NCBI RefSeq assembly: GCF_021869535.1
Contig: NW_026262712.1
Coordinates: 38,874,001 to 38,938,000, forward strand
Direction of reading: 5' to 3'
Source of the DNA: Mytilus californianus
Taxonomy: Eukaryota
DNA: 64,000 nucleotides
Shown one piece after another: positions 1-64,000 of this stretch (its first letter is position 1; every line of letters starts with the position of its first letter). The notes under the pieces were generated by a model. That model saw only the letters and a program-made list of their open reading frames with translations. It had not been told where the DNA came from and made no database searches. The position numbers were made by a program, and so were the translations under genes.

Positions 1-2680
1 TTTTTGCGCATACGTTTGCAAGATTACCGATTGATTATGTATTGACAAGGGGCATATTTTTCAGAGAAACTGTCAAAAGTGAAGAAAACCCAGAACATCA
101 GAAGAACGTTAGGTTTGTATTTATATTAGCCATTAAATGCAGATGTTTACGATATGTTTATTTCTATGTCAAACTCTTCTGTGAACTAACGTTCTGTACA
201 ATGTTAGTGGCAATCGAAATCCACTTTATTTTATTTTTCAGGTTTGACACAACTTTGCGAAATGTTTTCATTGGTCTTTTTCTTTGTAAAGATACAGAAC
301 AATATAGTACTTTTAATTCATAAATTTGAAAACAAATGCGTTTTTTTTTAAATCTATTTAGGGTTATTAGAGCAAAAGTGGTATGTTTAGCTTAAGTAAT
401 GCAGAATGTTTTTTTTTCAGTGTACAATACATTATGATTTTGATGTATACGTTTTTAAGAATGACAATTGTTATTAAGGAACATTTTTTTTTCAGAGAAG
501 TTTTCAAAAGTGAAGGAATTACGAATCAGCAGAAGGACGTCAGGTTTGTAGTTATAGGAACCATTAAATGCAGGTGTTTTCGATTTTTTTGTTTTCATGT
601 TAAACTCTTATGTGAAGTTCCTTTTCCTACAATATTTGTGGCCATCGAAACCCTCTTTATCTAATTTTGCAGGTTTGGCACAATTGTATGGACTATTTTG
701 TTTTCATTGGTCTTTATCTCTAGAAAAGATAAGAACAATACAGTTTAAGGTTTTCAGAGTAAACGTGGTATGTTTATATAAGGTAATGCAGATTTTTTAT
801 TTTTTTTTTTCATTTTACAATACATTAGGATTTCGATGTATACGTTTGTAAGAATGAACATTGCTATTAAGTAACATATTTGTTTTCAGAGAAATTGTCA
901 AAAGTGAAGAAAACACGAAACATCAGAAGGACGTCAGGTTTGTATTCATAGTAGCCATTAAATGCAGATGTTTACGATATATTTATTTCTATGTCAAACT
1001 CTTCTGTGAACTTACTTTTTCTATATTAATGCCAATTGAAACACACTGTTATCCTTCTCTTTTCTTTTCTTCAAGATTCAACGCAAATTTGTGGGATGTT
1101 TAGTGTCCATTGGTCCGTTTTCTCCGTATTCATTTGTTTGACCAGTGAATATATTTCAATCAAATTTTTGTAATTGTGTTACGCTTATAAGATACGTTGA
1201 TGACCTATATCCAGTGATTAGGAATCACACAATAGCGCATTGGCAACTGACTAATATCTAACCAAAGACACCACCAAATTCATTAACTTTTTACCAAGTA
1301 TATTCAATTACCCCGAAACCTGTCAAAATGTCAAATTTTGAAAATGAATTTGAACACGCTTTTCATGATTAAAGATAGACAAGAATATTACATGTATAAA
1401 CAAAACAGTCATTGAAAAACTAAAAGGCACAAAGAACAACACTTAAAACGAAAGCAAGAGCAACACGAATCCCTTTTAAACAAAACTAGAGGTAATCTCA
1501 CATGCTCCAGAACGGTAAGCAGATCCTGCTTCACATGTGTCATCCATCGTGTTCTTCGTGTGAGTACAATACAGTGAATAATATAATTCGGAAGTTAATA
1601 TTCATGGAAAGGAGTACTTGATTGTGGATACGACAATTGGAACATATCCGTCGTCATCTGTGAAACAGGTATTCAATAACAATCAACAAACTCTAGATAG
1701 CTTCCGTAACATTTTCGAAGGTTTGATTTTAACTGATAAAGTGTAAATACGGACTGAATTTCAAAATAACTACCGAATATCTATCATCAATTCCTTAAGA
1801 AGGAAAATAAACCACTATGATATATCTAATAATAACTACTGACGCGGTTCTCGTTATTTCAAGTTGCTGTTTTTAACATACAGTCCATTTTTTTTAACCT
1901 TGATAACCTTAATATAAATTAAGAAAACAAATGTGGGTTATCGCAGCAAATGTGGTTTGTTTATATAAAGGGATGAAGGATCATTTTCATTTTACAATAC
2001 ATTATCATTTTTTGCACATACGTTTGTAAGATTACCGAATTATTATTTATCGACAAGGGATATATTTTTCAGAGAAATTGTAAAAAGTGAAGAAAACCCG
2101 AAAAATCAGAAGGACATTAGGTTTGTATTTATAGTAGTCATTAAATGCAGCTTTTAACGATTGTTCTTATTTCTATGTCAAACTCTTCTGATAAATTTCT
2201 TTTTCTCTATGTTAATGCCAATCGAGACCTACTTAATTCATTTTTTTCAAGTCTGACAAAATTTTGCAGAATGTTTAGTTTTCATTGGATTTATCTCCGT
2301 AAAGATAACGATTACATAACTTTGGAGAAAACAGTATTTTTAAATTGAGGGTTATCAGAGCAAATGTGGTATGTTTATCTTTTTTTTTCCTTTTTAAAAT
2401 ATATAATGATTTTGATTGATATGTTTGTAACATTATTGAATGATCAATGTTGACAAAGGACTTTTTTTTCCAGAGAAATTGTCAAAAGTGAAGAAAACCC
2501 GAAACATCAGAAGAACGTCAGGTTTGTATTTATAATAGGTATTAACTGCAGCTGTTTATGATTGTTCTCATTTCTTCGACGGTAATGCCAATCGAAACAC
2601 ACGTGTTTTTCCTTATGTCAGCTTTGACACAATTTTGTGGAATGAGAAGTTTTCACTGGTCGTTATCTCTGTAATTCATT
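1..2680. repeat. Degenerate ~400-bp satellite-like repeat, 5 copies, interrupted at about 1150-1950
   Basis: Anchor AAAAGTGAAG..CAGAAG..GGTTTGTA recurs near 76, 505, 900, 2082 and 2484. The ORFs at 42, 383, 861 and 2145 translate to similar sequences because of this repeat. Confidence 0.85.
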
Positions 2681-2799
2681 TGCTTCTTAATGTGTTTTAT
2701 TCCACTGTAGCTGACTAAATGCGCATATGATTACTGAGAAATTAGTACAGCGGATTGGTGACAATATTGTTGGTTGATGATAAAAGCATCAAATTTGGA

Positions 2800-3200
2800 A
2801 TGGTAGTTCTTGTTTTTTCAAAGAATTTTAGCTATGAACCCACCTTGAAACTTCAAAATGACCGCCTTTTTCCAAGATGGCCGCCATAAAATATCAAAAT
2901 CAACATATATCATTTATATATGATCAAATTTAAGGTCAAATTTGGGATGGTAGTAGTGCTGGGTGTTCGGAAAAATATGAGCTATAAACCCAGTTTTTAA
3001 TTCAATATGGCGGCTTTTTCTAAGATAGCCACACAAATTATTAAAATCAATAATTTCCATTATTTTAGTTCAAATTTGTCATGTTTGTAGTGCTGGGTGC
3101 TTCGAACAATATAAGCTATGGACCCAAATTGAAACTTCAAAATGGCGGCTTTTTCCAAGATTGCCGCCATAAAATATCAAAATCAACAAAATTCACTTAT
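2800..3200. repeat. Three tandem ~140-150-bp subrepeats (AAAATGGCGGC/GCCGCCATAAAATATCAAAATCAAC)
   Basis: The motif recurs near 2850, 3000 and 3135. Confidence 0.7.
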
Positions 3201-6200
3201 AGAAGGTTACAAAGTGTTTTGTTTCGACGTATCTTCAGTAAAATCTAGTACCCTATAATACCAAGTGTATGCCACATTTATATACTATAGCCAAACATCA
3301 AAAGATTTGTAAGGAAAGTATAGAAAATCGTAACTTCGGTACATTTCTTGCAGAACTGTCGTCTACAACGAGGGATCACGTATAAACACTGGTGTTATTC
3401 TAATATTTAAGCTAGACTAAACTAAAATATTTACTTTTCGACTCGAACAGTTTTCTCTGTAATCAACTGGATGAGGACATAGTAATGATCTAATAATTGC
3501 AGTAATCTCAGGCTTGCCAGGCCATAAACAAGGCAGGTGCTTGCTTTTTCTGTTAAGTTGCAATTTAACAAGCAACCGCAACAATCTGTTTGTATGACAT
3601 TGATACTTGGAAAAAAACTGCACATGCAGGTAGTTCAAAAAGACATGATGTAGGCAAAGTCTTTTCAATAGTCATTAAAAAGATTATTTGATAATCGTTT
3701 GGCCAAATATTCAGATGCAGTCGAATTATTTCATTGAGGCAAATACGACCTTATCCATTTCAAAGTTACTTTTGTTCTATTTCTCTATTCTTCTTTAAAA
3801 TTAAATTCAACTGAACTTAAACCATCTCATAATGTATATAGGCCTTCTACTAGATGTTAGGACCAGGGAAAAAGGTACTAAATGACAAAATGTACAGTTT
3901 ACGTCTGTCATGTATGAATGGTCTAATTATCCTTTTATCTACTGGACTAGAAGATTCCACTTATGAAACATTCAAAATTGACCAGAGTATGTGGTTCCTC
4001 TCGCAAAACCTGTAGGTTTTACAACAGCAGTCGTGGATAATATTGAAAACAACAAGAGTTCAAATACGACTAAAGAATCGTTACACAGAACGACAATTTC
4101 CATATGTCAGCCTTTTCTTAGTCTAACTTGGCAAAATCGTCATAACTTTTTGCTTTGAACTTTATGCATATCACTTATAATCTCTGGTACTTTAACTAAT
4201 ATTTATGCACCAGCACAACTGTTCATAATATTGCTATAACTTAGCATATTTTTTACTATATAATCAGATATATCCTAAATACTAACCAAATATAACCATG
4301 CGTATCATACTTGCATCTAATAATAAACGTTGTATGGAAATGCACTTTGTCAATAGTCTAACAAGATATACAATGTACATGTATGCAAACCTGGTATAAT
4401 TGTTTAACTATATCCTCACTTGGTATAAACACGTTAACAAAATGATAACACAGAAGTCTTGAAGCAGATGATAATGTTAACATTAAATATGTCTGGACAG
4501 CATTCCTCACATATAGAACCAAGGCAAATGGTCATCCGCCTTTACATATTAGTCCGCATTCACCGATGGTTTAGGAAGAGATCAAATCTGCCACAACGAT
4601 TCGACATTCCTTGAATACAATCCAGCAATGTGTTAATTTTTTCCAAACATGTATCAATTATCACTTGTGATGAATCGTTTTTTTTGCTTTTAAAATCGGA
4701 ACAGTGGAAATGGCCAATCTAGCAGAACAAAAAATAGTTTTGTTTTAGGGTTTCATATAGAAATAGAATAGAAATGGCATCGTTGAGAACCATATGTGAT
4801 TGGTTAGAAAACAGTGGTTGAACAAGTGTTCAATCAAGGAAACATATTACTTAATGAATAGCAGAACTGGTCTTTAACATTAAAGAATGAACTTGACAAT
4901 TTAATATGAGATCATTAAGAGAATGTTCCTTCTAGGTGTATAAAGATTCATTTATGCTGCTTGTTAATTGGTTCTTTGCATTTTCCATCCAAATTATGGC
5001 TTTTAGTACCCGTGCGCGATATTATGCCATTTAACTATACAGTTTGAGTGTTGCAAACGTAATTTGAAAATGGTAAATGTAGATTAAGCACATGAGTAGA
5101 ATTACACACTTGTAAAAGAAAAAGGTGGGGGCAATCGGATTGACTATCAATATCGCACAACTACAGCATTAAATAGTGTTTTGTCTAGAAATGGCCATAG
5201 AAATTAACAAGTTTCAATCCGCCTTTGAAATAATTTAATGTGATCAGGTTATTCATATGATTTTCTACACCAGGAACGGATAAAATGCAAAACATTCTTA
5301 AAGCATGTGCAAGCTTTAGGCGGGAATGTATCAGCCTTTTACCTAGAGTGATACTTTGAGTGAATGCAGATGGCATTTATCACAAAGGTATCAGCCTTTT
5401 GTAATGAGGTAATAAAACGTGGTTGACAGATATAAAACGGATGTCACGGTAGATGAAAACGCGCGAGGACAATGATGTTACGTACGGCCCTGTTTAAAAT
5501 GTGGTGGGCAGTGGGGGAAACACTAAATGGGTTGTCCTTAAGAAACATTTTGAAAACTGTTGTAAAAATACGTTGTTGTATAGATAATAAAACAGATGGA
5601 GAAGATTCGTAGGCGCTGAATAATCATTAATAAAACAAATCCAGATAAGATAAAAATGAGCAAACTTGAAAGGACTAACACAAATCGCTACACAAAAATC
5701 TAAAAAATGAGCAACACCAACCCCCCAAAAACGGGGTTGATCTCATGTGCTCAAGAAGGGTCAGTAGTTCCTGTTCCACAAGTGACCTCTACCAAGGTGC
5801 TCTTGTTTAAATAGATCGATGGGTCACATCCAGTATTTAGGCACATATCATATAATAGTGGTTTCATAAATATATCTGTTCTAACCCTTTGAATTCACAA
5901 AATATAAAACATGTAAAAACCATAAGTGCATGTGAATTATCAAAAAACTTGACCGAATGTGATTGAAATAAGGTTTTCCACGCCTGTACGATGGATAAAG
6001 AAGACTTTCACTGGTTGACAACACATACATTGAAAACAAAAAGCAACTAACACAACATTGAAAGCATAAACAACACGAGTCCCTGTTCATTAAAACTAGG
6101 GGCTAACGCAGGTGTTCAGAAGGTAGTTTATTTTGTGGCCAATTCGTAGCACTTGTGATGTAACTCATTACCAGTAAAAATTCGGTAATTTATTTATCAT

Positions 6201-6736
6201 CTTAATGTTACCACAATCGAGGAAAAAAGAGGAATTGTGGCAAGGAGAAGTGGAACATATCCATTATCATTTGTGACTCAGATGGTACCTAATGGTCAAA
6301 CAAATCAGTCTGATGGCCACGGTCTCGATATTTGTTCGAATCTTTCCATTGATGATATTTTTCATTAAATTGTCTTTCAAGCAGCATCCATATATCATGA
6401 AAACGCAATCCCTAGAATATTGTATAAACTACAAAGTGCAATTCGATAGAAGAAATAAATATCAGCAAAGCCTTGGCTCAGCTTTGTTTATTTTGAATTT
6501 TTGGCGGCCATTTTGAAATTTTCCGCCATGTTGAAAAAAGATGAAGTCTAATATAACGTCATGATTTACTTAAAAAGTTGGATTACATTTTATATGTTTT
6601 TAAAAGATTTGGTTTGACTATTATGTGCTTTAGTATATACATTCTTGTAAAATTTAGACTGATTGACAGACATCTTGAAAATGGCCACCCTATTCGATTT
6701 ATCAGAGTCGGTCCATAGATTAAAATGACTACCATA

Positions 6737-7151
6737 TGAACGTTGTTTTCAATTTAGACTTGTTAATGTTTTTCGTTTGGGCTTGTATTATATTTGCCTT
6801 CGGGTTTATATGATCCGTTCATCCTATTTTGACTCTTCAAAATTCAAGAGTCAATCCCAAATTGAGGTAAATTATATGGCCTTCCAAATACCGTTTCGAT
6901 TCCTAACATCACTGAAGAGACATATGACAAAAATTAGTACACCATATCCGGATTTCGACAATTAATGTCTCTTCAGTGATGTTAGGAATCGAAACGGTAT
7001 TTGGAAGGCCATATAATTTACCTCAATTTGGGATTGACTCTTGAATTTTGAAGAGTCAAAATAGGATGAACAGATCATATAAACCCGAAGGAACATATAA
7101 TACAAGCCCAAACGAAAAATATATAAAAGTCTAAATTGAAAACAACGTTCA
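6737..7151. repeat. Long inverted repeat (foldback) with ~187-bp arms and a 41-bp spacer; probable inverted Penelope-like pLTR junction
   Basis: 6737-6923 is a near-perfect reverse complement of 6965-7151. Confidence 0.9.
6939..6982 (-). ncRNA. Minimal type I hammerhead ribozyme (Penelope-like-element type, palindromic stem III)
   Basis: Minus strand reads ACAUCA-CUGAAGA-GACA(UUAAU)UGUC-GAAA-UCCGG-AUA-UGGUGU. This gives the full core CUGANGA/GAAA, G10.1-C11.1, an AUA cleavage triplet, a 6-bp stem I with one G:U pair and the palindrome AUCCGGAU as stem III. Confidence 0.75.
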
Positions 7152-8646
7152 AACCTATGAATGCGTTGGATAAAAACTGCAATTTTTATACGCGTGCATG
7201 TAAAATAAATTTCGTTGTAGAGGAGTCTAAATACAGCACAAACAACAATTTCAAAAGACCAAAAAAAGTGAAAAATATATATAATTGTGCAAAGTTTTAT
7301 GCTTTTATCATCAAACCAACATTTCTTCTAAAATTATGCACTAATCAGCTGTACTAGACGCACATGGTGTGTATTGAAATACTCTTAATTAATATATTAC
7401 TACAATACGATATACCTTTAGTAAACTAAGTGGCTTAACAGTACGGTTACCATCAACAATTTTGATGAATTGATAAGTTTTCTTATTTGCACGTATTTAA
7501 CGGGGATCATCACTTTATATTTCCTCAGAGAGAATTCCATTAAACTTTGTCAAAATGTCGGTTTTGCTATGCTTTAAAAAAAGATACAATAAAAAGTATG
7601 GATTTCCGTGCTATTTTTGAAGATACAAGTTGTGCAAAATTGTAAAATTTTAATAGATCATCATGAAAGAACACTTTTTTTTTTATGAATAGAAATAAAT
7701 CTATGAGATATAGTTATAAAATTAAATTTTGGAAGATAGGTTTTCTAACATACCTTTAGAAAATAAAAAAGAGAAAGCGTGTCTGCGAACTAGTTTTCTT
7801 GCTACAAGTAAAAAACATTCCTTTATACAATTTTACAATTAGAGTTATTTCCCGATTTATGACTTAGTTGAAAAATAGAATCGAACAAAATTAATACTTG
7901 TTATTTATTAAAACAGACTAAAAATACAATAAATCAGCTATTTTTCCATTTTGTTTCAACATTTTGCAGATTTAAACAAAGAACTAAACCGAGTGTGAAC
8001 TACTTTTTTTTAGGGTTTCCCTTACCAAAGCATGGAAGGTTGTCACTACTTGTTTGGAAGTACCAATTTTGTATCCTCAACTCTTCCAAAACCTCTTTTT
8101 ACTATCTATTAAAACAATTCTCACATTCTTAACCGCATTATAATCTTTACACCTCCTGTTTGGTTTTGTTCTTGTGAATAATGTTTAGGGTTTTACTTTC
8201 AAAAACATTTTATCATTTTGGAGGTAACTCCTCCCCCAAACCCCTTATTACGGTTTATTTAAATCTTTTCACAATTATAACCATATTATTCAATTGTGCA
8301 CGTTCCATTTTATTTTTTAACTCGTTGTATTTAGAGTTTCCTTAACGAAAGCATGAATTTTTCAGGGGTCGAGGGTATCATTTTGGAATCTAACAATACC
8401 TTTATCGGTCTGTTGTCAATCATTATAAGACATTGAAAACAAATGTTCTTGGCATACAATTCTGTTCATTTGTAAACATACTAAAAATAGTATGAATAAG
8501 TAGAACGTTTGATTATATAGAACATGATTTCATGCAACTTTCATTCCAGGTGGCTTTTCAAGAAACATTGAAACAGATTTGAGCTAATTTAATATCGATT
8601 ATTAAACGTTGACGATAACTTTTGAGTATTTGTACTTTACAAACAG

Positions 8647-8697
8647 CAGTTACGAGTAAAGTTGGTGTTGATCAACTCATTATGAATGAGGTTTTGG
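8647..8697 (+). CDS. Micro-exon gene, 51-nt exon
   Basis: tactttacaaacag|CAGTT..TTTGG|gtaagc; open only as a phase-1 exon (VTSKVGVDQLIMNEVL). Confidence 0.45.
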
Positions 8698-11112
8698 GTA
8701 AGCAATAATAAGTCTGTAGCTCTCAGGCAAATATTACCCTCAATATATATATATAGAGAAAAAGAGCATCACCAAGTTACTCATTGACGTGTCTCAGATC
8801 TGACATAGAGAGCAACAAATCTAATTATGTAGGCTGAAAAGATTATATTGAAGTTAAAACTTTCACCGTGATAATATCGTATAAGTGTCAAATGATATTT
8901 TTACAGAGAAACAACAACAGCCACACAATACAGATACAGATGCGCCAATTGTAGGTATGTGCATATTAAGTGTTTTTGTCGGGTGATAGAAACATCAACT
9001 TTTATTTATTTTAGACAATAAACTCAAAGTTTAACTTTCACTTCAAACCAATGAAATAGAAAAACAAAGGATATGGGGTATCCATCCATGACAAAAAATC
9101 AGTACATGCACAGCAAAAAAAAACAGACAAAAAGCAAAGGAACAGCGCTTTTATTGCTGTTCTTCATCTCAAAATCACAGTGAGGCCTTCAGCACGGAGC
9201 AAAAATACTCTCAATTGCTTTTGGTTCATAGCTATGATTAGATAATAAAAAGAACTGCATGATAGTATATATTTCAATACATTAATGATAATTATTTTAA
9301 AAGAGAAAATCATCCTGAAAATATTGATATAGATATGTGTGATGACCTATAGCATCACTCTGAATGTCAGTTTATTGTCGAGTATTGTTAAGACTTTAAA
9401 TTATTAAAATAATTTTCATACTTGGTCGATTATAGTTATGTTTATCCGAAGGAAACGGAAAATATAGCCGTGTGTACACCACAACCAAAGGAATCTTAAA
9501 TTCCATGAACGTTTATAATTTTCTAAAACATAAAATGCATTAAAAATTTAATTATCTAGTTCCTGGCATGCCTTCATACTTTACCAGGTGCACAGGTTAG
9601 TCAGTACTCAGAATATTTTTTTTACATACATTTTTAACATTTTTATCCATAAAGAAGCTCATTGGTTGATCCTTATGTAAATATAATTCCCCTCTGAACT
9701 TTTTTTATTCATATCTCTGTGTAGATATATCTACCATGTTGTCTTTTGGATAGCTATTATTACTAAACAAGTTAGAGTAGGTGTCAGGTCTTTCCCATAA
9801 TAAGTCTATGTTATTTAGAAGATTTCAAAGTCAATATTTTAAAATGAATAGAACAGAACAGTTTATTGTTGAGACCATAGATCAAACAAGTGACAGGTGT
9901 CTAAGCTTACAATGTTATTCATAATTCAAGTGACTCTGATCAGAGTTATGTTAATATCATAGTCGTTAATAGCGGTTTTCGTTTGATTCAAAAAATATAT
10001 CGTCCTTATTACGAAGATGAAATACTGAATTTAACAATTTGAAGTCAATCCTTTTACGTTTTACCTTTTCAACATAGTTTCTGTTTTTAAACAAATAAGT
10101 ATACTACTTGAATGATGCTAACCATGCTTTAGTAAATATGAAAAGTAAAACATATGAGACATAAAAAAGATAGTTTAATCCTGCTTTTTGTTCTTTTGCA
10201 AAAAATCTTGTTTCATTCCTATGTTTTCAGAACCATGTTTTACGACTTGTGGGATACACTTTGATATGTGGAGATTCGAATTACAAGTTTTATTTTTTTA
10301 AGATCAAAGGATATTATACTTTTGTTTATTGTTTGATTTGAGTTGTGTAACCTTTATTCTTAATTCACATATGATAAGAATGCAATTTCTTACGTTTTGT
10401 AGTTTAACACTTTAACGCAAAACTTGTTTGTACACTAAGATATGTACAACTACAACGCTTTTCATTATTGCAATAGACCATAACTTATGGTATATAATGA
10501 GACCTATGTTTGTCAATAAAAGAGCATACGTTATTACCCATGTATAGTGTTTTCGAAAACATATATTAGTCTTAACTGATCTAAATTTCAGGACAGAAAT
10601 ATTTTCTGAGTAAGTACCTCTATTTTGATTATTCAACGAAACATATAATAAATAAAACTGCTTTCACAGAGGAGACTGTAATGTGTATTATATGACATAT
10701 CTTAGTTACTTATAGAAATCCATCTATCTAATAAATCACCATTATATGAATCCAAATATATTCATATTTTCTGTTAGTGGTAATTACTACTATCACATTC
10801 AACACAAAGATCAGAATTAAAGAGTTTTAAGACCGAGAATAGTTTCAAGGGAAACGGTACATTCATGTAGATTTTTTTGTATAATATACACTTTTTTTCA
10901 TAAGATCAATGAACATAGATAATTAGATTCATTGTTTTATTCATAACATACAAATCTAAGTTATGTGTGCAGTATGTTGTCTAATCGTAGTTGATACTAT
11001 GATATATATTTTTTTTTAGAACAAAGCCTGCATGGTAAGTATTTGAACTTAACAACAGTACTATTTTGTATTAACGGCATGTCATATTATCATAGAACTA
11101 TGAACTTAACAC

Positions 11113-11184
<72 letters not shown>

Positions 11185-14100
11185 GAACAGAGGGAGAGAA
11201 TTAAGGTAGAAAAATATCTGTTAATAAAAAAAAGTTATTTCGTCATTAATTATGTGAAGGCTTAAAATACGTCGCTTGCTAGTCAATTAATACCCGTTCA
11301 ACTGATTTTCAGAGTAGTCAACAGCGGATATATATGTGTTTTTGACAATGCATCATCAATTAAAAATAGCATTTACTGAAAAAAAAAATGATTATACAAG
11401 ATAAGTCTAAATATGGATTGAATTATAGACCGGTTGTCTTAGATCAAACATATATAACTTTACTATTCTGAAGCACATGCATAACTAGTCTTTTTTTTCG
11501 ATGGACAACGGCTAGAGACATCTTATATAGACATAATCAATCAAAGTTTGAGATACAAAACAAAGTAGTCGGGCCCTTTTGTATCTTTAAATATAACGAG
11601 CTTCTTTATAAATTCTGAAATAGACAAGCATTATCAACTTCTAGTAGAGCAGGATCAGCTTACCTTTCCGGAGCAACTGGGATCACCCCCGATTTTTGGT
11701 GGGGTTCGTAATGCCCATTTTTTATTTTGTCATGTTGTGTTTTATGTAATGTTGTTTGTCTTTTCTTTTTTTTTCTTTGTCAGTTTATTTTCGACTTATG
11801 AGCTTGAATGTCCCTTTTGAATCTTGCGCCTCTTTGTTAGATTTTTCTCACAAGAAATTTTAAGCCAACAGTATTTTATAAATGTTCAAATTTTATCAAT
11901 CGATAAAGAAAGTTATGTTTATAATTTCACCATAGATTACGATTAAAAAAAATCAGAATATTTTGCTTAAAATTGATAAAGCTAATAAAAGTATATCTGA
12001 ACATATTATAAAACACAACTTTTCGAAAAACTGCTCATTTGATCTGATGAAGTATAGTTGTTGCATATACCTATTCTCATTAGCAAGAATATTTCATGAA
12101 AACGACATAGCTTGTCTCGATCAAATTAAACAAGTTACATTGTCTAGATCAAATAACAAATTACTGACATTCTTTGTATAAAAAAAAAAAACATCTTGTA
12201 TTCAAAGCGTCCTCATAGATTTACCATCATCAGTATCATTTAAATATAGCACTTGAAACCCAGCGATGCTTAAATACGTAAAAACGTAAGGAGTTATAGA
12301 GAACAACCATAATAGACCAATTCAGCAGTGGTGTCGACTCTGAAAGCCAGATATATATGAATACGTAGAATCGCTAGTAGCTTTGTGACCAAAAGGGACA
12401 TAGCAAAAAGAGCTAAGTTCAGCTAAGGTCAAAATCGCTTGAAACAATTGGAACCTTTGTTTTATAGAAATTTATTAATGTATATGTGTTATTTTAATGC
12501 GACATATTAAGCCAAACGAAAATTTCTTGTTTACCATTATGATAGATACATTTACAATATTACACTCTTAACCTTCAATTGGAGCAGAAAGTTTTACAGC
12601 AGCAAATGACAACAAATTTAAAGACTTTTGAAGGCCGTACGGTGATCTAAAGCTGTTAACTTTTATGACATTTGGTCTGTTGTGGAGAAATGTCTCACTG
12701 GCAATCATACCACATCTTCAACGATTTATGTTTGGGTTTGAGCGTTCAAGAATGAACGATGAAGGTTAATCCACAAAAGCGCTTCGAACGCAAAAATTCA
12801 ATAAAGAGTTATTTTCATCTACTGGCACTAGGTTGATGACACTGCTGGTAGACTGTTATTCCCCGTATTACCGAGAGTATCATCAACTCAGTAGTATGTG
12901 CTTCGGAACTGACTTTTTTTTTCACGAACTTTTCTGAAATTTGCCAATGATAAACTAAAAAAATATTAAGAAACTTAAGTTCAAACTCCCTCCGGAAAAG
13001 TTGATCTTCGATGAGTTTGGCAATTTCTGGTCCATTTACATTGATTTGTTCATAACGATTTGTACGTGTTTGTCTAATATATCAATGGCTTTCAAATGCG
13101 TGATTCAAGTATTCCTGATTCGATGGTATTTTGTTGTTTTCACATTATTTCATTCTTCTTATTTGATTCTTTACCATAGTTACTATATAATAAATATACC
13201 TTTCTTTATAATTATTGCAGCAATTTGTAAGTATAATTTATTTATTTTTCTTTAAACATAAGTTGACTTCAAATTGATTAAGTGCCTAACAATGATAATG
13301 TGTAGTAATCAGAGAAATGATCAGATGTGAGTCAATTTGTTATTACAACTTGGTATTATCTTGATTATAGATACAAAAAAGCATAAAAATCAGCATTTTA
13401 TCGACTTTTGTGTTCTTCAAATAATATCTAAGCTACACTTCATTTGTGATTATTCGGTTAATTGCACCCTTACTGTTAAATGCGTATGTAGGTATGCATT
13501 GTTATTTTAATAAACAACCATTATCTATAAAATATAAACTTTTTACTTCTAATTTAATTGCGAAACATTCGTGATCTACCTGTTTGCCTCATTAAAGCTT
13601 TTTCGAGCACGCCATGGTCATGGGGGTTTCCGTTATAAAACATTGTCTTAGTGTGAACATAACGATACGTAAAGTTTAAACAATTCATCGGAACATAGTC
13701 CTTTATAATTTACTTTACATCCTAAATTCAAAAGTGTTAATATTTGCTGCATATTAATAGATTTTGCTGATATCCTTTTCCCTGAATAGCCCTGGAATAT
13801 TTGCGTTATAAAACGGACTATTGGCTTTTTCCAGCAACTGATACAACAAGATAACATATAGATTGAGGTTGGTACTTGAGGAATGTATTTCCAAACCAAT
13901 CGTACCCCAAACTCATATAGTCTACTTTTCTCATTGTTTGATATACCAAGACAGAAAAGATAACAGTATATGATAATTCTGTTTTGCTTATTTTGTTTTC
14001 ATTCTATGAAAAGGCAATATTTTTTTAATGGTATTTTACCGGTATATATATTTATAAAACTTCATTTTGCACAAATAAACCACATTCATATATATGCGAT

Positions 14101-17100
14101 ATACAGTTTTACCAATATAACTTTCTCTTTATTTGATTAGCTGGAGGTAAGTAAAACTTCATTATTATATTTCATAATAATTTGTTTGTTATATCATGGA
14201 AGTCACAATGAGAAGAGGGGATACTTCTGTTCTAGGGCAGTTGTGTGTTTGTGTTTTAAACATGTGTTTCATTTTAATCTTTTGACCATTGTATTGTACA
14301 TGTTGTATTTTCGTCCCTCTCTGACTTACGATTTCCAATTGATCTGCCCTGAATGAATGAACACTGTTCGTCAATGAGACAGAAACCTGAAATAAATATG
14401 GCAACATACAGTCCTTTATCATAGACAAGTGTATATAAAATATGTACCTTCTTGACTATTTTTAAATCCAAACATTTTGTCGATTTGGATAGGGAAAATA
14501 AAAAGAAAAGGAGGAATGGGACAAACATGAATGACACATAAGTCCAAATCATACCAAACCTTTCAAGCCAATTAAAAATAGATATCCTGGTGTTACCATA
14601 AACACTTAATAAATGGATCATTCTCACCACTCACACCCAACAACCACACATGTTCTAGCCTATACAGGTTGAAAATTAATTTCTGGTTGGACGACCGAAA
14701 TGCATCTAATGAAATGACGAAATGGCAGGTAAACAATTTGTGGATGACTTTAATGTAAAATAAAATGAGCGATTGGTCAACTATGATGTTCGTATACTAA
14801 CATTGCTACTTAGCGGAGCAGCAATGATAATATTGCTGATCCGAAATGCTACATATACACTCAATAGATTGCAATAACTGTATAACCTAATTACACCTCC
14901 CAAAAAAGTATTATCATGTCAAAAATGAAGATGTAAAGGATTTAAAATTAAAACATTTTAGTGGAAAATCTTTCTGCTTTTGTTATACATTCTTCTAAGC
15001 ATATCATATGTTCTTCCGTTAATTCAGTTGCACATTTTGCCAATAAACTTTCAACTAAACGTCTCTCATACTGATAAACAAGCTAGTTGTAGTATTTACA
15101 TTGTGAAATAATCAGTAGGTCAATAAGATCAACATGATCAAATGGAACTTCTGCGTCAAAACTATCATTGTATTTCAGTCAATTGTTCTTTTACATATCT
15201 TATAAGTATTATTATGAAATGATGTGCAAAAAGCAAGGGAGCGAATCATGTTAAAATTTATTTGTTTTTCATATACTTTGACGTTTTTCTCTATTCTGTT
15301 CCTATTATTAATTTCGATCTGTGAGTTTGACTGTCCCTCTGGTATCTTTCGTCCCTCCTTTGTCTAGGTCAGAGATAACGTCAAGCTTTCTTTCCATTGT
15401 ATTTCAAACCTTTCCTTTTATTGATTACGATGGTTATTGTTTACTGAATAATGTAAAAACAATCTTTTATTTATTGTAGCAGTGGGTAAGCATAATTTTT
15501 GAATTTATCCTTATTCGGACTTCAAACTGATTCGTTGCATTACAAAATAAGAACAAATATTTGGATAACAAGTAATATATAAGATCAATTGATATCTGAT
15601 TGAACACAAAGCTTAACAATATTTTACTATTTTATACCATAATGTGCAAAATTCGACAATAATCTGGACGTCCCATAATACTAAGAAACCTCAACATTTC
15701 TTTTCTAATTCTTATTACGTCCTGTTTTGTATCTAGTTTGACATGTGCAAGCCTATTTGATGATTTCAATACAATCGTTTTTTGTAAAACTCAGAAAACT
15801 AAAGCTTTAAAATATCTGTAGAAATATATGCCATTCAATTAATCGTCTTATTTTCATGCAAACTAATATACTGATAATGTTAACTATACAATAGCAAAGT
15901 CATTCGAAATGAAGAAAAATGTTTTTATTTTTAATTTGGTGTCTTGATTTGTTTTACACGACAAGAGTAACACAAAGAAGGCGGAAGATACACAAGGGAT
16001 ATCATGAGTCAAAGGCTGATAACGTCATGGTAAATTTACAAAAACCACCAAAAGACAAACAACAGTCTACAAAACACAATTTTAGAAAACTAAAGACCAT
16101 CAAAAAAAGGGTTCTTTTAAGTCATCCAGAAGAGTAAGTAGATCATGCTTTATATGTGACACCCGTTGTGTAGCACAGAAAAGTACGAATTCGGCGATTA
16201 GTTTAATTCTGTTATAACAAATTCGAGGACAAGAGGACGGGACTGTGATAACAACAATTAAAACACAGGAACATACTGGAATGTTACTGCAAGAAATGAA
16301 AAGTTTACAATTGAAAAGCTACATTCAGCTCTTTTGTCCAAAGGTTTTGTTCTCACCGGCCCTTGCTGTTAATTTCTAGATTTAAATCAAGATATAAGGC
16401 AAACTTTATTTTATATATTGAGTCCTTTGTTTAAAGTTTGATGGGCTAGATGCGTTCAACATGGTCACTTAACTTTTAAATATTCAGTGTAAGGACATCA
16501 TCCATATAGCGGAACATAAAGTTAAAAGATAATGGCAGCTTCTGTTTATTCCTGTATGAAATCATGCCTCATATGAATAAAGGAACAAGTCGGAAAAAAG
16601 AGGAGCACAGTTGGTTTCCATGAGAGCTCCAATTGTTTGTTGGAAAACGCGTTTACAAATATGTTGTTTATCAAGAAATCGAGCATCTTAATAATGTTTG
16701 ATTTTTCTCTCCCTAAAACACGATATTTGTATATTCGTTGTCAATTCCTTTTATATAAAAATTAAAAAAACGACCAATTATTTTCAAATCTTTAAGTTTG
16801 GATTGTGGACGATTTTTACTGTAAGGGGTATAAAAGTAAAAAGAGTATATACTATTGTAAGAGGAAAGGGTCAAAGTCCAACTATCGATTAGGCAGATTA
16901 GAAAAGATACAATTATTAAAAAATCATTAGGTTCCAAATCCCTTAGGCAAAGTTTATCTTAGATGTATTTTTGTAATTCGTTAAGGCCCCGTATGACCAT
17001 AAGGCTTTTCCGTGTTTATGTTCTTATCTATGCTTGGCATACAATGATTCTGGTATAAGCCTTGCTAATCGAGATAACTCGAAAAAACGCTTCAAAGCAG

Positions 17101-20100
17101 CATATCTATAAGGTGTTGCTTTCTTTTTTTAAGGTTAAACTTTTCGATTCAAGAGGTCAGCCTTCACAATTGATTGTTTAGATCAATTAGATCTAATGTG
17201 AACCTTCAATATTTCATTTCAAATATTTTATTGATAGGTGTACTTTTTTGCTGTTTATCTTACTTTCAGACATATTCCTTCAATTGCTTTCTTTATTCAA
17301 TTTGTTCTTGTTTATGCATTTAATTCTTTTTTATCGTTTATAGCAAAAAGGGAGCTTTTCTGTAAGTATGGTTATATTATGTTATTCGGTTTGTACTCAC
17401 AAGAAGCATGTATACTAAACCTTCTTAAAGAGAAAGACAAAAAACAGCGTGCAAGGGTCTTTGATTTTTACTTTTAGGTATATTGATGCTGTCTTATCAC
17501 TTTATAACTAACAGTTCAATGAGTTAATTACGGTTTGATTCATATCATGATGTTGTCATTCATATTGACGACCTTGAACTAAAATCTATTACATACGTGG
17601 AGGTTTATCATTCCAATTATCATCAGTAACACTCCCCCTGTCGAATCGTATGGCGTTTACTTATCTCAATTGAAACGTAACATTCCTACTTGTTCATACT
17701 ATACGGACCTAAGTAACAGTGGTGTACTCCTTACACAAAATTAACTCTAGTAATACGGAAGCTCGACTAAAATCAAAACACATTAAGTTTTACGGTCACT
17801 ATAACGAATTAGTTGGCAGATACGATGTGTCGGTCCTAAGTCAATAGCAACATGTTTTCGCAGTCTTAAATCTTTAGATAGCATTACAATCTTCTGATCT
17901 GTAAATCTACTGCTTGTGTCCTATTGTAACTGTTGCAATTCGCACGACCGATGAGTAAAGCAAAGCATAAAGCGTTTAGTCTGTCAATGTACCGATTTCG
18001 CTCCTTTTAGCCTTTATGCAATTACCTCTGGTTTTTGTACCTTACTGTCGCCTTCAATAGAATTCCTAACAGTGTGTGCATTACTTCTAATGTTTTGGTT
18101 TTCGTTTTCCATGGTAAGGTAGATCGGGTGTTTTTTTTTTTTTTTTTTTTTCTGAGGATCCCTTCTGGCATTGTTACAAGCATACTTTTTGAGTTTAAAA
18201 TTAGTTTTGTAAGTATTAATTGATTTACAACAGAATTATCTAATGCTTTTAAAAAATTTAAAGATTAAACAATAAAAAAAATAACGTGTATTTAATATTT
18301 TGTTAAATCCTTTTAAAGTCAAGGTCATATAAATATATTGAATTTGATAAGACAAGTTGAGTTGTTTTAGATTTAAGAAAAAAAAATGCCCGTGACCCCT
18401 TGTTTTAATTTTATATTTGGAAGTACATGTATTTATGAAAAGCAATTCTCGCATTGAATTTTACCCAATTCTATCGTTTAATATTTCCTCAATAAGGACA
18501 AATAAAGTTTCCCCAATTTAATGTATATAACCCATATAAAATAACTGTGATTTTCAATGTATTTTAAGGAATAAACAAGGTCTGTGGTCCCCATTTTTTG
18601 TATTGATATTCGAAAATACTTTGACCTAGAAGTCGTTTTCAGATTTAAAAAAAATTATCTATCATCGAACATTTAGTTGGGTAAATAAAGTCATCAATCA
18701 TAATTAAAATAGACAGCAAGATACCTTCTGTGTTAAAACAAGTTTAATTCAATTCTGACAGATGTTTTACAACCAATGATATTTACTCTGAATACTCTAT
18801 CTATTGTTGATGTTTTTCTTCAAAACAGGGCTGAACTTTTTGAAATTGACAATGTTCCCCTCACTTGGCATCTTTTTTTTATCCGTCATAAACTTTTTTG
18901 TCGAATAGAGTGCATTATATCCAATACATATCTTGTTTATAGAAATGTCATTTTCATTAAACATCGCCATGCATTCATTTGACATGTATATTATTATCAG
19001 TTAAGTTATTGTACATATAATTTGTATTTCAGTCCTTGTAAGGAATGTGGGTAAGCGTTTTTTATTTTTTTCTGATGAAGATGATGGCTAACTAATGTCG
19101 ATGATTAGCTGATAGCTTCAATCCCAAAAATAAAATAAAACATAAACCAACAAACGCTTTAATATCATGAATATGTTACAGATAATTTAAGATGACATAT
19201 TGTGAGTAGAGAAGTAGTGCTATATTGGTATATTAACACATTGAAAATGGTATAGTGTAGTTCTTTAGAAGAATAAACATAACCAGATAAAAAGTAGTTC
19301 ATGTAAATTGATTTATGTTGTTAGCGTCAACGGTATTGGAAGGCCACCGAAATTGCTTTCAAGGGGTCAACAATAAGGGAGAGATTGAACACCAAATAAT
19401 GTCAACTTGAAAAAGTAAACAATATTACATAAAACAAAAAGGAAGAAACCAGATTGAAAAGCGGAGCGCAAGTACACGTCTTTGGTTATAACAGCTATTC
19501 CTTTATTAAATCTACAGAAAGAAAAGATTGTTGTGTGGTAGCGAAAGCTTATTAACTTATACATATCAAGGCAACAGTAGTATACCAGTGTTCAAAAGTC
19601 ATAAATCGATTGAGGGAAAACAGATCCGGGTTACAAACTAAATCCGAGGGAAACACATCGACTATAAGAGGAAAAACAAAGGAACAACAGGAACACTGAA
19701 GTACAACAAAAACAAACGCCAACATACATAGAAACGAACTATTTGATAACAACTGCCATATTCCTGACTTGGTACAGGACATTTTAAGAAAAAAATGGTG
19801 GGTTGAACCTGGTTTTATTGCTAGCCAAACCTCCTGCTTTATGACAATGTTAAAAAATATCGCTAAAATGACAACACTACGTGACAGAAATACAGCACAA
19901 ACACACGCAAGAATATTCATCACATAGAAGCGCTCAAACTAATAATATAATAGTCGACACAACATGCAAACCGCAGAACAACAACAAACATATTCCATCA
20001 ACGACAGACACCATAGTATATACTATATCTTCCTTATCATTTGAATGGCTTGAAGTTGTTGCTGGTAATTAAAACAAATTCTTTGCATTAGAAATATTTC

Positions 20101-23100
20101 TTTATTTCGGATCTAATGCCTAATTTCATATTCATTAAAGACTAGGTCTTTCCAAGAAAGCAAATATATCGCGTGGAATATCTGAATTTATATTTTGTAC
20201 AAGACAAGACTGATTTACTGCCAATTGAATTTAGTTTTTCTTAAATTGTCCTCAACACTAGATTTGTCATTCATCTAATGAAATCTTTTTTTCCATACAG
20301 TTCATCTTAATAAATTTTGCTATATGCTGCATGTATGAAGAAAACTTTACAATGATAATTTCCAAATTTACGAAATGTGGTACATGATTTCTGTGCGCAA
20401 ACCATGTAGTTTTTTTTTAATCTTCATTGTCTGGTATTGTAATAGACAAAACAAGTAATTATTTCCAAGGCTGATTGGTACCAGCATTGGACAAAATATA
20501 ACTTTTCAATCATGGTATTATAACAATTGCATATCCAACTACAAAGTGTTGTGAGTTGTCGTAAAACAAACAAACAAAAGTAAACACAAAATACAATTCA
20601 GTGTTAACTGGAGTGGCACTGTTGAGTGCAGCGCGTATGGCGTACACACGTTGATGAGATTTTACAACCATTGGATCGGTGCTACTACTGGTGGACATTT
20701 AGTGTCCGAGAGTACCACCATCCATGTAGTCAGCACTTTTGTGTTGACATGCAATATCATTGATGTGTTCAGTTTTTGTAAGTTTACTGTTTTTAAAAAG
20801 TTTATTATTTGAAACATAAGGCTTTTATACCCTCAGACAGACTGCTTTAGTTTTATTTGGCACAACTTTTATTACGAATTTTGGTTCTCTTCAGCTCTTC
20901 AACTTCGTATTTGATATTGCCTTCCAATTTTATAATTCGCGCACAACAAATGAGTCTAATGCAGACAAAAACGCTCTTCTTGCGTATACATTTATAAGCT
21001 TGGTATCTTTGATAATGAACAACAGCTTGTGGACGTTTCGTTCCCGAGAGTTTCTCCAGCCCAGTAGTCACAACTTTTGTGCTGACATGAAATATCATTG
21101 ATACGTTCATTTTATGTAAACTTTCTGTTTTTGAAATATGTAATTGTTCGAAACACTTAGGTTTTTCTATCCCCAGGTATAAATTGCCTAAGCCGTATTT
21201 GGCACTAATTTTCGGAATCTTCGACTTTTTAATTTATTTAACCTAGAATTTGATTTGGATTTCAAGCAATCAATTTCGTATGAAAGCAACCACTGCTTTA
21301 TGAATGTAATCCTCGCCGTATGAAAGCAACCCAGTATTTTAAAATTATTACCACCGTCTGACATATTAATGATCTCTATGCGTTGCATTGTCCATTTACT
21401 TTGTGCAAATAATCATTCTAGTGGAAAAAATAAAAATTGTATTTATAATAAAAAAGTTGGGCTGATATATTTTGTATATTGATTATTGATATAAATATAT
21501 ATAGCAATACAGTATTATGCTATGGTACAACGTTACAATATTAACTGAAACTTGATGAATATTTTAAGAGCTATCTGCTGGAATATCAATATCTTATGTC
21601 AATTCTAGCTTTATGACGTATTCTAATTGCTTTCATGTAGAATGACACTGCTTTAATTTCACTAGATGAGATCCGTCGACGTTTTGTGAATAACATTTAT
21701 TTGTTTTTGCTTAAAGATATTTACATTTAAGAAATGTAAGATGTGTTTTCGAAAATGTGTACGATATGAAAGCAAGAGTCCATTCAATCTTTAGCAAGAA
21801 GCACGGAAAAACTGTACTCAAGCGAGCGTTTTAAATAAACATTAAATTTTATAAATACAGTTATTGTATCCGTGAATGAGATTATTACTGAATAATTTGA
21901 TAGACATAGATATCGCATGTGTATTGCCTGTGCTTATAAACTATACACATGATTTTTTTTTTCAGAAAAAAATGGATGTTTGAATTGATTGAATAACTTA
22001 ATGAGGTACGGTCCTGATGAATGTTTCATCTGTAATAACTATAAACGATAACCAAGTACTTTTTACATAAAAAGTCTATCATTTACTTTCGTTTTAGGAT
22101 ATTTAACTGCTTGGAATTGTTCATGTAATGTTATGTATATCCAGATTTTAAATAATGTATATCCAGATTTTTAATAATTTATATCACGATTTTTAATAAT
22201 TTATATCACGATTTTATAAATATTACAGACTACTTTACCATTTCTAAAGGAATGACACCGCTAAATCGACCGTTAAACTACAAGACAAACAATGCGGACG
22301 TATGTTAGCACATTTATATGTTTTTTTTGTGTTTTGATTTTAATGAGATAAGAATAATGATACAATGGATTTTTGCCAATGTTGAATATATCTCCCTCAT
22401 GCAAAGCTCTGATTCATTGTCTTTATTTGGCTATACTTTAGATCCTTTGTTTAGCATTTGTATTACATTTTGGATATTCAAATAGTGTGGCCTAAAGCAT
22501 CACCGAAGACTTATTAATTGTCGAAATGCAGAATACATTGAAACTAGTACCATTTATGTTATTTGAATTATTCTATGTTTGTCAAGTCGGTGTCTTTAAA
22601 AGCTAGCTATATGTCAAATGTGTTTTGCTCTTTGTTGAAGACCTCATTTGGATTGATAGCTACACGTGTCTCTGGTTCTTGTGGTTCTCATCGACAATCA
22701 TACCACATGTTTGTATTTTTATATTAACAGACGACAGAAGACACATACTTACTAATAGATAAATAATAGTTTACCGGACTGAACTGTCAGATAGTATATA
22801 ACAAAAGGATATATATATATGATCAACGTCATCAACATTCAGAGAAAAATATGACATTTGCAATACCAAATACATGTATCGACAGGATGTAGGGCTATCA
22901 TGTTAATAACTGTATGGCAAATACATAGTCAGTTCAATTTCACAGTTTAGTTTAAAAACACAGATACAGAAAGCTGAGTTACAGACGACTAATTTACGAA
23001 ATAAATGAATGTACAAGATACATATTGTAGGTAGCAAGTATAAAATGATACCATATATACAGGTTTTAATGTCATTGTTGTTTACATAAAGACTGTACAT

Positions 23101-26100
23101 CTACTTCAATATTAAATCATTATTTTTTCAATACTACGTTTACAGAACAGGCCAAGCTATTCTAGTTGTGCTTTTTTAGCTTTCGAAACGCCATTTTTCT
23201 GTATGATATGATAAAAATAGAAATAACAAACAATCAAGCAGTTTTAACTGTAAACCAATCGAAAGAAACATAGTTTGTTTCGCATTGTGATTAACGGGAA
23301 GTGCTTTTTAGATTTGGTAATAACATTTTTGTTTGTCAAAGATTGTAAACATGGTAAATGATCCAATAAACCCGGAATTTTAATTGTAGCTATTTTGAGA
23401 TTTAATTGTTTAAGACAAATTATTAGTAAATAAACTTGTAAAAAAAATAAAGTTTTAGTTTAAATGCGATTAAGCTCCTTTTCCAAATATATTTTGTTTT
23501 CAACAACCGATAGTACAATTTAATGCTCTGCTGCAGACTCCAAAAATGGTGTCATCACCGTCGGAACATATATTACTTTAGATACATATCAGAATTTATT
23601 TTGAAATGTGTTCATCGATTATTGTTCCACGATTCAGATTGCGTTCAAGCATACAACCCCAAAGTCGTTCAGGTATGAGGCAACTAGAAAAATGTAAACA
23701 TCATAAAAACAAAAATCCATTTTTATCATGTTTTAATCAACAAATTAATTATGGATACAGTGTTGTCTTCTTCATATTCACCCAGAGATCATGAACAGTA
23801 AGATAGTAAACACACAGTTATGTCTACTTCTTCACCTATCAGAGTTTACAAAAAAGGATACTTTGTTTATTTCAGAAAATGTTGATAGACATATAAAATA
23901 TTAAAGAACCATTAACGGTATAAATTAATGGTTTGTATCTTCTTGTCAAGGACGGAGAATGCTCATCATCAACTAGTTTATCATTTTATTTGCCAGTTTG
24001 ATTGTCCGTTATGCATGTATCTATGTATTTCAATTGATAAATACAAAAACAAAAAAAAAAAAACAAAAAAAAAAACGTGGAAAATCTATGTCGAAAAAAA
24101 AAAAAATTTTGTAACCGCGAAACAGAATGAGCCAAAGTGCGTTTATCATAGGTGGCGTCGGTAAGATCTGTAATTACTTCCTTGTGAGCAGCAACTCTCT
24201 ATCATCAAAATCATGATAGGTAATGTAAGCCCTGGAACATATTTTCAACATGAAAATAATTAGGATATATGTAGGTGTTACTCAGTAACAATGTGTTAAT
24301 GGTTAAAACGTTGAGTCAATTTCAAAAACAATGCATCTGCGATATTCACATTATCTTAAGTCCATTATCCTAGAGGACTTTTGAATATTCTGTTTGCATC
24401 GTGTATCATTGATAGACACGAAGGTTGTAAACAGCAAATATTGAGTGGGATAAGATGGGATAAGATGGGGACAAAACAGAGCCACGGTGAACGACGATAT
24501 CCAAGGCCTGTACATTTTTATACAACATTAAGTATGCTAGAAGTAAGAAAAGTTATCCATCCAATTAATACCTATATTATATGAAAGTGTTCTTAATGAA
24601 CGTTTATTCACATGAGCAAACAGCTTGTACGTAGAAGATTTTTATCTTACATTTGATTTTTAAATATATTTTAGAACAAATCATTTAGAATTTGAAACAT
24701 ATTTGTATTTCATTCGATTGGTCAGTAGAATTACTTCTGTATGATTTTCTTTGAGGCAAATAACCACTAAATACATCAAAAACAAATATCTTTACTCATT
24801 ATTCACCTTAGTAAGTGGGTCTTACATATTTTGTACAAGAAAGAAAAACATGAGTGACTCATGCTAGCTTTATCATGGTAGTAAAGGTAACCATAAACTA
24901 TCATATTAAAGGCATGTTAAAATGTAATTAAGCAAACAATAGTGCCTAGTATCTTAACATTATGCTGATACAAAAGAATATTCATTAGACATTTGGAGCA
25001 ACATAATATTATTAAAACAGAGAAAAACGCATTTTTCAAAGACTAAGACACCCTTACTGTTATAGTGGGTTTTTTTTTGTCCATGCAATCGGAGGATTAA
25101 GATGTCGGTTCTTTTTGGTTCTGTTGTACTGTCCGATATGTTTGGTACTAAGTGTCATTGTTATGTAATATCTGCAATGTCCCAGAGTGTACGTGATGGG
25201 CATCTGTGAACATTCATGAATGATCCTTTATTATACTAAAAATTGAAATTAAAAACTCATAAGATGTGCAAAATTCATCCTACTCAAATGATGTACAAAT
25301 TAAACATCTAACTTTGTATTTTTTTCTTCTTTATTATTTTGGTAATTTACTATATTTAGTTCATTGTTTCAATTAATGTTATTTATTGAATTTGAACTTT
25401 ATGTATTCGATATAACCAAATTGAACATACCACCTTACTTTTCTATGTTATGGAACCCATGTAGACAACTGAATTTAAGACATATCGCCTTTTTGTAACT
25501 TTATGTTGTCATCTTTCATATCAACTTCAACTATTGTAGAAAGTTTTTATTTCTATTAGCCGGGGAAAAAATTATAAGATAATGATTCAGTCCGGAAAAA
25601 CTACAAGTTACGTAAAAGTATGAAAGTACAATGTTTTTGTTGCAGAACTGTTATTTTTTAAAACTTTAATTGTTAGACCCCTATTGTTGACTAGGGTATA
25701 AAAGTATGGTCAACATAAGCCTTCGGCTGTCCCGAGTTAAACAAAACCTTTCTAAAATGGGACGCTGTTAGCTGTATAGGATGTTAAAATACGCAGATAC
25801 GTGCGGTAGAAATATGGACATTACATATAACACCTTTTGAAGGAACAGTACCAGGCTCTGTGTAGGTTGAAGAACGCTTGTACCGTATGTAGACTTTTGT
25901 AATAGCTTCTCCTGTTAAAATTTTCCTTTGTTTTCCAGTGACAGTTCAAATGTCGAGACCTTCATCCCAGTCGACTTACTGCATGTACTGTTCAGAACCT
26001 TCCATTTGCATTACTTGTAAATTTAATCTTGTCTTGAATATGTATGAAACAGATGCCGATGGAAATTCAAGGAAGCAACAATCAAACACTATTTTTGGAA

Positions 26101-28791
26101 ATTGTTTTTTTTTTATCCCAGCAAGCACAAACAAGTATTTTAGCGTTTCGGGTCATATTAATATATGTTTTAATACTTTTTTCTATCCCTTTGTAACATT
26201 ACTAGCTTAATTATTTTCAGAACGCTTTTAGTTATGCTTTGCAAATTGTTCTTGTAAAGGTTAAAAACATTTTTAGTGAACATTGTTGTATGATCCTATT
26301 GACTGCTCTAGTTTAAAGCTAATGCGATGTGGTATGATTGTCAAAGAGACAACTATCCAACAGAAACCAAGGGATAGGGAAGTGAATAAGCATATTCACA
26401 GTAGGGCTTTCAACAATGTGTAAAAGGTATACCGTTATCCAATTTCGTTTCTAGTATTTGCTCAAGATATTTGACTGCTACTTGTATACTTATTATATTG
26501 TCTGCTTTGGCAGTTGTTAAACTTTTATAAGTTGAAATATTAAAGATTTATAAAAAAGACATCGAAAAAAAGAAGAAAATTGAGAATATGCATGACGTAA
26601 TAAGCCTACGTTATTGACGATGTCTTGGAAAACTATTCAAAGGTTCACGTCAGCTGTTCCAAATCTTATATTTACCTCTCGTGATTTTTCCCCCGGTTAA
26701 TATAATGTTTTATCAAAAAAAAATCCCTACCTTTCAGCCAATAAAAAAAGAGAAATTTTATAGTTATATAATAATAAGATTTATCTTGATGATACTTGAG
26801 GAACATGGGACATGTGGGACGTCTGGTCAATAACTACATGATATGATAAATCAAGTGTTCATGAATATATTATTTTCTGTGAGCAGAACAATAATATACA
26901 AATGTATGTACCAAATTTTTATTTTGGTTTCCATTTGGTTTTGTTAACCTGTTGACAATTCTATTGCATGTGAAGACACAAAGAGTACAGACTAAGAAAA
27001 CTGGCGTTTGAATGAAAAATATATTGATATGCATGATTATGATGATGATGATGATGATGAGGATGATATCGATGAGTCGTATGCGGAAAATCATCAGGAA
27101 GATGACTGATCTAGACACTGATGTCTCCATATATGTCTTAAAATATAGATTAAATGTTGTTTTTTTTTTTTGCAATATACATATTTACTGATTAGTTCAT
27201 TTTTTTTTAGAAACGGTCATTTAATATAAAAATAAACATACATAATTAACCCAAACAACCAAAGCTAACAAAACAAAAGTAATCAAGAAAAATATACGCG
27301 ACGTCTATACAGTTGAAAATAACCTAATTCAGACTTCAAATGTGTATACATTACAAATATTAACACGATCTGTTTATGCCATTAAACTCTGTATTGGACA
27401 GATTCATCAAGATATTGTCAAGAAAACTTGCAAGTAGAATCGTTGAATTCTGTTCAATAATACATTGTAAAGAATAAGTCTTTATCGTTTCATTTTCCAG
27501 TGTCTGTTAAAAGTCGAATCCTTCATCCAGGTTGACTTTTTTGTGTTTCTTCAAATTCGATTTTAGAGGGTCTATGTTTGTGTAAATGCTGCAAATAGAG
27601 ACTAATGTTGTATATGAAATGTCTTTAAAACAATTTTCTTTATTGTCATGTAACCTGTACACGTACAAGCCAATTGCTATGCTAATGGTTATCAATTTCA
27701 AACATCTGTTTGCATTTTTCGGTTTTGTACTATAATCGTTCATTGCGTATAGAGAAACACTATAAGTATCAGCTTGTATCAGCCGTCTCTATCTTAAAAT
27801 TTAAAATGTAAATAGAGGTGTTTTAATTAGTTCTTAATGAAAATCCTCTGATATGGCAACTACACAGTAAAATAGCAAAGAAATTCATAATCGTATAACA
27901 GATCGGCTACCGTCAGTGTCTTGTTGTTCTGATAACAATTAATTTCAAGAACGTATTTGTAGGTATCATGCAATTAACCACCAATACATTTAAATCAATG
28001 TGATAGTAAACATAAGCACAGTTATACGCATTACAAGAGCCATTGCATTTATAAACAATTTCTGAAGTCACCATCACATTTTTTAATCGCTTTAAATAAT
28101 TTTGATTCCTTTATTATTACATTTTTTCACAGATCATACATGTACTTTTACGCGACAGCGCGTGTAAAGACCGAAGATGTTTTAGTTTATACAAATGTTT
28201 ATTAAATAAGCATTAGATAAAGAGATACATCCATTTTAACAACTTTTTATTTAATATCTTTAAGTTTACATTATTTTTGAAGTCAATACCTTATTGTTTT
28301 GATGGTTACACCTGGTAGCAGATCTTAAACTGTAAATGGAACAAGATTTAATCCCACTTAGTTCTAATTCATTTAGTTTGATTACCAACCTCAGTAGTTT
28401 TAAGTATACATATTTTTCATCAGTTGTCATTTGCTTTGGATAGGTTTGAGTAGGTTCGAGAATTATCAGATCCGTTTTTTGTTTCTTTAAGTGTTTTTTT
28501 TAGTTGTGTGCTTCTGATGGGTTAAGCTTGTTCAAGTGATTTGTATAATTTGTTCTTATGTTGTGCTGCTACACCACTGTCCCAGGTTAGGGGAGTGTAA
28601 AGCGCCATTGCTCATTGCTCATTGTAGAAGAACGTACGGTGACCTAAGTTGTTAACTTTTACGTAATTTGGTCCCTGGTGGAGAGTTGTTTCGTTGTCAA
28701 TCATACCACATCTTTATCAAATCATATTTTCAGTATTCTTTTTTCACATAGATTTGTACCTTCGTAATGAATATATGAAATTTGAACATCG
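8647..28791 (+). CDS. Candidate micro-exon gene (13 or more exons of 6-51 nt), unknown product; reading frame ambiguous; first and last exons not established
   Basis: Exons 8647-8697, 8907-8954, 10592-10609, 11020-11034, 13221-13226, 14141-14146, 15480-15485, 17344-17361, 19033-19050, 23638-23672, 23786-23797, 24152-24160 and 28752-28791 each have an AG acceptor (mostly T-rich) and a GTAAG/GTATG donor. They splice into long stop-free frames. Confidence 0.65.
8907..8954 (+). CDS. Micro-exon gene, 48-nt exon
   Basis: atatttttacag|AGAAAC..TTGTAG|gtatgt. Confidence 0.65.
   Translation, partial: RNNNSHTIQIQMRQL
10592..10609 (+). CDS. Micro-exon, 18 nt
   Basis: ctaaatttcag|GACAGAAATATTTTCTGA|gtaagt. 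Confidence 0.6.
   Translation, partial: DRNIF
11020..11034 (+). CDS. Micro-exon, 15 nt
   Basis: tttttttttag|AACAAAGCCTGCATG|gtaagt. Confidence 0.7.
11117..11199. repeat. (GA)n microsatellite
   Basis: About 30 perfect GA units followed by a degenerate tail. Confidence 0.95.
13221..13226 (+). CDS. Micro-exon, 6 nt
   Basis: ttctttataattattgcag|CAATTT|gtaagt. Confidence 0.6.
14141..14146 (+). CDS. Micro-exon, 6 nt
   Basis: ctttctctttatttgattag|CTGGAG|gtaagt. Confidence 0.65.
14330..14386 (-). other. Possible 57-nt internal exon on the minus strand (orphan)
   Basis: Minus strand atttatttcag|GTTTC..GAAATC|gtaagt; phase-1 reading is (G)FCLIDEQCSFIQGRSIGN. Confidence 0.3.
15480..15485 (+). CDS. 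Micro-exon, 6 nt (3 nt if the downstream CAG acceptor is used)
   Basis: tcttttatttattgtag|CAGTGG|gtaagc. Confidence 0.6.
17344..17361 (+). CDS. Micro-exon, 18 nt
   Basis: tcttttttatcgtttatag|CAAAAAGGGAGCTTTTCT|gtaagt. Confidence 0.65.
17570..17790 (+). mobile_element. Penelope-like retroelement RT fragment (degenerate)
   Basis: Translates to SNTPPVESYGVYLSQLKR..TCSYYTD...LLTQ, matching the PLE RT thumb motif SNIP..P.YGVYISQL.R. Confidence 0.6.
19033..19050 (+). CDS. Micro-exon, 18 nt
   Basis: tttgtatttcag|TCCTTGTAAGGAATGTGG|gtaagc. Confidence 0.65.
19560..19915 (+). repeat. Interspersed bivalve repeat, second copy at about 44590-44965
   Basis: Colinear high similarity (..GTTCAAAAGTCAT.AATCGATT.AG.GAAAAC..CCTGACTTGGTACAG.ACATTTTAAGAAAAA..). 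It explains ORFs 19552- and 44634-/44696-. Confidence 0.85.
23638..23672 (+). CDS. Micro-exon gene, 35-nt exon
   Basis: ttgttccacgattcag|ATTGCG..TTCAG|gtatga. Confidence 0.55.
23786..23797 (+). CDS. Micro-exon, 12 nt
   Basis: tcttcttcatattcacccag|AGATCATGAACA|gtaaga. Confidence 0.5.
24152..24160 (+). CDS. Micro-exon, 9 nt
   Basis: gcgtttatcatag|GTGGCGTCG|gtaaga. Confidence 0.55.
28752..28791 (+). CDS. Micro-exon gene, 40-nt exon
   Basis: ttctttttcacatag|ATTTG..CATCG|gtaagt; reads (D)LYLRNEYMKFEH(R). Confidence 0.6.
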
Positions 28792-29749
28792 GTAAGTTAC
28801 TGTTGTTTCTAATTGAGAATTCGCATGTACATGATGTATATGTAATATGGATACTTCATGCAAACTATAATCAATATAGAACTTGACACCTAAATGTAAT
28901 GAAATTGCAGTTCAACAAAATAAAACGAATATGCAGTTATTTTATTATTATGATTACATAATGTAAACATCCTGCATTTGTTTACACCTTTCCTAAGTTA
29001 GGAACCTGATGTTCAGTGGTTGTCGTGTGTTGATGTGGTTCATAAGTGTTCCTCGTTTCTCGTTCTTTATATAGACTAGACCGTGGAGTTTCCTGTTTGA
29101 ATTGTTGAAGGCCGTACTTTGACCTATAATGGTTTACTTTTACAAATTGTGACTTGGATGGAGAGTTGTCTCATTGGCACTCATACCACATCTTTTTATA
29201 TCTATGGACGAGGTGTTAACATTTGTTTGGAAATTAATGAAGTTTCCTCTTTAAAATACCTTGAAAATTGACATCTTTCATTTGCATTAAGTTATTTTCA
29301 ACAAATCATGTTGTTATAGATTATATGCCTATGCCATTGCTCCACTACTAAACTGTTTATTCTACTTACACTTGAGACAATACAAAACCTAATGATCAAT
29401 TTGTCAAAGGTCTACGAAAATAGTGTAATTTATTACTTTTGGAATGTCGAAAATTCATTGAAATAACTTGATAAATTGCTTGTTTATTTTGGTGCTTTCA
29501 CCTTTTTGCCTCATGGTCTCATTCAGAAAAAAAAATCACATATCTAATTAAATGGACTAAAAAAGTCATAGGGTGAATATATATGATCAAACTCCTTTAG
29601 GTAATTTTAGGTAACAACAAACGAAAGAAGTTTGTCATTTTGATCTGCTTTGATATGGTAACTGCACTTGAACGTCAAAACCACAATCCCGTCTTCCTTT
29701 TCTCCGAATATGACATACCGAATTAGATTTATCACCGTGTCTGTACTTA

Positions 29750-30660
29750 TATAAGCAACACGGCGGGTTCCACTTGTGGAGCAGGATATGCTTTCCATTC
29801 CAGAGCACCTGAGAATACCTCTGGTTTTTGGTGGGGTTCATGTTGCTTAGTCTTCACTTTTTTATGTTGTGTTTTGTATACTGGTGTTTGTCTTCTGATC
29901 TTTTTCTCTTTTTGCCAGGGCGTTGTCAGTTTACTTTTAACTTATGAGTTTGAATGTCCCTTTTGTATCGATCGCCTCTCTTTTTGATTTGTTACTCGAT
30001 AACATTTGTGTTCGCTTAAGAGATTCAGTATATCGCCAAGTAATTGGAATTCTAAGGGAGACTATCTGTGCACCACTTACTGCGGACCTGTTTTTGTATT
30101 GCTACATATGTCTGAGATCAGCAACAACCAATCAGAACAGCATCTGATACAACAATATAATAGCACGTTAAGATATTTGGATAACATGTTGGCTCTCAAT
30201 AATAATGACGTCAGTATTTACACTAATGAGATTTATCCTTTTGAACTTACTTTAAATATTGCTAACTCTACCCTTTCCTGGATCTAATATCTATATCTCT
30301 AACGGGAAGCTTAATACTAAAATTTACGATAAAAGGGATGATTTGTTATTTCTTATTGTTAATTATCCATTTTTAGATGGTGACGTGCCCTTGGAATCTT
30401 CACAACTTGTTCGGTTCGCTCGTGTTTGTTACAACGTTAATGATTTTAACGAAAGAAATATCTGTGTTACTAAGCAAATATTACACTAGGGGTTTTAATA
30501 TCAACGTGCAGACATCTGATACGTTCAGGTATTTCACATCCTATATTTTATGGTAATATTCTATACAATGCACAAAAATGCCGTCATTCACCTCAAAAGC
30601 TAAATTAACCTTTAAAGAGAATTATTCATATGGGATATAATTACTTTTGCCTGGTCCGTA
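29750..30660 (+). mobile_element. Penelope-like retroelement remnant: pLTR-type repeat followed by decayed RT
   Basis: Fragments LLDNICVR..SVYRQVIGI....CAPL.ADLFLYCY, RYLDNMLALNN, NTKIYDKRDD..F.IVNYPFLDGDVP, SQLVRFARVC and HPIFYGN, with frameshifts. Related pLTR-type pieces occur near 1480, 5720, 11640 and 16110. Confidence 0.8.
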
Positions 30661-33624
30661 AAGATGTATGATACGGGTTGTATTTTTCTCGTATAATCTA
30701 TGATTGCATGATACTAAAACCGTTACAGAAGGGATTGTGGTTGATTTTTATATGATGCAGACATAATTTGTTCTATCAGTTTAACTGAGGTCTGGAGCTG
30801 GCATGTTATAACATCGGACTTGACCTTCTTTGAAACTGAGTTTTACTGTGTATATTGCTATGTTTACTTATTTTATATTGGCTAGAGGTATAGGGAAGGG
30901 ATGAGATGACACTGAATATGTTAAACTTTGGCGCATTTTGCGCCTGCCCCAGTCAGGAACCTCTAGCTTTTGTAACTCTTGTGGGTGTTTTTAAATGACA
31001 ATGTACGATAAGGGGCGTTTTTGGCCCCCTCTCCAAATAAGTTTATATTAATATCATTGATGGTCTTAGTATAGAAACTTGAAAAAAATATTGTATTGTG
31101 TTCCGATGAAAGGAAGGTTACCTAGCAACGGTTTTTATTAAATATCAAAATTATCACGTATTAATTGCTTATCAGTACAAATTTAAATAATTCCAAATAA
31201 TATTGTTTGTCAAAGAAGAACTTGAAGTCACTAATGAAAAGTCCTATTGATTTCATTTAATTTATGCTAAAAAAAACAGCCTAGCAAAAGAAATATTGCC
31301 TAGCAACGGTTGAAAAATTAGTGTTTTCCTCCTCTGAAGTATGCGTTTAGAATTGTTTAAAGACTTTTTCTTTTTCCTATGATGTTTCATTCCCATATAC
31401 TATCATATACATCTTTATTCTTAACAAATTCCGTGTCGAGCATAGCAAGACAAATGTTGCTTAGCAACGACAAAAAAAGGAAATATTTGAATTAAAGACA
31501 ACTACAAACCATTTAGTCATTTTATTGAACACATTAAATTAAATGAAATGCAGATTGTCTGTTGATGAACAACTTTTAATTAGAAATGAAAAGTTAGTTT
31601 AATTGTAGTTCACTTAATGTTGATCAACAACTTAGCTACATAACAAGTACATAGCAACCGTTCAATAATGGGTTCTAAATGTTATCTGAAGTATGAATTG
31701 AGTAATTTTTGGAAAATTTACTTTCTCATATGGTGTAACACTATAATATAAACATCTAGAGTATCATTAATCTTTTTTTGACGAATTCCATATCGAGCAT
31801 AGAAACCCACATGTTGCTTAGCAACACCAAACATTTAAAAAAAAATTAAAGACAACTACATAACCTATGTGTCAATGTGAAAGTATTTTCATGAAAACAA
31901 GAATATAAAGGAAATTCTTATTAGGGGTGGGTCTGAACAGGTTTTACAGATATATAAAGTTAACAGTTAATGAAATGAAAGAGACGAGGCTTGTAAAACA
32001 AACACACTTCGTCTGGAATAAAATGTCTAATCCAGGCAATTAAGAATTAATATGATGTAGGGGTGGGGATGTGAATGTGTCCCCTGGGTACAAAACCTAT
32101 AGTGAATTAGAAATGACTTGTCAAGGCAATGGATGGGGATATGAACAATTTTGGAGATAAATAACGATTCATTATATAATGGGGATTTGACCTCAAGGAA
32201 TTATTCCTTCGACGAATAAAAAGAAATGTACATAGCCTTTAAGAATATATATGGTTTTAGGCTTGGACATATACAACTCATTTATTTTACATTGAAAGTC
32301 AAAGGTCAAGACCAGAACATCAATTATTTTGACTTTGAGATCACGGTATAAAGGTCATAATAATATTAAACTGATATCTCATTGCTATACACTTTATGTC
32401 AAATATCATAAGTCAATGTCAAAAAATTGAATAATTGTCGGCTCGGACAAGTGTGTATCAGAATAAAATCCACAAAAAGAAGATGAAGAATACTGAAGTT
32501 AAGCATAATGTATTGATCAATTTGTTCTTAGAAGCCAGGAAAAAATGATAAAGAAAAGTGAGAACTGAGTACTGAATCAACTGCTGTTTCTTTCACGATG
32601 AAATGAAATATGGAACGATTTTTTTTTATATGTAATTATGATGTGGATACTGGCGATGACGAAAAATGGTTTCTCTTTCATTTCGTTGTCGAATGATTCG
32701 TGAAATATCATGTAAAATTCATAGTATGTGTTTATTTTGCATTTTGAATTTTTACGTTTTGTTTTTGTGTTTTTATAATTTGTTTATCAAAATGAACAAT
32801 TACAATGTATAATTGGACATGCAAGTTACGAAATGAGTATATGAATGCAGAAGACAATTCTTTGGGGTAGATGCATATGTTTAAGAGAGGGTTTATACTA
32901 ACAGGAATGATTCTTACTACACGCACTCTTCATTTAAGTCATTGTACAATTAAATAAAAAGAATAAATGAATTAAAACTATACAAAATCTTGTCAAAACT
33001 GACTGCAGATTTAATGTTTTATGAGATCGCACAATTTTAAAAGATGTAATAGAATGGCATTTGGTTTATATCAATAATTACATTACATGTATGTCCCATA
33101 AGAAGCCATACTTTTGATTGGATGACAACAATTGAGAGGCATTTCAAAATCAGATATTATGTCCCCCCCCCCCCCCCCCCCCCCCCCGCAAAAAAAAAAT
33201 GCAACATTTATGACAGCACGTCCTTTCCTTGACAACGTCACAAGAATGCATAGGAAAACAAAAGAAAAATTTGATGAACCTCATAATTTCATGGTTGTAG
33301 CAATAAAATGTAATAATGCTTTGAATGCGACTTTTGTAACCTTCGCGCTTCATCCAATATGTGCTTCAGTCATCGATTTAACACCCAAATAACAAAAAGG
33401 AGTATTTTATGCTTAATAAGTCCACTACTTAAATGCGCACAAACATACAGCTAAGAATAAAAGTGATGATATGTATAGTATTTTTTAAGTTTAAAATATA
33501 AAACATTTATAATCACATATGTTCATTGTAGATAATTTACCAATATAAAATATTCATCATTTAAAACGCCATGCACATTTTTGTGCACAGTTTCGCTTGG
33601 TTGTCATTTTCTCACCCAACATAA

Positions 33625-33895
33625 AACTCATGAGACATACACCGCCTCGGTTGTTTCGTGGAAGCGTCTTCACCTCGAGTGCCGTATCTCGTTGGTTCTG
33701 ACCTGGCCGGGTCAAACCAAAGACTTTAAAATTGGTATTTGCTGATTTTCCGTATCACGTGGCATCAAGGGGTAAGATCAAAGACTAGTTGGGTCAGAGT
33801 CAGAGTATATAGTGTCCAGTGAGGGTGATATGTATTCCTGCGGATTCTATCCTTATGAGCTAGCACATTAAAAATTGCGACACAAACAACCCATG
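33625..33895 (+). mobile_element. Degenerate tRNA-derived SINE
   Basis: GC-rich tRNA-like head followed by GGGTCAAACCAAAGACT.TAAAATTGGTATTTGC..GAGCTAGCAC, a core recalled from bivalve SINEs. Confidence 0.6.
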
Positions 33896-35195
33896 CAGTT
33901 CGGCACTTCTGTGTTAACATGAATTATCATTGATATGGTCAAATTTATAACTTAATAGTTTACAAAACTTTGCATTGTTATAAAAACTACGGATTTTCCA
34001 TTCAGGAATAGATAACCTTAGCTGTATTTGGCAAAACGTTTCAGAATCTTGAGCCTTTTATGGTCTTATGACTTTTTTAATCGACCTTTCGTACACGAAA
34101 CAATGTCTTGTGTACAAAATTACAAGTCTTAGCATGATATCTTTGACTTTGATGCGTTTTTTCCTTTGATATTCAATATTCCTTATTTTTCTTTGACGTG
34201 TGAATATCTGGTTAAATAATTAAACGAATCTTATTTATTTAAATATGTTTAAAGTAATTATAGTCATGATAGTACTGCAATTCAAGAGGAGATATGATTG
34301 ATTGAATGTTGTTTTCTGACCGTCCAGTGGCAAATATTTCATGCATATTTATGACGGAAAGTAATATACTAGTAGTAGAGAATAATATTCAGACAAGAAA
34401 TACAATGTGGCACGCGTTGTCGTTGACCAAGAGCGGCAAGAAGGAGGGGAACATTAAAAATCACAAGACCAATAAATACAAACAACACCATTACCAAAAA
34501 ATTACTCAAGATACACAATAGTGTTGGATAGTTGTGTTTGATCTTTATTACTGTTACACTTACACTTATAATTAAAATTGTCACATGGTGTCTTCTTATG
34601 TCGTATGACTTACACATTTACAATGTATGTTATTATTCACAGTTCGGTAATTTATTTTCGCCATCCGTAATGATTGACTAAAATGTTAACTTGTTATGCC
34701 ATACTTGATAGAAATGCGGACGTGAAAGATAGCACTTTTCACAAAAGCGTCAACGGAGATTAATACATCTGAACAGAGCGACGATTTCGTCATTTATAAA
34801 GCAAAATACGTGTTTCTGAAGGGTAAAGTTGTACTAAAAGTTAATGTTCACACCAATATTGATCTGTTGAGTATAGAATTTATATTTAAAATATGTTTTT
34901 GGTTAGAATACACCATTCCACGGAGATTACATACATAACAATTCTTTGCAGTTTTTACGCTACAAAAGACCTACTTTTGCCTCGATATGCCAATACATAC
35001 AAAGATATCCTATGTTCCTTTCTCGTAGATATAACATTTACGTCATAAAGAAACTAGCCATTATAGTACGAAGAAAAGTGTGTCGTCGGATCTAGTAAAT
35101 ACCGGAAGTCATCTCCGGTCCGCAGTTCGTTTAAATATTTCGATGATTCAATGAAAACTACGACGACTTTTTTCATCTTTTTTTATTTTTAACTA

Positions 35196-35401
35196 CTGTA
35201 AATTCAGAAATTATTGCGATGTTTTTATTATTGCGAACAATGCGACAGGGTTATAATCGCAATAATTTGAACTCGCATTTTGAAATTTTTTATATAAATT
35301 AAACAGGATTTTTCTCAATATCGCAAAAATTAAAATCGTATTTTAGTCTAAAATGACAAAATCGCAATAATAAATGCACGCAATAATTTCTGAATTTACA
35401 G
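35196..35401. mobile_element. MITE, 206 bp, with 23-bp perfect TIRs and TA target duplication (Tc1/mariner-type)
   Basis: ta|CTGTAAATTCAGAAATTATTGCG...CGCAATAATTTCTGAATTTACAG|ta. Confidence 0.85.
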
Positions 35402-36485
35402 TATGAGCGTACCTACGGCCCAATAAGATATTTGAATCGCATCAACGTTTATATTCAAGGAATGTCAGGTATAAATATGATATGAGGTACGCTCATAGAT
35501 TAAAAGGCAGGAAAAGGTTTGGCAACTGTCATTTTTTGCCCTTTTCGCGAATCTTGAGGTGTTTACAGCAACAAAGCATGAATAATATCAGCGGAAGTTG
35601 ACGAATCTATTGATGTTTACAAAAATATAGGTTTTAAACTTTTAAAATATATTATTATAATTTATGGCATGTCACTTTTAATTTAAACGAAACATGTGGC
35701 AAAATGAAGGGTATTATGCTAATTTGCATAGCGGCCATTTTGAATTTCTTAGAAATCCGCCATTGTGCTATCATTGTATGGAACAAAAACACTTTATTTG
35801 AAAAAAAATCCAAATCCGTATTTCATACACAATTTGTTCGCATACGGTTTATTTTTATACAACGTCATAAATCTAATTTAGAACAAGTTCTAATTTCACT
35901 TTGCATATCTTTCGGCCAAATGTAATAAAAAATTCGAAGCGAAGCATGCATTAGAATGCATTATCAATTGTTAAAAAATGCTCTATTTGACATTTTTGTA
36001 CACAATTTGCAGATATACAACGCCTGGTGTCATAATTTGTTCGCATATGAGCAGGCAATTTGAAGGTCGTACATTTGAGACAAACTCATTTTATGTGATT
36101 TGAATTTACTGATTTTCGGCCAAATTAAAATAAAAAAGCAACATTTTTAAATTTGGGTTATTTTCCAGGGGGGCCGACACGGGATTTTTTTATTTTTTGA
36201 AAGATTTATTCTCTCAGAATGGAAACCCCTGTGCAATTTATAGAATTTGTAAAGAACGTTTTGTAAGGGCCCAATAAGGGGCATATGTCTGAAACATTTC
36301 AATAGGTCCAATTATTTTTTTATATTTTTCTTGTAATGGTCTTCAACTATACGGTTTGGTTTTGAAATTTTTTAATACTGTACGTTGACTAATATATTTG
36401 GCGCTTTCATCAAGATTGCCTAGTCTCCTGAATAGATTGTCAATGATGATCAAACCACATCTAAAATTGTTTGTATTGGTATCAT

Positions 36486-36515
36486 CAGAGACATATATGT
36501 GTATATATGTCTCTG
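36486..36515. mobile_element. 30-bp perfect hairpin flanked by a 7-bp direct repeat (minimal insertion)
   Basis: gtatcat|CAGAGACATATAT-GTGT-ATATATGTCTCTG|gtatcat. Confidence 0.6.
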
Positions 36516-36613
36516 GTATCATGTTAACTTGAATAAATTGTGTTGTACACTGCCTGACTTGAACAATATTATATATATAATTATATATTTATTCGAAAAA
36601 GTGAACAAAATTT

Positions 36614-36780
36614 AAACATAGAAATATGTAATAAAGGTCAAACATAGAAATCTGTAATAAAGTTCAAACATAGAAACATGATCTGTAATAAAGTTCAAAC
36701 ATAGAAATCTGTAATAAAGTTCAAACATAGAAATCTGTAATAAAGTTCAAATATAGAAATCTGTAATAAAGTTCAAACAT
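36614..36780. repeat. 26-bp minisatellite (AAACATAGAAATCTGTAATAAAGTTC), about 6.3 copies, just 3' of the transposase stop
   Basis: Seen directly. Confidence 0.95.
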
Positions 36781-36843
36781 TAAACATGATAACACATTTA
36801 AACAGTTCCGTCTTTCCTACTTTTTGAACTACTTGTAATACAC

Positions 36844-39173
36844 TTAAGTTTGCACCTGCTTACCACTTTTAACCCAAAATTGATTGTTCATTTTTCTGTA
36901 CTTTCTTTTGATTCGTTCACTTTTTATCATGTAGGATTTGCGGAATCTTACTCGTAAAGATTCAGCTGTTGAGTCATGATTATTTGATTTTCTATGATAA
37001 ATCATCTTAATGTCGTCGTTGCATTTTTCGACCCCTTGTCCTGTAAATTGTTTGATACTTCTGTACTTTCGCAAAAAGAACGAAACATGATATACTAGAA
37101 TATGCATATATGGTGTAACATATTTAAAATCAAAACCTTCAAGACACACTCGTAAAGCCGTAAAGTCTGAAACCCACTTTTGTGCAGAGCCAAAGAATCC
37201 GTCAATTTGTTCGTCGGATGGACTCCATGTATTTATGACAGAGTAAAGAACATAGAAGTCCGCCCATAGCTTACTCAGACTATCTCTTGAATTTTCTGGA
37301 ACACATTCACTTACACGCAGTTTTTTCTGTGAGAAGATGCAGAATCTTTTTAAATTCAGTTCCAGTTGGGCTTGTCCAATCAAGATTCTTAATAGAGTCA
37401 CCCCTCCCATCCTTGACCTTATTCTCTCAAATAGAAAAGGATATACCACAACTTCTTATCAACTCTACTACTTGATCAACCCGCGTACTGCTCTTTGTTC
37501 TTTTTCCTAAATTTTCCTTTTGGTCCATATTGATAGCATTTTCTATCAAGTTTCTCAACAGCAAATCACCAATTCGCATCATTAAATGAAGTTCATCGAC
37601 GACCACATGATCTAGATCTATATACAGCAAAAGCGGATGAATTGAACCGTAATTTGTTGTTTTCTTGTTACATAATTTTATCATTTCTTCAATTGATCTT
37701 TTGAAATTATCGTACCTGTAAAAGTTTTCACTTTTACTCATATCGTATCTATTTTTCTTTTCTATCTTACAATAAAGGCATGCAAAATTTGCATTGGCCG
37801 CATTTAAACCTAGTGAAATCGATAAAAACTTCATATCCCCTCCTAAAAATAAATCTAATAAGTATTATTGACCACTCGAAGACTGATATGGGATATAGCC
37901 AATTTCATTTCTTTTTGCCAAAAGACTGTTAATGTCTTTGAAAATATCTGATAAAGATTCTTGTATTGATATGAAATCTTCTTTTCCATCAACAATAGCG
38001 AGTGTATGTTACCCAGACACTGACATGACTTCCTCGCCGCTGTTCAAAACAGCCAGCGATAAAACCAAAAAGTTTGACATTCGGGACATTTTAGCACCAT
38101 CTGCTGCAAACATTATTTGAATGACAAGTATCTCTACCTCTATATCATGTCTATTAAGAAGTCTATCTATAGTTTCTTTCAACGTGAGTTGAGCACCCGG
38201 ACTTTTACAAGGGGTCTGAGTTATTGTGCACATATCATTGATATCCTGACGACATTGTTTTATCAAGTACGATCTTGGAAGTCCGTTATTGTACACAGCA
38301 AGTTCATGATAAGCATCGTCAGAAACACCAAATTTGTCAAGAACATACAAAAGACTTTTTACCTTATCTTGCTCCGTCTCTGGCATCTGATCATACCTGC
38401 TAACAGGTTTTGTGTTTTTTAAGAGGTCATGCGTAGAACCTGCTGAGTCGACTACCTTTAACTCTTGTAAATCAATCCCAATCGATTTAGCAAACCATAA
38501 AGCCTTGTTTACCCTCTCCTTAAGAATACTAATCTTTTAAGTTGACTGTTTCCTACTTTTACACTCTGGTATTGTCTTACCTTTATTTACTAGAGGGCTT
38601 TGTAGGTTTTCAATGTACTTATTTAAGGCTGTATTTGCCTCTTCATACAACCTCAAATTTTTCTGATAATCATCAGACTTTAATTTGAGAGAGTTTAATT
38701 GTTTTTCTGTTGTCGAATGTTCGGCATTTAACGAGTTCAGCTTGCAATTATACATTTTACGTTCTTCCGCCATTAATTCACTCTTAGAACACATTTCATC
38801 ATAAAACACGTGCAAATGTACATTTTCCAGTGGAAAAGCGTCCCTCCCTCGCCCACCGGTTACACGCCTAGCTTTGAGTTGTGTTCTCCGGACAGCTGAA
38901 AAAAACCTTGATTCAAAAGTAGCGCAGTTTTCTTTAATCGGAAGGACACCATTTTTCAAATTATCATTAATTATGTTTATCGGCGAAATATTTGTCTCAC
39001 TGTAAATGCTGTTTATTTTAAGAACTGTTCCCCTATCTAGAAGGAGTGTGTATCCATGCTTTTTTGTGTGTATCGTTCACTTTTGATGAATTCCCGTTTT
39101 GCGTTTCTGTTGTAGTGTCAATTACTCTTGGTAATGATGTAAAGTTAGTGTTTTTATTAATTTGAAAAGCCAT
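36844..39173 (-). pseudogene. RAG1/Transib-like DDE transposase, decayed (about 770 codons; 4 in-frame stops, 2 frameshifts)
   Basis: Ordered motifs FAADG, GGDMKF..GL.....FACLYC, VVDELHL and YVTPYMHILVYH..FTGQGVEKCND align by eye to RAG1 D600, D708, ZnC2 CxxC, DALH, ZnH2 HxxxxH and E962. Stops at 38537, 38009, ~37866 and 37427; frameshifts at ~39060 and ~37325. Confidence 0.8.
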
Positions 39174-39192
39174 TTTCACTGAAAAGGTTTAT

Positions 39193-40392
39193 TTAAATGA
39201 CAATGTTGACTACTTCCCTCTCTGTTCCGAATTCAATTTTAACAAACTCTTTTGGCCTTTGCTTAGATAAAATTAAAGAACCATTTCCTTGAACTTCAAA
39301 CTGTTTTTTTGACCACCGAAGAATTGGTTTTACATAAACTGGGAACTTGATCCTCTTACCTTTTCCTTGGTTTGAATAAAAAACAACATCCCAGCCATGA
39401 GGGAACAATAAATAATCGAAGTCTGATTTCATATATAAATTATCAGGTTTAGCCTTCAAAATATTTCTGAAAATGTTGTGTTTAATTTCAATATAGAAAT
39501 GCGAGCCAGTTCTTCTATGCAGTCTATCTTGAAATGCAGTCAAAATGTTGTCACTGACGTCTTTTAGTTGAATAGGTGGCAGTGGTTGTGTTGGTTCTCT
39601 GAACTCTTGGATCAGACAGGCAGGTAAATGATCAGCTGGCTCCCACGTGCACTCATATGAAGAAAATCCAACCCATTTCACTAAGTATTCCTCACACTAT
39701 GAACAGAAAAAAAAAAATTCTATTTATTATTTAATGAATAATCTTTGATATTATTAAGTTTTTTATCCTTTAATTTCATAAGATTTGTTGAACAACTTGG
39801 GAAATAACACTATGTACAAGTGTCCATGCACCCCCCCTTTTTTTGTGATAAAAAGAAAAAGACCTTTTCACACACGCACACGCATTCTTTTAAATTTTCA
39901 TTTATTAAGAAAAATCTTATGATGTGTTGTTTTTAAAAGGTATCAATCACAATCGAATTTCAAAATGAATTGGTACAATCCAATTTATTCCCTTTATGGC
40001 GCCTCCTTGTACCGGCAACCCTTCAGAAGCGAGTTGCTTCCCTTTACATTGATAAATCATTGGATTAATTCAATTAATACTTGTAGTTATGAAACATTAC
40101 ATAAACAAGTTTTAGCATTGAATAGTCAGCTAGATGTATGTTGTCTTTTTAATTGCTTTTAAAGTCAAATAGCGAGTTTTTTTAGTCGGACTCACTCAAG
40201 GTCATAATATCAGAACCTGACAGAAAAACATACCCTTTTTAGCTTGCGGCATGCAATGATCCGCTCGACATCATATGTTTCAGGTAAGACTTCTCTCCTT
40301 TCGACTGTCTCTGTCGCTGTACGGTCAGTGCCACTAAAGTTTCCGTCCGCAAGCCGATTGAAATCAATTTTCCTTTTACGTATGTTTGGCAT
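39193..40392 (-). CDS. Two-exon chromodomain protein, 220 aa (exons 40392-40234 and 39696-39193)
   Basis: Donor AGG|gtatgt and acceptor ttctgttcatag|TGT join YDVERIIACRKLKR to CEEYLVKWVGFSSYECTWEP..L, a canonical chromodomain. The spliced ORF is intact to its TAA. Confidence 0.8.
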
Positions 40393-42337
40393 GTGGGTTT
40401 TTTAGTAAATAAAAGGGAGATAACTCGCACAAAGGGGCGGATTTAGCATAGGTCTTGTGATTTAGCTAATAAATAAAGTACCCGCAATTTTGCCGTATGA
40501 ATTGGGGGCTGTTCTCTGATGCTTATGGTACCTTATCCTTTTAGTTCATTTATATGTTTAAGAGTTTAGTGTGACGTCCATTTCGCTCAAATAGTATACA
40601 TTATTGTGAAGGGGGCAATTGAAGTCCTCGGGTTGCGGGATTTTCTCACTGCATTGGAGACGCATTGGTGGTTTTGGGAAGTTTTCTGCCAGTTTTTCGG
40701 CTGGGTTGTTGTCTCTTTGGCAAGTTCCCTGTTTCCATTATGATGATTATTTATTCTATGGAATGGAAAAAGAAAGATAAATCACACTTATTATTACATA
40801 TTTTTTACGAACACATTTGATTTTGCATATGAAATAAACGCAGTTTTACCTAAGTCTAATTGCTGCCTAGGGCAAATAACCGGAGCTTCCCATACAATCT
40901 CAATAGGAGAGCCATATATCAACCCCAAGGGAAAAATCCATATCGGCCCTCATCTTGGTTGGAGAATCATGTAAGTCTTTGAGACTTACTTGATTATAAA
41001 GTAACTCTGCCGTTTAAAAATCTATTTAAACAGCACAGTTTTCAAAGATATTAAAACATCTTTATTATTGATGTGACGTCCTATATTATGACGTTGTTGC
41101 TAGAATCAAAACGTCTTTGTGTTTATTTTCGGAGCACCCCAGATGTGGTTATAGGAATTATTGAGGAATTATTGGATGGTTATAAAATGTTTTATACATA
41201 ATACAAGCATACAAAAAACAACAACAAATAAACAAAGATAAAATAAAATTAAGTAAGAGCAAAGAAAGAAAATAAGTACATATTTTTTATTTATTTTTTT
41301 ATTTTATTTTCTCGTTCCAATTTCATAGACTAGATATGTGATAAATAGGTAATTTCATGATACTGTCCATATCGGCCCTAGTGTCATCCCTTGTCCTATA
41401 TCAGGACTATGTACTTAGCCCTCCGTCCGATATGGGAATATGAGACAGTTGCTAAGGCCATATGGAAAATGCCATGTAAATATCTATAATCATTATATGC
41501 TAATGATACCGTGATATCAAGTGAAATTTTCAAGATCTACAAAAGATGATAGATGATTATTTGAAAATATGGTATTAAAAAATTTGATGAATGATAAAAT
41601 ACTGGTTTAAATTTTTAATACAGATACTGTTATTTTAAAACATGGTTTAAAATCATCATGATCATGTTAGAATCTATTTTTAAAACGCCCTATACTAGAC
41701 TGTACTGGGCTTGCGAAAAATGAGAAATGTTGTATATAATTATCGTATTATAATTGACGTTATCAGGGCACATATCAGGCAGTTGAAATCGAATGCGAGT
41801 TTAAACACTTTTTTTTAAAGAATCATCAACATGAATTTTTTACAAATATATAGACGACTTATATCGTTTACAGTTATATAATATAGAAGGAAAACTCTTC
41901 AATTATGTATTTAAACAATTAATTTGTCAGTATAGAATATGTGCACGTTGTTTGTAGATGGTACAGTTATCATCAGGAGAAAACATTAAAGAACTTTACA
42001 ATTAAGGGAAATATGTGTTATCTGCTATTGCTTTTAAACAGTTGGGTTCCGATATTATTCGATATTCATTAACGTGAATACATGTTTGTGTGAACTGAAA
42101 TGATATGTATAAATCGGTATATATCTATAAACTGTATTGGTTTTCAAATAAAGTATTACTGGGAATGCCATACATGTCCAAAATTAAAACGGAAATTTTC
42201 TTCAAATGTTTGGCTACAAAATATAGACACGAGGTCAGTTGGTCATCCATAATTATCTTTAATTATACATATGTTGCCTTCTTAGTTCTATTCACAGTTA
42301 CTGACGTCCTTCCTGAAAAACTATGATACTCAAGATG

Positions 42338-43064
42338 TTAATTTACATGTGTATGAAAGATACTGTCCAATTGAGGCTGGTTTTCCTGATTTTGACTTCC
42401 TACAGATTTGTCCGTTTTGTCATCACGTGGCGTAGTTTCAGATGTGTTCTCAGCCTTAAGCTGTTGTCTAAGTAGAAAATAATAGAGATACAAGAATGAC
42501 AACTGAAAAATGAATCCCAAGATGGGAACAACGAATACATAAGATGCATACCATTTATGGTTTGAACATACCCAATCTTCCTTTAACTGATTTAGTGCAT
42601 GCTCATCGATATACCAAAGATACAGTAATAATCCACTCCGGCATAATATAAGATGTAATAAAATACGAAAAATGTTTCTCCACATTGATCGTTCTTGTGG
42701 CATTTATAAATATCTGACACACAAAAGCAAAAGATGTATCCTATCATTCCCAAGAATAAAACAGGCTCCTCTGAAAACCGAAAACTTTCGTTAACAGCCC
42801 TTCTTTCACAAGTACCATATATAACTCCAAATAATAAACGATAAAGATGGAAGTAAAAAGTAACGAGATTGTACTCAGCGGTTACTAGTGCAATCAAGAG
42901 AATACGAGGAAATATTTCAGCAAAACGTGAGACCCAGTGAATGAGTTTAATTAAAAAGCTATCTTCTTCCTTCTGTTTTGTCTCTCGATACTGCTGTTTA
43001 AAGGCATTCAAAGACCATGCAAGTCCTAGGGATGACTCGGCAATACTCAGAAAACGAATAATCC
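42338..43064 (-). pseudogene. XK-related (XKR) multipass membrane protein, terminal exon with a 1-nt frameshift at ~42640 (pseudogene or assembly error)
   Basis: Acceptor ttatag|GG at 43064. XK-like segments SSLGLAWSL, SRFAEIFPRILLIAL, FYYILYYA(E)SGLLLYLWY and GFIFQLSFLYLYY lie in two overlapping frames. Upstream exons were not found. Confidence 0.7.
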
Positions 43065-44189
43065 CTATAACACAGAAGTAAAAATTAACTGTTACATATA
43101 TTCACAGAAGGTCAAACTTCAATGTACTATTATTTTCATTATAAAACATTAATATAGATATGATCAATAAGTCAAAATGTTACCATACTTTATTATAAAT
43201 CTATAAATCGATGATGGGGGTCGAAGCTTCTAACAATTTGAAAAGCGAGTCATATTGCTATTAATTTTTGTTTTTATCTCTTATGCCGCCATGTTATAGT
43301 TTAGTGTTTTTTCCTGGACTGTTTTATACATTTTATGTTGGATATTTGTATTTTGTTTATCTTTTTTTTTTGTATTAAAATGGGGTAGATTGAAACGAAC
43401 TAATTTCACCATGTCAGATATGCATGTTCCTAATTCAAGTCAAGGTCTTCGTCAATAGTTGCAGTATGTCTCTATTTAATTCTATCACTATTATAGATTA
43501 TAGATTGGTTCATTGATCGATGGATTGGTGCTTAACGCCACTTTCATCTCTATTGGCTATTTCGTGGCGGTAAGTTTGTATGGGCAGAGGAAGCTGGAAT
43601 GCCCAGAGAGAACCAGCCATCCTTGTCAATTTAGTTGGAAGTCGTGCACACTTGCCACGTGTGGAGATTCGAACAGGCTAGTGAAAAACAAATATTGCAG
43701 ACATGAACCAACGACAACCACTGAACTACAGGCTCCTTTCTTGGGACAGGCACCTAAAGAATGTTGCCGGGTTAAACATTTTTGTGAGCACTCAACCCTC
43801 CCCTAACCTGAGACAGTGGTGTAACAGTACAACATAAGAACAGACTATAAAAAAAAGATTTAAACGGCTTAACTCATCAGATGGCTATATAGAAATACAT
43901 CTAACAAAACACAGAGTGGACATGGACGGGTACTTATACATCCCAAAAACAAAAATACAGTAAGCACAGATCTGAGAGTACTCGCAGTTACGGACAGCTA
44001 ATTCAAACCCAATAACAACTAATGAAAAAAATCATGTATCCAAGAGTATAATATCAATCAGTACACATCCAACATCCGATGGATTTAGTGTAAAGACCTC
44101 ATTAACAGTCAGAAAAAAAACATGACATTGTGCAAGCCTAAACTGTAGGTATCGACAGAGTGTAGTACCGTGAAAGTACATATGTGCAG

Positions 44190-44480
44190 TATCTTTTATG
44201 GTTTTAAATTACAGATAACAAAAACAATATTTATACCAATAAAAACAATATTTAATTGCAATGTTGAATAAGTAACCTTTAGAATAAATTTATTTAAGGG
44301 ATTGACAAGTTTACCCGGATCGTATCTAAATTTCCGGGCTCGGTTTACAACATCACCGTAAAATTTAGGATGTGCTATTCCGTTTGAAATATATGTCATA
44401 GAGTTACAGCCGAACTTGCTGACAAACAAATATATTACATAGTTGGACAGTCTATACCTTCTACTAGATTTAGTTCCAAC
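44190..44480 (-). mobile_element. Penelope-like RT C-terminal fragment
   Basis: YISNGIAHPKFYGDVVNRARKFRYDPGKLVNPLNK resembles the HPIFYGN segment at 30.5 kb. Confidence 0.65.
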
Positions 44481-47169
44481 TTATTTTGTTTCAGATTATG
44501 GAATATGGATCTCCTGAAGTGTCATTTTGGGGTTTTATTACAAATCTACTGACTTGCATTTATAATTCATCAGAGTGTATGATTTGTGGTAATGAGATAT
44601 ATCAACAAGTATTATACCGCTGTTCAAAAGTCATTAATCGATTAAGAGAAAACAAATTTTGGTTACAAACTTAAACCGAGGGACAAACATCAACTTTAAG
44701 AGGAAAACAAAGGAACAATAGAGACACTTAACTGCAAGAAAACAAACAACAAACGCCAAAATACATAGAAACGGACTATTTGATAACAACTGCAATATTC
44801 CTGACTTGGTACAGAACATTTTAAGAAAAAGAAAAGAGGGGTTGAACCTGGTGTTATGACTAGCCAAACCTCCCGCTTATATGGCAATGTTAAAATATAT
44901 ATATATATCGCTAAAATGTCAACACTACGTGACAGGAAGATAATACAACCAAACGCAAGAACACTCAGCACAGATAAATGCATACATAAATAACATAATA
45001 GTACATTACAACATGTAAACCACATAATAACAACGGACACCACAAACAGTGACGTATTTTTTGTGACGTGTATATTATCTTAAAATTCATACAATTATAT
45101 GGAATGAGATCCAAAAATTCACACTTATTTTCACAATACTAGTCCAAATAATTATCATGATTGTGACGGTCTTGAAAGGCTTTTTAAATCTAATGCTGTG
45201 ACGATCATATTTTTTTGGACTAACACTATCTATGGAAAATAGAAATTAACTCGACTTTACTGACAAATAAGACATATGTGAAATGTACCGAAAATACAGA
45301 ATTCAAACCACAAACGATAAGACATAGCACAATATCCAACCGTAATTACACAAGAAACATCATAACTTAATACATGAATGTTGGATGTATAAATAGCGAG
45401 ACACGTCGTTTAGCAATGCGAATTTACACTCGGCAAAGCAGTCATATTCGGGAATAGGTCACGTTCTGTACTTAGTAAACAGACGACGTAGATGGTAAAC
45501 CACAATCTAAGAAGAGGCAAAAATGTCGTTGGTTAGTTAAGACACAGACACATCGCATAAATCAACCAATTCGTGATGGTGTCCATACAATTTACGGATT
45601 TTCATTTTTAATCTATCTTCCTCATAACTTTGTTGAAGCAGTTTCTGCGTAAGGAGTACACTCCTGTATAGGAAGTCCGTATAATGTGAATGTCAGTTAA
45701 AGCTAATGTACAAAAGAAATTATAAAATGTATGAATTATAATGTATTGATAATGAATCAAATTAGCTGCCAAAATGTTTTGATATAGGATTTTACTGCAC
45801 AATACAATACAGTTTTTATTTTTCCACTCCAGAGAAACGGCATTTGGTCGGTTCTATGTTCATTGCAGCTCCTGAGCACATTGCATGGGCTTCATGTTGA
45901 GTTTCTCCTGTACAAAGAAATTAACATTGAAAGTTACACATTAAACATATGATATTAATAATACATAAAAAAAGGATTAAAAAGGTAGTTGCATTGTGTA
46001 AAGATTTGTCCTAGAAGTTTATAGGTCATACCGTTGTTAGTCATTATTCTTAAGTAGTAGTATAATTTGAATGATTAAAAATGCACAAGGAATATACATA
46101 AACAAAACTTACAAACAGGAAATATTTTGATTTTCTTCTCGTTTTTAATTAGTCGCCATTTGCAAACACATTTCTATGTGATATATCTGGTTTGAGCAGT
46201 CATGAATTCAATTTAATTCCGATAAATTATGCATATCCCTGATTCAAAAACTCTCTACTCAGAAACTGGCGACGTCTTATGAAGTCTTAGTAACAGCTGC
46301 AATTTCTTGAATACCGAATCAGTCGGGAAATGTATACCTCAATTGAATCCATAACTATTTTGAAATTATGGTTCCTATTATTGTGTTAGGGTTCTTTAAA
46401 CTAAGGATCATGCTATGTCACCTTATGTTGAAATATGTTTAGAATGGTATATAAACACTGACCGTAAATGATAAATACAAAAAGATTGCTATTTTCATTT
46501 GAAATGATTAATTATGAAGCTTCAAAGTCTTAAGGTATAACATTTCTATTTGAAAACAATTTAGCAACTGTGAGAATATAGTTGTTCCTTCTTCTGATAC
46601 ATTACATGTTTTTACCTTCCTTTTGATCCTGTGGTTTTGGAAGTGGGATGTTAAAAAGTGAACATTTGAATTACGTAAATTTCTTTTTTTCCTTTTCCAC
46701 TATCAAGTCTTAACTACGTACGTAAAAGATCATTGTTTTTTTTTCACTTATCCTTTCATCGATTTCAGTTTTAAATCAATTGAATTGTATTTCCTTATGA
46801 AAGTGACATAACTGATGTCATATTTGAAACAATTAGCTTCTATAATTATAGTAAAAACATAAAAGCATTTTTTACGGTCTGACAAACATGCATATTGTTG
46901 GTGTTATGTCGCTGGTTTTTACCTGTACATGTGTATAACGTAAATAAAAGCTTTGATTAATTACAATATAAGTAGAACAAACTTATGTTTTGTTGTTTTT
47001 TCAGAATTCTATACTATAAATTGATTATCTACATCAATGTGAATTCACTTTTTTCTAATTTGTCAAAATTAGCTTACATTACCAGTATTTTCGTCATTAA
47101 CGGCTTCTGATCTTGTTACCATACATTGCTACAATTGTAATTATTTTGCAGCCGTAAAACCGTCCAATT

Positions 47170-50100
47170 ATGCTGTGTTTACGTGTAAGTGTCTTTTTTT
47201 TTAAATGTGCAGTAAACATGTAATAACTGGAATTTCAGATAAAATAGAAATGCATGTTGCTTTGTAATTGCAACATTTCAAGGCGTTTTTGTACATCACT
47301 TGTGATATATTTAAGTTTGTGGTATTCATGATGTCTGAGAGTCGTATGATATCTTCCTTGCTTTTCTATTTTGAAGTTGTTGATATTTAGAATAGAAATG
47401 TATGGAGTTTGTCTCTAACATAAAACTTTCGTGATCAAATGAAAATTCACAACTAAAACAATTCTGTGTTTGATACTCGATCTTGCAGATTCCTTCATAT
47501 ACTGGTACTTTCTACCAAAATTTGTTCCTCGCGGCATTAAAAGTACAACCATGAATATGCAAAAATATACATTAGATTGGATATTGCAAATGATCTATTA
47601 CAGTTTAACACATGAGAATTCTATGCAATTACTCTCAACTAAAACTTTCCATGATTCATCAATATTTTTAAAGGTAATGTCTTGACATAGAAGCTCAAAC
47701 ACTGAATTATACTCCGATTGACATTTCGGTTAAACCGTCATATATGAAGATACATACTTCAGTGAGAAATCATTTGATAACTTTTTTTTCAATTTGCCTA
47801 TATACTGTAGACATACCCTTGAGGGTGTAAACCCTATGACATGTATGAGATGAATCGTCTTTTCGGCTTTATATAATAATCAAAACAAAAACATAGATGT
47901 TTATTATTTAGAAAATATCATTCAGAAAATTGACTTTATTCAGAAAAATGTATAATATATGCAATATAAATAATTACTACTAATGACATCATGGTTTTCA
48001 ATGAATGAATATTGTATATTTCATTTGTAAGGTTTAACCTTATCATGCTTATTAAGTGTTTGTTGTATGCCAATAATCTTCGAGTGTATAGTATAAATAC
48101 AAGTTAGGACAAAGTCAAATTAAATCAACTGATTAATTGAGTATGAATCGAAGAATTCAATGAAATAGAAACAACACAAAGAAGTGTATACATATGACTG
48201 TGTGGTCGTTTTTACCAAGGAAGTACGTTTTTTCAAAATTAACAAGTTGCTATCTTGGGAACGCTGATCATGCTGATTAAACAAAAAAATCAAAAACATA
48301 ACTTGCATCTTATCCGTCCAGAAAAATGAATGTCCTCTAAATCGTAGCTTTGTTTTACACGATTGACTGATTTATTGTTAACGTTTAACGCCACTTTCAA
48401 CACTCTTTGGCGTATCATATCAGTTCTTATAATCGGTGAGGAAAGTTGTTGTGTCCGAAGAAAACCATTGTCGTCCGACATAACAACTGAAATGCCAATT
48501 TAAGATTTACATTGTCAATTACATGTAAGATTAGAGCCTCTTGAGGGGTTCAAAACCACATCTTGAGTGTTGACAGACAAATGGTCACTGTAAATGAACT
48601 ACTTAGACTGCTATGCCACCGAGGCTTTTTATCTTAGATACAAATTTACATCCTACTTATCACTGATTTTTCATTTCAGAATATTGCAACATGTTTGTTT
48701 GGTATCATGATGTCTATTTACACAGTGGGTAAGAAAATAACAAGTAGAAAATGTTAATGACTGTTCTGCCGAACCCTTTAAACGATTTCAACTTCAAATG
48801 CACAATGTTCTTCACTAGTCAATATCCGAATATGATGCCAGACTTTAAATGGGTCTTATTCTTTATTTAATGTTATATATGTTGAAATATTGAATTCTTG
48901 AATATGTGTTACCTATACATACGGAATCTGCAGATACGATTAACTCGGGATAGAATAGATGGATCAACAGATATTTTCAAAGAGAGTCGAAATTCAGAGT
49001 AGCATTTTAACTTTAACATAAACAAAAGCAATCAAAGAAACACAAATGGCACATTTACAAAATAAAAGACGAAAACTAAAAGAAAACACCAAAAATGTTT
49101 TAAAAAATGAAACTACCATCGGAATCAGATTTTCGGGATGAGCATTCTCTCAAAAATTAAATTATAAGATATGACAAATACGTGAATTATAAAATTGATT
49201 AACTTTAATGATTTATGAATATCAATGGGAAAATAATTGTTATTCTGTCTTTCTATTATACAAGGGTTACAGCCCAGTAATGTCAAAGATAATCTTGAAC
49301 TGTTGCTTTAACGGCCCTCGTGTTATACATTGTTATACTAGTCTTCATTTTGTATCCGTCTTTGGTGTTTCTCAAAATTGATTAAGGATGTACTAAGGTT
49401 TAGGAATTTTTGTCAGATGTTCGGACTCCTTGGTTTTTTTCCTTTGATACAGGGTAGAATATTTTTCCCCATAACACCCATTTCTTTTCATATAAGACTT
49501 CAATAGCTCATAAAAAGGTCATAATTATCAAAATTTAAGCAGATTATAGATTTCTTTTCTTTCGATTTGAGACCCAAACAATACCAATGCAAATATAAGG
49601 TAAGAGTACGAATCAGCCTTTTCCCGCCATTTTTTTTTAAAATTAAATATCTAGAAAAGAAGCTCTATAACCTATAAATGTGTTTAGCTTATTTTGTTAC
49701 TTAACTAATGCTATTCTGACTTATGGTATCAATTTTAAATTCTAGATAGTTTGAATTTCACCTAAGTACATCCTTAAGAGAGTATAAAGCTACATCATAT
49801 CATACTGATATAAAACAGGTAAAATGATTATTGAAATAATAACAAGCTTTCAGTAAGAAAGAATCTTAAATAATGATTAAATAACAGTTCAATGTTTGTG
49901 TGTGTTCACATGTTTGCATATTTTCGTTTCAGAGGCCAGAACTGTGAGACAAAAAAGGGCTGTATGGAACCTTGCATATCAATTGACCTATTATTTTGGA
50001 TCAGGTCAAGCCACTGCACTTCTAGACTACGGATGTTATTGTGGATGGTATGGTAGTGGAATGCCAGTTGACGGCGTAGATCGGTAAGTATGCATGAGTA

Positions 50101-52567
50101 ATTTGAATAAAATGATAAGTGGACACTGGTGTATACAACAACAAGATATCAACAAAACGACGCCCAACATGTTTTAGAGATAGAAATAAATAACATAACA
50201 TAAAATAGTTCAACATTTTTTTTTAACGCGTACAAATTAAAACTTTGCTATTGATGAATGGTGTCATTAATCAATGACACGGATATTGATAAGAAAATCG
50301 CAATGTTGATGCATTGTTATGATTTAGTCCTGTCCGCCATTTAAAAAAAAATATTAGAAAGTATGACATAGGAGGCAATGTACCAGTTTTCCAATAAAAC
50401 CACATACGATGTTCTTAGGATGACATGTTTGAAATGCGTTATCAACTTTGTAAGAGAAAATATAAAATACTAACAGTTTGATTTTGCACATCGGTTCAAT
50501 TCAATGTCAGATGATGATCGTTTTGTGTGTGAGCATTTTGAATTATATTCATAGCCCTATCAACCATGCATGTGTATGTTCTCGCTGTGAAGTGGAATAT
50601 AAATCAATCTTTTTTACAGATGTTGCAAAGACCACGATGATTGCTATGGTCGTGTAGACGCATGTTGGCCTAAAACTTGGCCTTACTCGTATGAACTTCA
50701 AGGCGAAACAGTCAACTGTCAAGGTAAATAAATGAACGTTACAAAAAGTGTGCTTCTCTTTTCGACTTACTTTAAACAAAGTTTTGCCAACTAACTATAA
50801 TTTGACTCTATTTTACACCAATGTCTTTGTGGAAAAATCTTTTCCGCTATCAAATGCAAAGGGACCACAGACATGACAGAGTAAGAAAGTACTTGTATAT
50901 TTAGGTTGTAAAACACAATGTGAAAGTTCAGAATATAAAACCAAATAACCAATCAATGTTTGGTTAGAATGTAGTTTTTGTATAGTGTTGTAATTTCAGA
51001 AGGATTAATTTTATAATCTTAAATATATTCAAATTTTACTAGGTCTTAATAAATCTATGATTTTATAAACGTCTTGTTTATTCCCGGTGTAGCAAAAAAT
51101 TATCACAAAAATACCGAACTCCAAGGCAAATTCCAAAAGGGGAAGTCAATAGAAACTGACATAAAAAACGCTGTCAATCAAATATAGTCCCTCTGATGAT
51201 CATAATGTTTTCATATGTTTGTCCTATAGTCATAAACGGTTGGTTGTCTATACCGTATATGATCACGATATTTAAAGTTTAAAGTATAAATGGGATACAT
51301 TTTTGTGGTGGTTAGGTAGGTCTCGCTAAAAATATCCAATATGCTCGCGGAATGTTCAACAGTAATACTTACACGTAAGTATATAACTTAATGACGTACA
51401 TGTGGTTACATGTATTTAGTATCATATCATAATAACAATAACATATTCACATAAACATGTAAGACAATAAATTAAATTAGACGAATAACTTAGTATAATT
51501 GCGGTTAACATTTTGATGCACAAAATTAAAACAAATGTACGTTTCTATTCTAGACTAGTTATTATTAATTTTATAAAATGTTATTTTAATGTATCACAAA
51601 CATTTACTGATTTGAGTATTCTATTTGATTAATATAATTTACATTTTGATCAGATAAGATATATATTTTTTATGTGGAAATTAGTTGTACATAATTTTAC
51701 AAGACGGAGATTGTCATAATTATTACTTATGACATCATCCCCATTATGATCGTTATTGCTAAGTAAAAGTATTAATTTTAATTCAAAATACATCATTCTC
51801 TCCTAAAATAATACATGTTGAAGTAAAAACAAAAACAAATACTTCAGACAGTAAACTATAACTAAAAGGCGTGCGAGCACTTAACCTTAACCTACTCTCG
51901 AGCAGTGCAACAGCAGAACATTCATGTGAGAACAAATGAAAACATGTGTTACAAAATTACAAAGAAAAAGTTCCGATCTTAGAGTACTGACATTGGGTGA
52001 AATCGATAGCTAGCTGAAGGCCAATTACAACTAATGAATAAATCGTAATTTTAAGTATAAAATATCAATCAGTACACATCCAACGGTTTAGTTTAATGAC
52101 GTCGTAAACAGGCGGTAAAAGCATGACCGGCAAAATTTCAATTTTGACAGGGTTATAGTACTATAATTATACATACCTATATTGGCATACATTTTTAGTT
52201 GTGTTTCGATTTATTATACACAACATCAATGTCATTACCGACAATAAAGCCAATATGCAAAGATCTTACTACAGTGGAAAATTAATAACATTTGAAAATA
52301 GTTTATTGATAAAATCAAGAAATTTGTATGTATTCCTGTATTATATTTTACCTTTCAAAGCTTAGGGTTCAACTTTCCGTGCATAGAAAAACAATGCAAT
52401 ACATTTTAAACGCTACGTTTAATGATATCTCATATTACTTTTTTTTAGATCATCGCCATTCCTGCAAATGGAGAGTATGTATGTGTGACAAGTTTTTAGT
52501 AGACTGCCTGCACAACAAAACATATAATCCAGACAATTATAATATAGACCATGATACACATTGTTAG
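47170..52567 (+). CDS. Secreted phospholipase A2 (PLA2c fold), 145-aa prepro-protein; CDS exons 47170-47184, 48680-48728, 49933-50083, 50620-50723, 52449-52567
   Basis: The spliced product is [79 protein letters not shown]..DTHC*. It has a signal peptide, an RQKR processing site, the Ca loop, His48/Asp49, Tyr52, Asp99 and 12 Cys in the mature chain. All introns are GT-AG with consistent phases (0,1,2,1). Confidence 0.93.
48361..48625 (-). mobile_element. tRNA-derived SINE in PLA2 intron 1
   Basis: Minus strand begins GCCTCGGTGGCATAGCAGTCTAAG (A-box-like), has GTGGTTTTGAACCCC (B-box-like) and ends in a CAATCA-type tail. Related tails occur at ~34295 and ~43510. Confidence 0.7.
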
Positions 52568-54699
52568 GGGAGATACTCCATTTAAACAAATCAATCTGTG
52601 TCATTTTACTTGAAAAGGCATTTTGAGAAAATATTGAATTACGGATAAATCACAGGCGCTTGAGAAATAGGTCCCTGCTCTTAAAAATATATTCAAAGGA
52701 AATCATTTTTATTTATTGTATCGTAGTTTACCCCAATTTAAACGTATTCTTGTAACTGTCTTCACGAGTTACATTTTGTAACAATAACAATACTTTATGA
52801 GCGATGCCCGATCAGTAGGCATTAAAAGCGCCTGTTGAATAAATAGACGCATAATGCAAAGATCAAAGTTGTTTTATCTCTTTTGTGCGTCTGCTTGTAT
52901 ATTATAAGGCGTTATATAAGGTGCGATCGGAAACAAAGATAATAAAAATATGTTTTTGAAATTACCACAAGAGCTGTAGCAACAGTAAATGTTTTGCATA
53001 TCTAGGACTTTGAAAAAAGGCGACGGGCACTGAGCACCTTCAATAGTGAGACGTGTAAAGAGCCTATGCATAAACCATAAATGTAGCTCCATCATGGTGA
53101 CGAACATTTCTCACCCTGTAACCCCGTCTGTCAGAAGTCAGCGAGGTGTATCTGTCTTAGTGAAAATTACCTTTATTGTGTCAAAATGAAAATTATTTTC
53201 CTTATGTTACTGGCGATATGTTTGTAAATTTGTTTAAAACAGCTAATGTTCTCTTACATTTGTTAATCCCCATCTAATTACACATCTTCTTGAGTAGATA
53301 ATTTCACAATACCTCTGAAGACGGAGTTGATGGCTGGTAACATACATGTAGATGCTAGTATTTCGTAAGTGTTATTTCGTTTGTGTGGTCAGTTTTGCTA
53401 TTGATAGTGTCTCTGTATCTCCTTAAGGATAGGGCAAAAACGCATGTAGTTTAATAAAAAAAATTATTTACGGTCAACAATTCATGTTAGGAACCCATTA
53501 TTCGTATGCCTTTATAGGTGATCTATTCTTTTTATTTATAATCTCTAAATCTGCTGTGTCAACTGCAAAAGCGCACAATGGGTACAAATGGTCACTCAGA
53601 GAAATTAAATCCTATAAGGTATTGACTGATAATGTAAGCCATAATGACTTATTTGTATATCATAATTGTTGAATTTTTAAGCTTTAGCCAGTTTCTCTCG
53701 ATCTCCAATAATTTCTGCAAAAACACTTACATGTAGAAAAGTCGTCATTCAAGGACAGGAACTACACTATGGCATGTATATGTATCTACTGATGATTTCG
53801 GCCATATACTCTATTTATTGCTTTAATACTAATCTTGCTGATCTTTGTTATTTGTTATTAAATTTGAAAAAGAAATAATCCTCATTCAAAGGCAATAACC
53901 CTTACAAAAATTAATTGACTTACGGTTTTATACATGATGACTTATTTGGAGTTCTTTAATTTGCTGTAGATCACTTTTCTATTTTCAGTTTCAAAAACAC
54001 GTGTTTGTATTAGTTTTAACGATATAAAAAGCTCACAAGTAAATTGTCTATCCTATTATTTCAATTATTTTAATTACATGTTATTCCACATGATGTTTTT
54101 AGCTATCTGTTATTCCAATTGATGTTTAAGTTATCTTTTGTTTCAATTAATTTGTTATTGTTTTCTTTTGTTTCAATCAATGAAATCAGAAAAGTACCAG
54201 TTTGTTAAATAACTATATCGTTGTTTCTGCTTTTTGCTATTGGTTTGTTTATTTTTAATCTCTTGATGTTGTTTAATTCTTAAGGAGCCTTACGGTTTTC
54301 ATTAATATACAAACATTAAAACAGATACCTTTCTAAAACGATTCATGATATTTGTATGTCGGGAAACTGCTGCCGCTTTAAGTTATATGTTGGTGTCTGA
54401 TGATATACTATATACCTATCAAAGACATTTAATGGATTGGCCAATTGGTGTACACTTAACATCCAGGTGCAAATATTTTGAATATGATGAAGTCGTCTAT
54501 GAAAAGGACACATTTGTAAAAATTTCAACAAAGGGAGCAGCAGGTTTGGTTTAACATGTATTTACGCAAGAAGAAATCAGTACTTCCACATAAACCGTAC
54601 TTGCATATCATTATCTATAGAGAAGTGTTATTTTTCAACAATTCATACCATTACTGAACATTAAATTTTCAAAATGATTGTATGTATTTTTTAAATAAT

Positions 54700-54797
54700 A
54701 ACATATAATCCAGACAATTATAATATAGACCATGATACACATTGTAAGGGAGGATACTCCATTTAAACAAATCAATCTGTGTCATTTTACTTGAAAT
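54700..54797 (+). repeat. Partial duplicate of the PLA2 last exon and proximal 3'UTR
   Basis: Near-identical to about 52520-52615 (ACATATAATCCAGAC..CATTTTACTTGAAA); the stop is TAA instead of TAG. Confidence 0.9.
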
Positions 54798-57418
54798 AAT
54801 AACTTTTAATAAAAATAGTTAGTCTGACATCTTTGCCGAGATATAGCTTTTTACGCTGATGCAGCGTCAAGTTTAAATTCATCAATAAATCAATCAATCA
54901 TGTCGATCGCAACGCAGTTTGGTCCAAAGGTAACAGTTTCTTATCAAAAGGATTGCATACGTTGTATAATATGTATAATAATATAGTTCAATAACCATAC
55001 AGAGTAGAGGCCTAGGGCTTTTTGATTTTAGGTCATTGCTTTATGACCTTGAAATTGTTTATTTTCGCAAAATGTAGATAAGATATTGGGTTTACTTCAT
55101 ATAAAACGTAATGCGGTTTTTTCAACTGACCCTGCTTATTCGATTTTTTTCTTTGCAAAATGTATCTTTCCGAACGCAGTTGTTGTTATGAATGCATCTC
55201 CTCACTAACAAAAACAGTAATCTGTAAAATCTTCTTTCTAAATTGTTTGCTAAATCCAGAGGCTACTTCAGTCAAATGTTAACCGAATCAATTAGGTGGC
55301 GTCTATCTGGAGTTATCCCTCCTTCGCTATTTCAAAATAGCTGTGTGTTGCAGAAACTATTTTATAACCATTTACGGAAAAAACAGATCCATTGGCCAGA
55401 ACTAGGAAATAGAGGTCAAGGACAAAGGTCAAGATCATGTTATAAATGTAAAAAAGGTCTTGCATTTCAATACAGTAGGAGTTTTCCGCATTTTAATATA
55501 CTGTATATAGAAATGTACAGTTGAATAAAAGAAAAATTAAGATCTCGGTCAGATTTACCTACAAATGAAAACAAAATGCACACACATTAAATTTATAAAA
55601 AATAAATCCCAGAGGTCTCTATTAAAAAGAAGGAAGATGCAAGGATTTTTAGGAGTGATGTCTGGTGAATTTGATAAATGAACTGGTCATCTCGCATTGA
55701 CACGTTTTTGACGAAGGCAATACACATTTTACTTGGTTTTTTTTGTTTGTTTTTTTTTCTGGGTTAAGAATGTGCGTTTTATATTTGTCACTGAACGTAA
55801 CGCAAGCAGTCAACGTAGATGTAGGTCACTGCAGTACATTGTTATTCTAAGAATGAGGATTTTAGGAACAGATGACCCTTATAAAAGTCAAAAAAGTTTC
55901 GACTCAAAACCGGAAGTGAAATACTTTAAACCGGAAGGATTTAATTGTCCTTTATTTAATGCAAAAATAAACACAACATATTTTTTTAATCAATGTAGAT
56001 GATATCATTACATGCCTAAAGTAGAATATTTCCTTCATTTTATTCAAAGTACTTCTTACATGTGTTTGGAATAAGAATGAGAAAAACTTTCTTCTAATAC
56101 CTGGAATAACTTTGTCAATAGAAATTATTTTTTTCACCAACATTGTATATTGAATAAATAAAAGTCAGTCGTGGAACGATCTTAATTGTTTCCATGAATA
56201 ATTGATTTCTATTTCTATTTGTTTTCTTTTATTGTATTACTTTCTTTTTATTGTGCTGTATTGTAGTTTCGCAAGTGTCGATTCTAATTTTGGCATCTGC
56301 TATCGAACATTGACTGCGCTTTGAAACTTACCTTGTTTAACATAACACTGTTTCTTAAGAAGACGTATATCCCATAACATCCGTCAAGAAGATACGGTTA
56401 ATTTGGCTTACCTTGATATAGTGTCATATGATGTGAGTTATATAGCCTTCATATTTTTTCTAAGCGGTATGTTGGTCATGTTCTAAATTGAGGCCCGTGC
56501 GTCTGAGCGAATCTCATCTGAAGCTATAAAAAATATAGATAAAAGATCTGGTTCCAATTGTTTAGATTAATGTAATAAGTAAACAGTATAATTTATACTT
56601 CGAAACAATTCAATGACTTCTAAAAGGAGTTAGTCCCTTTAAATGTTTAGATTTCAGGTTAATTAGCTCAGGCTTCAAATTGGTACATGAACAAGCCATT
56701 TGGATTTTGCAAAGGGTTGGGTAAGATAAGATTTTGAAAAGTCTAATCGGAAGTAACCATCACCTAATGAGATTTAATGTTTTGCACTGATTTCATCAAA
56801 CTGTTTATAGATATCATATAAGTTTGGTAAAACAGCATACACATAATACAGTTACCTACCGCATGACACTAGAAGGGATAATGCATGTGTAAATCGGAAG
56901 TAACAGTGGACAGATAGTTATCATCTCAACTGGAAGTGATATTTTCTAAACCTGTGTCGCCATATATTTAAAGAAACTGTGTAGATAGTCAGCTATTTAA
57001 TGAAACCAGACGTGATATTTTCTTCAATCGGAAGAAGCAAATGATCTGATTTATTCCCGGAAAAACAACAACTAATACTTTATTGAAAAGCAATACAGCT
57101 AAAAGAATATACATTATTACAATAAATCAGTGTCATTGTAGAATGTATACATATAGCGAAGAATGACAATATTCATATGGTAAATAAAATATAAAAACTA
57201 CATATTAAGGTTTTTCTCGACAATTAGAAAAAAAAATACATAAATTATTTAGTAATCTAGTAAAGTGACATTTTAACTAGAATTACTAGTATTACGCATG
57301 CGCCAGTATGGTGGCAGTGAAATTTTCTTGTTACAAATTTTCTTGAAACAATTTGAATTAATTGGATTTATACAGCATTTATTATGATTTTGTTGGATGT
57401 TCTATCTTGACAAAAGTT

Positions 57419-58566
57419 ATGCCAAAACAAAGAAAAACAAGAAACTTAAGCGATCGACACCAGATAAAGGAAATAATTCATCAGGAAATTCTACTTCAGA
57501 TAGTTCTTTGTTTACAAACAGTACAGTTAATAGAAAGAGTGACCAAAGCATGGTAGTGTTTACTAAATATACGTTGAGTACATTTAATAACAGTTCACCA
57601 ACGAATAGTTACGATCAAATTAATATTATGAATCAAGGTTACAATCAATACACGCCAATTCAGTCCAGTACGCCAAATGTGGCATACCCTTTTACGCCTG
57701 TACAACAGTTCCAGCAGTACCCACATCCTTTCACAAGCCAGCCTCCCCCTCCAACACCACAACAGCTTCAAAATACATGTGATATTGAGTTAATGCTTAA
57801 AACTTTATGTTGTAAAGTAGTCAATATTGAAATCAAACTCAATAAATTGGATTCTATTGAACACAGATTGAATAATTTTGAACAGAAATTTAGCACTGTC
57901 TATACAGAAATAATTACATGTAAAGAAAGAATAAGTGTTTTGGAACATAGCGCTGAATTTATGTCAGACATTAAAGATGAACACAAATCGATAAAAGCTA
58001 AAATTCAAACTTTGACAAAAAATTTTGAAGTATCAAAAACTGCCAGTAATTCAGTAAAGGAGAGATAAGCAGGTGTTGAGGCGCAAAATTTAAGTAACAA
58101 TCTTTTGCTTTTTGCAATTGAAGAAAAAATAGGTAATGTAGAAATGGAGACGGACGGGGCTCAGGGTGATGCAGATGAAGGTATTATCGGAGAAGGAAAG
58201 AACAACATACAAGAAAATTGTTTAGACATAATTTTAGACTTCTGTGAACAAACATTGAAAATTGAAAATGCCATAGTGAACCTTAAATTAGAAAAAGCGT
58301 ACAGACTTGGTAAAAAAAAAGTCGGAGAAAGTCGACCTAGGCCAATAGTGGTAAAATTTTCAAAGTACAGTGACCGCGAGATGGTACGAAAGTCATCGAA
58401 AAGACTAAAGGGGTCAGATTTCGGAATTAGTCCACAATATCCACAAGAAGTGTTAGCCAAACGAAAAAAGTTAATACCGGTAATGTTGGAAAAACGAAAA
58501 GAAAAGAAGACTGCGTACTTGGTTGGGGACAAGTTGTTCGTTGAGGGAGTTTTATACGATGAATAG
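57419..58566 (+). pseudogene. LINE ORF1 (coiled coil plus L1-type RRM/CTD)
   Basis: NNLLLFAIEE, EKAYRLG..RPRPIVVKF..Y.DRE and FGISPQYP.EV...RK.L motifs; frameshift near the start and a stop at 58066. Confidence 0.8.
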
Positions 58567-58619
58567 GAATTAGCGGGGGATGATACAAATAAAAACAGAA
58601 AAGAAAACGTTAAATATTC

Positions 58620-61600
58620 ATTAAAAGTATGTTCATGGAACATTTCTAAAGGTTTGATAAGAAAATTAGTCGACGCCGAATTTCAACATGAAATTGCAGA
58701 TTATGACATATTATGTTTTAACGAATGATGGGTTAAATGTCCAAAAGAATTTGAGATAGCAGGTTACGATAAAAATTATGTGCAAAGGAAGAAATGTAAT
58801 GCAGGCGGTGTTATTGTTTTTTTATAAAAAGTGGTTAAATTCGTATCTTGAGGTCTTAAAATGTTGTGCAGATAGTATGATATGGTTGAAAAGTAGAAAT
58901 GGTATAATGTCTGATTGTAAAGATTTATATTTATGTGCTGTATATGTACCACCAGATAAAAATATATTTTACCGCAAATATGACTGTGACGTATTTGAAG
59001 TTTTACAGGAACATATAGAGCATTATAGTGCATTAGGTAACATTGCTATAATTGGTGACCTGAATGGACGAATTGGTAAAACAAACGACTTTGTAGGACA
59101 TGATTTGTGTAATACTCAATTACAAAGTGATATAAGTGGTTTAATTGATTACACACCTGATTTACCTTGTGAGCGAACAACGGAGGACATTAAACCTGCT
59201 AACACTTTTGGTCGTAAAATTTTGGACTTGTGTAAATCGTCTGGGGTTAGAGTATGTAATGGACGGTTCGGGAAAAGCAGTGGTAAATTTACATTCCAAA
59301 TAAAAAAGGTTGTAGCGTTATTGATTATGTGTTATTATCTCATGAATCTTTTTCTAAAGTAAATAATTTTATGATTGGTAATTTTAATATATTTCCATGT
59401 CATGCTCCTGTAATTATTGATTTCAAACTGAAAGGATTATCATTAACTGATTTGTGTTCATGTAAAATTATAAAATATAATACTTATAACTGGAATGAAG
59501 AGTTTAAAGATGATATAAAGAGAGACCTTTGTGCCAGTGCAGATAAAATAAGCAATCTTGTGAACAGTATGAATGAAACGGACAATACTGACGATATTGT
59601 GGCTGAAACGAACGACATTTTATTACACATTACAGAAAAATACACAAAAAGAGAAGTGATTAAAACTGTTAAGTGTGATCATTGTAACGGTAAAAAACGG
59701 AATTTGGGTGTAACTGGTTTTAACCGTGGTTAGCCGTGGATAAGTGACGAATGTAAAAGAGTTATACCGGACGTACAAACGAGCATTATCACAGTTTAAT
59801 ATATGTAGAAGTGAGGAAAATAGACTTACTTAAATATTTCAAAACAAAGGTTTAAGCGTATGGAAAATACTTTAAAAAGGCGTTACAAAACCAAGAGAGG
59901 AGATATGTTTAGTTCAATGAGAAGAACCAACCCAAAATACTTTTACAGAAAATTTAGAAGAAAAAGAAAAACACTTAATAGTAATTTAACATTAGATGAC
60001 TTTGTCACACATTTCAAGAATTTAGTATCGAAAGACAATATTATAGATGGTCAAGTAAATGATGAAAACTATGATGTGGTTTATTCAGAATTAGATCGCC
60101 CATTTACAGAACAAGAAATAGACATATGTGTGAAAAAACTAAAACGTGAAAAAGCACCAGGATATGACAATATTTTAAACGAATTTATTAAAGAATGCAA
60201 AACTGTCCTTTTGCCGTTACTATGCAAGCTTTTTAATGTTAAATTATGTACAGGATGGTTCCCAGAAGTATGGGTTACTAGCATATTAATACCACTATTC
60301 AAGAAAGGCTCGATGAATGATACAGGTAATTATAGAGAAATATCACTGGTTTCTCATGTTGGAAAGTTATTCACATCGGTGATACATACTAGATTGATGA
60401 AATGGTGTAAAGAACAGTAATTTGACCGATGCGCAATTCGGTTTCATTCCGGGATATGGTACAAGGGACGCAACCTTTGCTCTTCATTCTGTTATAGCTA
60501 AATCTTTACGTAGAGGAAAATGGTTATATTGTTGCTTTGTTGATTATGTTAAAGCTTTTGATAGTGTTTTACATCTTATTTTATGGTAAAAAATGCTAAA
60601 GTGTGGAATAACTGGTAATCTATTGTGTTTAATTAGATCTATGTATTCTACATTGAAAACATGTGTTAAGTTAGATGGACAGTTTTCAGAGTTTTTTAGT
60701 TGTAACGCATGATTAATGCAAGGGGAGTCATTATCCCTTTTTTTATATTCTCTCTACGTAAATGATATAGAAATAGAATTAATCAAACAGGGTATTGAGC
60801 CATATGAAGTCAGAATGTTAAATTTATATTTGTTCATGTACGCAGACGATACAGTTCTTTTTAGGGAAAGTGTTATTGAATTACAAAAAATGATAGATAC
60901 TGTGAATGAGTGTTCAACACAGTATGGGCTACATATAAATCTCAGTAAGACAAAAATTGTAATTTTTCGTAATAGAGGTAAAATAAAAGATAACGAAAAA
61001 TGGTCTTTAAATGGTAAAGTAGTAGAAGTATGTAATGAATTTGTTTACCTGGGTTTATTGTTTAATTATAACGGTATATTTACTGTAACACAAAAGACAC
61101 TAACTGAACAGGGTAGAAAAGCTACTTTCAGCATACTTAGTAAAACTTATGATGCATTTTTTTATATAGAAACTTTAGTATCTTTATTTGATACTTATGT
61201 TACAAGTATTATGAATTATGCCAGTGAAGTCTGGGGCTTTCATAAAGCCGAAGATATAGAAAATTTGCATTTATATTATATGAAAAGAATTTATTAGTTA
61301 GAAAAGGAACTGTTAATCACATGGTATATTTTGAGTTGGGCAGAGTGCCCTTGTATGTAAATAGATATGTTTTTTGAAAATGGTAACCTACTGGTTGAGA
61401 CTGTTAGACACAGAGAACTGTATTTTAAAACATGTATATAAAGATATGTACGAATCTAGTTGTGTGAAGCCAAATGACAAGCTAAATTGGTCTTGTAAAG
61501 TACGAGATATATTATGTAAATATGGTTTTAGTGATATTTGGTTTTCACAGAGAGTTAGAAACAGTCAGTTGTTTTTCAGTGAATTTAAACAAAGAGTTCT

Positions 61601-62030
61601 AGATAATTATATATCTGAAGGTTTATCAAAATTTGAAAATTCGCCGAAATGTACTTTGTATCAGTATTTACACTATGGCCACACTATGCAATTTTACCTA
61701 AGCCGTCCATTAAACAGTTTGTACAGATCTTATATAACTAGATATAGAATAAATGCTCATGCACTATGTATAGAAACAGGCAGATACTATAGTATAGCCA
61801 GAAATGAACGTTTGTGTAGTATGTGTAATAAAAATGCGATTGAAGATGAGTATCATTTTATTTTAGAATGTGATAAATATAACGACATCAGATGTAAATA
61901 TATAAAGAGTTATTACTATGAGAGACCATCTACTTTTAAATTGGTGCAACTGTTATCTGTAAGAAATGTCAAAGAGCTAAACAACCTGGGAAAATATTTA
62001 TTTTCTGCAGAAAAAACACGTAATGGTTAA
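58620..62030 (+). pseudogene. LINE ORF2 (APE endonuclease, reverse transcriptase, C-terminal Zn knuckle)
   Basis: CSWN, LCFNE, IIGDLNGR, KAPGYD, GNYR.ISL, AQFGF, DYVKAFDSV, QGE.LS, YADD and IETGRY..ER.C..C..EDEYHF..EC. Confidence 0.92.
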
Positions 62031-62639
62031 TTATTCAAATTCTTAATTCTTTCATTGATTTGTATAATTTGTGTATAAATGTTATATTATGCTGTATTTT
62101 ATCTATTGGATATTTATATTGTGTAAATCCAATAAGCTGTATTTGCTTACGGAAATAAAGTATATTTCCTATTTACGTAGTCAACTGATAACAACTATAT
62201 ACAAAGTTTGATGATCTAAAATAAAACGGTATTCATCTAAACGATGGTGGTAACTTTGGTTTTTGATGCAAAGGAATGGTGCATTTGATCCAAAACAATC
62301 CTCTGACTTCTTACGGAAGTTATTGCCTCTGAAATATTTCAGTTTTAGTTAAATTAATAGAAACCATTTGAAACAGTTACATTATAAAGTCATGGACGAT
62401 TTTTGGATAACAATTTGAGGCATATCACCTTGATAAAGGTCAATCGTAAGTGACATTGTGGAAACTTGAAGTAGGTTTTTGCACTTATTGTTCTGGGAGT
62501 GTACCTAGCAGCCATATATTTTCTAAATAAGTGTAAACTAAGATATATTTATATGTAATACCCCGAATTGACCTCTAATAAACGTGAAATTGCTAATGTC
62601 ATATCATGAACAGTACCAAGAAACAATATATTTTTAGCT

Positions 62640-63990
62640 CACCGTTTGTGTTTTTTTGTTTTTGTTTCGTAAAACAACATGGCCGCCATGGTTAAAATAT
62701 AACATAGGGGTAAAATGCAGTTATTGCTTTATATCTCAAAAACCAGAGCATTAAGAGCAAATCAATTTCAGCCAAATTTGGGCTAAATGAGTTTCAGAGT
62801 ATCTTGTATGAATTTTATATTTTATTTCCTTGTACGTCAAAAAACATAGCGACTATGGCTAAAATGGAACATAGGGGTAAATTTTTTTTTTTTTGCTTTT
62901 GAAGAAAATATGACAGATACAAAGAACATTCAAATGGCATTTGTAAGCCACTCATTAATATATATTGATAAACGAAAATAATCATTGATGAAAGATTTAA
63001 GCAAAAAATTACAGGTGAGCGATTCAGGCTCTTGAGAGCCTCTTGTTGGAATCCATATGCAATAAACCCTTCAAATGAAACCTGATTATACATTTTATAA
63101 ACCGAAAGAAGCTAATTATCTTCTTCATTTCAAGTTAAACCATTTTTTTGGAAATCAGTGCTAATTAAAGTATGTCAAAAACCGAAAGTCGCTTGGTGTG
63201 AACCAGAAATTCATCATGATTTATCCTTCTCAATATAATAAGTAAAGTAACAAAAAAACCGAACTGCAAGACAAAAAAAAAACGAAAGTCCTTTGAATTA
63301 TCATATGCAAAATAAAAAGCTCAAACACATCGAACGAATGGGAACAACAGACAACCTGGCGTTGTTATCTTACTCACTATAACAGCAAATAACTATATCA
63401 ACAAAGAAAACAACAAGAGGCTCTCAAGAGCCTGAATCGCTCACCTGTTATTTTTTTTGCTCAAATCTTTCACCAATGATTATTTTTGCTTTTTTCCCAT
63501 ATGTTCCATTTTAGCCATAGTGTCTATGTTTTTTGAAGTACAAGGAAATGAAATACAAAATTTATACTAGATTCATTTGAGAAGATTTTTAAAGTTAGCA
63601 AACATAAAACAACTTGTGTAAAATTGTCCGTAAACGGCAATAACTCCTTAAGGGGGCAATTGACAATTTTGGTCATGAAACTTTTTTGTAGATCTTACTT
63701 TGCTGAACATTTTTGCTGTTTACAGTTTATCTTTTTCTTCAATAATATTCAAGATAATAACCAAAAAAACTGTAAAATTTCCTTAAAACAACCAATTTAG
63801 TGGCAGCAACCCAACAATGGGTTGTTCAGTGTGTCTGAAAATTTCAGGGCATTTTCACCTCATGTCAGATTTGCTCTTAATGCTTTAGTTTCTGAGATAT
63901 AAGCCAAAAACTGCATTTCACCCCTATCTTCTATGTTTAGCCATGGCGGCCATGTTTGTCGTTCATAAACAAGATTCCTAAAAGAACATT
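62640..63990. mobile_element. Two divergently oriented copies of a non-autonomous bivalve element, with identical 38-bp heads at 63011-63048 and 63411-63448
   Basis: CAACAAGAGGCTCTCAAGAGCCTGAATCGCTCACCTGT and its exact reverse complement are separated by about 360 bp. Confidence 0.75.
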
Positions 63991-64000
63991 CATTCAAGTA

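Follow-up and report, generated by a model that had tools for sequence, protein, structure and literature searches.

Structure and ends of the element

The window (the whole 64,000-nucleotide stretch of Mytilus californianus DNA analyzed here) contains one decayed copy of a cut-and-paste DNA transposon at positions 35693–40499. The copy lies on the minus strand, is 4807 bp long, and carries a chromodomain gene (ORF1) and a RAG1-core-like transposase gene (ORF2). The region picked out by the first-pass annotation (36844–40392) comprises the two genes only, and the element itself is larger. Its features, in window positions, are as follows.

35693–40499, minus strand: whole transposon, 93–95% identical to four other full-length copies, with the identity ending sharply at both bounds
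40500, A on the plus strand: 5′ copy of the 1-bp target-site duplication (TSD), based on an equal flanking base at both ends
40477–40499, minus strand: 5′ terminal inverted repeat (TIR), CATACGGCAAAATTGCGGGTACT; start identical in 6 of 6 copies read there, with different flanks
40234–40392, minus strand: ORF1 exon 1, encoding an N-terminal tail that has the RKRKIDFNRLADG motif and the first strand of the chromodomain, which holds the cage Tyr (TYDVE); matches residues 1–53 of gene model P0030
39697–40233, minus strand: ORF1 intron, 537 nt, GT..AG, inside the chromodomain; donor AGG/GTATGT at 40233, acceptor a T-run then CATAG/TGTGAG
39193–39696, minus strand: ORF1 exon 2, encoding the remainder of the chromodomain (VKWVGF, with cage residues W and F; Pfam Chromo E-value 2.9e-07), ~130-aa C-terminal domain, and stop
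36844–39173, minus strand: ORF2, RAG1-core-like DDE transposase, a pseudogene here, based on frame analysis and on fold and profile matches to RAG1
37427–38539, minus strand: span of four in-frame ORF2 stops (38539–38537, 38011–38009, 37867–37865, and 37429–37427), from tblastn against the intact L025 ORF2 and translation
38084–38110, minus strand: first catalytic Asp motif FAADGAKMS; D and G invariant in alignments A1, A3, and A4
37766–37843, minus strand: second catalytic Asp (GGDMKFL, 37843–37823) and C(2)C zinc motif (CLYCK, 37780–37766); both Cys invariant (A1, A3, A4)
37012–37110, minus strand: H(4)H zinc motif (YMHILVYH, 37110–37087) and catalytic Glu (QGVEKCNDD, 37038–37012); both His invariant
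35716–36843, minus strand: 3′ non-coding part with short tandem repeats at ~36604–36800; ORFs of at most 73 aa only; region common to other full-length copies
35693–35715, minus strand: 3′ TIR, element end ...TTTTGCCACATG; end point common to five autonomous copies and a ~720-bp MITE family
35692, no strand: 3′ copy of the 1-bp TSD, based on the flanking bases and an empty site

Alignment of copies, proposed in the first-pass annotation as a way to define the TIRs and TSD, resolved both, and an empty site is present in other public runs. The TIRs are 23 nt long and imperfect (17 of 23 positions are identical between the 5′ end and the reverse-complemented 3′ end), with CA..TG termini; the element starts with CATACGG and ends with CCACATG (CATGTGG when read inward). 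A non-autonomous derivative (MITE) of ~720 bp, present in >200 copies, has the same ends as the autonomous element, with termini reading CATATGG..CCATATG (MITE end ...TTTTGCCATATG). The 3′ end of a second subfamily (L025/L026) was mapped as well (...TTTCTGGATATG).

Within one subfamily, that of the window copy, the flanking base matched at both ends in 17 of 18 copies (21 of 22 once other autonomous copies were added), whereas offset controls matched in 7–9 of 18, showing a 1-bp TSD. At the empty site, a contig from run X2 (runs X1–X3 resemble low-depth DNA contigs) joins position 35691 to 40500, skipping 4808 nucleotides and leaving a single A. We rejected a longer TSD hidden within the CATATG ends: the two ends of the autonomous copies are unlike (CATACG vs. 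CACATG) and do not vary from copy to copy, and those letters are missing from the empty site.

Besides ORF1 and ORF2, no ORF >73 aa and no RAG2-like gene was found within the element. The first-pass annotation had proposed a chromodomain gene in place of RAG2, and this is the arrangement found, with ORF1 as a conserved partner.

The chromodomain gene and the transposase gene

ORF1 is composed of two minus-strand exons, and its spliced product (219 aa) equals the Mytilus edulis gene model P0030 of the same length. Exon 1 reads MPNIRKRK...KLKR and is conserved in L030 (a lineage of 34% identity) and in L071 of Tubulanus, both of which also have the intron at the same position; exon 2 reads CEEYLVKW...NIVI, followed by the stop. 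P0030 matches the Pfam Chromo model at an E-value of 1.3e-14 and 54 bits (cut-off 25.1 bits) over profile positions 1–52 of 53. The window copy retains the aromatic-cage residues that were described from its letters at first pass (Y of TYDVE, W of VKW, F of VGF). At the two cage positions of exon 2 (W, then F or Y), almost every lineage read has aromatic residues (window, L025, L028, L030, L071, L072, L073, and L075), whereas Cys takes the third cage position in L074 and in one copy of L070. The Tyr encoded by exon 1 was read in the window, L030, and L071 only.

The ORF1 model superposes on the chromodomains of HP1, Polycomb, and Chp1 (Z 7.2–7.3, rmsd 1.4–1.9 Å), including HP1 bound to H3K9me3 (Z 7.3). 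As judged from its sequence and predicted structure, ORF1 is a full canonical HP1/Polycomb-type chromodomain protein with an intact cage and a conserved C-terminal domain of ~130 aa. The tail is kept as protein up to the stop in lineages of 22–42% identity and in other phyla. For the fold of the C-terminal domain, no match rose above noise in the PDB (Foldseek and VIA wide) or the Atlas; the best structural matches were R3H-like (Z 4.6), KhpB, and Smr (Z 3.4–3.6), all below a trustworthy level.

The ATG of ORF2 (MAFQINK) lies 19 nt past the ORF1 stop, and its N-terminal PIKEN motif is also found in the full-length homologues P0002 and P0003. All of the RAG1-type catalytic and zinc motifs that had been claimed downstream of the spliced chromodomain ORF are present, on the same (minus) strand. 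In profile searches, the second Asp and C(2)C motifs aligned with GYDEK and CTLC of RAG1/RAG1L, and the H(4)H and Glu motifs with YLHKTLAHV and EGNES of RAG1. The window ORF2 is dead: its motif set is complete and the gene is a pseudogene, with the four in-frame stops and at least two frameshifts (near 39060 and 37315). ORF2 is frameshifted in all five close copies, thus the window subfamily may be extinct in this assembly. Open relatives are present elsewhere in the genome, namely a core ORF of 676 aa (L022) and an intact ORF2 of 787 aa in a 53%-identical lineage (L025).

The AlphaFold model of the transposase (pLDDT 83.8) matched the RAG1 core in Foldseek with an E-value of 2.6e-14 over ~585 columns (TM 0.54–0.67), followed by HzTransib (7.5e-12) and BbRAG1L (2.4e-10). 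By sequence, a 46-sequence family profile matched RAG1 (E-value 4.2e-11) and RAG1L (2.2e-10), with the second D, C2C, H4H, and E aligned. HzTransib was beyond the reach of this profile at an E-value ≤0.01. Single-sequence searches of Pfam and the PDB with pieces of the window ORF gave no transposase match; the link to RAG1 comes from profiles and fold only. The Pfam RAG1 model (PF12940) gave no above-cut-off match for the L022 and L029 proteins and weak matches for 1 of 16 and 3 of 46 family members (best E-value 2.7e-04). The family comprises 9895 clusters at an E-value ≤1e-3, in a lineage for which there is no Pfam model. Based on these profile and model comparisons, ORF2 is a true RAG1-core homologue, and the similarity of its predicted fold extends over the whole core, beyond the RNase H domain.

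The Mytilus coruscus gene model P0014 (383 aa, with Chromo) joins ...YSNQGK to the transposase sequence ...ALNNYIENLQ, and the window has candidate splice sites for such a fusion (a GGTAAG donor at 39359 and an in-phase acceptor, T-run and CAG, at ~38896). The chromodomain exons would then be 5′ exons of the transposase, in a single gene encoding a spliced chromodomain-transposase fusion. However, this splicing would excise ORF1 residues 108–162 (exon 2) together with the first ~90 residues of ORF2, a stretch conserved as protein at 22–42% identity and in other phyla. The place where ORF1 stops and the start of ORF2 are each conserved between lineages, with a gap of 19–100 nt between the two ORFs; ORF2 begins with MSD... 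in five lineages (L025, L029, L030, P0006, and P0010/P0013) and with MAFQ... in the window family. Because the splicing would discard conserved coding sequence, and because this stop and start are conserved, we rejected the P0014-type fusion and its junction from 39359 to ~38896. Standalone gene models of 219 aa and 193 aa are known, ORF1 lies on the opposite strand at three loci, and a Chromo domain was found in 0 of 46 transposase proteins, which leaves the single-gene structure very improbable. A minor fused isoform may exist beside the separate genes. In RNA-seq run X10 (~6% of the run sampled), 0 reads fell over the coding part. Conservation at the sequence level thus indicates that ORF1 and ORF2 are two separate, unfused genes.

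Linkage of the two genes and the proposed role of ORF1

At 15 loci of this genome, ORF1 was found within ~2 kb upstream of the transposase on the same strand, and these loci span lineages with ORF1 identities of only 25–40%, the linkage reaching down to 25–34% protein identity. The pairing is also present in Pinctada (pearl oyster), Tubulanus (nemertean), and Ptychodera (hemichordate), and at three further loci (L070, L072, and L073, from two sources) the two genes are convergent. The position of ORF1 inside the TIRs was established in five full-length copies of the window family, and the convergent loci are known from gene order. The first-pass annotation had named loss of this linkage in other copies as the outcome that would count against it; the linkage held at the 15 loci and in the three other genera, thus this test does not refute it. 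Sequence comparison indicates that ORF1 has been kept beside the transposase over deep divergence, across phyla, and through changes of gene order and orientation. In the literature searched, we found no description of a chromodomain gene paired with a RAG1-like transposase.

DNA transposons are known to capture host fragments, and one M. coruscus copy of ORF1 is annotated as CBX3; the gene could accordingly be a passenger that plays no part in transposition, either a piece of a host gene that was captured or a neighboring gene. We give this explanation almost no weight, given that ORF1 lies within the TIRs in 5 of 5 full-length copies, is linked at 15 diverged loci here and in at least three other phyla, always has the same non-host C-terminal domain, and keeps its frame at 22–42% identity, and that the linkage outlasted a change of orientation. 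The family amounts to thousands of protein clusters without a Pfam model, therefore its members are likely mis-annotated in invertebrates as host ‘CBX3’ or ‘chromo domain-containing’ genes.

As a whole, the data are best explained by a two-gene RAG1-core transposon in which ORF1 is a chromatin-reading accessory subunit, which we consider probable. According to this model, ORF2 would bind the TIRs, probably as a dimer because of its N-terminal coiled coil, excise the element as RAG and Transib do, through nick-and-hairpin chemistry, and reinsert it with a 1-nt stagger. ORF1 would be the element-encoded accessory subunit, with an aromatic cage predicted by similarity to read histone lysine methylation of the H3K9me3 or H3K27me3 type and a C-terminal domain that may contact the transposase or the transposon ends. 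ORF1 would thereby couple transposition to chromatin state, in functional parallel to the RAG2 PHD finger or the chromodomains of chromoviral integrases and with an independent origin. For ORF1, targeting to chromatin or a function like that of RAG2 is plausible. A complex prediction for the L025 ORF2 (787 aa) and ORF1 exon 2 (164 aa) gave a score of 0.03, which speaks neither for nor against binding.

PIF/Harbinger (Myb-like protein) and En/Spm (TnpA, TnpD) are two-protein systems in which the accessory is a sequence-specific DNA binder, and such DNA-binding helpers are well established there. ORF1 might act like the Myb-like protein or TnpA, or as a decoy against HP1-type silencing, i.e., as a DNA-/RNA-binding or silencing-related accessory and not as a targeting or activating subunit, its chromodomain serving protein or nucleic-acid contacts and not histone methyl-lysine. 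The weak matches of the C-terminal domain to small nucleic-acid-binding folds (R3H, KhpB, and Smr) point in this direction, as does the missing third cage aromatic in some copies (L074 and one L070 copy). However, those matches are below any trustworthy level, almost every lineage read has aromatic residues at the cage positions of exon 2 (with the exon-1 Tyr read in the window, L030, and L071), and the chromodomain superposes closely on methyl-lysine-bound HP1, Pc, and Chp1. We therefore regard a non-targeting accessory as unlikely and favor the chromatin-reading subunit.

RAG1–RAG2 couples a Transib-type nuclease to a histone reader, with the RAG2 PHD finger binding H3K4me3, and how and why this coupling arose is an open question in the origin of V(D)J recombination. 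In the family described here, a RAG1-core transposase is paired for a second time, and independently, with a protein of the histone-reader type, and this pairing is conserved across molluscs, a nemertean, and a hemichordate, with the genes arranged in two ways. If ORF1 is necessary, the family provides a natural comparison system for asking whether reader subunits gate cleavage or steer integration. A bolder proposal, which is speculative and in our view doubtful, is that, more than once, RAG1-supergroup transposases acquired a second, required subunit that reads histone methyl-lysine, and that ORF1 does the work of RAG2 in a sister lineage that is large, ancient, and unannotated and integrates with a unique 1-bp stagger. 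If so, chromatin-mark-gated DNA cleavage would be recurrent, possibly ancestral, in this enzyme family and not an innovation of vertebrate immunity.

Comparison with known transposon systems

Canonical Transib elements have a 5-bp TSD and TIRs that begin with the RSS-heptamer-like CACNGTG. The present element shares with Transib and the RAG1 core the overall core fold and the D-D-E, C2C, and H4H order in ORF2. It differs in its TSD (1 bp, not 5) and in its ends (CATACGG/CATGTGG, not CACNGTG, with only the leading CA in common), and it carries a conserved second gene, ORF1, and an ORF2 with an N-terminal coiled coil, whereas the transposase is the sole protein of canonical Transib (PMC4411706). 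The first-pass label of a RAG1/Transib-like transposase thus stands for RAG1-core homology by fold and profile, and does not extend to canonical Transib or RAGL, from whose hallmarks the element departs in its 1-bp TSD, in its ends, and in giving no Pfam RAG1 match above the cut-off.

The whole EnSpm/Mirage/Chapaev/Transib (CMCT) clade has D-D-E, C(2)C, and H(3-4)H motifs in common (PMC12730594), therefore these motifs do not single out RAG/Transib as the place of the element. Alignments A1, A3, and A4 show (near-)invariant D, D, CxxC, HxxxxH, and E motifs, and the 5′-CA..TG-3′ termini typical of the clade are found in both the element and the MITEs. In contrast, the TSD reported for the clade is 2–5 bp (PMC12730594), compared with the 1 bp measured here in one subfamily; if general, this 1-bp TSD would be a useful diagnostic of the lineage. 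On sequence grounds, we assign the transposase to an unannotated and very large lineage of the CMCT clade that is neither canonical Transib nor RAGL.

Within this clade, the nearest relatives of the transposase that lack a solved structure, by language-model features (0.96) and predicted shape are clusters bearing DUF1280 (16–51% of members in the nearest Atlas clusters), a domain that has been equated with Chapaev and clustered with RAG1 (PMC3985635). DUF1280 matched 1 of 46 family members (E-value 3.2e-07) and, weakly, 1 of 16 close members (0.0028). The DUF1280 model gave 0 matches over the genome; the control was likewise silent in all 14 reference genomes, and this is no sign of absence. 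Chapaev shares the CA..TG termini, whereas the Chapaev3 TSD is 3 bp (TWA; PMC3014272), compared with 1 bp here. The Chapaev N-terminus carries a ‘Chapa’ zinc-finger with or without a RING (PMC4411706); by inspection, neither is present at the N-terminus of the intact L025 ORF2, whose first ~200 residues have four scattered Cys and no CxxC/HxxH clusters, and the N-terminus of the L022 model, a close L025 homologue, is predicted to form a long coiled coil. No chromodomain partner for Chapaev was reported in the literature searched.

Chromoviral Ty3/Gypsy, Maverick/Polinton, and Ginger/GingerRoot elements have an integrase of the retroviral type with a chromodomain fused at its C-terminal end. 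The present element likewise carries its own chromodomain, with a plausible tie of integration to chromatin marks, but here the chromodomain is on a separate protein beside a RAG1-type transposase. Similarly, it resembles PIF/Harbinger and En/Spm in combining a transposase with a small accessory in one element, and differs from them in that ORF1 has a histone-reader domain and an uncharacterized C-terminal domain.

RAG1 assembles antibody genes, and its ProtoRAG/RAGL relatives pair RAG1L with a convergent RAG2L, a Kelch propeller with or without a PHD finger. No sign of common descent of ORF1 and RAG2L was found, and RAGL proper exists separately in bivalves (PMC7204232). The two systems are alike in that a RAG1-core-type transposase is accompanied by a second gene holding a histone methyl-lysine reader module, and some lineages of the present family also have a convergent gene pair. 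They differ in the partner, which is a chromodomain protein of ~219 aa here instead of a Kelch and PHD protein, in the tandem genes of the window lineage (19 nt apart), and in their TIRs and TSD.

Element boundaries, mobility and derivatives

A repeated unit was delimited at window 35693-40499 by comparison with other loci of the same genome, in AT-rich, eukaryotic DNA containing 0 N. Proteins of the region have close counterparts among Mytilus gene models, at 87% for M. coruscus and 82% for M. edulis, and the host is therefore a mytilid mussel. Full-length copies at four other loci, 93-95% identical, stop resembling the window exactly at 35693 and 40499 and have unrelated flanks; a fifth copy, internally rearranged, does the same. 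The features of the element and its short relatives are as follows.

Features of the element and of related short elements
Element 5' start, minus strand of the window: CATACGGCAAAATTGCGGGTACT
40392-40234, minus strand: ORF1 exon 1 (chromodomain gene)
Between the two exons, minus strand: ORF1 intron, 537 nt, canonical GT..AG
39696-39193, minus strand: ORF1 exon 2
39173, minus strand: ORF2 (transposase gene) start, ATG (MAFQINK), 19 nt after the ORF1 stop
Loci L045-L069 (G000, many contigs): ~720-bp elements with ends CATATGGCAAAAT...ATTTTGCCATATG, MITE family

The 3' end is an imperfect inverse of the 5' start (17/23 positions matching), and the termini are therefore CA..TG. Of 22 copies, 21 have the same base just 5' of the element start and just 3' of its end, against 7-9 of 18 for offset controls, and no duplication longer than 1 bp was found at the flanks of the copies compared. 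The question of a 1-bp duplication was settled by public reads that show the empty site: a contig from sequencing run X2 passes from window 35691 straight to 40500, so that 4808 nt are absent and one base is ambiguous, and in three runs of the same study loose ends continue out of one flank directly into the opposite one. Other animals thus carry this locus without the insertion; the element measures 4807 bp, and one base was duplicated when it inserted.

The last 50 nt of the element (window 35693-35742) recur at >200 places in the genome (208 first-look candidates) as the high-copy ~720-bp elements, which carry the same 1-bp flanking duplication and are non-autonomous derivatives of the autonomous element. 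These MITEs have two subterminal regions, which resemble the corresponding 5' and 3' ones of the autonomous element. Beyond the stop codon of the transposase gene, window 36604-36800 (minus strand), in the element's 3' non-coding part, holds a ~30-nt unit (TTTGAACTTTATTACAGATTTCTATG...) repeated in tandem ~6-7 times, possibly as subterminal binding sites. In one copy of the element (L023, G000:C154:59041000-59050999), ~100 nt of the ORF1 intron are replaced by ~1.8 kb of unrelated DNA, similarity to the window breaking at L023 position 3680 and resuming at 5478. Outside the element, short stretches at window 43512-43991 and 34295-34356 have 73-89% similarity to sequences in several unrelated loci (L021, L026, L027, L029) and are other interspersed repeats flanking it.

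ORF1 and its linkage to the transposase gene

The ORF1 product has 219 aa and a layout identical to that of the M. edulis model P0030. The first-pass annotation had described a spliced chromodomain ORF retaining its cage residues, and this is borne out: the Pfam Chromo model aligns with P0030 along its whole length (E 1.3e-14), exon 2 by itself scores above the Chromo cut-off in all lineages tested, and the two exon-2 cage residues are aromatic in the window, L025, L028, L030, L071, L072, L073 and L075. Readings of the exon-1 cage tyrosine come from the window, L030 and L071; the third cage position is Cys in two copies. In its predicted structure (pLDDT 69), the protein overlays the chromodomains of HP1, Polycomb and Chp1 in complex with methyl-lysine peptides, at Z 7.2-7.3 and an rmsd of 1.4-1.9 A. 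The ~130 residues that follow form a conserved alpha/beta domain, for which structure searches returned no trustworthy relative. Public M. coruscus and M. edulis annotation (P0014, P0030, P0031) lists ORF1 copies under the names 'CBX3' or 'Chromo domain-containing protein'; such entries are apparently transposon genes taken for genes of the host.

The pairing of the two genes recurs in other copies. In this genome, 15 transposase loci have an ORF1 homologue on their own strand, no more than ~2 kb upstream, including lineages with only 34% (ORF2) and 25% (ORF1) identity to the window; diverged linked lineages keep the split chromodomain and the position of the stop, with ORF2 starting 52-100 nt after it. 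Other genomes with ORF1 upstream of the transposase are those of Pinctada imbricata (E 3e-42), Tubulanus polymorphus (with both exons; E 1e-33) and Ptychodera flava (extra intron); at three loci from two further sources the order differs, ORF1 being downstream of the transposase and in convergent orientation on the opposite strand. Linkage maintained through such divergence and rearrangement argues for ORF1 as a functionally required partner of ORF2, and shows that the genes are two and not one; in keeping with this, Chromo is found in 0/46 transposase proteins. A single fused gene, as in the 383-aa M. coruscus model P0014, was considered and rejected: because its splicing would remove conserved coding sequence, this model probably reflects either an annotation error or a minor isoform. 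At L070 (GCA_949826985.1, 9644-11572), two ORF1-like genes stand head to head (10355-9644 minus, 10976-11572 plus) adjoining transposase P0013, which suggests adjacent or nested copies.

Homology and placement of ORF2

Between 40392 and 36844 the minus strand carries six open pieces, and four in-frame stops plus two or more frameshifts disrupt ORF2 of the window. Each of the five close copies has one or more ORF2 frameshifts; the L025 lineage (53% identical) encodes an intact 787-aa ORF2 next to an intact ORF1 exon 2. Single-sequence searches with the window pieces and the long ORFs of L022 and L029 gave no convincing Pfam family or PDB match. An AlphaFold model built from 16 homologues (pLDDT 83.8) matched the RAG1 core (E 2.6e-14, ~585 columns), HzTransib (E 7.5e-12) and amphioxus RAG1L (E 2.4e-10), and a 46-sequence profile, using sequence alone, matched RAG1 (E 4.2e-11) and RAG1L (E 2.2e-10), aligning the second Asp, CxxC, HxxxxH and Glu. 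Fold and profile matches together establish homology of ORF2 to the RAG1 core. The family is very large: with clustering at 50% identity it comprises 9895 clusters for E <= 1e-3 and 936 for E <= 1e-30. In P0008, P0010 and P0013, which are transposases of the 'MSD...' lineage, the C-termini carry a SAP-like DNA-binding motif (Pfam SAP: 1/16 members at E 1.3e-4, 2/46 at E 7.5e-4), which is absent from the window's lineage.

The D-D-E/C2C/HxxxxH-type motif set behind the initial RAG1/Transib-like label is shared by EnSpm, Mirage, Chapaev, Transib and RAG1 alike (PMC12730594). ORF2 is neither a canonical Transib nor a RAGL transposase. Its predicted shape is about equally near (TM ~0.6) the DUF1280, RAG1-domain and Transposase_21 clusters. 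Majorek et al. (PMC3985635) equate DUF1280 with Chapaev and place it in one group with RAG1. DUF1280 clusters rank first by language-model features, and Pfam gives sporadic weak matches (RAG1 3/46, DUF1280 1/46); the DUF1280 model had 0 matches over this genome, which says little since its control search likewise had 0. The N-terminus is a predicted coiled coil, whereas Chapaev carries a Chapa zinc finger (PMC4411706). Taken together, motifs, shape, language-model features, weak Pfam matches and coiled coil place ORF2 within the CMCT clade, nearest its Chapaev and RAG1 side and outside current family models.

Possible mechanism and comparison with known systems

The unit is a mobile two-gene element that combines a RAG1-type catalytic core with a canonical chromodomain partner. 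ORF2 would cut and paste at the TIRs, and ORF1 would read a methylated histone tail and may couple the transposase, or else the ends of the element, to chromatin so marked, to steer insertion or to license cleavage. ORF1 might instead have another role, for example as a nucleic-acid-binding helper or in interference with silencing. No transcripts of the element were seen in the RNA reads examined.

Transib and ProtoRAG duplicate 5 bp of target, in contrast to 1 bp here, which is also shorter than the 2-5 bp given for the CMCT clade as a whole (PMC12730594). The full-text literature searched (Repbase and Dfam lay outside its scope) contains no description of a RAG1, Transib or Chapaev element paired with a chromodomain protein, and a bivalve RAGL study makes no mention of such pairing. 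Chromodomains are known on integrase-type elements, namely chromoviruses, Maverick and Ginger/GingerRoot. In those systems the chromodomain is fused to the enzyme, whereas here ORF1 is separate from ORF2.
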